Source of the DNA: an uncultured Actinomycetota bacterium
GTDB taxonomy: Bacteria; Actinomycetota; Actinomycetes; Mycobacteriales; Mycobacteriaceae
Direction: 5' to 3'
Length of the DNA stretch: 64,000 bases
NCBI GenBank assembly: GCA_963780335.1
Contig: CAWABJ010000001.1
Span: 1,747,152-1,811,151 of the forward strand
In this document: one piece after another, positions 1 to 64,000 of the stretch
Layout: each line of letters opens with the position of its first letter
Numbering within the stretch: position 1 is the first letter of the stretch
Position numbers and translations under genes: made by a program
The notes under the pieces: model-generated
What the model was told of the DNA's origin: nothing
The model's database searches: none
What the model saw: the letters and a program-made list of their open reading frames with translations, nothing else

Positions 1-174
1 TTTCGAGGTGATGGCGGCAATGTCCTCTGCGCGTTGGGCGAAGACGATCATCAGGATCGCACCAGTCGGACGGGGGGATGAAGTGTCCTTCAGGACTGCC
101 TCATCGGCCCGCAGCAACGATACATCGCCACGCTGCAGGACCCGAGGAATGAACTCCGGCAGCTCCTCAGCCAT
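1..174 (-). pseudogene. Chimeric remnant: tyrosine-recombinase N-terminus fused in frame to part of the module's third gene; runs off the window edge
   Basis: Manual translation MAEELPEFIPRVLQRGDVSLLRADEAVL-KDTSSPRPTG-AILMIVFAQRAEDIAAITSK. The first part matches the 33385-34542 N-terminus (DTRLLRADEQV); the last part matches the 31566-33023 motif AALILVFGQPTHKVVAL. Confidence 0.65.
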
Positions 175-212
175 GCGCGCGCCCAAACGCGACGGCTCGC
201 AACGACCAGTGC

Positions 213-249
213 CGCAATATAATTCGTCACAGTGACGAATTATATTGCG
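213..249. promoter_or_regulatory. Perfect 37-bp palindrome (18-bp arms, 1-bp centre); candidate operator or element-end site
   Basis: CGCAATATAATTCGTCAC-A-GTGACGAATTATATTGCG, about 40 bp upstream of the recombinase remnant start at 174. Confidence 0.6.
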
Positions 250-650
250 ATCTAGGCGGGCACCTAGGGGGCTGCAACGGTCGATCACATCGTCGCCCTC
301 CCGCTGCCGGCGGCTGCCGACGGCATTGCCACCCTTGGGCTGGCGGCTTGTCGCGAACTGACGACAACGGAGCGCCTTCATGAGACACCTAACAACCGAC
401 TCCTATTAGATGCAATTGGCAATGTTACTGGTAAGCAGCTGTATCACTTTGTGTCGAGTGGCGCGGATGGACCTCAGGAACGTCGGCGGCATCGGAGCCT
501 CGGGTCGGCCCGGTAAAGATGACGTACCTGTGAGCCAACGCGAGCTGCCGGATCAGTGCGGGTTGCGATGAGCGCGGCCGGACAGCGCCCTTGCTAGTCA
601 TCTCGACGGAGTTCTCGATTGCCGCACATGTGCCGATGTCGAAGTCGAAA

Positions 651-982
651 GGTGGCGGGGTGGTCTGAGTGATTGTCTGCCAGGTCCCGATGCGAGTGGA
701 GAGCGAGGGGAATCCGAGCTTCTTCAGGCGGATCCGGACGTGGTTGGCGGCGAGGTGGCTTCCGGGTCGATAGCCAGGGAACACCCACGCGGTGACGGCA
801 TTGGCTGCGGTTTGCCGGTTGACGACGGATTGGCTGACCGCGACGACGAGTTCGTCGAGTGGATGTTCGAGGATGACGGGGTGCTTGCCCAGGGTGATGG
901 CCTGCGCACGGTCGTGGATGGTGATGTCTTTCCATTGCAGAGCAACGACTTTGTGGGTCGGTTGCCCAAAGACGAGGATGAG
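651..982 (-). repeat. Direct-repeat copy of 31678-32009 (3' part of the Zn-finger/degenerate recombinase gene); pseudogene fragment
   Basis: Near-identical over ~676-982, with mismatches at the 651-675 end. Encodes LILVFGQPTHKVV...LSTRIGTWQ. Identity ends abruptly at GACGAGGATGAG (982/32009). Confidence 0.9.
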
Positions 983-1084
983 GGTACGTCGACGGTATTT
1001 CAACGCAGTCACCGCAGCGCGGACCACCAGTCGCGGCTGGTGTGATTCGGCAGTACACGGAGGCCTAATCCTACTGTGGCACCG

Positions 1085-1109
1085 AATATTACGTCGCAGT
1101 GACGAATAT
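1085..1109. promoter_or_regulatory. Imperfect copy of the CGTCAC-A-GTGACG palindrome
   Basis: AATATTACGTCGC-A-GTGACGAATAT. Confidence 0.5.
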
Positions 1110-1273
1110 GCCTCATAGGGGTTGTGGGACGGGTTAGTGCTCAATCGAGAGGGGCCGGAGTCGCATGAGGACAGTTGGCCCACGCGGTAGAGCGACGAGC
1201 TGACACCTTCAGGTCCGTTGCGGAGCTGGTGACCCAGTCAACGCAGTGGTCGAAAACACATGCACCCCATAGT

Positions 1274-1294
1274 AATTCGTCACAGTGACGTATT
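1274..1294. promoter_or_regulatory. Copy of the CGTCAC-A-GTGACG palindrome
   Basis: AATTCGTCAC-A-GTGACGTATT. Confidence 0.5.
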
Positions 1295-1622
1295 GCCAGC
1301 GGTGCGGGGAGAGGGAGGAAGGCTGGTCGATCACCGGCTACGTGGCCGGCTACCGGGGGCTGGCTCAAGGTTTCACCTAACAGCCGAATCATTCATTAAC
1401 TGATTGAACCATACTGCAACCTCGGCGGACGCTACAACAGATTCAGCGGGGACCGGACGGTGTCGAACTACCCGCAGGACCTTACATGACGTCTCAGCGA
1501 GTCTGTTCCGTGTTGGTCAGCGGGTCGAAGCGGCCGCAGATCCGTTGAGAAATCAGCTAATCATCAAGGGGCGCTATTATTTTCATCTATTGCAACTCGC
1601 TATCTTAACTGGTAACGGTGAA

Positions 1623-2614
1623 TCACCCGAGGTTTCGTGCCGCCTCCATTGTGGGCTGTTCCTCGGGTGTGAGGGCAGCGTAGTGAATGGTCTCGAACTC
1701 TGTGGGTGGGATCAACCCGATGGACGAATGCAGCCTGCTGTTGTTGTACCAGTCGACCCAGGCCGCGGTCGCAAACTCGACGTCGGCGATGGTCTTGTAG
1801 GGCCCGGCGTGAAAGATCGTGGTGCGGATGCACTCGGTCTTGTAGAGACCGTTTGCTGACTCGATCAACGCATTATCGTAGGCATCGCCGACCGATCCGA
1901 TGGACGCCGCGACGTGTTCCAGGGACAGGCGCTCCGTCAGCCGAACCGACGTGTATTGCGACCCGGCATCCTAATGATGAATCAGCTCAACATCTTTCAC
2001 CGGATGGCCGTCATGGGCGCGTTGCCACAACGCCATCGGCAACGGCGTGGTGACCAGACTGACCTCCTTGCTCGTCGAGGCGTGCCAGGCCACGATGCGG
2101 CGGGAGAACACGTCGACGATGAACACCACGTACACCCAGCCGGACCATGTTCGGACATACGTGAAGTCGGTTACCTAGACCCGGTTGGGTTCCTGGGCGC
2201 GGAATTGCCGGTTGAGCAGATCGCCGGCACGGATCCCGTCCGCGGCCGGGATCGTGGTGCGGATTCCCTTCGACCGTCGAATACCGTTGAGCCCCAACGT
2301 CTTCATCGCACGATCCACCGCCCCGTAGGACACGCCGGGCATCGTGGTGCGATCCAGGTAAGCCCGCATCTTCACCCGCCCGTAGAGCCCCTCTGGGGTC
2401 ATTCGGCGCCGGCCGTGGTGATCGATACGCCACGCGACGTCCCTGACCGCATCCACGGTCTGGGCGTCGGTGACGGTGCGGGGGCGGGCCGGCGACTGCG
2501 CCAGGCCCGGTAGGTGGGTGCGGCGATCTGGCAGCCCTGTTCACACAGAACTCGGCAGATCGACTCGACCGCAGCACCTTCCGATCGCATCTGATCGATG
2601 AAGGCGATCATCAT
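1623..2614 (-). pseudogene. IS3 transposase OrfB (DDE integrase core) with two in-frame TAG stops
   Basis: NRV*VTDFTYVRT (Trp expected, 2175-2177) and LIHH*DAGSQY (Ser expected, ~1971-1973). C-terminus DNALIESANGLYKTECI. Confidence 0.88.
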
Positions 2615-2922
2615 CGGTTGCGGGGGTCGAGTTCCCCCGCGAAGAAAGTCGTCGCCGCCTTGAGGATCATGACATCCTCACGCAGCAGCCGATTCTCGGC
2701 CTTGAGCTTCTTGATCTCAGCAGATTCCTCCGAGGTGACACCGGGGCGGGCACCGCCATCGATCTGCGCCTGCACCGCCCACTGGCGGACCGTTTCCCTG
2801 GCAACGCCGAGCTGCTTGGCGATGGCCTCAGAGGCCGCGGTCAGCGACGCGTACTCACCGGCATGGGTCTGCAACAGCCGCAACGCCCGCTCACGGACCT
2901 CCGGCTCGATCTTCTTCGGCAT
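2611..2922 (-). CDS. IS3 transposase OrfA (HTH)
   Basis: MPKKIEPEVRERALRLL...ILKAATTFFAGELDPRNR. Stop overlaps the OrfB start (ATGA). Confidence 0.88.
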   Translation of the reverse strand: MPKKIEPEVRERALRLLQTHAGEYASLTAASEAIAKQLGVARETVRQWAVQAQIDGGARPGVTSEESAEIKKLKAENRLLREDVMILKAATTFFAGELDPRNR

Positions 2923-3152
2923 GATCGTCATCCTTCCTAACTCAGAAGGAAACGGCACAAAACCGGGGGTGATTCACGGTGTTCGAGAGGTGCGGGTTCG
3001 TGCGTTGGGGAGCGGTTGCGGTTTAGGTTACCGAAGATGCCCACGGCTCGCGGACAGATGTCAGCGTGTCCGCCTATACACGCGGTGAGCGGCTTCGGCG
3101 CCACCGCGATCTCGACCGAAGCTCTGACGTCAGGTCGAGTTCCGAGGAGACA

Positions 3153-3330
3153 CTAGCGAGCCAAGTGGTTAGTGATGGTGATGAATTCGGCCATCTTACA
3201 AGCAACGGCCTCAAGCCGATCGGCCGGTACGAACGTGTAGGCGTCGTCGATCTCGACGATGCGAGTGTCAGCCAGTATCTGCGTCCAACGCTGGGCATGT
3301 GACAACGGGAAGTGCACCACCGGCGCAGGC
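3153..3330 (-). pseudogene. C-terminal fragment of an alpha/beta hydrolase
   Basis: Manual translation HFPLSHAQRWTQILADTRIVEIDDAYTFVPADRLEAVACKMAEF; no N-terminal part seen. Left coordinate is the stop; right coordinate is approximate. Confidence 0.45.
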
Positions 3331-3469
3331 GTGCGAATGCCACCCGAGTCGGGTGGGTTGAGTCGGCGACACTTTAACGCTCAGTGTGCGCTCAGGATCG
3401 GAATCCTCACCTGCGCCGACCCGGACATCCAGCCGAACACAACTGTTTTGCAACGGCTTTGGGCGAGCA

Positions 3470-4042
3470 CTATCCCGATTCTGCCGTCGCCTGCGTCGGA
3501 ATGAAACACGTCGTGCGCTTGGTCGCATACTCGATTCGCGCCTGGGCCTCACGGGCGGCGGCAGCGTGCCCACGGGCCCTGCGCATTCTCTCGACCAGTG
3601 CTTCCCGACGCCGCGTATTGAGATCCTCGGTGAGCGCTGAACGTAGGGTGCTCGCGGCGTCAATGAGACACGTGTAGGTGTCGTCGACGAGCCGGCATTC
3701 GGGGTCGGCCGGATGCGTCAAAATGGCTTCAATCAATTCCTGCGTCTCGCCGTACCTCGTACGGGCCGGCTCGGACAGAAAGAGGCCGCCGTCCGTGTAG
3801 TACCACGAACGCAGCGTCACGTGGAATTTTTCCAGGCTGCCCCGCGTGACCTCGGCACGCGGCCAGCGGGGAACGGCTCCCGTGGCGCTCCACAGTGTCG
3901 GATAGCACTGCAGCCGTTGGGTCCGCAGATTCTCGTCGACTCCGGCGCGAGTGCTGACCCAACTATTGACCAGCGCAAGAATGGCCGCCGTAATCAAGCC
4001 GAGCACGCTGGTGACGATCGCCAACAAGATGTGGGTCGACAT
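3470..4042 (-). CDS. Hypothetical protein with an N-terminal transmembrane helix, divergent from the eCIS regulator
   Basis: MSTHILLAIVTSVLGLITAAILALVNSW followed by a globular-looking region (WYYTDGGLFLSEPAR). Confidence 0.6.
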   Translation of the reverse strand: MSTHILLAIVTSVLGLITAAILALVNSWVSTRAGVDENLRTQRLQCYPTLWSATGAVPRWPRAEVTRGSLEKFHVTLRSWYYTDGGLFLSEPARTRYGETQELIEAILTHPADPECRLVDDTYTCLIDAASTLRSALTEDLNTRRREALVERMRRARGHAAAAREAQARIEYATKRTTCFIPTQATAESG

Positions 4043-4533
4043 CCGCTCGCCTTCCCCGTGCATCGCGCGTCATCGTGCGATCTGTCAGCCCTGCACAATC
4101 CCATGGTCCGTTCAGGGGTATCCGATTCTCCCGCCGATGCGGCGGGGCGATCCAAAATCGGGCAAAGCCAGTGTGTCAAGTGGCGTTGCGGCGGACGGAG
4201 CAGCGGTGTTGCGCGGCGACTGGTTGCTCGCAGTTATTTGCTGTTGCGGTGTCTAGCGACGTCCGATCGACTGTTGGTCTGTTGAACTGGCGCGGCTTGA
4301 CGTATTGCGCTTCCCGCAGCACCGCGCGCCCGCAATTGCCCGCATCTTCGCTGCTGCTCCGCGCGTTGAGGATCAATCAATTATGCCGCGACGGTTTGAT
4401 TTGAAATGTCAACTGGCCGTGGTCGACAGTGGGGAGGGCCGTTCGATAAACGAGTATTGAACTACTCGCGCGCCACACTGCCGATTGGCTGATAATCACC
4501 TCTGTACCGGGTGCGGGGTGCAAGGGGGGATCG

Positions 4534-5184
4534 ATGCGGCGCGACCGTCATTCCCATCAGCAGTGCGACCGATTGTGCATTGTCATCGTGTCCGATATCC
4601 GGCTCTATCGAGAAGGCTTGGCTCGCGTTTTATCGCAGCTGCCGGATGTCGAGACGGTGCGCACGTGCGAATCAGCGGCCGACGGCGTCGGCGTCGTCAC
4701 CCACGTCGCGCCAGACATCATCCTGTTGGACATGTCGGCACTCGGCAGCGCCTCCTCGGCGAGGTTGTTTTCTCGCGAACTCCCGACAGTGAAAATCGTC
4801 GCCCTGGCGGTACCCGAGACCGAGCGTCATGTGCTGGCATGTGTGGAGGCAGGTGTCATGGGCTACGTCTCGCGTGAGGGTTCCATTGACGACCTGGTGT
4901 GCGCAATCAGGCATGCCGCGCGCGGGGAGGCGCTGTGTTCTCCGTCCATCACGGGGGGCTTGATGCGCCGTGTGGCGATGCTCGCCCACGACGACTGCGT
5001 CACAAGTCGCCTTACCCGACGTGAACTCGAGATAGCCGAGCACATCGCCCTCGGGACCACCAATCGCGGGATCGCGATGAGCCTTGGGATACAGCTGTGC
5101 ACGGTCAAGAACCATGTCCACAACATTCTCGACAAGCTTGGCGTCGAGCACCGCGCCGACGTCGCAGCGCGCATCCGCCAGTGA
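4534..5184 (+). CDS. NarL/LuxR-family response regulator (REC + HTH)
   Basis: PDIILLDM phospho-acceptor region; LTRRELEIAEHIALGTTNRGIA...TVKNHVHNILDKLG. Exact start uncertain. Confidence 0.9.
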   Translation: MRRDRHSHQQCDRLCIVIVSDIRLYREGLARVLSQLPDVETVRTCESAADGVGVVTHVAPDIILLDMSALGSASSARLFSRELPTVKIVALAVPETERHVLACVEAGVMGYVSREGSIDDLVCAIRHAARGEALCSPSITGGLMRRVAMLAHDDCVTSRLTRRELEIAEHIALGTTNRGIAMSLGIQLCTVKNHVHNILDKLGVEHRADVAARIRQ

Positions 5185-5452
5185 GGCACCACTAAATCCG
5201 AGCCCGCAACTCTTCGGACCGCCTGCGCCGCCGGTGCGTTCCCAGCAGCGGGCAGGTCTGCGCATCGCCGCCGTTCTCGCATCAGGGGGATCTCGGGGAT
5301 CAAGACCGACAACCGGCGGCCACCGAGGATCCGGACCGGGGTGGAGGTCAGACCAGATCTCTGGATCCGTTCGAATTCCCGACCGGAGATCCATTGCGTC
5401 CGAGGCCATTCGGTGGCGTTACTTATGTGAACGATCGTCGAGCCTTACCGGG

Positions 5453-5845
5453 ATGGACATGACCGACAACGACGCGCAGCACGAAGCGATGGACGTCGCG
5501 CTTGTGTCGTGCTCCGGAATCCTCGGTGACGTCATACGCCTCAGCCTGGCGGCGGTCTCCGAGGTCGCTGTCATCGCAGATCTGCGGTTCGACGGTGTCA
5601 CGCAATTGACTAAGGCTCTCCACCAAGCCGATCCCGACGTGGTGGTCTGGATGCTTGACGATGAGCGCACCATCGCCGAGCACGCCGAGTTGTTCCAGGT
5701 AGACCGCGGCCCGTCCGTGATCGCTGTGCTGGACGACGGCCGCCGCACCGCCTGTTGGCAACTGCGTCCCTGCCGAACCGTCCTCGATCCTCCCTCCATC
5801 GACAACCTCGTCAACGCGCTGCGCGATGCGGCGGCGTCGCGATGA
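5453..5845 (+). CDS. Stand-alone receiver-like (pseudo-REC) protein
   Basis: VALVSCSGILGDVIRLSL...DPDVVVWMLDD...PSVIAVLDD...SIDNLVNALR fits a REC beta/alpha pattern. C-terminal part of ORF 5084-5845. Confidence 0.55.
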   Translation: MDMTDNDAQHEAMDVALVSCSGILGDVIRLSLAAVSEVAVIADLRFDGVTQLTKALHQADPDVVVWMLDDERTIAEHAELFQVDRGPSVIAVLDDGRRTACWQLRPCRTVLDPPSIDNLVNALRDAAASR

Positions 5846-5883
5846 CCGATCAGCTTTGAACCGCGGGCGAAAGGAGACCCACC

Positions 5884-7485
5884 ATGCCCACCACACCGAC
5901 GTACCCGGGCGTATATATCGAGGAACTGAAGAGCACGGTGCGCACCATCATCGGCGTCCCCACGTCGATCGCGGCGTTCGTCGGCTGGGCGCCGCGCGGA
6001 CCCTCGGGGGCGGAGCACATCACCAGTTGGGATGACTACCAGCGCATCTATGGCGGCCTGCACCCAAGCAGCCCGATGAGTCAGGCCGTCTACCAGTTCT
6101 ATCAAAACGAGGGCAGCGAAGCTGAGATCGTCCGGCTGCCCGGCAAGAAGGGAGGCGCCGCGGCGGCCGCAACCATCGAACTCGTGGTTGCCAACTCCGC
6201 CGCTGACCCAAACGCGCCCAAATTGCAGGCCGCCAGCTGGGGAAGCTGGGGCAACGATCTTCGGGTGCGGGTCGACTACGACACGAAAGACCCCAACGAC
6301 CAAACGCTGTACAACCTCACGATCCGTGACACCGGAAGCGGCACGCAGGAGACCTATCTCAACGTCAGCACCGACGCCACCGACGCACGCAGCCTGACCA
6401 ACGTGCTGGCCTCCTCGGAATTGGTGACTGTCACCGCCAACGCGGCAAGCCGCCCGAAGAACGACGGCGACGTGCCCATCGGTCAGGACCCGTTCGCCGA
6501 CGGGCACGGCCAGGCAGGAGAACCCGCCCACCCCCGGTGGTACACCCAGGCGGCCGACGACAGCGGCAAGGACGACCCGGCTGTCGACTCTGCCGACTAC
6601 ATCGGCGGGGCGGGCGACACCTTCTCGCTGGACAAGAAGGGCATCTACGCACTGCTCACCACCGACATCTTCAACATGCTGTGCCTGCCTGGCCGCCAGG
6701 ACAACAATGACGTACTCAGCGCGGCGCTGCAGCTATGCAACGACCGCCGGGCCATGCTGCTCGTCGACCCACCCTCCGCGTGGGCATCGGTGGATACCGC
6801 AGCCAAAACCGCGCACGCGCTGACCGGTGATTCAGCCAAGAACGCCGCTGTCTACTTCCCCAACATCAAGGTCCCCGACCCGTTGAAAAACGGTGTAGTA
6901 CAGGAGTTCCCGCCGTGCGGTGTGATGGCCGGGGTGTGGGCCCGTACCGACGTGCAACGGGGAGTGTGGAAGGCGCCGGCGGGCACCGACGCATCACTCA
7001 ACGGCGCCGACAGCCTCAAGGTGAAGATGACCGACGGCGACAACGGTCGGCTCAACCCGCTCGGCATCAACTGCTTGCGCACCTTCCCCGTGACCGGCCA
7101 CGTGTCGTGGGGTGCTCGCACGATGCGGGGCGCCGACCGCCTTGCCGACCAATGGAAGTACGTACCGGTGCGCAGGCTTGCCCTGTTCATCGAGGAGAGC
7201 CTCTACCGCGGCACCCAGTGGGTGGTCTTCGAACCCAACGACGAACCGCTGTGGTCGTCGATCCGCCTCAATGTCGGGGCATTCATGAACAACCTGTTCC
7301 GCCAGGGCGCATTTCAAGGTGGCACACCCAAAGAGGCGTATCTGGTCAAATGCGACAGCACCAACAACCCGCAGAACAGTATCGACAGCGGCATCGTCAA
7401 CATCCTGGTCGGCTTCGCGCCGCTCAAGCCGGCCGAGTTCGTGATCATCCAGATCCAGCAGCTCGCCGGCCAGATTCAGGTCTAG
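5884..7485 (+). CDS. Contractile tail sheath protein
   Basis: TYPGVYIEE start; WKAPAG; KYVPVRRLALFIEESL...WVVFEPNDEPLW; SD-like AAAGGAG upstream. Confidence 0.95.
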   Translation: MPTTPTYPGVYIEELKSTVRTIIGVPTSIAAFVGWAPRGPSGAEHITSWDDYQRIYGGLHPSSPMSQAVYQFYQNEGSEAEIVRLPGKKGGAAAAATIELVVANSAADPNAPKLQAASWGSWGNDLRVRVDYDTKDPNDQTLYNLTIRDTGSGTQETYLNVSTDATDARSLTNVLASSELVTVTANAASRPKNDGDVPIGQDPFADGHGQAGEPAHPRWYTQAADDSGKDDPAVDSADYIGGAGDTFSLDKKGIYALLTTDIFNMLCLPGRQDNNDVLSAALQLCNDRRAMLLVDPPSAWASVDTAAKTAHALTGDSAKNAAVYFPNIKVPDPLKNGVVQEFPPCGVMAGVWARTDVQRGVWKAPAGTDASLNGADSLKVKMTDGDNGRLNPLGINCLRTFPVTGHVSWGARTMRGADRLADQWKYVPVRRLALFIEESLYRGTQWVVFEPNDEPLWSSIRLNVGAFMNNLFRQGAFQGGTPKEAYLVKCDSTNNPQNSIDSGIVNILVGFAPLKPAEFVIIQIQQLAGQIQV

Positions 7486-7503
7486 ATACGAGAGGGGACG
7501 GCC

Positions 7504-8028
7504 ATGGCCGATAGCAAGACCAAAAGGCGTGATCCGTTCAAGAACTTCCGGTTTCGGGTGAAGTTCGCCGACGGCAACGAATACATGTTCGGTGTCAGCA
7601 AGGTCACGGGATTCAAGCGCAGCACCGAGGTGATCAAACACCGCAGCGGCGGCGACCCGGCCACGAGCACCAAACTGCCGGGTCGCACCGAATACGATCC
7701 GATCAGCTTCGAACGTGGTGTCACCGCGGACAAGGTGTTCGAGCAATGGGCCAACAGCGTGTGGAGTTTCGCCAATGCCTCCGGCGGACTCGAGACGTCG
7801 CTGAAGGACTTCCGCCGCAACGTCATCGTCGACGTATACAACGAGGCCGGCCAGAAGGTCCTGTCCTACCAGGTCTTCAACTGCTGGGTATCGGAATGGC
7901 AGCCGGTGTCGGATCTGGACGCCAACGCCAACGCCGTTGCCATCCAACACATCAAGTTGGAGAACGAGGGGTGGGTCCGGGAAGATCTACCCGAGCCGCC
8001 CGAGGTCAGCTTCACCGATCCGGCGTGA
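7504..8028 (+). CDS. Tail tube protein (T4 gp19-like)
   Basis: RRDPFKNFRFRV...KLPGRTEYDPISFERG...DLDANANAVAIQHIKLENEG. Confidence 0.93.
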   Translation: MADSKTKRRDPFKNFRFRVKFADGNEYMFGVSKVTGFKRSTEVIKHRSGGDPATSTKLPGRTEYDPISFERGVTADKVFEQWANSVWSFANASGGLETSLKDFRRNVIVDVYNEAGQKVLSYQVFNCWVSEWQPVSDLDANANAVAIQHIKLENEGWVREDLPEPPEVSFTDPA

Positions 8029-8032
8029 TGCG

Positions 8033-8734
8033 ATGTCAGATCCGTCCGAAGCCCGCGTACTCGCGTTGTGGGAGTCCGCGGTCGATACCTCGCCGCTGCT
8101 GAGAACGCTGGCCCTCGCCGCGGCCGGCGGCGCACCGCGCGAGCGCGTGGCCGATCTGAGCATCGGGCAGCGAGACGCCTACCTGTTGGCGTTGCGGCAG
8201 GACTGCTTCGGCTCGGCATTGGCCTGCGTCGTGGACTGCCCCGAGTGCGGGGCGGAGTTGGAAATGGACCTGAGCCTCGCCGACGTCGCCGTGCACGGGG
8301 GCGATCGTGACCACACGCCGGTGACCGCGGACGGCACCGACATCGAGTTGCGCGCCGTCACCTCCCGCGACCTGCTCACCGTCGCCGGACGGCCCACCGC
8401 GCGCCGCGAACTCATCCACCGCTGCATCACCGCCGGTGGCCCCGGCGCGGCCCACTCGCTGTCCGAAGCGGCCCTCGACGAGATCTCGGCGGCCATGGCG
8501 GTCCTTGATCCGCAGGCTGACGTCTGCGTCGACATCGATTGCGCGGTATGCGATCACCGCTGGGCGGCCCCCTTCGACATCGCCGGGTACCTGTGGTCAG
8601 AGCTGCACACCCACGCCCTGCGGATCCTGCGGGACGTTCACGAGCTCGCGTCACTGTACGGGTGGTCGGAGGCCGAGGTGCTGGCAGTCAGTCCGTCCCG
8701 CCGCCGCCGCTACCTGGAGATGGCCGCGCCATGA
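8033..8734 (+). CDS. eCIS-associated protein with two CxxC motifs (tail assembly chaperone/baseplate-associated type)
   Basis: LSIGQRDAYLLALR, CPECG, CAVCD, DVHELASLYGWSEAEVL; position directly after the tube gene. Confidence 0.7.
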   Translation: MSDPSEARVLALWESAVDTSPLLRTLALAAAGGAPRERVADLSIGQRDAYLLALRQDCFGSALACVVDCPECGAELEMDLSLADVAVHGGDRDHTPVTADGTDIELRAVTSRDLLTVAGRPTARRELIHRCITAGGPGAAHSLSEAALDEISAAMAVLDPQADVCVDIDCAVCDHRWAAPFDIAGYLWSELHTHALRILRDVHELASLYGWSEAEVLAVSPSRRRRYLEMAAP

Positions 8735-9429
8735 CCGATTTCGTCGACAGGCTGCTCGGCCGGTCACCATGTGCGCCGATCCGGCCGCTGCTGCCAACGC
8801 TCTACGAACCCGTCGCCTTCGGCGCCGCCGATGAACCGCTGCCGATGGGATCGTTCACCGATTCAGCCGGCTCCGAGCACGCCACCGGAACCGCTGCGGC
8901 CGAAGAACTCTCGGTGCCCGAACCTCCCCGCGCACTGCTGACGGCGGCTGGACCGCCCAGCGCGGTGCACCCCGCGACGATCAGTCCGGCGGCGAGGGGC
9001 GCCGCCAACGAACCCCCGCACGCCGCGCCCCGCGGCCCTGCGCCCGCCCTGTCACCGCCGGCCACACCACCCCACCAGATGGCTGCCGGCCCGCTCGTCC
9101 GGCGGCCCAGCCGCGAGCACCCCCGTCCGCCGGGGCCATCGTCTGCTGCCACATCGCCCGCCGAAGAGCCAGCGGTGCGGCGCTCCGTCGGCGATGTCCC
9201 GTCGCGGATCCCGACGACCGCCCATGAGCGGGTGCTGGCGCGCCCCAACGCATTGCAGCAGGACTTCGTGCGTGAACGTGACCGTGCCCGCGAACCCGAT
9301 GTGCACATCAGCATCGGACGCGTCGAGATCAAGGCCGCCGTGACCGCCGCGTCGCCCGCGCGGCGTGCGGACAGCTCCAGGCGCCCGCAGCTGACCCTCG
9401 ACGACTACCTGAAGAGCCGGGGGGGTTGA
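8731..9429 (+). CDS. Pro/Ala-rich, likely disordered eCIS protein with a conserved-looking C-terminal motif
   Basis: ATGA overlap with the upstream gene; C-terminus VHISIGRVEIKA...LTLDDYLKSRGG. Confidence 0.7.
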   Translation: MTDFVDRLLGRSPCAPIRPLLPTLYEPVAFGAADEPLPMGSFTDSAGSEHATGTAAAEELSVPEPPRALLTAAGPPSAVHPATISPAARGAANEPPHAAPRGPAPALSPPATPPHQMAAGPLVRRPSREHPRPPGPSSAATSPAEEPAVRRSVGDVPSRIPTTAHERVLARPNALQQDFVRERDRAREPDVHISIGRVEIKAAVTAASPARRADSSRRPQLTLDDYLKSRGG

Positions 9430-9435
9430 TCGGCA

Positions 9436-10680
9436 ATGAGCGATGCGCGCGCCATCGAGGGGGTGACCCAGACGTTGCTTCAGGTGATCGACGACGCCGT
9501 GAACAAGGGACCGCAATCCTATGGGGGCGGCGTGAAGGTCGTCGCGCAGCCGCCGCACGAAGTCCAGACCGACATCGAGCCGCTGCAGGTCAACCTCTTT
9601 CTCTACCGCACGGAAATCGCTGCGGGGCTTCGCAACGAAGACCCCCTGGACATCACCACCGGGGAGACCGCGCAGCCCGCGCTGCCGCTGGCGTTGCACT
9701 ACCTCATCACCCCCTACGTTCAGGGCGGCAAGGACCTCGAGGCGCACCGGCTGCTGGGTCTGGCATCCCGGGCCGTGCAGGAGCAAAGCCAACTCAGCGA
9801 GTCACAGCTGCACGATTCCGCCGGCTTCAGCAACATCTCCACACAGCTCGACCGCATCCACATCACCTGGCAAGTCCTGGCCGAGAACGACATCTACTCG
9901 CTGTGGTCGGCGTTTCAGACGCCCTACCGGTTGTCAGCCGCCTTCGAAGTGCGGGTCGTCCTCATCGACAACCGCCAACCGCCGCGCACCCCCGTCCCGG
10001 TTCTCCGGCGCGGCCAGGACGACCAGGGTCCCACCGCGCGTCCCGACACCTCATCACCGTTCCCCGAACTGGAGGCCAGCGTCCCCGCGGACGGGCAGCC
10101 TGTGGCACGTGTCGGCGAGTCCGTCGAGCTTCGTGGGGTCAACCTGTCCGCGCAGGACGTCACTGCCAATGTGACCAACCCGCTGCTGCCAGAATCGATC
10201 CCGCTGACTCCCACCGCTGTCACCCCTGATGCCGTCACCATCGAGCTGGCGCCTGCGGCCGCGATCCCGGCTGGCGTGTCATCGGTCAGCCTGAGCGTGA
10301 CGAACACCATCGCCGCACAACCGGTCACCACCATCACCAACTCCGTCGCCTTGGCGGTGGCGCCGCGCATCACCAGCGTTATGCCGATGACCGTTCACCC
10401 TGACGCGCAAGGCGCGGTGCAGATCGCGCTGACCTGCTCACCGGCGGTGATCGCCGGCCAACAGGTGTTCCTCATCGTCGGTGGCCGCGCCGTCCCGGAG
10501 GACCGCGCGCGAGTAGGCAACGCCGTCACGGGCACCAATCTGTCATTCACTGTCGACCACGCCGCACTGGGCGAGCACGTCATGCGACTGCGCGTCGCCG
10601 GCGTCGACAGCCTGCTCATCGACCGTACCGGCGACAAACCGCAATTCGATCCTTCGCAGGCCGTGACGGTGACACCATGA
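9436..10680 (+). CDS. DUF4255 (Pvc16/Afp16-like tail terminator/cap) with C-terminal Ig-like domains
   Basis: VNLFLYRTE, LHYLITPY, PYRLSAAFEVRVVLID, followed by beta-rich repeats (GESVELRGVNL; LRVAGVDSLL). Confidence 0.82.
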   Translation: MSDARAIEGVTQTLLQVIDDAVNKGPQSYGGGVKVVAQPPHEVQTDIEPLQVNLFLYRTEIAAGLRNEDPLDITTGETAQPALPLALHYLITPYVQGGKDLEAHRLLGLASRAVQEQSQLSESQLHDSAGFSNISTQLDRIHITWQVLAENDIYSLWSAFQTPYRLSAAFEVRVVLIDNRQPPRTPVPVLRRGQDDQGPTARPDTSSPFPELEASVPADGQPVARVGESVELRGVNLSAQDVTANVTNPLLPESIPLTPTAVTPDAVTIELAPAAAIPAGVSSVSLSVTNTIAAQPVTTITNSVALAVAPRITSVMPMTVHPDAQGAVQIALTCSPAVIAGQQVFLIVGGRAVPEDRARVGNAVTGTNLSFTVDHAALGEHVMRLRVAGVDSLLIDRTGDKPQFDPSQAVTVTP

Positions 10681-12746
10681 CGCACCCCGTGCGCGACCGA
10701 GCCCAATGGGAAACCGGCAACGGCGAATTCCTGGCCGCCTCACTGGCGTGGCTGCGGCTGCTTCTGCAACAACGCGATGACGGCGCCCCGGATCAAGGGC
10801 CGGTCCCAACAGTCAAACCGCGCCACCGCAGGCTTTGTCGCGACGTCCCGGCGGCGCAGCATTCGTCCGCCGAGCCACCCCGCACGACGGTGACCGACGA
10901 AATGATCGCGAAGGCCGCGGCGCGGGTGCACGACACCGAGGAGATCACGCCCCCGCCCGCCCTGGTCGAACTGGCCGCGCGATTGGGCCTGTCCCGCTTC
11001 GAACGAGACGTGCTGCTGATGTGCGCGGCGCTGGAACTGGATCCCTCGGTGGCCCATCTGTGCGCTCGGGCGCACGGCAACAGCCAGATGCGATACCCCA
11101 CGTTCGGCCTCGCCCTGGAGATCCTGCCGGATCCGGCGTGGGATGCCGTCGCACCGCAGGGTGGTCTGCGGTTCTGGAACCTCGTCGAGGTCACGCAGCG
11201 ATCCGGCGAAGGGCTCATCTCTGCAGCGCTGCGCGCCGACGAGCGGATCGTCAACTACGTCAAAGGCCTCAACTATCTCGACGACCGGCTGTCACCCCTC
11301 GTGACGAATCTTGATTGCGCTGGTGCAGAGCAGCTTCCACCGTCGCAGCGGCTGGTGGCCGAACGAGTGGCGCGGCAATGGTCGCTTGGCGCCAATGGCG
11401 CTCCGACAGTCCAACTGGCAGGTGTCGACCAGGCGGGTAAACGACTGATGGCCGCATACGCCGCCCGGCACGGCGGGCGGCTGGCATACCGACTGCCCGC
11501 CGATCTTCTGCCGTCACAACCAGCGGAGCTGGACAACCTGGCTCGGCTTTGGCAACGCGAAAGCGCCTTGCTGCCGCTGGCGCTCTACATCGACGCCGAA
11601 GACGTCGACGACGAGCAGAACCTGGCGTGCCGCGCGGTCGGGCGGTTCTTGGCGCGCATCGACGGGGCAACCGCGCTGGCGGTCCGCGAAAGCTGGTCAG
11701 ATGTCGGACGCCCGTCCGTCGTCCTGGACGTCGAGCCACCGACACCGGCCGAGCGCGCCGACGCGTGGCGCGACGCACTGCCGGCCGACACCGACAACGC
11801 CACCATCGACGCACTGTCGGCGCAATTCGCGCTGCAGATCTGCGACATCAGCGAGATCGCCACGATTGCAGATGATTCCGACGATGCCTGGCGCGAATGC
11901 CGCGCCAGGACGCGGCCACGGCTAGACGCCCTTGCCCAACGGTTGGAGCCGCACGTCGACTGGAATGACATCGTGCTGCCCGACGCCGCGCGCACCCTGC
12001 TCGAGCGCGTCGCCGACCAGGTGTCCTATCGCAACATCGTCTACGACCAATGGGGGTTCGGACAGCGCATCAGCCGCGGCCTGGGGGTCAGCGTGCTGTT
12101 CGCCGGTCCCAGCGGCACCGGCAAGACGATGGCCGCCGAGGTGCTGGCGCAGCGTCTGAAGCTCGACCTCTATCGGATCGACCTTTCGGCGGTGGTCAGC
12201 AAGTACATCGGTGAGACCGAAAAGAACCTGCGCAAACTGTTCGACGCCGGTGAAAGCGGCGGCGCGATCCTGCTTTTCGACGAAGCCGATGCGATCTTCG
12301 GCAGACGGAGCCAGGTCAAAGACGCCCACGACCGCTACGCCAACATCGAAATCAACTATCTGCTCCAGCGTATGGAGCAATACCACGGGCTGGCTATCCT
12401 GACGACCAACATGCGCACGGCGCTGGATCCTGCGTTCCTGCGGCGGCTGCGGTTCGTCCTCGAATTCGCCTTCCCAGACGTCGCCGAACGCCGGCTGATC
12501 TGGCAGAAGTCGTTCCCTGCCGCTTCGCCGGTGGCCGACCTGGACTTCGACCGGCTGGCGCAGCTGCCGGCCAGCGGCGGGATGATCCGCAACATTGCGC
12601 TCAACGCGGCGTTCCTGGCCGCCGCCGACGAAGACGCGAAGATCACCATGGAGATCGTATTGTTTTCGGCCCGAATGGAATTCGAAAAGCTCGAACTCCC
12701 CATCCGCGAGCGTGAGTTCACGCTGAGCCCGGTCGGTGCGCGATGA
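10677..12746 (+). CDS. AAA+ ATPase (Afp15/Pvc15-like)
   Basis: Walker A GPSGTGKT, Walker B ILLFDEAD, SKYIGETEKNL, DRYANIE, DPAFLRRL. Confidence 0.93.
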   Translation: MTHPVRDRAQWETGNGEFLAASLAWLRLLLQQRDDGAPDQGPVPTVKPRHRRLCRDVPAAQHSSAEPPRTTVTDEMIAKAAARVHDTEEITPPPALVELAARLGLSRFERDVLLMCAALELDPSVAHLCARAHGNSQMRYPTFGLALEILPDPAWDAVAPQGGLRFWNLVEVTQRSGEGLISAALRADERIVNYVKGLNYLDDRLSPLVTNLDCAGAEQLPPSQRLVAERVARQWSLGANGAPTVQLAGVDQAGKRLMAAYAARHGGRLAYRLPADLLPSQPAELDNLARLWQRESALLPLALYIDAEDVDDEQNLACRAVGRFLARIDGATALAVRESWSDVGRPSVVLDVEPPTPAERADAWRDALPADTDNATIDALSAQFALQICDISEIATIADDSDDAWRECRARTRPRLDALAQRLEPHVDWNDIVLPDAARTLLERVADQVSYRNIVYDQWGFGQRISRGLGVSVLFAGPSGTGKTMAAEVLAQRLKLDLYRIDLSAVVSKYIGETEKNLRKLFDAGESGGAILLFDEADAIFGRRSQVKDAHDRYANIEINYLLQRMEQYHGLAILTTNMRTALDPAFLRRLRFVLEFAFPDVAERRLIWQKSFPAASPVADLDFDRLAQLPASGGMIRNIALNAAFLAAADEDAKITMEIVLFSARMEFEKLELPIREREFTLSPVGAR

Positions 12747-13003
12747 GGATCGACGTTCACATCGACCGGATCGTGCTGCACGGTGGCGAGCTGCCAACGC
12801 CCAGCAGTGATGAGATCAGCCGAGCCATTCAGGCCGAACTGGCCAAACTGATTGCCGCGACCCCACGTTCGGCGTGGAACCGGTCGCGCAGGGTCGGCCG
12901 AGTTCACGCTTCACCGCTGGCGCCGGTGGCATCGAATCAGCTGGGCCGCATCGCCGGACAGGCATTGCACCGAGTGGTCCTTGGTCGAGGTGATCGGCCA
13001 TGA
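12743..13003 (+). CDS. Small eCIS hypothetical protein
   Basis: MRIDVHIDRIVLHG; start and stop overlap both neighbours. Confidence 0.7.
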   Translation: MRIDVHIDRIVLHGGELPTPSSDEISRAIQAELAKLIAATPRSAWNRSRRVGRVHASPLAPVASNQLGRIAGQALHRVVLGRGDRP

Positions 13004-13632
13004 CGAGCTTCCCCCAGTCGGCAAACCCCGTGCGCGGTGGATTCGTCCTCGTCGATCCCAACAGCGGCCGGCCGGTGAAAACCATCCCCTTCCAGTACAA
13101 CCCCGACACCCTGACCAGAACCCTGCAGCCCCAGGGCATTGCCGGTGAACCCGGTGACCGGCTCGAAGCGCTGCGGCTCAAGGGCCCCCCACACGAGTCA
13201 CTGAAATTCGACGCCGAGTTCGACGCGACCGATGCGCCCGACAAATACGCCGACGGTCTTTACCCAGTGCTGTCAGCACTGGAGCTGAGCATCTATCCCA
13301 CCACCGCCCAACTGCGCGCAGAAGACCAGCTCGCCCATGGCGGCCAACTGGAAATCGCCCCCGCCGAGTCGGCACTGATGGTGCTGGTGCTGGGTCCCAA
13401 ACGCGTACTGCCGGTGCGACTGACCGACTTGAGCATCACGGAGGAAGCCTTCGATCAGGCACTGAATCCGATCCGCGCCAAAGTCAGCGTCGGCGTCCGC
13501 GTGCTCACGGTCGACGACCTCGGTTTCCAGCACAAGGGCGGCTTGCTGTATCTGAGCTACCAGGAACAAAAGCAACGGTTCGCCGCCACCATCAACAGTC
13601 CGATCACCGCTGTCGGTGTGAACACCATCTAA
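13000..13632 (+). CDS. Tube-initiator-like protein (Afp7/Pvc7 N-terminal type)
   Basis: IPFQYNPDTLTRTL, LPVRLTDLSITEEAFDQALNPIRAKVSVGVRVL. Confidence 0.75.
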   Translation: MTSFPQSANPVRGGFVLVDPNSGRPVKTIPFQYNPDTLTRTLQPQGIAGEPGDRLEALRLKGPPHESLKFDAEFDATDAPDKYADGLYPVLSALELSIYPTTAQLRAEDQLAHGGQLEIAPAESALMVLVLGPKRVLPVRLTDLSITEEAFDQALNPIRAKVSVGVRVLTVDDLGFQHKGGLLYLSYQEQKQRFAATINSPITAVGVNTI

Positions 13633-13642
13633 GGACCTGCCG

Positions 13643-13972
13643 ATGTTCGCCATTACCAGTCGCTACCAAGCTATCCCGACCGCGGTGCACGAACTGCCCG
13701 ACGGCAGAACGGTGACCTACGTTCGGCGGCGGTTCCTGCCGCAGGTCAGTCAACTCGCGGCCACCGGTGAGCATGAGGTCGGCATTGGCGAGCGGCTCGA
13801 CGCCATCGCGTTCCAGGTCTTCGGAGACCCCGAACAGTTCTGGCTCATCGCCGACGCCAACCCCACACTGAGCCTCGCCGAGCTGACCCGCACCGGTGTG
13901 CGGCTGCGCATCACCTTGCCTGCGGGCATTCCCCAGGGCGTCCTGCTCCAAGGCGCGGGAGGCTTCTCGTGA
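13643..13972 (+). CDS. LysM/gpX-like baseplate protein
   Basis: ERLDAIAFQVFGDPEQFWLIADANP. Confidence 0.8.
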   Translation: MFAITSRYQAIPTAVHELPDGRTVTYVRRRFLPQVSQLAATGEHEVGIGERLDAIAFQVFGDPEQFWLIADANPTLSLAELTRTGVRLRITLPAGIPQGVLLQGAGGFS

Positions 13973-13997
13973 CCGGCGACATGGAAGTGCGGGTTTG

Positions 13998-15119
13998 ATG
14001 GCCAAGAGCTTTCAGCTGTTGTTGATGATCGGGTCGGTGCTGGCGATACCGGTGCCCGCCGCGCTGATCGACGCCCTGCAATCGGTGCAAGTCACCACCA
14101 GCGCGGGCCAGCGCAGCGGGTTTCAGCTCTCATTCGCCATCAGCAAGAAGTCGGTCATCACCACCGCGTTGTTGCCCGCGGGTCTACTCGACCCGCCGGC
14201 GCGGGTCATCATCGTGGCACTACTTGGCGGGCTGCCCAAAGTGCTGATGGACGGGATCATCACCCGTCACGAACTGAGCCCCAGTGACACGCCGGGCGGA
14301 TCGACGCTGACCGTGACCGGCGAGGACCTCACCGCGCTGATGGACATGAGCCATGAACGCATGTGCTTCCCCGCGATGCCGCTGAACCTGCGGGTGATGG
14401 CGATCGTGGCGAAATACGCGCTCTACGGGATCATTCCGGCGGCCGTTCCCGCCGTCATCTTCAACGTCCCCAACCCACTGAAAACCATACCGGTGCAGTC
14501 GAGCACCGACCTGAACTACATCCAGTCCCTGGCGTCAGAGGCGGGCTACTCCTTCTTCCTGATACCTGGCCCGACCCCGGGGATCAGCGTCGCCTACTGG
14601 GGACCTGATGCCAGGGCAGGAATGCTGCAATCTGCGCTCACCGTAAACTCCGGGACCGCAACCGATGTCGAATCGTTGTCGTTCAGTTTCGACGGGCTCT
14701 CGCGCACCCAGTACACCATCACGCTGACCGAGCCGAACACCAAGATCGGCATACCGATCCCGGTCCCCGACGTGTCGCTGCTGCGTCCGCCCCTGGCCGC
14801 GCGCCCCGCCGTCGCCCTGCGCCAGGAGCCGTTGCCCGACCTCGCGGGCAGGGATCCACTGGACATCGCGCTGCGAGGACTGAGCAAGACCACCCAGGCC
14901 GCCGACGCAGTCACCGGGCAGGGCAAGCTCGACGTGCTGCGCTACGGGCATGTGCTCGAGGCGCGCAGCATCGTCGGCGTGCGTGGCGCCGGTCTGACCT
15001 ACGACGGCGCCTACTTCGTCAAGAGCGTCACCCACGACATCAAACGCGGCGAATACAAGCAGAGCTTCACGCTCACCCGTGATGGCTTCCTCCCACTGAT
15101 CCCGGCGGTGCTCCCATGA
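13998..15119 (+). CDS. Baseplate hub (gp27/late control D-like; N-terminal part of a split VgrG/Afp8)
   Basis: GEDLTALMD; GKLDVLRYGHVLEARSIVGVRGAGLTYDGAYFVKSVTHDI...YKQSFTLTRDG. Confidence 0.78.
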   Translation: MAKSFQLLLMIGSVLAIPVPAALIDALQSVQVTTSAGQRSGFQLSFAISKKSVITTALLPAGLLDPPARVIIVALLGGLPKVLMDGIITRHELSPSDTPGGSTLTVTGEDLTALMDMSHERMCFPAMPLNLRVMAIVAKYALYGIIPAAVPAVIFNVPNPLKTIPVQSSTDLNYIQSLASEAGYSFFLIPGPTPGISVAYWGPDARAGMLQSALTVNSGTATDVESLSFSFDGLSRTQYTITLTEPNTKIGIPIPVPDVSLLRPPLAARPAVALRQEPLPDLAGRDPLDIALRGLSKTTQAADAVTGQGKLDVLRYGHVLEARSIVGVRGAGLTYDGAYFVKSVTHDIKRGEYKQSFTLTRDGFLPLIPAVLP

Positions 15120-15634
15120 CGACCGATGCCAAGAAATTCCCCGGTGTGTACAAGGGCGTCGTCGTGTCCAACGTCGACGCCACCGGCGGCAACCGCGTGA
15201 TGGTCCGCGTCGATGACGTACTCGGAAACGATCCATGCATCTGGGCCGATCCCGGCTACGCCACACCGGGCATGAACGTGGTGCCCATGGTGAATTCGGG
15301 GGTCTGGGTGCAATTCCAGGACGGCGACCCCGACCGGGCGACCTACACGGGCTTCTGGCGTGGCGGTCTCGTGGACGCACCCCCGGTCGCACAGACGCTA
15401 CCTCCGGGCGTGCCTCAGGTCGTGATGGGCACCCCGGGGCAGAACTACCTTCTCATCACCGATGCGCCGGGTCCGATCGGTGGGATCCAGATCCAAATCC
15501 GGGGGCCCGCGGGACCGTCGATCAAGATGAACGAGACCTTCATCGAACTGTCCTGCGGTCCCGGGCTGGCCTCCATCAAGTTGATGGGCACCGGCGTGTT
15601 CATCAACAACAAGTCACTCGTCATACCGATGTAG
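15116..15634 (+). CDS. Spike protein (gp5 OB-fold / gpV-like)
   Basis: GVYKGVVVSNVD...RVMVRV...VVPMVNSGVWVQFQDGDPDRATYTGFW. Confidence 0.82.
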   Translation: MTTDAKKFPGVYKGVVVSNVDATGGNRVMVRVDDVLGNDPCIWADPGYATPGMNVVPMVNSGVWVQFQDGDPDRATYTGFWRGGLVDAPPVAQTLPPGVPQVVMGTPGQNYLLITDAPGPIGGIQIQIRGPAGPSIKMNETFIELSCGPGLASIKLMGTGVFINNKSLVIPM

Positions 15635-15644
15635 GGGGTGCACA

Positions 15645-15974
15645 ATGCCGGGCTCCGTGGTCGATATCTCCACCGCGATGACCTGCCCGCACGGCGGGAA
15701 GGTCACGTTCATACCGGTCGGGCCACCGGCTGTGTTCGTCAACGGCCAGGCCGTGATCACCGCGGCCGACCAGATCACCGTCGTCGGATGTATCCAGGCC
15801 GCTCCGTGCGTGAAAGTGCAGTGGGCCAACGTCGGACAAGCACTGATCAACGGCAAGCCGGTGTTGCTGCAAGCCCCGCCGATCCCGCCGGGCCCGGGCG
15901 GAGGGCTATGCGCCGGCGGCACACCGGCCCCACCGGTTCTGGTGGCGATGCAACAGGCGGTTCTGGGGACATGA
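15645..15974 (+). CDS. PAAR-like spike tip protein
   Basis: MTCPHGG...VGCIQAAPCVKVQW...INGKPVLL; Cys/His metal-binding pattern; position after the spike. Confidence 0.7.
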   Translation: MPGSVVDISTAMTCPHGGKVTFIPVGPPAVFVNGQAVITAADQITVVGCIQAAPCVKVQWANVGQALINGKPVLLQAPPIPPGPGGGLCAGGTPAPPVLVAMQQAVLGT

Positions 15975-16335
15975 CGATGTACATCGACTTTCCGTACCAC
16001 ATCGGTGCCAATGGCCGGACCGCCGACACCACCTATCCCGACCACGTCCGCGACATGATCGAGCAATTGCTGTTCACCCGGCCGGGGAGCGGGTGAACCG
16101 GCCGGACTTCGGCTGCGGCCTGCTCGATCTGGTCTTCGAACCCAACAGCCCGGAACTGGCTGCAGCCCTGCACGTTTCCGCCGAAGGCGCGTTGAACCGT
16201 TGGCTCGGTGACCTGATCACCGTCGATTCGCTGACGATCACCGTCGAGGACTCCACCCTGTCGATCAACCTGCAATACATCCTATTGGCGACCGGCGAGC
16301 AGGTGCAGACGACCATAGAGGGGAGCCCGGCATGA
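15971..16335 (+). pseudogene. gp25/GPW-like baseplate wedge protein split by a -1 frameshift (or sequencing error)
   Basis: MIEQLLFTRPG|(ER)VNRPDFGCGLLDLVFEPN. The G4 run at 16084-16087 needs one more G to restore TRPGERVNRPDFG. Confidence 0.8.
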
Positions 16336-19097
16336 CGTGTGCCGAGGAGCGCCGCCGAAGCAAGGTGCGCGCAGAGGGATGCAACGGAATCGACGCCGTC
16401 GGCGTCGGCGTCGATCGCACTGAACTCACCGTGGGCTTCTTCGGCAATGCACCCGAAGACCTGCGGCCGTCCAACTTCCGGGTCGAGGGCGGCACCCGCA
16501 TCACCGGCATCACCGTCACCGAGGTCGCTCCCTGTCCCGCAGGGGATCCCGAACTCGAGGGCAGCGTGCGGCTTACCGTCGACCGGGTAGGGGATCTGTC
16601 GACCTACCGACTGTGCATCGTCGACGTCGAGGGGTTCGACCCGCGCTACCGCGCCATCGACTTCACGTTCATCACCGGATGCGACGACGTCGACTGCGCA
16701 CCGGTGTGCAGTTGCCCGGAGCAGACCTATCCTGACGTCGAAATCGACTACCTGACCAAGGATTACGCCAGCTTCCGTCAGCTGATGCTCGACCGGCTGA
16801 GCCTGACCATGCCCAAGTGGACTGAGCGCCACATCCCCGACATCGGGATCACCCTGGTCGAACTGCTCGCCTACGAGGCCGACCGGCTCAGCTACCAGCA
16901 GGACGCGGTTGCTACCGAGGCCTTCCTGGACACCGCCCGGCTGCGGACGTCGGTGCGCCGCCATACCCGGCTGGTCGACTACACGCTTCACGACGGCTGC
17001 GCGGCCCGGGCCTGGGTGTGCGTGGAGGTCGCTGCCGACGTCACCCTCAAAGCGGACACGGTGCAGTTCGCCAGCGGCGCGCAGGTCTTCGAACCGCTGC
17101 GCTCCGAGGACATCTTACTGAGCCACGCACACAACGTGATTCACTTCTGGACGTGGGGCGACTTCGAATGCTGCCTTGCTGCCGGCGCGACGGCGGCCAT
17201 GCTGGTCGACGGCGAACCGGACGAGGAGCGTGTGCTGCAGCTCGTCCCGGGCGACGTGTTGATCTTCGAAGAGATCGTCGGGCCGAAGACCGGAGCCTCA
17301 CCCGACTGTGATTTCACCCATCGGCAGGCGGTGCGATTGACGACGGTGACACCAGCCACCGACCCAATGTTCGGCCAGGCGGTTCTCGAGGTGACGTGGG
17401 CGCGGGAGGACGCGCTGCGCTTCCCGCTGTGCGTGAACACACGCGGAGGGCCCGACTGCGGCGACCTCGTCGTCGGTGTGGCCCGCGGCAACGTGGTCCT
17501 CGTCGAGCACGGCGGCCGCGCCCCCGATGAACCGCTCGACGTGCCCCGGCAAGACCCCACCGAGCCGGGCTGTCCCGATCCGGTCTGCTTCGGCTGTCAA
17601 GACGACGTCGCCCCCGGCCAAATCGCGCATTACCCACCGGTCCCGAAACGGTTCGCGCCGACGATTTCTCGCGCCCCGGTGACCCACACGGCGGCGTTTC
17701 CGCAACCACACGTTGCCAGCCGCGCACAAATCGAGTGGCTGCGCGAGCTACCCGAGCGTGCCAGACAACGCGTGATCACTTTGCGGCGCAAGACCATCGA
17801 CGAGCCGCTCTCGCCGACCGACATCGCGTACCTCACAACACTATTCGGTACACCCGTTCTCGCCAAAGTGCGCCTCACGCACGACCCACACGTCGCGCTC
17901 ACCACCCTCGTGGCACGGTTCGACGAACTGCTGGTAGCCAAGTTGGAGCGCCTCGCGGAGCTCGTCGCACACGTCGGCGGCGACTGTCTGTTGACGGTGG
18001 ACGGCGAGGGGTGGGAGATCGCGCAGACCTGGGGTGAAACCGCCGCCGACCTCGCCGCGGGCGATCCGCGGTTCTTCGGGCCTGCTGCGATCGCTACACA
18101 CACCGATCCGCGAGACGCGCTCCCCGCGATCACCGTGATCGATCGGTGGCAAGACGTCTGGCGCCCGCGGCGCGACCTTCTCGACAGCGGCCCCGACGAC
18201 CGCCATTTCGTCGGTGAAACCGACGACGAGGGTTACCTGCACCTGCGATTCGGCGATGGCACCAACGGTGCGCGGTTCGCACTGCTCGACCCGGCGTCGA
18301 GACCGCAGGAGGCCGCCGCGGTGGCCAGCTACCGCATCGGCAACGGAACGGCCGGCAACGTCGGCGCGGAGGCGATCAGCAAGATCGCCATCGCAGGAAC
18401 CGACGGCGCCCTCGTCACCTCAGTGCGAAACCCGATGCCCGCCACCGGTGGGACCGATCCCGATGACGTTGCCGCAGCACGCATTCAGGCTCCCCATGAC
18501 GCCAGGCTGCGTCTGCTACGGGCCGTCACCGCGCAGGACTACGCCGACATCGCGTCCGGGCTGCCCGGGGTGCAGCGCGCCGCGGCGGTGCTGGCCTGGA
18601 CGGGCAGCTGGTATGAGGCCGAGGTGGCCATCGACGCTCTCGGTGCGTCTGTGGCGCCTGACTGGCTGCTCGACGACGTTCGCCGCACCCTGCACCGCTA
18701 CCGCAAGATCGGCCACGACTTGTCGGTGTCCAGCGCAGATCTGGTGCCGCTGGACCTGGCGCTGTGCATCGAGGTCAAACCTGACTACATCACCGGTCAC
18801 GTGCGCGCGGCGCTCCTCAAAGTGCTGGGCCGTGGTCCCGGCGGCTACTTCAACCCCGATCGCCTCACCTTCGGCACGCCCATCCGGGTCAGCTCGATCG
18901 TGGCCGCCGCAGCGGCGGTGCCCGGTGTGCTCAGCGCCGACGTCACCACCCTCGAGCGCCTCTTCGGGCCTCCTGGTGGCAATGCGCTCGACACCGGTCT
19001 GCTGACGATCCGGCCGTTGGAGGTCGCTCAACTCGACAACGACCCGCTCCGGCCCGAGAACGGCCGGCTCGATCTCACACTGGTAGGTGGACGATGA
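16332..19097 (+). CDS. Baseplate J-like assembly protein (Afp11-like)
   Basis: IDYLTKDYASFRQLMLDRL, DIGITLVELLAYEADRLSYQQDAVATEAFLDTAR, LRFGDGTNG, RAVTAQDY. Confidence 0.88.
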   Translation: MTCAEERRRSKVRAEGCNGIDAVGVGVDRTELTVGFFGNAPEDLRPSNFRVEGGTRITGITVTEVAPCPAGDPELEGSVRLTVDRVGDLSTYRLCIVDVEGFDPRYRAIDFTFITGCDDVDCAPVCSCPEQTYPDVEIDYLTKDYASFRQLMLDRLSLTMPKWTERHIPDIGITLVELLAYEADRLSYQQDAVATEAFLDTARLRTSVRRHTRLVDYTLHDGCAARAWVCVEVAADVTLKADTVQFASGAQVFEPLRSEDILLSHAHNVIHFWTWGDFECCLAAGATAAMLVDGEPDEERVLQLVPGDVLIFEEIVGPKTGASPDCDFTHRQAVRLTTVTPATDPMFGQAVLEVTWAREDALRFPLCVNTRGGPDCGDLVVGVARGNVVLVEHGGRAPDEPLDVPRQDPTEPGCPDPVCFGCQDDVAPGQIAHYPPVPKRFAPTISRAPVTHTAAFPQPHVASRAQIEWLRELPERARQRVITLRRKTIDEPLSPTDIAYLTTLFGTPVLAKVRLTHDPHVALTTLVARFDELLVAKLERLAELVAHVGGDCLLTVDGEGWEIAQTWGETAADLAAGDPRFFGPAAIATHTDPRDALPAITVIDRWQDVWRPRRDLLDSGPDDRHFVGETDDEGYLHLRFGDGTNGARFALLDPASRPQEAAAVASYRIGNGTAGNVGAEAISKIAIAGTDGALVTSVRNPMPATGGTDPDDVAAARIQAPHDARLRLLRAVTAQDYADIASGLPGVQRAAAVLAWTGSWYEAEVAIDALGASVAPDWLLDDVRRTLHRYRKIGHDLSVSSADLVPLDLALCIEVKPDYITGHVRAALLKVLGRGPGGYFNPDRLTFGTPIRVSSIVAAAAAVPGVLSADVTTLERLFGPPGGNALDTGLLTIRPLEVAQLDNDPLRPENGRLDLTLVGGR

Positions 19098-22000
19098 GCT
19101 GCTGCGCATGTGGTTGCTGTGACGGCGTGCACGCCGTCACGCCCACCGACACCTACAACCCGCCGCAGCGCGACCAGATCGGCTACCGCATCGGGACGTA
19201 CGGCAGCTTCCGCGAAGCGATGCAAGCCCGCCTGTCGGCCCAGCCGCCGCTGCGGCAGCTGCTCACACGCGATGGCGACGACCCCAGTATCGCCCTGCTG
19301 GACTGCTTTGCGATCGTCGCGGACATCCTCACCTTCTACCAGGAACGCATCGCCAACGAAGGTTACCTACGAACAGCGTCGGAGCCGGTTTCGTTGGCCG
19401 AGCTCGGCAAGCTCGTCGGCTACCGGGCCCGACCGGCGCTCGGCGCCACCACGTATTTGGCCTACACCCTCGACCCCGATGCGAAAACCCTCATACCGGC
19501 CGGGTCGGGCGCGAAAAGCGTGCCCCGCCAGGACGAACTACCGCAATCCTTCGAGACCTCAGAGGATCTGCAGGGCCGCGAGGAGTGGAACAACCTCAGC
19601 CCCGCCATGACCAACCCGGTGGCGATCACGTACTACGGGCCCAAGGAGACCACCGAGCCCGACGATGTCAACGAGATCGCGACGATGAACGTCGCAGGCA
19701 CCGCGGCCAACCTCAAAGCCGGCGATCGGCTGCTGTTCCTGTTCGACCCCGATCCCAGTCCGCCGGCCAACGATGCCGACCCACGGGGCGGCACCTCCGT
19801 GCGGATCGTCGACGCCTCGGCGCCGGACTTCGCGGCCAACACCACCACCGTCACGCTGATATCGAAGCGAACCCCGTTCAGCGACGCCCTGCTGGGATTG
19901 GAGTCGACGGTCAACGCCGCGATCGGCGCGACTGAAGGCCTGCCCGCGTCGGTCGCCCAGCTCCGCACCGACTACCTCGACAAGCTGGCGGCAACACTGC
20001 ACGACAAACCGCCGACGCCGAACTCGGTCTTCTCCAACGTCCTCGACAACCAATCGGTCATGTCACTACCAGACGTTCTCGACCGTCTCATCGAAGCGGG
20101 CGCGCTGGCCTCGGTCCACGAACCCCCCGCGGTCGTGCGGTGGCACACCGACTCCATCCCTCCACTGCTCACCGCCGCGCGCCACGTCATTGCGCTCGCA
20201 GAAACGGTGCTCGGAAGAGAACCCACAGAAATCAAGGCCATCCGGAGGCGCGCACACGACATCCTCTGCCCGTCAAAGGGCGACGGATTCGCCGCAGGAA
20301 TCGACGGCGCCGACTGCGACGCCGGCGCGGCGCTGGCCGCGCTCACCCCGATGCTGCCGTGGCTCCGGCGTCCGCCCTCGACGCCGCCGCGCAAGGCAAG
20401 AGACACCGTCACTGCGACCGCCGAGCTCTACCGGCCCGACTCCGACGTCCAGGCCAAGCTGCTGGCGGCCGCCGACCCCCGCGTGGCGGGATCGTTGCAC
20501 CTCGCGTGGCGCAACGAACGCCTCACCCCCGCATCACCGTTGACCTCTGTACAGGTCTTGCGGACCAAAGCCACGCTCGCCGTCGGAGCGGATGAGACGA
20601 CCGTCGTGCTGGACACCGTTTACGACGGCATCCGGGCCGGCAGCTGGGTCGTCGTGGGAACAGCCGGCCAGGTGCGCCGTGTGGAGACGGTCGAGCAGAC
20701 GTCGCGCGACGTGGCGCCGCCGGCCGCGGCTCCGATATACGTGCCGGCGACACTGCTGACGTTGGACGCCAAGGTCAACGCCGGCCAAGGCGATGCCCTC
20801 TACGCGCAGGGCGAAACCCTCACCCCGGTAGGCAATCCCATCACCGACGACATCGCCGGTGACGAGATCGAACTGGGGCGGGTCTACGACGGGCTGACGC
20901 CAGGGCGCTGGCTGGTGGTCAGCGGTGAACGCACCGACGTGCCCCACACCAGCGGTATCCATGCGGCCGAGCTGACCATGACCGCAGGTGTGCGACAGCA
21001 CGTCGACCCCGACAAGCCCGCAGCGTCGGTCCGAACGATCCTGAAACTCACCAGCGAGCTCGCCTACCGCTATCGGCGCGACAGCGTCACCGTGTACGGC
21101 AACGTCGTGGAGGCCACCCAGGGGCAGACCCGCAGCGAAGTCCTCGGCAGTGCCGACGCGAGCCAACCCAGCCAATCGTTCTTGATCCGCCAGGTGAACC
21201 AAGACAATCCGCTGACCGCCCTGCCGGCCGACAACCCCGCCGGCTTCGACGACGCCCTGCGCGTGACCGTCTCCGGGGTGCGGTGGCAGCCCACCGAGAT
21301 TCTGACCACCACTGCGGCCACCGATCACGTGTACCTGCCCGTCTTCGGCGCCGACAAATCCGTCGCCGTCCAGTTCGGCGACGGTGTCCACGGCGCCCGC
21401 CCATCGACCGGCAACCAAAACATCGCCGCCACGCTGCGCGTCGGTGCCGGCCGCGCAGGCAACGTCACCGCCGGCCAGATTTCGGAACTGGCGAGCCGCC
21501 CCCTCGGCGTCAACGCGGTCACCAACCCCCTCACGGCCGGCGGAGGCGCCGACGGCGACACCCCCGACGATGCCCGCGCAATCACCCCGCTGCGCATGCT
21601 CGCATTGGACCACCTGCTGTCCGTGCGCGACTACGAGGACTACACGCGGGCCAGAGCCGGCATCGGAAAAGCCAGTGCCCGCAGACTCTTCGACGGCCAA
21701 CAGCCCGTCGTACACGTCACGATCGCCGGGATCGGCGACGTACCGATCGATGCGCAGTCGGGACTGCTAACTGCCCTGCGAGAATCCCTGGCAGACTTCG
21801 GCGACCCGGGTGTCAGCGTGGCTGTCGACGTGCGCGGCATGCTGCTGCTGGTGCTGCGGGCCGGCATCAAGGTGAACCCCGACTACTCGTGGGATCTCGT
21901 CGAACCGGCGGTCCGCACCGCTCTGTTGGACACCTTCTCGTTCGCGCGCCGCGACCTGGGGCAAGACGCCTACCTCAGCGAGGCCTTCGCCGCCGCGCAA

Positions 22001-22360
22001 GCGGTGCCCGGCGTCGACTACGTCGACATCGACGTCTTCCACGGTCTGCCCGCCACTGTCACACCGCTGGAACTACTCACTGTTGCAGACCAACTCAGCA
22101 GCCCAGACCGAGTCGTGCACACCCGACTCGCCGAGTACGTGCAGGACGAGTACCCGTCGGACCAAGATCTGACCCTGACCCAGATCGCGCTGCGAACCGG
22201 ACTGACCGTCGAGGAGCTGTGCCGGCTCAACCCCACGCTGACCGACGCGACGATTCCGGCGTTCACACAGCTGACGATCTTCCGCGGGATCCGGCCCGCC
22301 GAGCTCGTGGTGCTGCCACCCGACGTACCCGAAGCCCTGATGCTGCGGAGGATCCCATGA
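19094..22360 (+). CDS. Second baseplate J-like wedge protein with a C-terminal LysM-like insertion
   Basis: DDPSIALLDCFAIVADILTFYQERIANEGYLRTA; VQFGDGVHGARP; TLTQIALRTGLTVEELCRLNP near the C-terminus. Confidence 0.85.
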   Translation: MSCCACGCCDGVHAVTPTDTYNPPQRDQIGYRIGTYGSFREAMQARLSAQPPLRQLLTRDGDDPSIALLDCFAIVADILTFYQERIANEGYLRTASEPVSLAELGKLVGYRARPALGATTYLAYTLDPDAKTLIPAGSGAKSVPRQDELPQSFETSEDLQGREEWNNLSPAMTNPVAITYYGPKETTEPDDVNEIATMNVAGTAANLKAGDRLLFLFDPDPSPPANDADPRGGTSVRIVDASAPDFAANTTTVTLISKRTPFSDALLGLESTVNAAIGATEGLPASVAQLRTDYLDKLAATLHDKPPTPNSVFSNVLDNQSVMSLPDVLDRLIEAGALASVHEPPAVVRWHTDSIPPLLTAARHVIALAETVLGREPTEIKAIRRRAHDILCPSKGDGFAAGIDGADCDAGAALAALTPMLPWLRRPPSTPPRKARDTVTATAELYRPDSDVQAKLLAAADPRVAGSLHLAWRNERLTPASPLTSVQVLRTKATLAVGADETTVVLDTVYDGIRAGSWVVVGTAGQVRRVETVEQTSRDVAPPAAAPIYVPATLLTLDAKVNAGQGDALYAQGETLTPVGNPITDDIAGDEIELGRVYDGLTPGRWLVVSGERTDVPHTSGIHAAELTMTAGVRQHVDPDKPAASVRTILKLTSELAYRYRRDSVTVYGNVVEATQGQTRSEVLGSADASQPSQSFLIRQVNQDNPLTALPADNPAGFDDALRVTVSGVRWQPTEILTTTAATDHVYLPVFGADKSVAVQFGDGVHGARPSTGNQNIAATLRVGAGRAGNVTAGQISELASRPLGVNAVTNPLTAGGGADGDTPDDARAITPLRMLALDHLLSVRDYEDYTRARAGIGKASARRLFDGQQPVVHVTIAGIGDVPIDAQSGLLTALRESLADFGDPGVSVAVDVRGMLLLVLRAGIKVNPDYSWDLVEPAVRTALLDTFSFARRDLGQDAYLSEAFAAAQAVPGVDYVDIDVFHGLPATVTPLELLTVADQLSSPDRVVHTRLAEYVQDEYPSDQDLTLTQIALRTGLTVEELCRLNPTLTDATIPAFTQLTIFRGIRPAELVVLPPDVPEALMLRRIP

Positions 22361-24481
22361 CCGACACCGACGACCGGCTGTTCACCCTGCTGCCGCGCGT
22401 CCACCAACGCCGCGACGAAGAGACCGGCGGACCTCTGCAAGCGCTGCTGGCCGTCATCACCGAGCAGGCCGACCTGCTCGACGCCGACCTCACCGCACTC
22501 TACGAGGACTGGTTCATCGAGACCTGCCAGGACTGGGTCGTGCCCTACCTCGGCGACGTCGTCGGCTACCAGGTGCTGCCCGGTGGCCAGGAGTCGCCCA
22601 CCTCGGACACTCCTGAATCCCGTAAATTGCTGTCGGCCATCGCATCGCGGCGCGACGTGGGTCACACCGTCGCCAACCGCCGCCGCAAGGGCACCTTGGC
22701 TCTGCTCGAACAACTAGCCCTCGACGTGGCCGCGTGGCCTTCGCGCGCAATCGAATTTCGGCGGCTGCTCACCGTCACGCCCGCGATCCGGCTCTACGGT
22801 CACGACAGCCGCGCCGACGCGCGCCGTCTGCACCGCGGCAACCTCGCCGACGTCCGCGACGGTGATGCGCTCGACCGCCTCGACGGCCCGTTCGACAAGC
22901 TCGCCCACACGGTCGACGTTCGCCGCATCAACTCGGCGCGCGGCCAAGGCAGGTTCAACATCCCCGAGATCGGGCTCTACGTATGGAGACTGCGCCCCTA
23001 CTCGGTGACCTACGGCCCCGCGTACTGCGAGGACCGCGCCCGCTCCCAATTCACGTTCAGCATCCTCGGCAACAGCGCGCCGCTGATCACCAAGCCTCAG
23101 CCCGAACCGTCACCCACACATATCGCAGACGAGATGAACGTCCCCGCGTTCATCGGCCGCCGCGTATTCGCCGAACACCTGGCCCGCTACTACGGTCCAG
23201 GCAAGAGCCTGTGCATCTACACCGGCCCCGACCAGCCGGTGCCGCTGAACGCGATTGTGTCCGCCGACCTTTCGGGATGGCGGTATCTACCCGGGCGCGG
23301 ACAGGTGGCTGTCGACCCGGTACTGGGGCGCATCGCCTTCCCCAGCCGACACGCGCCCGACGGGGTCTGGGTGGACTACCACTACGGATTCTCCGATGAC
23401 CTCGGCGGCGGCGAATACACCCGGCCGCTGACGCCGCGCATCGCCACCTACCTGGTGGGTCCGGGCCAACCGTTCGAGACGATCATGGCAGCAGTCAACC
23501 AGTGGTCGCAGGACAAGCAGACGACACAACCAGTGCCGCACGAAGCGGTGATCGAGCTGGCCGACAGCGGGTCCTACCAAGAGCAGATCGACATCAGACT
23601 CGACCACGGTGACCGCCTCACCCTGCGCGCCGCGCAAGGCAAGCGGCCGGTGATCCGCTTACTCGACTGGTACAGCAACCGACCCGACGCGCTGCGCCTC
23701 ACCGGGCCCGAGGAAGGCGACGGCAAGCTGCCGACCGTCGTGTTGGACGGGCTGCTGATCACCGGCCGCGGCGTTCTGGTGCAGGGTCCGATCGGCGCGG
23801 TGGTGGTGCGTCATTCGACGCTGGTTCCCGGTTGGAGCCTTGACTGCGACTGCAATCCCGAACATTGCGAAGAACCCAGCATCGAGTTGATCGACACGCC
23901 GGCGTGCCTTCAGGTCGAGCGCAGCATCCTGGGCACCATCCTGGTCGACGTCGACGAGGCGCACAACGAACCCAACCAGGTGTGGCTGTCCGACAGCATC
24001 CTCGACTCCGCGGGCTGGTGTCTGGCCGCGATCACCGCACCCGACGACCGGCACGCCCACGCGGTACTCAGCGCCAGGCGGGTGACCGTCTTCGGCGCGG
24101 TGCGCACCCAAGCCGCTGAACCTGATCGAGAACTCGATCATGGTGGGGGAAGTCTGCGTCGCCCGCAGGCAAATGGGCTGCGTCCGATTCAGCTGGGTGC
24201 TCCCAGGCTCCCGCGTTCCCGCCGCGTTCCATTGCGAGCCGGCGCTTTCCGGCGACCCCGACCGGGTCATACCACGATTCACCAGTACCCGGTACGGCAC
24301 TCCGGGCTATGCGCAGCTTGCGCCGTGGTGTCCCGACGAGATCAGGCGCGGCGCCGAAGACGGCTCCGAAATGGGCGCCTTCCACGACCTGTTCCAACCG
24401 CAACGCGAGGACAACCTACGTTCCCGCCTCGACGAATACACACCGGCAGGCACCGATGCCGGCGTCCTGATCGTTACCTAG
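22357..24481 (+). pseudogene. Phage tail (gp7/P2-I-like) baseplate protein interrupted by a +1 frameshift near 24121 (or sequencing error)
   Basis: LFTLLPRVHQRRD...LYEDWFIETCQDWVVPYLGD,NRRRKGT. GAA-C-CTG-ATC-GAG-AAC: removing one C gives AAELIENSIMVGEV and joins ORF 24140-24481. Confidence 0.8.
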
Positions 24482-24493
24482 GAGGACCGCACA

Positions 24494-25885
24494 ATGTACG
24501 CCGACATCTCACGACCGACCTTCGATGCGACCAAGCACTTCGCCGCGCTGCTATTTCAGCAGGGCCGACTGCCGCTGGACGCCGACCTCAACGAACAGAC
24601 AGTGCTCCTGCTGCACCAACTGCGAACCATGATGGCCGATCTCGTCGGGCCCGCCGCGATGCCCGTCGACGCCGCAGGATTTCAGATCACGCCCGTCGCG
24701 ACGAACAGCAAACTCACCAACCTGACGATTTCAGCTGGCCGTGCCTACGTCGACGGAATCCTGGTGGAAAACGAAGCGGCCGTGAACTACACCGTGCAGC
24801 CCGACGGCTATCTCGACCCGGAAAACCCCGCCGACGCCGTACCGGACAGTGCACCGTTCGCCGTCTACCTGCGGGTGTGGGAGCGGTTGATCACGGCGCT
24901 GCAGGACCCGATGATCCGCGAAATTGCCCTCGGTGACCCGGGACCCGACACGGCGGCGCGCGCCAAGACGGTCTGGCAGGTCGCCCTGTGGCCGGTCGAT
25001 CCCGGCGGCGGGGCGCCCGCCACGCAGTTCAACACTGCGTTAAGCAAATTCAACGCGGCCCCAGGGCTTCTCGCGGCCCAGGCGAGGCGCCCCCTGGATT
25101 ACGACAAGGACCCCTGCCACACTCCACCCGAGGCCAAGTTCCGCGGACCCGAAAACCAGCTGTACCGCGTCGAGATCCACAGTGGGGGACCGGCATGGGA
25201 TCCCGATGCCAAGGTGCAGGACGACCAGCCCCGCGGCGCCACCTTCAAATGGTCACGGGAAAACGGCTCGGTGGCTCTGCCGATCCGATCCATCAAGGGC
25301 ACCAAGGTATTCCTGGGCTCCCTTGGCCGCGACGGCAAGCTCGGACTTGAGGTCGGCGACTGGGTCGAGGTGTCCGACGACGCCGCCGCGAGCCGGATCG
25401 CCGACGACCGCATCCTCACCGAGGCGAAATGGGCACGCCCGCTGCGCCAGATCGCGTCGATCGACTACGAGGGCCGCGCGGTGACGCTGTCCGACGCCAT
25501 CCCCGATGCGACCGGCTCTCAATCCGCACTGCACCCGATGTTGCGGCGCTGGGACCACACCTCGCCGACCAGCTATGACTCCGATCGCCTCACCATGGAA
25601 TCCGATGGCGCCCTTCCGCTGATCGAAGGGAAGTGGATCACCTTGGAAGACGGCGTCCAAGTCCAATTCAAGAGCCCGCAGCAGGACGGACCGGTCGGCT
25701 ACCGCAGTGGCAACTACTGGATGATCCCCGCGCGAACGGTGACCGGTGACGTCGAATGGCCCCAAGGACCCACCGGGCCGCTATTCGAACCACCGCGTGG
25801 CGTGCGCTACCACTACGCACTGCTCGCAACGGTGAAAGCCGGAGCCGTCGCGATGAAGGCGAAGAAGTTCAAGGTGGCCGGGTAG
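24494..25885 (+). CDS. DUF6519-family protein (tail-fibre position)
   Basis: MYADISRPTFD...QQGRLPLDADLNEQ, ENQLYRVEIH, FKWSRENGSV, YWMIPART...PPRGVRYHYALL. Confidence 0.8.
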   Translation: MYADISRPTFDATKHFAALLFQQGRLPLDADLNEQTVLLLHQLRTMMADLVGPAAMPVDAAGFQITPVATNSKLTNLTISAGRAYVDGILVENEAAVNYTVQPDGYLDPENPADAVPDSAPFAVYLRVWERLITALQDPMIREIALGDPGPDTAARAKTVWQVALWPVDPGGGAPATQFNTALSKFNAAPGLLAAQARRPLDYDKDPCHTPPEAKFRGPENQLYRVEIHSGGPAWDPDAKVQDDQPRGATFKWSRENGSVALPIRSIKGTKVFLGSLGRDGKLGLEVGDWVEVSDDAAASRIADDRILTEAKWARPLRQIASIDYEGRAVTLSDAIPDATGSQSALHPMLRRWDHTSPTSYDSDRLTMESDGALPLIEGKWITLEDGVQVQFKSPQQDGPVGYRSGNYWMIPARTVTGDVEWPQGPTGPLFEPPRGVRYHYALLATVKAGAVAMKAKKFKVAG

Positions 25886-28704
25886 TGCCGGCCGTGAACG
25901 CGCACGCTCGGCAGGTGGCGGTGGTGACGGAATCAGCCTCCAGCACAGTCAACGTCACGCTCCGGCGGGCCTGCGGCTGCGGGGGCCACACAACAGCCGA
26001 AGGGCAGTGTGACTCTTGTAAGAACCAGGACGGAGTGCTGGCGCGTAGCCCCCGCGGCGGATCAGACTTCAGCCAGATACCGCTGCTTTCGACGAGCCCG
26101 GCAGCAATATCCGACGAGCCGGTCGCCGACCCCCCTGCGGTGCAAGCGAAACTCATGGTCGGACACGTCAACGATCCACTAGAGCGCGAAGCAGATCATG
26201 CCGCCGAGCAGGTGATGCGTATGCCGAGTCCGGCGCCTGTGCAGGTCAGCCGCAAGTGTGCCTGTGAAGAGGAAGAGGTACAGCGCAAGGAAACTACGCC
26301 CGAACACCGCGGCGGCGATGTCGCACCGGCGCTCGTCCACGAAGTGCTGCGCCGCACGGGCCGACCGCTTGACTCGGGAGCTCGAGAGTTCTTCGAACCC
26401 CGATTCGGTCGTGATCTCAGCATGGTGCGGGTCAGCGCCGACACAGCGGCGGCACAATCGGCGGCTGCGGTAGGTGCACGCGCCTACACGGTGGGGGGCC
26501 GAATCGCCTTCGCCGCAGGACAGTACGCGCCCGAATCGACGTCGGGCCGACGACTGCTCGCACATGAGCTAGCGCATGTCATCCAGCAGGGTCAGGCAGG
26601 GCCACAAGTGCTGCGTCGCAGTCCAGACAAGTACGTTGGACTGAGTGTCGAGCAGCTCCGAACGTTGGCCAACCGAGGTGACCAGGAAGCTGTCTGGGCG
26701 TTGATCGCACGCTACGATGCGATGCCCGCCGGCGTTGTGCACCAGTACGCTCTCAACGGCAAAGATGGCGCCGCTCTGTACTCCTACGCCAAGCGTGTCA
26801 TCCCCCCAAAGGCCGCGGCGGGCACGGGGACGTTCTCGAAGCCCGGCATTCACGACACCCTCACAAACGACATAGGCGCGGGTCGACAGGACATCGGCAT
26901 TCCTCGCCGCGCACCGAGCGCAGTGGAGCCCAGCATCGAGCTGACCGGGGGCACTTCGGGCGCCGCACGCACCGACATCCCCGGACTGGAGAACCGCGCC
27001 TTCCTTGGCCAGTCGAAACTCGCCGGAGGACCTGGATACAACCCCCAGTCGAGCTTCTCTCCCACCACCGATGTCACGAAACTGCCGCATACACATGGTC
27101 ATGCCGAACAGCACATCGCAGATCAGCTCGAAGAGGCACTCGCGAAGATTCCGCGAGAACAGCTCAAGGGGCGCCGAGTGTGGATGCTCATCGAACAGAC
27201 GCCCTGCGCCGCGTGCGCCGCCGGAGCGGTGAAAACCAATACCGCTGCGGGTGTGCTCAAAAAGCTCAGTCTCAAATACCCCGAGCTCACCATCGAGGTC
27301 AAAAGTCTCGAAAACAACAGCCTCATCGTGCTGAAGGGGACCGAGACTACCGCAGCGGCGGGGGCCGCTGGAGCCGCGCCGAAACAAGGCGTCGGCGCCT
27401 CTGCCGGCGAGCAGACCACATCGGTACAGGTGGAAACGAAGATTGAGGTCACAAAGTCGGTGCGCAGCGCCGACGGTGCGACTGTCTCGGAAGTGGAATA
27501 CAACCTCGGCAAGGGGCTCGAGGAGATCAACGGCGGCGCGCCGTCAGGGGCGAGAGTGCCTGACCGCATCGTCATCAAGGTCACACAAAACGCTGACGGC
27601 AGCCTGGCTGCGGTTGAGTCGCTGTCAGGCCACCCCAAGGCGTTGGTGGAGGCCTTGGCGCAAAAGACGTTGGCAGGCCCGGGCGGGGCGCCCGCGGTCG
27701 CGGCAGAGGGCACGGCGACAGTGGCGGCCGCGGGCCGGCGAACGGCCTTGCTGTTCAAGGGCCTCAAGATTGGCGGGACGGCAGCCTTCGTGATCATCAC
27801 CGGCTACCAGCTTTACGCCGCAACACCGAAGGAAAGGCCGCGAGTAGTCGCCGGTGCGGCGGGCGGGTTAGCCGGCGGAGCGCTCAGTACATATCTCCTT
27901 TGCAACCTTGCGTTCGGCATCGAGTCAGCGGGATGGAGTCTGTTGTTCTGTGGACTAGGAGCCGGGGCGGTCGGGGGTTACGCGGGGACCAAGGCTGGGG
28001 AGGCGGTATACGACGAGGCCACTGCCACCGACCTTGACAGGGCGTACCGCGTATTGGCGGGCAAGAAATCCAATGAGGTCGGCATCTTCAACGTCCTCGT
28101 TGGGAAGATGGAATCGGATGGATGCATCGACGCTGGGTTTGTGTACGGCTTCATGAATGCATTCCCCGAATGGGCGAGCGACACCGAAACCGTGCTTATC
28201 GCAGCGCAACTTGCCGATGTCGTGATCGACAACGTCCCTGGTGTTCGAACCACACTGCCACCAGAACGCCCTAGCGCCGTTCGCGAAGCAGTGTGCCCAG
28301 CCTGCCACGGGCGCAGCATTAAGGAACTGGTCCCTCCGACCATGACGCCTGCTGAACTAGACGCGCTCAAAGGTCTGCCGACATGCTGGACTGTCACGAA
28401 CCAAGCGCTCAGCGCGTTGCGTTCAGCGGTTAAGAATCTTCCGCCACGGATGCGGGCTGCAGGCGCGGACGAGAAATCCTTGTCCGCGACATCGACCTCC
28501 GCCTCGGCTACCGCAAAGCAACAGCCGTCCGATCCCAGATCGTTCCCCTCCGAGCGCGAGCAACTCGGCACCGTGTGCCCGAACTGCCATGCGCCCAATA
28601 AGGGTAAGCAAGTATGGCAAGAATTCGGTACTGGACCTGGGGGGAAGATGACCGACGCGGACATGCAACGCCTAAAGGGGTGGGCGTCCGCGCAGACGAA
28701 GTGA
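25885..28704 (+). CDS. DUF4157 (eCIS_core) effector with a Zn-deaminase domain, a hydrophobic Gly-rich segment and a C-terminal double CxxCH domain
   Basis: ACGCGG..CDSC, DPLEREADHAA, LLAHELAHVIQQ; HAEQ (27100) + IEQTPCAAC (~27202-27216). GTG start overlaps the upstream stop; 25894 is an alternative start. Confidence 0.85.
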   Translation: MPAVNAHARQVAVVTESASSTVNVTLRRACGCGGHTTAEGQCDSCKNQDGVLARSPRGGSDFSQIPLLSTSPAAISDEPVADPPAVQAKLMVGHVNDPLEREADHAAEQVMRMPSPAPVQVSRKCACEEEEVQRKETTPEHRGGDVAPALVHEVLRRTGRPLDSGAREFFEPRFGRDLSMVRVSADTAAAQSAAAVGARAYTVGGRIAFAAGQYAPESTSGRRLLAHELAHVIQQGQAGPQVLRRSPDKYVGLSVEQLRTLANRGDQEAVWALIARYDAMPAGVVHQYALNGKDGAALYSYAKRVIPPKAAAGTGTFSKPGIHDTLTNDIGAGRQDIGIPRRAPSAVEPSIELTGGTSGAARTDIPGLENRAFLGQSKLAGGPGYNPQSSFSPTTDVTKLPHTHGHAEQHIADQLEEALAKIPREQLKGRRVWMLIEQTPCAACAAGAVKTNTAAGVLKKLSLKYPELTIEVKSLENNSLIVLKGTETTAAAGAAGAAPKQGVGASAGEQTTSVQVETKIEVTKSVRSADGATVSEVEYNLGKGLEEINGGAPSGARVPDRIVIKVTQNADGSLAAVESLSGHPKALVEALAQKTLAGPGGAPAVAAEGTATVAAAGRRTALLFKGLKIGGTAAFVIITGYQLYAATPKERPRVVAGAAGGLAGGALSTYLLCNLAFGIESAGWSLLFCGLGAGAVGGYAGTKAGEAVYDEATATDLDRAYRVLAGKKSNEVGIFNVLVGKMESDGCIDAGFVYGFMNAFPEWASDTETVLIAAQLADVVIDNVPGVRTTLPPERPSAVREAVCPACHGRSIKELVPPTMTPAELDALKGLPTCWTVTNQALSALRSAVKNLPPRMRAAGADEKSLSATSTSASATAKQQPSDPRSFPSEREQLGTVCPNCHAPNKGKQVWQEFGTGPGGKMTDADMQRLKGWASAQTK

Positions 28705-28747
28705 GTGCCATCTCCATCGAGTAGACGCGCATACGGCTACCGAACGC

Positions 28748-36690: not shown

Positions 36691-36960
36691 CTAGAGTGCG
36701 TCGAGTCGTTTGTTGATCCCGGCGACGTCGCGGCTGATCTTGAGCAGCTGCCGCATCACCTCGTCGATCGTCGCGCTCTCCAGTACCTTGCACGGGTCCG
36801 GTGGTGGTTCCGGCACACCACCGGGCAGCGATCCGCCGTCGGGGGTGTCGAGGGTGTAGCGACGGATGATCGCGATCAGCACGTCCGGGTTCTCACGGAG
36901 ATCGATGATTGGCCCGTGGTCGGTGATCACCTGCTTGATGACTTGCTGTTCTGACGGCAT
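36691..36960 (-). CDS. 89-aa protein with a central Pro-rich loop and a C-terminal coiled coil; candidate substrate of the downstream enzymes
   Basis: AGGAG SD before the ATG; GGSLPGGVPEPPPDPC; ATIDEVMRQLLKISRDVAGINKRLDAL; 7-nt gap to the GT start. Confidence 0.75.
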   Translation of the reverse strand: MPSEQQVIKQVITDHGPIIDLRENPDVLIAIIRRYTLDTPDGGSLPGGVPEPPPDPCKVLESATIDEVMRQLLKISRDVAGINKRLDAL

Positions 36961-37322
36961 CGCCGGCTCCTATCTGGGTGTGGACCGTTTGGTTTCTCGG
37001 TTACGAACGATGGTGGTTCCTGCTATCGACGCTATTGGCGACCGAGTCCCGGGACGCACGTAGTCGACTACGCCATCTACTTCACTTCATGCGCCGAAGT
37101 GCTCTCGGTCGGGACTTCGCTTCCCGGCGATTAGCCAGGTGAGGTTTTCGCCAATACCTACATCGTTGCCGATGGCTGCGCCGATCTTCGCGTACTCGAC
37201 TACTCAAGCCCTTGGCCACCGAATTCAATACCGTCGTTGTGTCAGAGCACGTGACCCTGAGGCGGCCGAGGGAGGATACCATTCGCGGCGAAATTACCGA
37301 CCACCCAAAGATTGGATATGAC

Positions 37323-37637
37323 GTGATCGTAGAACTACAAATCACCGGAGGATTTGCTTCACTGCCGGGCCTCAGCGGCCCCCGAATTCTTGATACCGAC
37401 ACTGTCGACGAAACGCTCCGCGACGAGATCGAATCGCTGGTCAACGACAGCCGATTCTTCGACCTTCCAGCCGAAGGAGACGACGACCGCTCACTGGACG
37501 TCGCCGACGGCTTCACCTACTCACTCGCGATAACAGATGGACTGCGGCGTAACTCGATCGTCCGAATGGAACCCGTCTCGGACCGACGATTGGCACGGTT
37601 GATCGAGGCGCTGGACAACATCACTCGACCCATATAG
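37323..37637 (+). CDS. Emfourin (M4in) protealysin inhibitor
   Basis: ELQITGGFASLPGL...SRFFDLP...ADGFTYSLAITDG...LARLI; the ORF extends to 37212 and the start is uncertain. Confidence 0.72.
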   Translation: MIVELQITGGFASLPGLSGPRILDTDTVDETLRDEIESLVNDSRFFDLPAEGDDDRSLDVADGFTYSLAITDGLRRNSIVRMEPVSDRRLARLIEALDNITRPI

Positions 37638-37691
37638 GTAGCCGGTTTCGAGAATTACAAAGTGTTCATCACATAATTTTGGGAGATTCTG

Positions 37692-38996
37692 ATGGAGATT
37701 CAACCCTCCTGCTTCTGCACAATCATTCCGCCGTACATGCTCGATGCGATTAGCAGGAACGGAACGGCGGAGCAGCGCGAGTCGGTGGCGGAAACACTCT
37801 CGCTAGAGAGTGAGATTCGCGCTGCCCGTCTCGCGAACATCCCCTCCGATACGCTTGTCGGAGCCGGTGGGGCACCGCACAAGAACCGCAGTGTCTACAC
37901 AACTTCGAATGGCACATCGCTGCCGGGCACGTTGGAACGGAAAGAAGGGCAGGCCGCCACTGGCGACGCTGCGGTCGACGAGGCCTACGACGGCCTCGGA
38001 GCGACATTCGACCTCTATTGGAACGTATTCGGTCGAGACTCCATCAACGGGAGTGGCAATGACCTGATCGCCTCTGTTCATTACGGGAACAAGTACAACA
38101 ATGCCAATTGGAATGGCTCCCAGATGATCTTCGGCGACGGCGATGGAACCATCTTCAACCGGTTCACCATTGCGATCGACGTCGAGGGCCACGAACTCAC
38201 GCATGGTGTCACTGCCGCGACTGCCAACCTGGCATACAAAGATCAGTCCGGGGCGCTCAACGAATCGGTTTCGGACTGCTTCGGATCGATGGTCAAGCAG
38301 CGCAGCAAGGGCCAGACCGCGGCTCAGGCCGACTGGTTGATAGGTGCGGGCCTACTCGCTTCGGGTATCCATGGCGTCGCGTTGCGGTCAATGAAGGCAC
38401 CCGGCACCGCCTACGACGATCCGCTGCTCGGTAAGGACCCGCAACCCGATCACATGTCGAAGTACGTGACCACCACAGCCGACAGCGGCGGCGTCCATAC
38501 GAATTCAGGAATTCCCAACAAAGCGTTCTACCTTGTCGCGACGCGGCTCGGTGGAAACTCCTGGGATAAGGGGGGTCAGATCTGGTACAAATCCTTGACC
38601 GATCCCCGACTGTCGTCGAATGCATCGTTCCTCGACTTCGCGACCATCACCGTAGACAACGCCAATGCTCTGTATGGATCATCGGCGCGCGATCTGGTAG
38701 CGAGTGCGTGGCACGACGTGGGGATTTTTGTCCCCGCCGGTCCACGAGTCGGCGTGCAGTTCACCGGCACTTTGGCTGGCCGAGCGTCGGGTAACTGGTT
38801 CACGTTCAATTGGCCGGCACAGTGGCACGTTATCTGGACCGTCGTTCCGACGACGCCTGCAGCTGGCGCACCACAGATTGGTTGGCAAACGCGGGTCGAA
38901 CGGTCGTCGAACGACTTCGCAACGTACTGGATCCGTGTGATCAACCTGACCAACGCCCAGGTCGGCTTCGAAGCCCGCTACGCCGTCTTCAATTGA
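37692..38996 (+). CDS. M4-family (protealysin-like) metalloprotease with an extra C-terminal beta domain
   Basis: Short propeptide with CTIIPPYML, NANWNG, HELTHGV, GALNESVSD, GGVHTNSGIPNKAFY; no signal peptide seen. Confidence 0.92.
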   Translation: MEIQPSCFCTIIPPYMLDAISRNGTAEQRESVAETLSLESEIRAARLANIPSDTLVGAGGAPHKNRSVYTTSNGTSLPGTLERKEGQAATGDAAVDEAYDGLGATFDLYWNVFGRDSINGSGNDLIASVHYGNKYNNANWNGSQMIFGDGDGTIFNRFTIAIDVEGHELTHGVTAATANLAYKDQSGALNESVSDCFGSMVKQRSKGQTAAQADWLIGAGLLASGIHGVALRSMKAPGTAYDDPLLGKDPQPDHMSKYVTTTADSGGVHTNSGIPNKAFYLVATRLGGNSWDKGGQIWYKSLTDPRLSSNASFLDFATITVDNANALYGSSARDLVASAWHDVGIFVPAGPRVGVQFTGTLAGRASGNWFTFNWPAQWHVIWTVVPTTPAAGAPQIGWQTRVERSSNDFATYWIRVINLTNAQVGFEARYAVFN

Positions 38997-39037
38997 CACG
39001 ACGACACTCATATCAACACGAATTGAAAGGAAGAGAA

Positions 39038-39292
39038 ATGCGAGTAGGCACACAATTCACAGGAAGTCTCGCACCGAACGAGACCAAGCGCTGGTTCACC
39101 TTCAACTGGCCAGCACCATCACATGTGGTCTGGTACATGATGCCGACCACTCCGGTTCCGGGCAAGCCCGAGCTGGATTGGGATGTCCAGGTGGAACGGA
39201 GCAACGGTACCAACGTCAGCTACTGGCTGACCGTCACCAACCTGAGCGCCAGTTCGATCACCTTCGAAGGCCGCTACGCGGTCCTGAACTGA
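39038..39292 (+). CDS. Stand-alone paralogue of the protease C-terminal domain (84 aa)
   Basis: VGTQFTGSL...WFTFNWPA...VVW...PTTP...W...VERS...YW..V.NL......FEGRYAVLN aligns over its full length with the protease C-terminus; GAAAGGAAG SD. Confidence 0.85.
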   Translation: MRVGTQFTGSLAPNETKRWFTFNWPAPSHVVWYMMPTTPVPGKPELDWDVQVERSNGTNVSYWLTVTNLSASSITFEGRYAVLN

Positions 39293-39303
39293 GCAGGGAA
39301 ACA

Positions 39304-39573
39304 ATGGAATCGACCATGAACGTCGACAGCGCGAGCTCCTCCCTCGGCCCGGCAGTGATCGATGCTGGTCCGGCGCCGGAGACACTTCGGCTTCAGGAAG
39401 TGACGCCGCTCAATGCCGGCTCTGCGACGGAACCCATCGGCAACGGTTCCGAGCTGGACGGCGGGTCCCCGTCCGCGGAACTGCTCGCGGCCATTACCGG
39501 GGACAGCGAATCAAACAGTACCGCGACCGGTTTTACCGGTCTCGTACTCGATGCGGGTGCCGCACCGTTCTAG
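39304..39573 (+). CDS. Small acidic Ser/Gly/Ala-rich protein
   Basis: AGGGA SD; VIDAGPAP and VLDAGAAPF repeats; operon position. Confidence 0.55.
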   Translation: MESTMNVDSASSSLGPAVIDAGPAPETLRLQEVTPLNAGSATEPIGNGSELDGGSPSAELLAAITGDSESNSTATGFTGLVLDAGAAPF

Positions 39574-39789
39574 GAACGGACCTGTCTCTCAATCCCTTTG
39601 CGGGTCGTGGAAGTGGAATTTGAGCGACACGCCCGGGAAACTGATGACGAACGGACATCGATCCCTGGCCGCGAACAGGCGGTCAGGGATCGATGACAAT
39701 CAGCGAGTCATCCCTGGCAGAAGGGGTTAGTCGTGCTTTCGGGACGACGGTGCGTAGAACTCGCGCCGCACTTCTGTCCTGAGTCAATC

Positions 39790-40200
39790 ACGCGTTGGTT
39801 GTTGGACCGTGCGTGCCAACTCCCCATGCACTCGGAATCTCTTGACCCGGCGGGTAGAAGTGCGGCTGGATTGGCAATGCGGCCACGAATCGGGTTGGCG
39901 GCGAACGATGATGGATCCGACGCGGGCGCTCCTGACGCTTTCGGCTTGGCGATCAGCACTGTGCGACGTTGGCGTGAACGCCAGACCGAGTTGCGCCTCG
40001 ACGCCACGTCGGGAGCCCCCCCCCCGAGAACCACATACTGGTCGACCCGGTCGATGACCGAGCATCTGGGCTTTCCGCAGTCGATGGTGTCGCGGGTGTG
40101 ACGGGGCGTTCGGATTGGCGCCGCACGAAATCGATTCGTGGAGGTTGTCCAAGCATCCGCTGTTCGTCGCCAAGGTTTACGACGTCGTCGTGCAACACCG
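39790..40200 (+). pseudogene. IS630-family transposase remnant
   Basis: ISTVRRWRER...YWSTRSMTEHLGFPQSMVSRV*RAFGLAPHEIDSWRLSKHPLFVAKVYDVV; stop at 40099-40101; boundaries approximate. Confidence 0.8.
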
Positions 40201-40266
40201 ACGGACTATTCGCTTGGACAACGCGAGCTTTACGTCCCGCACTTTCTTGACTGTCGCTCTTCTTGC

Positions 40267-41277
40267 CTAGGCTTCGGGCATCTCCAGGACCAGCTTGTGC
40301 CCTGGTGCGAGGGTGGAGAGCTGCCGATGCGCGTCGACGACCTCGGAGAAAGGCACCGTCGTCACGGCGGGAGGCCGCAGTTGGTTGCCGACAATCCGAT
40401 CGAGCTGGTCTTGTAGAAGCCGCCGGTACTTCGCCGGCTGCAGCGTGATGAGGAGGGGTACTGAGCACAGACGCTCACGCGGTGCGGCAAGCCTGCGTGC
40501 GAACGTGGCGGGACCACCCAGTGCGGCGTCGATCCGACCGCGTCCCGGCTGACCGCTCCATGCGGTGCGCACCACGGTCCCTTCGCGCTTCGTGACCGTC
40601 CTGGCCAGTGGGGTTCCGGTGTGATCGATACTGGCGTCGGCGCCACCGGAGGTCATCTCTTGGATCTGGTTGGGCCAGTCGGGTTCACGGTAATCCACCA
40701 CCAGTGCACCCAGGGACTCCGCGCTGGTGCGGGTGCGTTGCGATGCGGTGCCGACGACGCGCTGTCCGTTTGCAATCGCCTGTTGGGCGACGAAACTACC
40801 GACCGAGCCGGAAACACCTTGAACGAAGAGTGTTCCGCTGTCGGGCAATTCAGCGAGCTCGAGAGCCAGGGCCGCGGTGACCAGATCCAGCGGCACTGCG
40901 GCGGCACAGGCTGAGTCGAGTTCGGCGGGCAGCGCGATCACCCGATCGACGCGGACGTTGAGGTGCGTTGTGTAGGCACCCATTCTGGCCAGGCAACCAA
41001 TCACCCGCGTTCCGGTGTGCAGTCCCCGGCGGGTAGCGGCCCCGTTCGTGGTCTCGACCACCCCGACGAAGTCGTAGCCGGGTGTGAAGCCGGGTCTGGG
41101 TTGTAGCAGGTAATCCCCCGCCCGTGCCATCGCGTCGGTCGATCCCACTGACGCGTGCGTCACCCGCACGAGCACTTCACGGTGCCCGGTCTTGCGTAGT
41201 GCGAACTGCTCGAGATGCAGGACCTCCGGCGGCCCGAAACGGTCGACCCGCACGCGACGCGCGTGTCGCGGAGTCAT
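40267..41277 (-). CDS. Zinc-binding alcohol dehydrogenase/quinone oxidoreductase (MDR) family
   Basis: FGPPEVL, PGFTPGYDFVGVV, VQGVSGSVG, GHKLVL. Confidence 0.85.
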   Translation of the reverse strand: MTPRHARRVRVDRFGPPEVLHLEQFALRKTGHREVLVRVTHASVGSTDAMARAGDYLLQPRPGFTPGYDFVGVVETTNGAATRRGLHTGTRVIGCLARMGAYTTHLNVRVDRVIALPAELDSACAAAVPLDLVTAALALELAELPDSGTLFVQGVSGSVGSFVAQQAIANGQRVVGTASQRTRTSAESLGALVVDYREPDWPNQIQEMTSGGADASIDHTGTPLARTVTKREGTVVRTAWSGQPGRGRIDAALGGPATFARRLAAPRERLCSVPLLITLQPAKYRRLLQDQLDRIVGNQLRPPAVTTVPFSEVVDAHRQLSTLAPGHKLVLEMPEA

Positions 41278-41357
41278 CGGCGTTCCAGCGCAGAGGCAGC
41301 GGAGAGCCCCCTTGTCCGGTTATTCATCAGTAGCATCCCTTGACGAAGGCAAGATCA

Positions 41358-41390
41358 GTAAGCATTACGACAGAACCGTATGCCTTACGG
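41358..41390. promoter_or_regulatory. Candidate TetR operators between the divergent MDR and TetR genes
   Basis: Imperfect palindromes GTAA-GCA-TTAC (41358-41368) and CCGTA-TGCCT-TACGG (41376-41390). Confidence 0.35.
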
Positions 41391-41406
41391 AAGTGGGGGT
41401 CAAGAG

Positions 41407-42066
41407 ATGGAACCGCAGGCGCGCGCGCGTCGCCGATGGGGAACTCTCACCAGGGAGGCTGTCGTCGACGGGGCCCTGGGCCTGGTCGACAGCGAAGGCT
41501 TGGAGGCTCTCAGCATGCCGCGCCTGGCTCGTCACTTGGGCACGGGCGTCATGACGCTCTATGGCCACGTCGCCAACAAGGCTGATCTGGTCGATGCTCT
41601 GGCTGAGCGGGTGCTGGCAGAACTCGAGCCCGTCGACGGCAAGAGCCGCCACTGGGACCACGCGCTAGCCGAGCACATGCGCTGCCTACGGCGCGTGCTT
41701 CTTCGTCACCCGGCATTGGGGGCGGTGCTGGCGGCGCGCCGGGTGGCGACTCCATCCGTCTTCCGCAACCAAGAGGCCATTCTTGGACTACTGCGGTCGG
41801 CGGGCTTCGACCGCGCCCTCTCCGTGCGGATCTACTTCGCGCTACTCACTTACACGTTGGGGTTCGTCACGTGGGAGGTCCCTAGGCGCCTTCACGAATC
41901 AGAAGACGGCTATGGAAGACATTGGCAAAACATCTTGGAGGGGCTCGCCCCCGACGTGTATCCCACTCTTCACGATCTGGCTGATCAGCTGGCCGATGCA
42001 GCCGGCGAGAATCAGTTCGAGGCCGGCCTCAGTGCGCTGCTACGCGGTTTCACCCCCGTCGCCTGA
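41407..42066 (+). CDS. TetR/AcrR-family regulator (TetR_C type)
   Basis: LTREAVVDGALGLVDSEGLEALSMPRLARHLGTGVMTLYGHVANKADL. Confidence 0.92.
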   Translation: MEPQARARRRWGTLTREAVVDGALGLVDSEGLEALSMPRLARHLGTGVMTLYGHVANKADLVDALAERVLAELEPVDGKSRHWDHALAEHMRCLRRVLLRHPALGAVLAARRVATPSVFRNQEAILGLLRSAGFDRALSVRIYFALLTYTLGFVTWEVPRRLHESEDGYGRHWQNILEGLAPDVYPTLHDLADQLADAAGENQFEAGLSALLRGFTPVA

Positions 42067-42225
42067 CCGCTCAGCTCACCACTCGGCATTGCGAGGGTGC
42101 TCACGGTTGGCGGTCCGGCCTCCGCGGGGGCCGCAGCTGTCGTTAAAGTTGCGGATGAGATTGGTTGACGTTCAGGCGTGCAGTGAAAGTACTCTGATCC
42201 CGTCGCCCTACGCCAGGGAGAAACG

Positions 42226-43923
42226 ATGTCGGAAATGAGCGCCGTCGTCGAGTTCGACTTCATCATCGTAGGAGCAGGCAGTGCGGGTTGCCTGCTCGCC
42301 AATCGGCTCAGCGCCAACCCTGAACATCGCGTGCTCCTGATCGAGGCCGGCGGCGACGACGACTGGTTCTGGATCAAGGTGCCGGTGGGCTACCTGTACA
42401 CGATTGCCAACCCCCGCACCGACTGGTGCTTCACGACCGAGGCTGACCCAGGTCTGGCCGGCCGCAGCATTCACTACGCGCGGGGCCGCGTGATCGGCGG
42501 CTCCTCGTCGATCAACGCCATGATCCACATGCGCGGCCAAGCCTCCGATTACGAACTGTGGGCACAGGCCACCGGTGATGAGCGATGGCTGTGGGGTGGT
42601 ACCGACGGTTCCGGTGGCGAGACCCTGGCGATCTTCAAGGAGTTGGAAGACTACTTCGGCGGTGCCGACGAATGGCACGGCGCCGGTGGTGAGATCGCCG
42701 TCGAGCGGCCGCGAGTGCGCTGGAAGATCTTGGACGCCTGGCAGGCCGCCGCCGCCCAGATGGGCATTGCGCCGATCGACGAATTCAACCGCGGCGACAA
42801 CGCCGGCAGTGCGTACTTTCACGTCAACCAACGGCGGGGCCGTCGCTGGTCGATGGCCGACGCGTTCCTGCATCCCGTCGCCCGACGACCAAACCTCGCC
42901 GTTTACACGCACACCCAGGCGTTGAAGCTGCTGTTGGACGATCAGGTCCACGAAGAGCAGCGTCGTGGTGCCTGGATGACAGCTCAGCGCCGCGCCAGCG
43001 GCGTGCGGCTGCTCAAAGACGGCCAGATCATCGAGGTCCAGGCCCGCCGGGAAGTGATCCTGAGTGCCGGTGCGATTGGGTCGCCGCACCTCATGCAGGC
43101 TTCGGGTCTGGGCCCAGCCGGGCTGCTCACCCAGCATCAGGTGCCGGTGGCCGTCGAGCTCCCCGGAGTGGGTGAAAACCTCCAGGACCACCTGCAGCTG
43201 CGAACGGTCTACCGGGTGCGGGGCGCCCGGACCGTCAATACGCTATACCGGAATTGGATCACTCGTGCAGGGATGGGACTTCAGTACCTGCTGCTGCGCT
43301 CAGGACCAATGACCATGCCGCCCTCCACTTTGGGCGCTTTCGCCAAGAGCGACCCAACGCTGGCCAGCCCCGATTTGGAATGGCATGTACAGCCCTTGTC
43401 CTTGGCCAAGTTCGGCGAACCGCTACATCCCTTTGGGGCGATCACCCCGTCAGTCTGCAATCTGCGACCCAGCTCGCGAGGCCACGTGCGCATTGCCAGT
43501 GCAGATCCGCTGACCTATCCGAAGATTGCCTGCAACTACCTGTCCACCGACGCCGATCGTGAAATCGCCGTGCGCGGGCTCCGGATGACCCGGCAGATCA
43601 TGGCGGCGCCGTCCCTGGCCCGCTACCGCCCGGAAGAATTGCTTCCCGGCAGACACCTGGTGAGCGACGAAGATCTCCAGCAGGCGGCCCGGGAACTCGG
43701 TACCACCATCTTTCATCCGGTGGGCACGTGCGCGATGGGAGCTTTCGACGCACGCGGCCTGCCACGGTCGGCGGCGACGGTGCTCGACACCGACTGTCGC
43801 GTATACCGCGTCGCCGGACTTCGGGTAGTCGATGCTTCGGCGATGCCCACCATCACTTCCGGGAACACCAACGCGCCCGTCATGCTGATCGCAGAGCGCG
43901 CAGCGCAGGCAATTCTGGAATGA
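42226..43923 (+). CDS. GMC oxidoreductase (choline dehydrogenase-like)
   Basis: IIVGAGSAGC, GRVIGGSSSINAM, GENLQDHL, TIFHPVGTC, LRVVDASAMPTITSGNTNAP. Confidence 0.93.
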   Translation: MSEMSAVVEFDFIIVGAGSAGCLLANRLSANPEHRVLLIEAGGDDDWFWIKVPVGYLYTIANPRTDWCFTTEADPGLAGRSIHYARGRVIGGSSSINAMIHMRGQASDYELWAQATGDERWLWGGTDGSGGETLAIFKELEDYFGGADEWHGAGGEIAVERPRVRWKILDAWQAAAAQMGIAPIDEFNRGDNAGSAYFHVNQRRGRRWSMADAFLHPVARRPNLAVYTHTQALKLLLDDQVHEEQRRGAWMTAQRRASGVRLLKDGQIIEVQARREVILSAGAIGSPHLMQASGLGPAGLLTQHQVPVAVELPGVGENLQDHLQLRTVYRVRGARTVNTLYRNWITRAGMGLQYLLLRSGPMTMPPSTLGAFAKSDPTLASPDLEWHVQPLSLAKFGEPLHPFGAITPSVCNLRPSSRGHVRIASADPLTYPKIACNYLSTDADREIAVRGLRMTRQIMAAPSLARYRPEELLPGRHLVSDEDLQQAARELGTTIFHPVGTCAMGAFDARGLPRSAATVLDTDCRVYRVAGLRVVDASAMPTITSGNTNAPVMLIAERAAQAILE

Positions 43924-44041
43924 GTCCGTCAACGCCGAGCGGTCCCCCGGTTTGGCCGATTCTCGAGCCCCGAAGTCACCTAACCACTTTCGCCAAGCTA
44001 CGTACTTGACAGCCGTTGCGCGCACACCTGTGCCGTGCTCA

Positions 44042-44644
44042 TCAGAGCCCGGATGGTACGACCGTGCCGTTGACCGTCACCTCGACCTGGTCCGTCTTCG
44101 GGTCGTACTCGATCTTGCCGTGTTCAAAGGTCGTCACGAGGAGATCGCCGACGGTGTTCTCGTCGCTGGTGGGCGCGCCCAGCGGACCCACCGAGCCGTT
44201 ATCGCCGGTGACCGCAGGCACGCCCTCTGGGTCGCGCTGGACGTTCCAGGCCTCCCGGATCTTGCCCCAGGTGATGTATCCAGGCGTGCCCGCTTCGTCG
44301 TTCTTGGCAGTGATCACGCCGCCCTGAAATTGCTGGAACACCACACCGCTCTCCCGTGCGCCCGCATTGCGGTCACCCGTCAGTGGCTTGCCGAGAGCCT
44401 GCCTTTGAGCCTCGGTTGCCGACGCGTACTTGGCCGCAATTGGACCGGTCAGCGTCACCTCGACGTCTCTCTCCCCAGTGAGCTTCACTTCGGTGGGCGG
44501 GGCCGCAATCTCGGAGGTGGCGATCAACCCGACCTGCGGCGGCGACGACCCGTCGACGCTCTTGCCATTCCCGCAGCCCGCGGTGGTCAATGCGATGACC
44601 GCCAGGCCGACGACTGCCGTGTGGCGGTATGCGATCGTCCTCAT
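44042..44644 (-). CDS. Lipoprotein with LGFP-like repeat
   Basis: Lipobox LTTAGC; QQFQGGVI, WGKIREAW, GPLGAPTSDE, FEHGKI. Confidence 0.8.
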   Translation of the reverse strand: MRTIAYRHTAVVGLAVIALTTAGCGNGKSVDGSSPPQVGLIATSEIAAPPTEVKLTGERDVEVTLTGPIAAKYASATEAQRQALGKPLTGDRNAGARESGVVFQQFQGGVITAKNDEAGTPGYITWGKIREAWNVQRDPEGVPAVTGDNGSVGPLGAPTSDENTVGDLLVTTFEHGKIEYDPKTDQVEVTVNGTVVPSGL

Positions 44645-44849
44645 GGGGCTCACTCTCGCGTCTTCCTTCGGTGCGGGTCAAGTTTCGGCTGAACCGCTCG
44701 CCCGATCGGGACCATGACGGATCGCGCGACGGGCATCGTCGGCCGGCATCGGAGTGGTCGAATCCCGGTGCACGAAGACCTCTAGGTGCAGAGGTATTGC
44801 CCGTTCAACACACGATTCGACGGGGGCCGCATGTGAGACGTTCACCCGT

Positions 44850-45040
44850 CGGCAAGTCGAATACGGGCCGCCAATCCGTCATCGGCACCGTGCTCGCGTC
44901 GACGATGGTGAAGTGAGCGATGAAACCGGTCTGCCACGTCGATGACACCGACAGCCTCGCCGCGGCGGCAGCCGCACGAGCCACCGCTGTGCTCGCCAGC
45001 CCCGAGGTGACGACCATCAACAACGCAACCATTACGTGCA
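44850..45040 (-). pseudogene. CBM2 cellulose/chitin-binding domain remnant (Rv1987-like)
   Basis: AAAARLSVSSTWQTGFIAHFTIVDASTVPMTDWRPVFDLPTG then breaks off; boundaries approximate. Confidence 0.65.
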
Positions 45041-45367
45041 GCGCACCCTCCAGCGCGTCACACAACTGACCGGTCCAGCCACAGCAGCCAACACTAGAGC
45101 CACGCAGTCGGGATCGGCCGTGCAACGCGGGTCGGCTACGATTCCCTTGCTCATCTGACTGCCACGACACTTCGGCGGCGAACGACCGTACGCGCAGGAA
45201 TGACGGCGGTACCGAATACGCGATCACTGCAACAGCATGCGATGCAGATGACGCGTTGGTTGGTGTCCGGAAGTACAGCGGCGGAACTCCCAAATCGTTT
45301 GTGCGGGCGGTAACCTCAGGGTCTGCCTCGGTATGAAGGGCGTCACCGACAAGAAGGAAGCCCGAGA

Positions 45368-46147
45368 ATGCGTTCAGCGACATCAGCTGACGGCACGGTC
45401 ATCGGATATGAGTGCGTGGGCCAAGGGCCGCCACTGTTGTTGGTCCATGGAACGGCCGAAACGCGCCACCGCTGGGCGCCGCTGCACGAGTCGCTGGCCT
45501 CGCACTACACGCTCTGCGAGATGGACCGCCGCGGGCGCGGGCTGAGCAGCTGCGAGACCGGCCCCTACGACTTCGCGCGGGAAGCCGAGGACGTCGCGGC
45601 GGTGTCCGAATCGCTCGGCGATGACGTGTACGTTCTCGGGCATTCGTTTGGCGCGCTTGCCGTCATGGAGGCCGCCGTAATCACTTCCGCGATCCGTCGC
45701 ATCGTGCTGCACGAGCCGCCACTGCCGAAACCCGACACAGAGCTGATCCCCATGGAGACGATCGCCGAGCTCAAACAGAAGGCCGACCCGAAGCTGATCT
45801 TGCGGACCTTCTATGGCGTCACCGGACAGGTGCCGGCCGCATGCCCCGAGGATGACTTCTCCCCCGCGGCGCTCGCAGCGGCGCCCACCGTGTTGCGCGA
45901 ACTCGCCGCGATCAAGGCCTATCGGGTCGATGAGCGCCTCCGCCGAATCACCACACCGGTGCGGATGCTCATCGGCACCGTAAGCCCGGCGCATCTAAGG
46001 ATGGCGACGGACACGATCGCCGCCCACATCCGCGACGCAACCATCGTCTCCCTGCCCGGCATGGACCATCAGGTCATCGACGAGGCCCCCGAACTGTTCG
46101 GCCAGGCCATACTTGCTTTCGAGACCGGACAACCTCGGCAGCTTTAG
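45368..46147 (+). CDS. Alpha/beta hydrolase
   Basis: SADGTVIGY, LLLVHG, DRRGRG, GHSFG, MDH. Confidence 0.9.
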   Translation: MRSATSADGTVIGYECVGQGPPLLLVHGTAETRHRWAPLHESLASHYTLCEMDRRGRGLSSCETGPYDFAREAEDVAAVSESLGDDVYVLGHSFGALAVMEAAVITSAIRRIVLHEPPLPKPDTELIPMETIAELKQKADPKLILRTFYGVTGQVPAACPEDDFSPAALAAAPTVLRELAAIKAYRVDERLRRITTPVRMLIGTVSPAHLRMATDTIAAHIRDATIVSLPGMDHQVIDEAPELFGQAILAFETGQPRQL

Positions 46148-46151
46148 TCGA

Positions 46152-46934
46152 TCACAGCCCCCGAGCGCCAAGCCAGGTGTCGATTCGCTGGGCAACGGCT
46201 TCCCACCCGGGCTCGAGCATCATGTCGTGACCCATCTCAGGGAAGATCTCTGCCTCGGTGCGATACGCACGCGCCGTGGCGTGCACTTCTTTGAGCAGGA
46301 CGACGCGGTCGCAGGCCGCTCCCACGACGAGTAACGGGGTGATAACCCGCTTCGGCCTAGGCAGGAAGAGCATCGTGTCGAGTCCAATTCTCGAACTCTC
46401 GGCGTTGAGCCGCGCGGCATATCGCGTGACGTCGGCCTCCGAAGTACGTTCCGAAAAGAGCAGCTCGCGGGCGAGATCAGGCGTACCCACTGGCAGCAGT
46501 GAATCACCCGTAATCGAACTCTTCGCGATCAGCCATGGATGCCTTCGCACCAAGCGCACGGTGAATCCGAGCGTTCCACGCTGCGGTGCAGAGGCCACGA
46601 GCACGCCAGCGGGGGCGTCACGTGACTCCAGATACTTCTGCACGACAAAGCCACCCATCGAGTGCCCAACAAGCACTGGCCTTGCGGGAAGACTCTCAAC
46701 GACTGACTCGACATCGTCGACGTAGTCGGCGAGCGAACAGTTGCGGAGCGGCTTTGGTGTCGTGCTCTTGCCATGGCCACGAAGACTCACTGCCAGTGCG
46801 CGATACCCCTTGGACGCAAAGTACTCCAAGAAGTTCTCTTCCCAGCACCACGCCGCATGCCAGGCTCCATGCACGAACAGCAACGGCGCTGGGTGAGTGT
46901 CGCTGCAAGCCCCTTCGTCGATCAACTCAAGCAC
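46152..46934 (-). CDS. Alpha/beta hydrolase
   Basis: LLFVHGAWHAAWCW, SLRGHG, GHSMGG, GHDMMLE; start uncertain (ORF open to 46982). Confidence 0.9.
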   Translation of the reverse strand: MLELIDEGACSDTHPAPLLFVHGAWHAAWCWEENFLEYFASKGYRALAVSLRGHGKSTTPKPLRNCSLADYVDDVESVVESLPARPVLVGHSMGGFVVQKYLESRDAPAGVLVASAPQRGTLGFTVRLVRRHPWLIAKSSITGDSLLPVGTPDLARELLFSERTSEADVTRYAARLNAESSRIGLDTMLFLPRPKRVITPLLVVGAACDRVVLLKEVHATARAYRTEAEIFPEMGHDMMLEPGWEAVAQRIDTWLGARGL

Positions 46935-47336
46935 GAGGTCGACTCCTTCGTGTGCCGAGGGCATGCGCGGGCCTGACAGCACCGTTCAGATCCGCGTTGA
47001 TGGGAGTCCCTGCGCCTAGGGCTCGTTCGTTCGCATCCTCGGCTCTCCCCTCCCCTGCGTTCATCCTCCGGCCGCACGTTCAATCACCGGACGAGGATCG
47101 AACCGTCCTCGATGCAAGCGCGACGTCACCGTTCCGATGGGAGCATCGGCAGCGCTTGCACGACGAACGGATCCGCCCGGTCGTCACGACCGTCTACTTG
47201 CACCATCAGCGTCATGTCGTCTCCTCTTCGCCCGCTCCGAATGATGAATCAGTGCTGCAAGTCTGACGAACCTGGCAATGGTTTCGTGGCGCGTCGGGAG
47301 GCGATGGTGTGAAGGATCACGCGGCGCGATCGCACG

Positions 47337-47753
47337 CTATGGCGCGGTGCGGGCTCTGACGGGAATCGCGAGTGCCAAAGCGCACACGACCACGATGGTC
47401 AGAGCGATCGTGTTGAGTGCGGCATCCAGTGGGCCGTACATGTGCAACATCGACAGGTGATAGATCAGATGCAGCATGTTGAAGATCGACAGAGACAGCG
47501 CGGTGGCGCGCATCAGCGCCTGATTCGTCACGTGGAAGATGGCCACTCCACTCAGGGCCGCCATGGCGAGGTACATCGCGCCTATGTCTTCGACGAAGTG
47601 ATCGTTGAACGGCCCAAAGACCGGCAGCCACCGCAGACCCATGCCGGGAAACGTGTTGTACCAGTGCATTGGTGCTACATAGGCCCATCCGCCCACGAAG
47701 ATACCGGTGACGGTCAACACGACCAGACAGACGCGATGCAATTGTGTCTTCAT
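47337..47753 (-). CDS. Small multi-pass membrane protein
   Basis: Four hydrophobic segments; WYNTFPGMG...PFNDHFVEDIG. Confidence 0.75.
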   Translation of the reverse strand: MKTQLHRVCLVVLTVTGIFVGGWAYVAPMHWYNTFPGMGLRWLPVFGPFNDHFVEDIGAMYLAMAALSGVAIFHVTNQALMRATALSLSIFNMLHLIYHLSMLHMYGPLDAALNTIALTIVVVCALALAIPVRARTAP

Positions 47754-47822
47754 GGTGGTTGTGACGCCGTAGCGCGGGCAGTCGTGAGGTGGCGGTGACC
47801 TCACTCACATGTGGTCTCCTCG

Positions 47823-47849
47823 TGTCACAGATGCGACCGTCTTGGTGTC
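47823..47849 (+). promoter_or_regulatory. ECF41-type promoter
   Basis: TGTCACA-N16-TGTC, close to the published ECF41 consensus TGTCACA-N16-CGTC, upstream of the ECF41 sigma gene. Confidence 0.6.
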
Positions 47850-47963
47850 TTGAGGGTGTCCACACCGAACAGGGAGCACCTCAATGTCCGTCACCAGCGC
47901 ACGGCCCAGGCCGGCCCTCGAGGGCTGTCTCGTCACAATCGGTAGCAGCTCGTGCTGACCGCC

Positions 47964-48869
47964 ATGGACGGGCATGAACGCGAAGTCGACCGTACGCTGC
48001 TGATGAACGTCTCGTATCGACTCCTTGGTTCGATGGCAGACGCCGAGGACGTCACACAGGAAACCTACGCGCGCTGGTACAAGATGACCGGACCCGAGCG
48101 CGACACCATCCGCATTCCGGCGGCGTGGTGCGTCCGCGTCGCAACCCGCATCTGCGTCGACATCTTGACCTCCGCACGGCACCGGCGCGAAGAGTACGTG
48201 GGTCCTTGGCTGCCCGAACCAGTGCCGGGGCGATGCGTCGACACCTCGACCTCATCGACGGACCCGGCCGACCTGGTCGCCATCGACGAGCACGTCACCA
48301 TGGCGATGCTCGTCGTCCTGGAGGCGATGACGCCCGCGGAGCGGGTGTCGTTCGTACTTCACGACGTCTTCGGCTTTGCGTTCGGCGAGATCGCGGAGAT
48401 CGTTGGCAGGTCCGAGGCCGCATGCCGGCAGCTGGCCGCGTCAGCTCGACGTAGAGCGCAGTCCACGCGTCGATGTCCCCCAGATGCCAAGCGGCACGGG
48501 GACACCACCGTTGCGTTCAAGAGAGCATTACAGTTCGGCGACATCGAGGCCCTCATTGCCTTGCTCGACCCCACGGTCAGCGTGACCAACGACGGGGGCG
48601 GGCGGGTACGCGCGGCCTTGCGACCCATCACAGGTTCCGACAGAGTGATTCGGTACCTCACTGGTGTTCGGCTCAAGGATGCCGATGCAGTTACATCGGT
48701 CGTCACCGTGAACGGTCAAGCGGGTCTACGGATGCAGCGAGACGGCGTGACGATTGCCGTCGTGGCACTCGATGTCCGTGCAGGGATGATCACGCAAGTC
48801 TGGGTGGTCCGCAATCCGGAAAAGCTGCGGTACTGGAACGGCGATCGCGAAGACGGCACCGAACAGTGA
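47964..48869 (+). CDS. ECF sigma factor, SigJ/ECF41 type with SnoaL-like C-terminal extension
   Basis: YRLLGSMADAEDVTQE, EYVGPWLPEP, LHDVFG, DGGGRVRAALRPITG, VRNPEKL. Confidence 0.9.
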   Translation: MDGHEREVDRTLLMNVSYRLLGSMADAEDVTQETYARWYKMTGPERDTIRIPAAWCVRVATRICVDILTSARHRREEYVGPWLPEPVPGRCVDTSTSSTDPADLVAIDEHVTMAMLVVLEAMTPAERVSFVLHDVFGFAFGEIAEIVGRSEAACRQLAASARRRAQSTRRCPPDAKRHGDTTVAFKRALQFGDIEALIALLDPTVSVTNDGGGRVRAALRPITGSDRVIRYLTGVRLKDADAVTSVVTVNGQAGLRMQRDGVTIAVVALDVRAGMITQVWVVRNPEKLRYWNGDREDGTEQ

Positions 48870-49172
48870 CTACATGTCTCGACGGTTCGCGCCGAATGTA
48901 TTTTCGAGTTAGTATGAATCACACCAATATTCTCTCATCAGAGCGCGGCGGCCGCCGGCCATGCCACTACAAGGGGTGCAAGACGGTCGTCTCCGCCCCT
49001 TGCGGGCACCCGGCACTTCGCCGGCGCCTGCGGTGACGCTGTTCGACCACAACGGTCACACCTAATCAACGCTGTTCGCGAACCAATTTGGTGTACAGCG
49101 ACCGAACCGAATCGCGTCCATCGCCGGTCCTACCGTCGATCGGCGCAGCACTGCTCGACGAAAGGACGATGG

Positions 49173-49619
49173 ATGCGACCCGGTTCCCTCGGTGACCTGA
49201 TGAGGCGACGTTGGGTGCCGCTAGTGGCGGTGTTCGTCGTTGCGGTGGCGGGATTCGCGGTCTATCGGCTGAACGGCATCTTCGGCTCGCATGACGTGAC
49301 CTCGACCCCCAGCGGCGCCGCGAACGACATTCATCCGTTCAACCCGAAGCACGTCGTCATGGAGGTGTTCGGTGCGCCGGGCACGACGGCGACCATCACC
49401 TACCTCGACGTCGACGCCCAACCGCAGCGGGTCGACGATGCGACGCTGCCGTGGGCCTATGACACGACCACCACCCAACCGGCGGTGTTCATCAACGTCT
49501 CCGCCCAAGGCGACACCAACTCCATCGGCTGCCGAATCAAGATCGACGACGCCGTCAAGGACGAGAGAACGGCCAACACCCTGAACGCCTACACCTATTG
49601 CCTGGACAAGTCCGGATGA
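49173..49619 (+). CDS. MmpS-family membrane accessory protein
   Basis: N-terminal TM; FNPKHVVMEVFG, ATLPW, SIGCRIKID..VKDER, YTYCLDKS. Confidence 0.9.
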   Translation: MRPGSLGDLMRRRWVPLVAVFVVAVAGFAVYRLNGIFGSHDVTSTPSGAANDIHPFNPKHVVMEVFGAPGTTATITYLDVDAQPQRVDDATLPWAYDTTTTQPAVFINVSAQGDTNSIGCRIKIDDAVKDERTANTLNAYTYCLDKSG

Positions 49620-52480
49620 GCAACCACCTCGCCGAACGCCAGACGATCCCCCACCGGGTCGCCACCTGGATCCGGTGGCTCTGCGTGCCGATCGTGCTGC
49701 TCTGGGTGGCCGTCGCCGCCGCCACGAACGTGCTGGTGCCGCAGCTCGAGACCGTAGGCGAAGAGCACAATGTGGCGTTGAGCTCCCCCGGATCACCATC
49801 GCTGCAAGCATTTCAACGCATCGGCAAGGTCTTCCACGAATTCGACTCCGACAGCGCCGCGACGGTGGTGCTCGAAGGCGACCAGCCCCTCGGAGCCGAT
49901 GCGCACCGCTATTACGACGAGTTGGTCCAGCGCTTCGATGCGGACACCAAGCACATCGAACACGTGCAGGACTTCTGGGGCGACCCGCTCACGGCGGCAG
50001 GCTCGCAGAGCCCCGACGGCAAGGCTGCCTACGTCCAGGTGTTCCTCTCCGGGAACCAGGGTGAGGCGTTGTCGCTGGAGTCGGTCGACGCGCTGCGCGG
50101 CATCATCGCCAACACGCCGGCCCCGCCGGGCATCCATGCCTACGTCGCCGGCTCGGCAGCTCAGATCGCCGATCAGTTCGAAGTGGGCAACGCGAGCACC
50201 GTGCCGGTCACCCTGTTGACCGTGGCGGTCATCGCCGTGATGTTGCTCATCGTGTATCGCTCGCCGGTCACCATGATCCTGGCCCTCGTCACGGTGCTCG
50301 TCGAGATGGCCGCGGCGCGTGGGATCGTCGCATTCCTGTCGAACTCCGGGCTCATCGGCCTGTCGACGTATTCGACCAACATCCTCACGCTGCTGGTCAT
50401 CGCCGCCGGTACCGATTACGTCATCTTCCTGCTCGGCCGCTATCACGAGGCACGCAACGACGGCCTGGATCGGCAGGCCGCGTTCTACGACATGTACGTA
50501 GGTACGTCGCACGTGATCCTCGGCTCCGGGCTGACCATCGCTGGCGCAGCGTTCTGTCTGTCCTTCACCCGACTCCCCTACTTCCAGAGCCTGGGCATCC
50601 CGGCCGCGATTGGCGTCCTGGTGTCACTGGTCGCCTCACTGACTCTGGCGCCGGCGGTGGTGGTCGTGGGCAGCCGGTTCGGTCTGCTGGACCCCAAGCG
50701 CAAGACCGCCAAGCGGGGCTGGCGGCGGGTCGGGACCGCCATCGTTCGATGGCCCGGCCCGATCCTGATCGCCACGCTGGCGCTCGGCTTCGTCGGACTC
50801 GCCGCGCTATCCGGCTACCAGGTGAGTTACGACATCGGCCGCTACATGCCGGCCAGTACGCCGTCCAACGACGGATACACCGCTGCGGAGCGTCACTTCT
50901 CGAAGGCGCGCCTGAATCCCGAGATGCTGATGCTCGAAACCGATCACGATCTCCGCAATCCCACGGACATGATCCTGCTGGAGCGCGTCGCCAAGGCCGT
51001 CTTCCACACCGACGGTGTTGCGCAGGTGCAATCGATCACCCGGCCGCTGGGGACGCCCTTGGACCATACGTCGATCCCGTTCCAGATCAGCACGCAGAGC
51101 GCCGCGCAGCTCAACAACCTGCCCTACCAGCAGGACCGCGCCACCGACCTGCTCAAGCAGGTCGGTGTCATCAACGACTCGATTGACGTCCTGCGGCAGC
51201 AATATGCACTCCAGCAACAGTCCAGCGCCGTCACCGACGAGCAGGCACAGGCGTTCAAGCAGACCGTCGCCACCGCTCAAGACCTGCGCGGCGAGATCGC
51301 GAACTTCGACGACTTCTTCCGACCGCTACGCAGCTACTTCTACTGGGAGCCGCACTGTTTCGACATCCCAGTGTGCTGGGCGTTGCGGTCGCTGTTCGAC
51401 GCACTCGACGGCATCGACCAGTTGACCGATCAGTTGGCCAACGTCTCGACGAGCATCACCAAGCTCGACGAGCTGCAGCCCAAGCTGCTCGCACTGATTC
51501 CGCCGCAGATCCGAAATCAACAGACCAACCGCGACCTGACCATGACCAACTACGCCACCACCTCGGGCATCGACGCCCAGACCGCGGCGGCACTGCAGAA
51601 CTCCACCGCCCTCGGTCAGGCCTACGACGCCGCGAAGACCGACGACTCCTTCTACCTACCGCCGGAGGCGTTCAGCAATCCCGAATTCGTACGCGGGCTC
51701 AAGCTGTTCCTCTCGCCGGACGGCAAGGCGGCTCGGATGATCATCACCCACGACGTCGACCCAGCGACGTCCGAGGGCATCTCGCACATCGATCCGATCC
51801 GGCACGCCGCTCGGGAGGCCGTCAAGGGCACCCCGTTGGCCGGCTCGAAGATCTTCATCGGCGGTACGGCGTCCACCTACAAGGACATCCAGGAGATGGC
51901 CCACTACGACCTGATCATCGCCGGCATCGCCTCGCTCAGCCTCATTTTGCTCATCATGATGTTCATCACGCGCAGCCTCGTCGCCGCGATGGTCATCGTG
52001 GGCACGGTGGCCCTCTCGTTGGGGGCCTCGGTCGGCCTGTCGGTGCTGCTCTGGCAGGACCTCCTCGGTATCCAGTTGTACTGGGTGATACTGCCGTTGT
52101 CCGTCATCCTGCTGCTCGCCGTGGGTTCGGACTACAACCTGCTGCTGGTCTCCCGATTCAAGGAGGAGATCCATTCGGGCATCAACACCGGCATCATCCG
52201 AGCCATGGCGGGCAGCGGCTCGGTGGTGACCGCCGCCGGGCTGGTCTTCGCCTTCACCATGACGTCGTTCATCTACAGCGACCTGCTCGCGCTCGGCCAA
52301 ATCGGCACGACGATCGCGCTCGGCCTGTTGTTCGACACCCTGATCGTCCGATCATTGATGACCCCGTCCATCGCCGCGCTACTCGGACGCTGGTTCTGGT
52401 GGCCGGTGCGGGTGCGCCTACGGCCAGTGCCGCGGAAGTTCGGCGACGAGGCGGCCACGCACCAGCTCTCGCTGTTCTAA
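49616..52480 (+). CDS. MmpL-family RND transporter
   Basis: VQDFWGDPLTAAGSQSPDGKAAYV, AAGTDYVIFLLGRY, AVGSDYNLLLVSRFKEE; ATGA overlap with mmpS. Confidence 0.95.
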   Translation: MSNHLAERQTIPHRVATWIRWLCVPIVLLWVAVAAATNVLVPQLETVGEEHNVALSSPGSPSLQAFQRIGKVFHEFDSDSAATVVLEGDQPLGADAHRYYDELVQRFDADTKHIEHVQDFWGDPLTAAGSQSPDGKAAYVQVFLSGNQGEALSLESVDALRGIIANTPAPPGIHAYVAGSAAQIADQFEVGNASTVPVTLLTVAVIAVMLLIVYRSPVTMILALVTVLVEMAAARGIVAFLSNSGLIGLSTYSTNILTLLVIAAGTDYVIFLLGRYHEARNDGLDRQAAFYDMYVGTSHVILGSGLTIAGAAFCLSFTRLPYFQSLGIPAAIGVLVSLVASLTLAPAVVVVGSRFGLLDPKRKTAKRGWRRVGTAIVRWPGPILIATLALGFVGLAALSGYQVSYDIGRYMPASTPSNDGYTAAERHFSKARLNPEMLMLETDHDLRNPTDMILLERVAKAVFHTDGVAQVQSITRPLGTPLDHTSIPFQISTQSAAQLNNLPYQQDRATDLLKQVGVINDSIDVLRQQYALQQQSSAVTDEQAQAFKQTVATAQDLRGEIANFDDFFRPLRSYFYWEPHCFDIPVCWALRSLFDALDGIDQLTDQLANVSTSITKLDELQPKLLALIPPQIRNQQTNRDLTMTNYATTSGIDAQTAAALQNSTALGQAYDAAKTDDSFYLPPEAFSNPEFVRGLKLFLSPDGKAARMIITHDVDPATSEGISHIDPIRHAAREAVKGTPLAGSKIFIGGTASTYKDIQEMAHYDLIIAGIASLSLILLIMMFITRSLVAAMVIVGTVALSLGASVGLSVLLWQDLLGIQLYWVILPLSVILLLAVGSDYNLLLVSRFKEEIHSGINTGIIRAMAGSGSVVTAAGLVFAFTMTSFIYSDLLALGQIGTTIALGLLFDTLIVRSLMTPSIAALLGRWFWWPVRVRLRPVPRKFGDEAATHQLSLF

Positions 52481-52571
52481 GTTCGGACGTGCGTTCCCGT
52501 CAGTGGTGCCACCGGTCGCAGCGCCACGGACCACATGACGGAGTCGCGGCCCGAGTTCTGTACCCCGCCGG

Positions 52572-55241
52572 TCATGATCGTTCGCCGCGTGCGTCGAAGC
52601 GCAGTGCGCCGCGAAACTGCAGGAGCAGGGCGATCATCGCCGTCCACCCCGTCTGGTGAGCCGCGCCCAGGCCGCGGCCGGTGTCGCCGTCGAAATACTC
52701 GTGGAACGGCACGAGGTCTCGCCAGTACGGATCGTCTTGGAAGTAGTCGTTGTCGCCGAACACCGCACGGCGGCCATGCTCATCGCGCACCACGAGTCCG
52801 CTGAGCCGCCGGGCGATGCGGTCTCCGACGGTGCTCAGTGACGCCGTGCCGCTGGGATCGGCCGGGTCGGGTACCTCATAGGTGTCGCCGAAGAAGCGCG
52901 CGTAGGCGTTGAGCGCTTGGAGGAACATGAAGTTCATCGGAATCCATACGGGACCCCGCCAATTGGAGTTGCCGCCGAACATGCGGGTGGTCGATTCCGC
53001 GGCAACGTAGTCGACGCTGAAATCATGACCATCCAGGTGATACACGTAGGGATGATCCCGGTGGTACTTCGACAGCGACCGGATTCCGTACGGCGACAGG
53101 AACTGCTCGGTGTCCAGGACGCGTTCCAGAATCGCCGCCAGGCGGTCGTGGTGCACCATCGCGAGCATGTAGTGGGTGCCGTTGCCCTCGGCGAGATCGA
53201 GCCGGACGTCGCGATCGGTGTGCTCGTAGGCGTGGGCCAGATCGTCGATTGACTGCTTCATCGTCTGCACCGCCTCGGTGGGGGCCAATGGCAGGGAGAT
53301 GGAGGCGAACAACGGCACCAGGGCCTGCATCGAAAACACCTGCAGAGTCGACGCCGTGCCGTCGGTGCGTTCGATGACGTCGTGATAGAAGCCGGTGCTG
53401 TCGTCCCAGAAGCTCACCCGGCCGACACCCTTCTCCAGCGCGTTGGCGATCAGCCAGGCGTCCCAAACCCATCTCCCGAACATCTGCAGATAGCCTGGCT
53501 CCCGGTGGGACAGCTCGACGGTGATCTCGAGTAGTTGCAGCACCAGCGCACCCATCCACGCCGTGCCGTCTACTTGAGCCAGCGAGCCGCCGGTGGGCAG
53601 GGGTTGGTCGCGGTCGAAGACACCGATGTTGTCCATGCCCAGGAAACCCCCGCCGAACACGCCGCGGTCCTCGACGTCCTTCTGGTTGAGCCACCACATC
53701 ACGCACAGCGTCAGTGAGCGGTAGGCCAAGGCAAGGAAGGCGTGGTCGCCGACGCCGGTGTGCAGCCGGTCCAACTGGTAGACCTGCCAGCTGGCCCACG
53801 CGTGCAGCGGCGGGTTGGTGTCGCCGAAGGACCATTCGTACGCGGGGATCTGGCCGTGCGGATGCTGGGTGGTGGACTGCAGCAGAAGCAGTACTTGCTC
53901 CTTGGCGAACCCGGGGTCGATCAGTGCCATGGCGACACAGTGGAAAGCCAGGTCCCAGGCGGCAAACCAGGGATACTCCCACGCGTCGGGCATGAGGATC
54001 ACCTCGGCCAGCACCAGGTGCTGCCAGTCGCTGTTGCGGCTCTTCCAACGCTGCCGCGCAGGAGGCGGCTGTCCGGCGTCGCCCTGCAGCCACCGGCGCA
54101 CGCTGTAGCGGTAGAACTGTTTGCACCACAGCAGCCCGGCGAGTGACTGCCGTTGCACGAGCCGTTCGTCGGTGGTGAGGTCTGGCGCGGCCACGGCGTC
54201 GTAGAACGCATCCGCCTCCGCTCGACGTTGCGCCAGTACGGTGTCGGCGTCATCGAAGGGCGTCACGAGCGGCGCTGGAGCGAAACGTGCGGTGACGGTC
54301 AGAGTTTCACCGGCAGAAAGATTCGTGTGGATGTGGGCGGCGGACTTGCTGCCCGCGGTCGGGTCCACCGCGGCGGTCTCACCACGTACGACGTAGTCAT
54401 TGATGCCGTCCTTCGTGGTGGCCGAGGCGTTCGGGGAGCCGAATAGCTCGGCATTGTTGGTTTCGTTCTCGCAGAACAGCAATCTGGGCGTCACACCGGT
54501 CGAGGAGGTGACCGAGAACCACCGGTCACCCAGGGCGGGATGGGTGGTCGTCGCCGTACCGGCACCCTGTGCGGTGATCCGCGGCGCACTCTCTGCCGGG
54601 TCCCATGACCACGTGTTGCGATACCAGAGGTGCGGCAGCACGTGGATCTCGGCAGGATCAGGGCCGCGGTTGGTCACCGTGATGCGGCAGTAGACCTCTT
54701 CCGGTGCGGCTTTGGCGTATTCGACCTGCACGTCGAAGTAGCGCTGCTGCAACCACTCCTCCTCGAGCGCGTCGTAGAGCTCGTATTCCGGGACGTCCTG
54801 GCTGCGGTCGCGGTTCTTCTGCAGTAGATCGTCGTAGGGGAAGGCGGCCTGCGGGTACTTGTAGACCATGGCCGCGTAGGCGTGGGTCGGCAGGTTGTCG
54901 GTGTAGAACCAGTAATCCTTGACGTCCTCGCCGTGGTTGCCGTCCTCGTTGGCCAGTCCGTACGGACGCTCCTTCAGTATCGGATCACGGCCATTCCACA
55001 GCGACAACCCCAGGCATATGATCTGGTTGCGGTCGCACCAGCCGGCCATGCCGTCCTCGTTCCACCGATACGCGCGACTGCGGGCCTGCTCGAAGGGAAA
55101 GTACGCCCACGCGTCGCCGTCGGCGCTGTAGTCTTCGCGGACGGTTCCCCAGGCGCGTTCACTCAGGTAGGTGCCCCAGCGTCGCCAGTCGGTCACGCCG
55201 GCTTTGATTTCGTCGAGGCGATCGTGCTCTGCCGTGCTCAC
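52572..55241 (-). CDS. GH63/MGH1-like glycoside hydrolase
   Basis: WGTYLSERAWGTVREDYS, MPDAWEYPWFAAWDLAFH, FHEYFDGDTGRGLGAAHQTGWT. Confidence 0.88.
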   Translation of the reverse strand: MSTAEHDRLDEIKAGVTDWRRWGTYLSERAWGTVREDYSADGDAWAYFPFEQARSRAYRWNEDGMAGWCDRNQIICLGLSLWNGRDPILKERPYGLANEDGNHGEDVKDYWFYTDNLPTHAYAAMVYKYPQAAFPYDDLLQKNRDRSQDVPEYELYDALEEEWLQQRYFDVQVEYAKAAPEEVYCRITVTNRGPDPAEIHVLPHLWYRNTWSWDPAESAPRITAQGAGTATTTHPALGDRWFSVTSSTGVTPRLLFCENETNNAELFGSPNASATTKDGINDYVVRGETAAVDPTAGSKSAAHIHTNLSAGETLTVTARFAPAPLVTPFDDADTVLAQRRAEADAFYDAVAAPDLTTDERLVQRQSLAGLLWCKQFYRYSVRRWLQGDAGQPPPARQRWKSRNSDWQHLVLAEVILMPDAWEYPWFAAWDLAFHCVAMALIDPGFAKEQVLLLLQSTTQHPHGQIPAYEWSFGDTNPPLHAWASWQVYQLDRLHTGVGDHAFLALAYRSLTLCVMWWLNQKDVEDRGVFGGGFLGMDNIGVFDRDQPLPTGGSLAQVDGTAWMGALVLQLLEITVELSHREPGYLQMFGRWVWDAWLIANALEKGVGRVSFWDDSTGFYHDVIERTDGTASTLQVFSMQALVPLFASISLPLAPTEAVQTMKQSIDDLAHAYEHTDRDVRLDLAEGNGTHYMLAMVHHDRLAAILERVLDTEQFLSPYGIRSLSKYHRDHPYVYHLDGHDFSVDYVAAESTTRMFGGNSNWRGPVWIPMNFMFLQALNAYARFFGDTYEVPDPADPSGTASLSTVGDRIARRLSGLVVRDEHGRRAVFGDNDYFQDDPYWRDLVPFHEYFDGDTGRGLGAAHQTGWTAMIALLLQFRGALRFDARGERS

Positions 55242-55319
55242 GGGTCCATTGTGACGTGCCACGCGGCGAGCACCTTGATCGGCGCCGAATACGCCTGCGC
55301 GTCGGTGACATCCGGCCGA

Positions 55320-55978
55320 TCAGCGCGAGGGCTTGATCCGGAGCCATCTGCCGCCGACACACATTGGGAGGGACGCCCTGCCACGATCACTCCATCTGCC
55401 ACTTACCACGCCGGCGAAGTCCAGCATCTGGTCGAGGTCGGAGAGCAGTGCGAAGGCGTCCACGATCGCCTCGTCGACACCGCTCTCCGCGAAGCGTTCG
55501 AGCGTGTCAACCACCGAGTCGACGGACGCGTCCGACTCAGACGAGTCCCGCAGGTCGTCGACCCCGAGCCAGCCGGTGCCGCTGCGGCCGACCCGGCGCA
55601 TCGCGGCCTCACTGGCGCCGCCGATCCAGATGGGCGGACCACCAGCCTGCACCGGGCGTAGGTCGGCATGGACCGGCGGCATGGAGAAGAACTCGCTGTC
55701 GCTGAGCACGTCGAGGGTGGTCAGCATCCGGGCCAGTTGAACCGGCTCATAGTAGAACGTGCTCAGCGTGCTGGCGTTCAGCCGCACCCGACCCCGGCGG
55801 ATACGGCTACTCCTTGCCTGGATAGATGCTCTGCTTCGCATGTGCACCGGCGTGACCGTCGATCGCCCACCCACAGCGTGTCGAAACCGAGGTGCTCCAG
55901 TCCGGGGCAGAACTCGCCCAGGCCAACGGCGCTGCTCACCGCGGGGCCGACGATGGGAATGGCGAAACCAAGCCTCAT
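55320..55978 (-). pseudogene. LLM-class F420-dependent oxidoreductase remnant with internal deletions
   Basis: MRLGFAIP...GFDTLWVGDR / ARMLTTLDVLS / PPIWIGGASEAAMRRVGRSGTGW, split across frames with the middle missing. Confidence 0.75.
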
Positions 55979-56135
55979 CGCAAGACTCCCCGCCCGCAGA
56001 TCCTTTCGACCCACGCTGACTTCTGACTTGGCAATGTCTTTCACGTTCTTCTCGGTGGGGAGAGCTTGACTCGTCCACCGCAATCACGTTAGTTGGCATC
56101 CAACGTGTTGTCAGGCGAGGAGATGAACGGAGCTC

Positions 56136-56561
56136 TCATTGCTCGCCTGTCCGTAAATCCCAGCGCGGCATGCCGATTGCCTCGGCAAGGTTGCGCTGCA
56201 GCGCGACACCGGCCGGTAGCGTGCGGTAGAAGATGCTCACCTCGGCGATCTTGCCGTCCCTGTCGAGCAGGACGAAGAAGATGCCGTTGACAGCGGCGTT
56301 GCCGACTTGCAGCCGGAAGTGGGCGGCGTGGTGCGTCTCGCCGCTGAGGACCTCCATGTATGTGTCGTCGGATGACAGGTTGTTGACCTTCTTGATGGTT
56401 GTCACGCCGGCCGCGCGGCCCTCGACCGGCTCATCGCCGAACGGGCCGTGCAGCACCACGTCCTGGGCGAGCAGACCGGCGAGGACGTCTTCGTCCACAC
56501 CGCCGTGGATGCAATCGACGAAGGCTTCCAAGGTGGCACGATGCGGGGCGAACGCGGTCAC
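56136..56561 (-). CDS. SnoaL/NTF2-like protein
   Basis: LLAQDVVLHGP, IAEVSIFYRTLPA; GGAGGAG SD before GTG. Confidence 0.75.
   Translation of the reverse strand: MTAFAPHRATLEAFVDCIHGGVDEDVLAGLLAQDVVLHGPFGDEPVEGRAAGVTTIKKVNNLSSDDTYMEVLSGETHHAAHFRLQVGNAAVNGIFFVLLDRDGKIAEVSIFYRTLPAGVALQRNLAEAIGMPRWDLRTGEQ

Positions 56562-64000: not shown

What the first reader, a model, noticed from the sequence alone, without database searches (positions are those of the whole stretch)
37323..39292. Protealysin operon with inhibitor first and the protease's extra C-terminal domain repeated as a free protein
Seen: emfourin-like gene upstream of the M4 protease (the usual order is protease then inhibitor). The protease carries an additional ~83-aa Trp-rich beta domain (QFTG.L...WFTFNWPA...FE.RYAV.N), and the next gene encodes only a paralogue of that domain. 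No signal peptides. Inference: the domain may co-assemble (shell, filament or lectin-like oligomer) and recruit the protease, or the free copy acts as a decoy or targeting subunit; a toxin-immunity role is also plausible.
Basis: partly seen in the sequence, partly recalled or inferred. Interest (0 to 1): 0.65.

Follow-up and report, generated by a model that had tools for sequence, protein, structure and literature searches.

The report
Protease cassette with twin tail domain
A horizontally acquired four-gene operon encodes a thermolysin-type protease, its inhibitor, a free copy of the protease's extra tail domain and a disordered motif-bearing protein; it is a chimeric member of a widespread gene cassette, found from soil bacteria to a salt-loving archaeon, that none of the databases or papers I searched describes.

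Summary
The + strand carries an emfourin gene (37323-37637), an intact protealysin-like M4 protease with an extra 83-aa C-terminal beta-sandwich (37692-38996), and a free 84-aa paralogue of that domain (39038-39292; 52% identity, E 1e-33). It encodes a disordered protein with three DAGPAP-type motifs.

This trio is not a local oddity. In all 82 other loci examined, the free domain gene directly follows a larger gene ending in the same domain. In nearly all, a motif-bearing disordered protein follows. The enzyme "heads" vary: BNR propeller, S8, M4, astacin, M64, trypsin, protein-glutaminase. The cassette spans more than 10 bacterial phyla and Haloferax.

Free and fused copies form two separate clades, so the duplication predates the sampled cassettes. 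The window's copies nest among S8-type cassettes, so an M4+emfourin head replaced an S8 head. Putting the inhibitor first recurs in these cassettes. A second, non-homologous twin-domain family shows the same layout.

No Pfam, NCBIfam, PADLOC, PHROG or PDB match exists for the domain. My best mechanism is that the disordered protein's motifs dock onto the beta-sandwich domains and tether or regulate a latent, inhibitor-guarded hydrolase. That mechanism is inferred, not shown.

The parts
37323..37637 (+). Emfourin-family M4 protease inhibitor gene, 104 aa from GTG 37323 (the ORF is open from 37212).
   Evidence: Pfam PF20242, E 3.5e-16, above the gathering cutoff. The same position upstream of M4-CTD is seen in L085, L087, L089 and L095.
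37692..38996 (+). Protealysin-like M4 metalloprotease with an extra C-terminal domain, 434 aa. It has no signal peptide. The propeptide region with IIPPYML lies at residues 9-37.
   Evidence: Pfam M4 and M4_C, with a weak PLN_propep hit. HELTH and GALNES are intact. The catalytic part is 70-73% identical to many ~428-aa M4 proteases that carry a different tail domain.
38745..38993 (+). Fused copy of the 83-aa Trp-rich beta-sandwich domain ('X1', CTD), residues 352-434 of the protease.
   Evidence: HMM of the family scores 129.7 bits. It is 52% identical to the free copy. It nests among the CTDs of S8-type cassettes with support 97/99.
39038..39292 (+). Free X1 domain protein, 84 aa.
   Evidence: 282 homologues at 60-86% identity, nearly all 84-85 aa. 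AlphaFold2 gives pLDDT 95.9 and a six-strand sandwich. No match in Pfam, NCBIfam, PADLOC, PHROGs or PDB.
39304..39573 (+). Disordered 89-aa partner protein. Its N-terminus MESTMNVD fits the family's beta-strand-like start. It carries three short motifs.
   Evidence: An equivalent gene lies 4-40 nt after the free domain gene in nearly all loci. Strict motifs number 98 in 80 proteins, against 0.32 in shuffles. It is 60% identical to its orthologue in a 91%-identical relative, yet all three motifs are unchanged.
39361..39378 (+). Motif 1, DAGPAP, within VIDAGPAPETL.
   Evidence: Translation and family motif [DNS]AG[PAGS]AP.
39457..39474 (+). Motif 2, DGGSPS, followed by the helix-like AELLAAI. 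This is the variant typical of S8-type cassettes.
   Evidence: Translation. Compare DGGxPPxWL and DGGEPSPALLAAV in L005, L013 and L014.
39550..39567 (+). Motif 3, DAGAAP, one residue from the C-terminus.
   Evidence: Translation. The last motif lies 6 residues or fewer from the C-terminus in 39 of 75 family members.

Best explanation
The locus is a horizontally acquired four-gene operon: emfourin, M4 protease-X1, free X1, and a disordered motif protein. It is a chimeric member of a widespread, unannotated 'twin-domain hydrolase cassette'.

What the data show. The cassette has a variable enzyme head fused to a constant 84-aa beta-sandwich (X1). A free X1 paralogue follows directly. Then comes a small intrinsically disordered protein (IDP) with a beta-strand-like N-terminus and 2-3 [DNS]AG.AP motifs. 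In the window, an M4+emfourin head unit replaced the S8 head of an S8-type cassette.

What I infer about the mechanism.
- The protease is made as a cytoplasmic, propeptide-bearing zymogen, and emfourin blocks it 1:1.
- The Trp-rich X1 domains are peptide-binding modules that dock onto the Pro-containing motifs of the IDP.
- One IDP therefore bridges the enzyme's tail and the free X1 copy or copies into a defined complex.
- That complex tethers, limits or localises the latent hydrolase until a trigger releases it, such as cell damage or lysis, as described for protealysin.

The biological role is most likely inter-microbial conflict or defence, with the inhibitor acting as self-protection.
For: Cassette membership.
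- In 82 of 82 other loci the free X1 gene is directly preceded by a gene ending in X1.
- Heads cluster as 49 BNR/Sortilin propellers and 30 S8 peptidases. The window is the only M4 in that set.
- Heads elsewhere also include Gln_deamidase_2, astacin, M64, trypsin and metzincins.
- The IDP gene is nearly universal. Motif enrichment is 98 observed against 0.32 in shuffles, and 74 of 80 N-termini fit the strand pattern.
- The cassette is also present in Haloferax mediterranei.

Age of the duplication and head swap.
- All 81 free copies split from all 81 CTDs (support 97/89).
- The window's CTD and free copy both lie inside the S8-type subclades (97/99 and 96/88).
- The window IDP has the S8-type middle motif.

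Motif docking.
- I folded a naturally in-frame free-X1+IDP read-through with AlphaFold2. Motif 1 (LDAGP) became a beta-strand with pLDDT about 76, between linkers with pLDDT below 50.
- Five invariant Trp residues sit in an 84-aa domain.
- The motifs are unchanged while the linkers diverge.
- A non-homologous second twin-domain family (hhalign probability 0.06%) has the same gene layout but a different motif class, xPTP. This suggests motifs co-vary with the domain type.

Inhibitor-first as a recurring layout.
- Emfourin lies upstream in L087, L089, L095 and L096.
- Sixteen S8 cassettes carry an upstream stand-alone paralogue of the head's own prodomain (hhalign 95%).

Latent cytoplasmic enzyme.
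- No signal-like segment occurs in the four window proteins or in 81 heads.
- Protealysin accumulates as a precursor that is activated after lysis (PMC6778150).
- Emfourin binds it 1:1, and a toxin/immunity role has been proposed (PMC9505478).

Horizontal transfer.
- None of 80 related genomes has the domain.
- The region has a GC dip to 57-60% and an integrase nearby.
Against: - The docking evidence is one AlphaFold2 model of an artificial single chain with an 18-row alignment. I saw only pLDDT and secondary structure, not contacts or PAE.
- The C-terminal motif and the N-terminal strand of the IDP were not placed with confidence.
- Free and fused X1 differ consistently at only one position, Y33 versus T. 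Distinct roles for the two copies are therefore not evident.
- IDPs of the two non-homologous domain families share a similar N-terminal strand, so part of the IDP may bind something other than X.
- Distant family members include HTH fusions and secreted multi-copy proteins, so the domain is not tied to one process.
- There are no expression or interaction data.
- The proposed biological role rests on analogy only.
Confidence: 0.45

Rival explanations
1. Co-assembly. X1 is an oligomerisation unit. Free X1 builds a ring, shell or filament, and occasional enzyme-X1 subunits are incorporated. The IDP acts as glue or a ruler.
For: Free X1 is 60-86% identical across phyla, which suggests many constrained surfaces. 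Free and fused copies are almost interchangeable in sequence. The pair is obligate. A second, unrelated domain family uses the same free-plus-fused layout.
Against: No structural similarity to any shell, capsid or filament protein at E<1e-3. The model is a plain monomeric sandwich. Nothing was tested for oligomers.
Confidence: 0.2
2. Export handle. X1 marks signal-less hydrolase effectors for a non-classical export or release route. Free X1 and the IDP act as co-chaperone and adaptor. The heads are polymorphic effectors, and emfourin or the free prodomain is the immunity protein.
For: The heads belong to families whose classical members are secreted enzymes, yet they lack signal peptides. Inhibitor genes are attached. 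In about 30 of 44 BNR-type cassettes a 66-90-aa protein with 2-3 TM segments and a basic tail follows the IDP. It is holin-like in size and topology only.
Against: No secretion or injection genes are conserved around the 82 loci. The cassette occurs in monoderm and diderm bacteria and in an archaeon, which argues against one envelope-specific machine. The small membrane protein is absent from the window and from nearly all S8-type cassettes.
Confidence: 0.15
3. Substrate targeting. X1 is a ligand-binding module (CBM-, lectin- or PPC-like) that directs the hydrolase to a substrate. The free copy competes for the same ligand. The IDP is either the substrate itself or a peptide precursor processed by the head.
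For: The weak fold resemblances are all to binding modules: GOLD, PPC/collagenase C-terminal domain, CBM36, CBM3b, phage fibre tips (TM 0.5-0.66, E>=8e-3). Distant relatives sit in secreted multi-copy and fibre-like proteins. All heads act on, or bind, peptides or glycans.
Against: None of these similarities is significant. Pfam PPC does not match. One IDP type serves very different heads (propeller, glutaminase, peptidases), which is hard to reconcile with it being a common substrate. No modification enzymes typical of peptide natural-product clusters are conserved nearby.
Confidence: 0.12
4. Ordinary protealysin-emfourin operon with an incidental recent tandem duplication of a tail domain. 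The downstream ORF is not a gene.
For: High-GC DNA gives many spurious ORFs.
Against: The free/fused split predates all sampled cassettes. The trio is conserved in 82 loci across phyla. Motif enrichment is about 300-fold over shuffles.
Confidence: 0.01

Closest known systems
Protealysin-emfourin (pln-m4in) operon of Serratia proteamaculans
   Same: Both pair an M4 protealysin-like protease, which has a short propeptide and no signal peptide, with an emfourin-family inhibitor in one operon. Protealysin is stored as a precursor and is blocked 1:1 by emfourin (PMC9505478, PMC6778150; Pfam).
   Different: Here the inhibitor gene comes first. The protease carries an extra 83-aa domain. Two further genes belong to the unit (free domain and IDP). 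The head is only one of many interchangeable enzymes in the cassette family.
Polymorphic toxin / effector-immunity cassettes
   Same: Both combine a variable enzymatic domain with a constant domain, have an adjacent protective inhibitor, and show patchy, horizontally spread distribution.
   Different: The constant part here is C-terminal and is duplicated as a free protein. There is no N-terminal trafficking domain and no linked secretion system. The inhibitor lies upstream. Toxicity is untested.
Pre-peptidase C-terminal (PPC) domains and collagen-binding domains of secreted M4, M9 and S8 peptidases
   Same: Both are small beta-sandwiches at the C-terminus of peptidases. I recall that collagen-binding members bind Pro-rich helices. 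The fold resemblance has TM 0.53.
   Different: There is no Pfam PPC match and Foldseek gives E 0.6. PPC enzymes are secreted, and to my knowledge they have no free paralogue or IDP partner.
Subtilase propeptide (I9-type) inhibitors
   Same: S8-type cassettes encode an upstream free paralogue of the head's own N-terminal prodomain (hhalign 95%). This plays the part that emfourin plays in the window.
   Different: Pfam support is only a weak Fervidolysin_NPro-like hit (E 0.019). Inhibition is untested, and the element is not present in the window.
Motif-scaffold systems (cohesin-dockerin; the carboxysome IDP CsoS2 with repeated short motifs)
   Same: As inferred here, a multivalent disordered or modular scaffold carries repeated short motifs that recruit folded domains attached to enzymes.
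   Different: There is no sequence or fold relation. The comparison is an analogy from memory, and binding here is only predicted.

Membership tests
M4 peptidase, protealysin-like subgroup | Peptidase_M4 and M4_C domains with the HEXXH...E zinc site | tested here: met
   Pfam E 3e-29 and 7e-53. HELTH at 167-171 and GALNES at 187-192.
M4 peptidase, protealysin-like subgroup | Short N-terminal propeptide with the PPL-type motif, and no signal peptide | tested here: inconclusive
   PLN_propep scores 24.3 bits, below the cutoff of 28.1, at residues 9-37. The motif reads IIPPYML. No hydrophobic N-terminal segment.
M4 peptidase, protealysin-like subgroup | Proteolytic activity and zymogen activation | not testable with these tools
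   Requires enzyme assays.
Emfourin (PF20242) inhibitors | Match to the family model above its cutoff, and a gene adjacent to an M4 protease | tested here: met
   59.8 bits against a cutoff of 27. The gene ends 54 nt before the protease start.
Emfourin (PF20242) inhibitors | 1:1 inhibition of the cognate protease | not testable with these tools
   Known for the Serratia pair (PMC9505478).
Twin-domain hydrolase cassette, type 1 (defined here) | An X1-tailed gene directly followed by a free X1 gene on the same strand | tested here: met
   Window: a 41-nt gap. The same arrangement holds in 82 of 82 other loci.
Twin-domain hydrolase cassette, type 1 (defined here) | A downstream disordered protein with a strand-like N-terminus and at least two [DNSE][AG]G.[APS][PAS] motifs | tested here: met
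   The window gene 39304-39573 has three motifs.
Twin-domain hydrolase cassette, type 1 (defined here) | Physical complex of the three proteins | tested here: inconclusive
   Only a single-chain AlphaFold2 model of a relative. The motif-1 region has pLDDT about 76.
Polymorphic toxin systems | N-terminal trafficking or secretion domain, or linkage to a secretion apparatus | tested here: not met
   No signal-like segment. No conserved secretion genes near the 82 loci.
Polymorphic toxin systems | Variable toxin domains on a constant scaffold, with an adjacent immunity gene | tested here: inconclusive
   The heads vary and inhibitors are adjacent. The polarity is reversed, and toxicity is untested.
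PPC domain (PF04151) | Match to the Pfam model or a significant fold match | tested here: not met
   No Pfam hit at E<=0.1. Foldseek to 5sv5 gives E 0.6 and TM 0.53.
Known anti-phage defence systems (PADLOC-DB 2.0) | Any component matching a PADLOC model | tested here: not met
   Ten cassette proteins gave no hit at E<=0.01.

The most novel reading that the evidence does not exclude
The twin-domain cassettes (type 1 with X1, type 2 with an unrelated 77-aa domain) are a new, pan-prokaryotic class of motif-driven assembly system. A short disordered protein with repeated Pro-containing motifs gathers a free adaptor domain and an identical adaptor fused to a latent hydrolase into a stored complex or condensate. 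The hydrolase is armed only when the cell is damaged or lysed. This would be a 'booby-trap' or posthumous-defence device with freely swappable enzyme warheads.
Probability: 0.2. Interest if true: 0.85.

Novelty: new variant of a known kind. Interest (0 to 1): 0.72.

Why it matters
The protease-plus-inhibitor pair is familiar. It sits inside a conserved three-part module: an enzyme tail domain, a free copy of that domain, and a motif-bearing disordered protein. This module has no model in Pfam, NCBIfam, PADLOC or PHROGs and no solved structure. It nevertheless occurs in more than ten bacterial phyla and in a haloarchaeon, with enzyme heads exchanged like cartridges. A second, unrelated small domain is used in exactly the same layout.

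That points to a general design principle for handling cytoplasmic, potentially self-harmful hydrolases that has not been studied. It also offers a possible answer to an open question about protealysin-like proteases: how an intracellular, signal-less protease is kept, positioned and released.

The system is small and testable. The proteins are 84-aa and about 90-aa long, the motifs are six residues, and the cassette occurs in Streptomyces and in the model haloarchaeon Haloferax mediterranei.

Tried and rejected
- Sequence search of PDB with the X1 profile: no hit at E<=10.
- Foldseek of the pLDDT-96 model against PDB and BFVD: nothing at E<1e-3. The best hits were a GOLD domain (TM 0.56), PPC (TM 0.53) and phage fibre-like proteins at E 8e-3.
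- PADLOC and PHROGs: no hits.
- Idea that X1 is a PPC domain: one secreted protein, P0227, has four tandem X1-like repeats that looked PPC-like to me. Pfam PPC does not match it, so I dropped the idea as unproven.
- Idea that X1 and the type-2 domain are distant homologues: hhalign probability 0.06%. Rejected.
- Profile of the small gene upstream of S8 heads against PDB: nothing significant. Its relation to the head's own prodomain was then shown by hhalign.
- Search for conserved secretion, injection or NTPase genes around 82 loci by all-against-all clustering: none beyond the cassette itself and small membrane proteins.
- Effector-associated domains and EACC1 systems in PMC7159879: different architecture, no match.
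- Link between the adjacent proline-hydroxylase/GlcNAc-transferase cassette and the Pro-containing motifs: adjacency holds only in near-identical relatives, not in L087. No general link.
- Phages hold no X1 homologue. Among plasmids only the Haloferax megaplasmid does.
Full report
**Anatomy of the window.**
Four co-directional, closely spaced genes lie on the + strand.
- An emfourin-family inhibitor gene, 37323-37637 (Pfam PF20242, E 3.5e-16).
- A 434-aa M4 metalloprotease, 37692-38996.
- An 84-aa gene, 39038-39292.
- An 89-aa gene, 39304-39573.

The intergenic gaps are 54, 41 and 11 nt. The protease has both M4 Pfam domains and an intact HELTH...GALNES zinc site. A weak protealysin-propeptide match covers IIPPYML. 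Its last 83 residues match no Pfam or NCBIfam model. The 84-aa protein is 52% identical to that tail without gaps (E 1e-33). None of the four proteins has a signal-peptide-like hydrophobic segment. The unit should be extended by one gene.

**The domain.**
With a 35-sequence alignment, AlphaFold2 folds the free protein into a six-strand beta-sandwich (mean pLDDT 95.9). Thirteen positions are invariant, and five of them are Trp. A profile search of PDB sequences found nothing. Foldseek against PDB and BFVD gave no match at E<1e-3. The nearest folds are generic binding sandwiches: GOLD, PPC, CBMs and phage fibre tips. PADLOC and PHROGs have no model for it. I call the domain X1.

**The pair is obligate and widespread.**
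- The free protein has 282 homologous clusters at 60-86% identity, almost all 84-85 aa long.
- A profile search of 1.84 billion representatives found 305 proteins. In the longer ones the domain is nearly always at the C-terminus.
- A scan of one genome per species (185,579 species) found 287 encoding stretches.
- In every one of the 82 loci I fetched, the free gene is directly preceded, on the same strand, by a larger gene that ends in X1. The median distance is 20 nt.
- The hosts span Actinomycetota, Bacteroidota, Chloroflexota, Pseudomonadota, Cyanobacteriota, Planctomycetota, Nitrospirota, Acidobacteriota, Gemmatimonadota and Methylomirabilota.
- The archaeon Haloferax mediterranei also has it, on its 505-kb plasmid.

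**The heads are interchangeable.**
Clustering the upstream proteins gives 49 BNR/Sortilin-type propellers of about 850-900 aa and 30 S8 peptidases. The window is the only M4 protease in that set. Among representative proteins the heads also include protein-glutaminase (Gln_deamidase_2), astacin, M64, trypsin and other metzincins. A few proteins are about 200 aa with an HTH_23/29 DNA-binding head. None of 81 heads has a signal-like N-terminus.

**The third partner.**
Directly after the free gene (typically 4-40 nt), nearly every locus encodes a 70-140-aa protein rich in Ala, Gly, Pro, Ser and Thr.
- 74 of 80 start with an alternating strand-like N-terminus, with consensus MRITIEID.
- 75 of 80 carry [DNSE][AG]G.[APS][PAS] motifs.
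- The strict form [DNS]AG[PAGS]AP occurs 98 times, against 0.32 expected from composition-preserving shuffles.
- The last motif often sits at the very C-terminus.

The window protein has VIDAGPAPETL, LDGGSPSAELLAAI and LDAGAAPF. Against its orthologue in a relative whose protease is 91% identical, the protein is only 60% identical overall. All three motifs are unchanged. Conserved islands in a fast-evolving disordered chain are the signature of short linear motifs.

**History of the window's copy.**
A maximum-likelihood tree of 81 fused and 81 free X1 domains separates all free copies from all fused copies (support 97/89). The duplication therefore predates the sampled cassettes, and the two copies have been inherited together.
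- The window's fused copy lies in a 22-member clade otherwise made only of S8-type tails (97/99).
- The window's free copy lies in the matching S8-type clade of free copies (96/88).
- The window's disordered protein has the S8-type middle motif.
- The window's catalytic domain, by contrast, is 70-73% identical to a large group of ~428-aa M4 proteases that carry a different tail.

The simplest reading is that an M4+emfourin head unit replaced the S8 head of a type-1 cassette. The same chimera exists in a more distant organism. There the M4-X1 protease is 63% identical, with emfourin upstream and the 84-aa and 147-aa genes downstream. None of 48 same-genus and 32 same-order genomes has X1. The region has lower GC content than its flanks, and an integrase lies nearby. 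This fits horizontal acquisition.

**A parallel family.**
The other tail on M4 proteases is a 77-80-aa domain that I call X2. It shows the same layout: emfourin, M4-X2, a free 77-aa X2 paralogue, then a disordered protein of about 100-120 aa. That protein starts M..SITI(R/K)LDFG and carries repeated xPTP motifs.
- Free X2 forms 108 clusters at 66-97% identity.
- X2 also sits behind an M6-like head.
- X1 and X2 profiles are not detectably related (hhalign probability 0.06%).

Two unrelated domains used in one layout, each with its own motif class, argues for a shared functional principle. It also argues that the motifs go with the domains.

**Inhibitor-first order.**
Emfourin lies upstream in the window, L085, L087, L089, L095 and L096. 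It lies convergent and downstream in Caballeronia. In 16 S8-type cassettes a gene of about 90 aa immediately upstream of the head is a paralogue of the head's own N-terminal prodomain region (hhalign 95%). From general knowledge, subtilase prodomains are tight inhibitors of their enzymes. This looks like the S8 counterpart of emfourin, but that was not tested, and Pfam support is only a weak hit.

**Mechanism.**
Shown by the data:
- the conserved gene trio;
- the motif enrichment;
- the clean separation of free and fused clades;
- the swapping of heads;
- the absence of export signals;
- the presence of cognate inhibitors.

Inferred: X1 binds the motifs. To probe this, I used loci where the free gene and the disordered-protein gene are in the same frame. 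I read the single stop codon as Gly and folded the resulting chain of Agromyces humi with an 18-row alignment. The X1 part folded as before. The first motif (LDAGP) became a beta-strand with pLDDT about 76, flanked by linkers below 50. The N-terminal strand scored 53-65, and the C-terminal motif scored below 50. This is suggestive only. I could see neither contacts nor PAE, and the tether is artificial.

The literature adds context. Protealysin is stored as an inactive precursor that is activated after cell lysis. Emfourin blocks it 1:1. The authors propose a toxin/immunity-like role in bacterial competition (PMC6778150, PMC9505478).

My proposal is a stored complex. Emfourin blocks the active site, and the disordered protein bridges the protease tail and the free X1. 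The complex positions or restrains the enzyme until the cell is compromised.

**Rivals.**
- X1 could be a handle for a non-classical export route. In about 30 of 44 propeller-type cassettes a 66-90-aa membrane protein with 2-3 TM segments and a basic tail follows the disordered protein. Its size and topology resemble a holin. The window and almost all S8-type cassettes lack it.
- X1 could be a substrate-targeting module with the free copy as a competitor.

None of these is excluded. I rank them below the motif-docking model because of the motif statistics, the pairing of motif class with domain type, and the AlphaFold2 result.

**Novelty.**
The M4-emfourin pair is known. I did not find the twin-domain-plus-motif-protein module in Pfam, NCBIfam, PADLOC, PHROGs or PDB, nor in the papers I could search. 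My literature reach was limited: only three held papers mention emfourin, and subscription journals are not covered. I file the locus as a new variant of the hydrolase-plus-inhibitor, effector-like cassette. The module itself may prove to be a new kind of system.

Noticed in passing
L089:3018-5427; L092, L093, L095, L096 (type-2 loci): A second 'twin-domain' cassette exists. Many ~428-aa M4 proteases (and an M6-like 579-aa head) end in an unrelated 77-80-aa domain. They are followed by a free 77-aa paralogue (108 clusters, 66-97% identity) and a disordered protein that starts M..SITIRLDFG and carries xPTP motifs. Some sources label the free protein 'immune inhibitor A / Peptidase M6'.
   Followed up: partly
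L088:6269-6910 (Haloferax mediterranei plasmid pHME505, NZ_CP039140.1): The 213-aa disordered partner (MRIIIEID..., four DAG/NGG-AP motifs) of an S8-X1 / free-X1 cassette appears only as a 50-aa CDS in the gene table shown. The cassette therefore also exists in a model archaeon.
   Followed up: partly
L003, L004, L012, L037 and others, about 300 nt upstream of the S8 heads (alignment A3): Sixteen S8-type cassettes encode a free ~90-aa paralogue of the head's own N-terminal prodomain (...VEAAYVKPP), placed where emfourin sits in the window.
   Followed up: yes
L008, L010, L016, L044, L049, L068 and others, just downstream of the disordered-protein gene: Several unrelated families of 66-90-aa membrane proteins with 2-3 TM segments and basic C-termini follow the cassette in about 30 of 44 propeller-type loci. 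They resemble holins in size and topology. They are absent in the window.
   Followed up: partly
window 35191-36960 (- strand); L085:142-1907: The divergently transcribed 2OG-Fe oxygenase / GlcNAc-transferase / 89-aa cassette stays adjacent to the protease cassette in the 91%-identical relatives, but not in the 63%-identical M4-X1 locus L087. I found no general link to the Pro-containing motifs.
   Followed up: partly
P0140, P0142, P0143, P0156, P0268 (representative proteins): These ~200-aa proteins join an IS630-like HTH_23/29 DNA-binding head, through a Pro-rich linker, to an X1 domain. Their genomic context was not examined.
   Followed up: no
P0227, P0229, P0236, P0242, P0257 (representative proteins): Divergent X1-like domains also occur in proteins with signal peptides. 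One 968-aa protein has 4-5 tandem copies plus fn3. Several fibre-like proteins with repeated 'LDG.DSS.F' segments end in the domain.
   Followed up: no
window 39574-42225; 34980-35171: In the 43.6-kb relative contig, the GMC oxidoreductase follows the cassette directly. The window has about 2.6 kb more there: unassigned ORFs at 39600-40260, an ADH_zinc gene on the - strand, and a TetR gene. A weak IstB/IS21 remnant lies between the integrase and the oxygenase cassette.
   Followed up: partly
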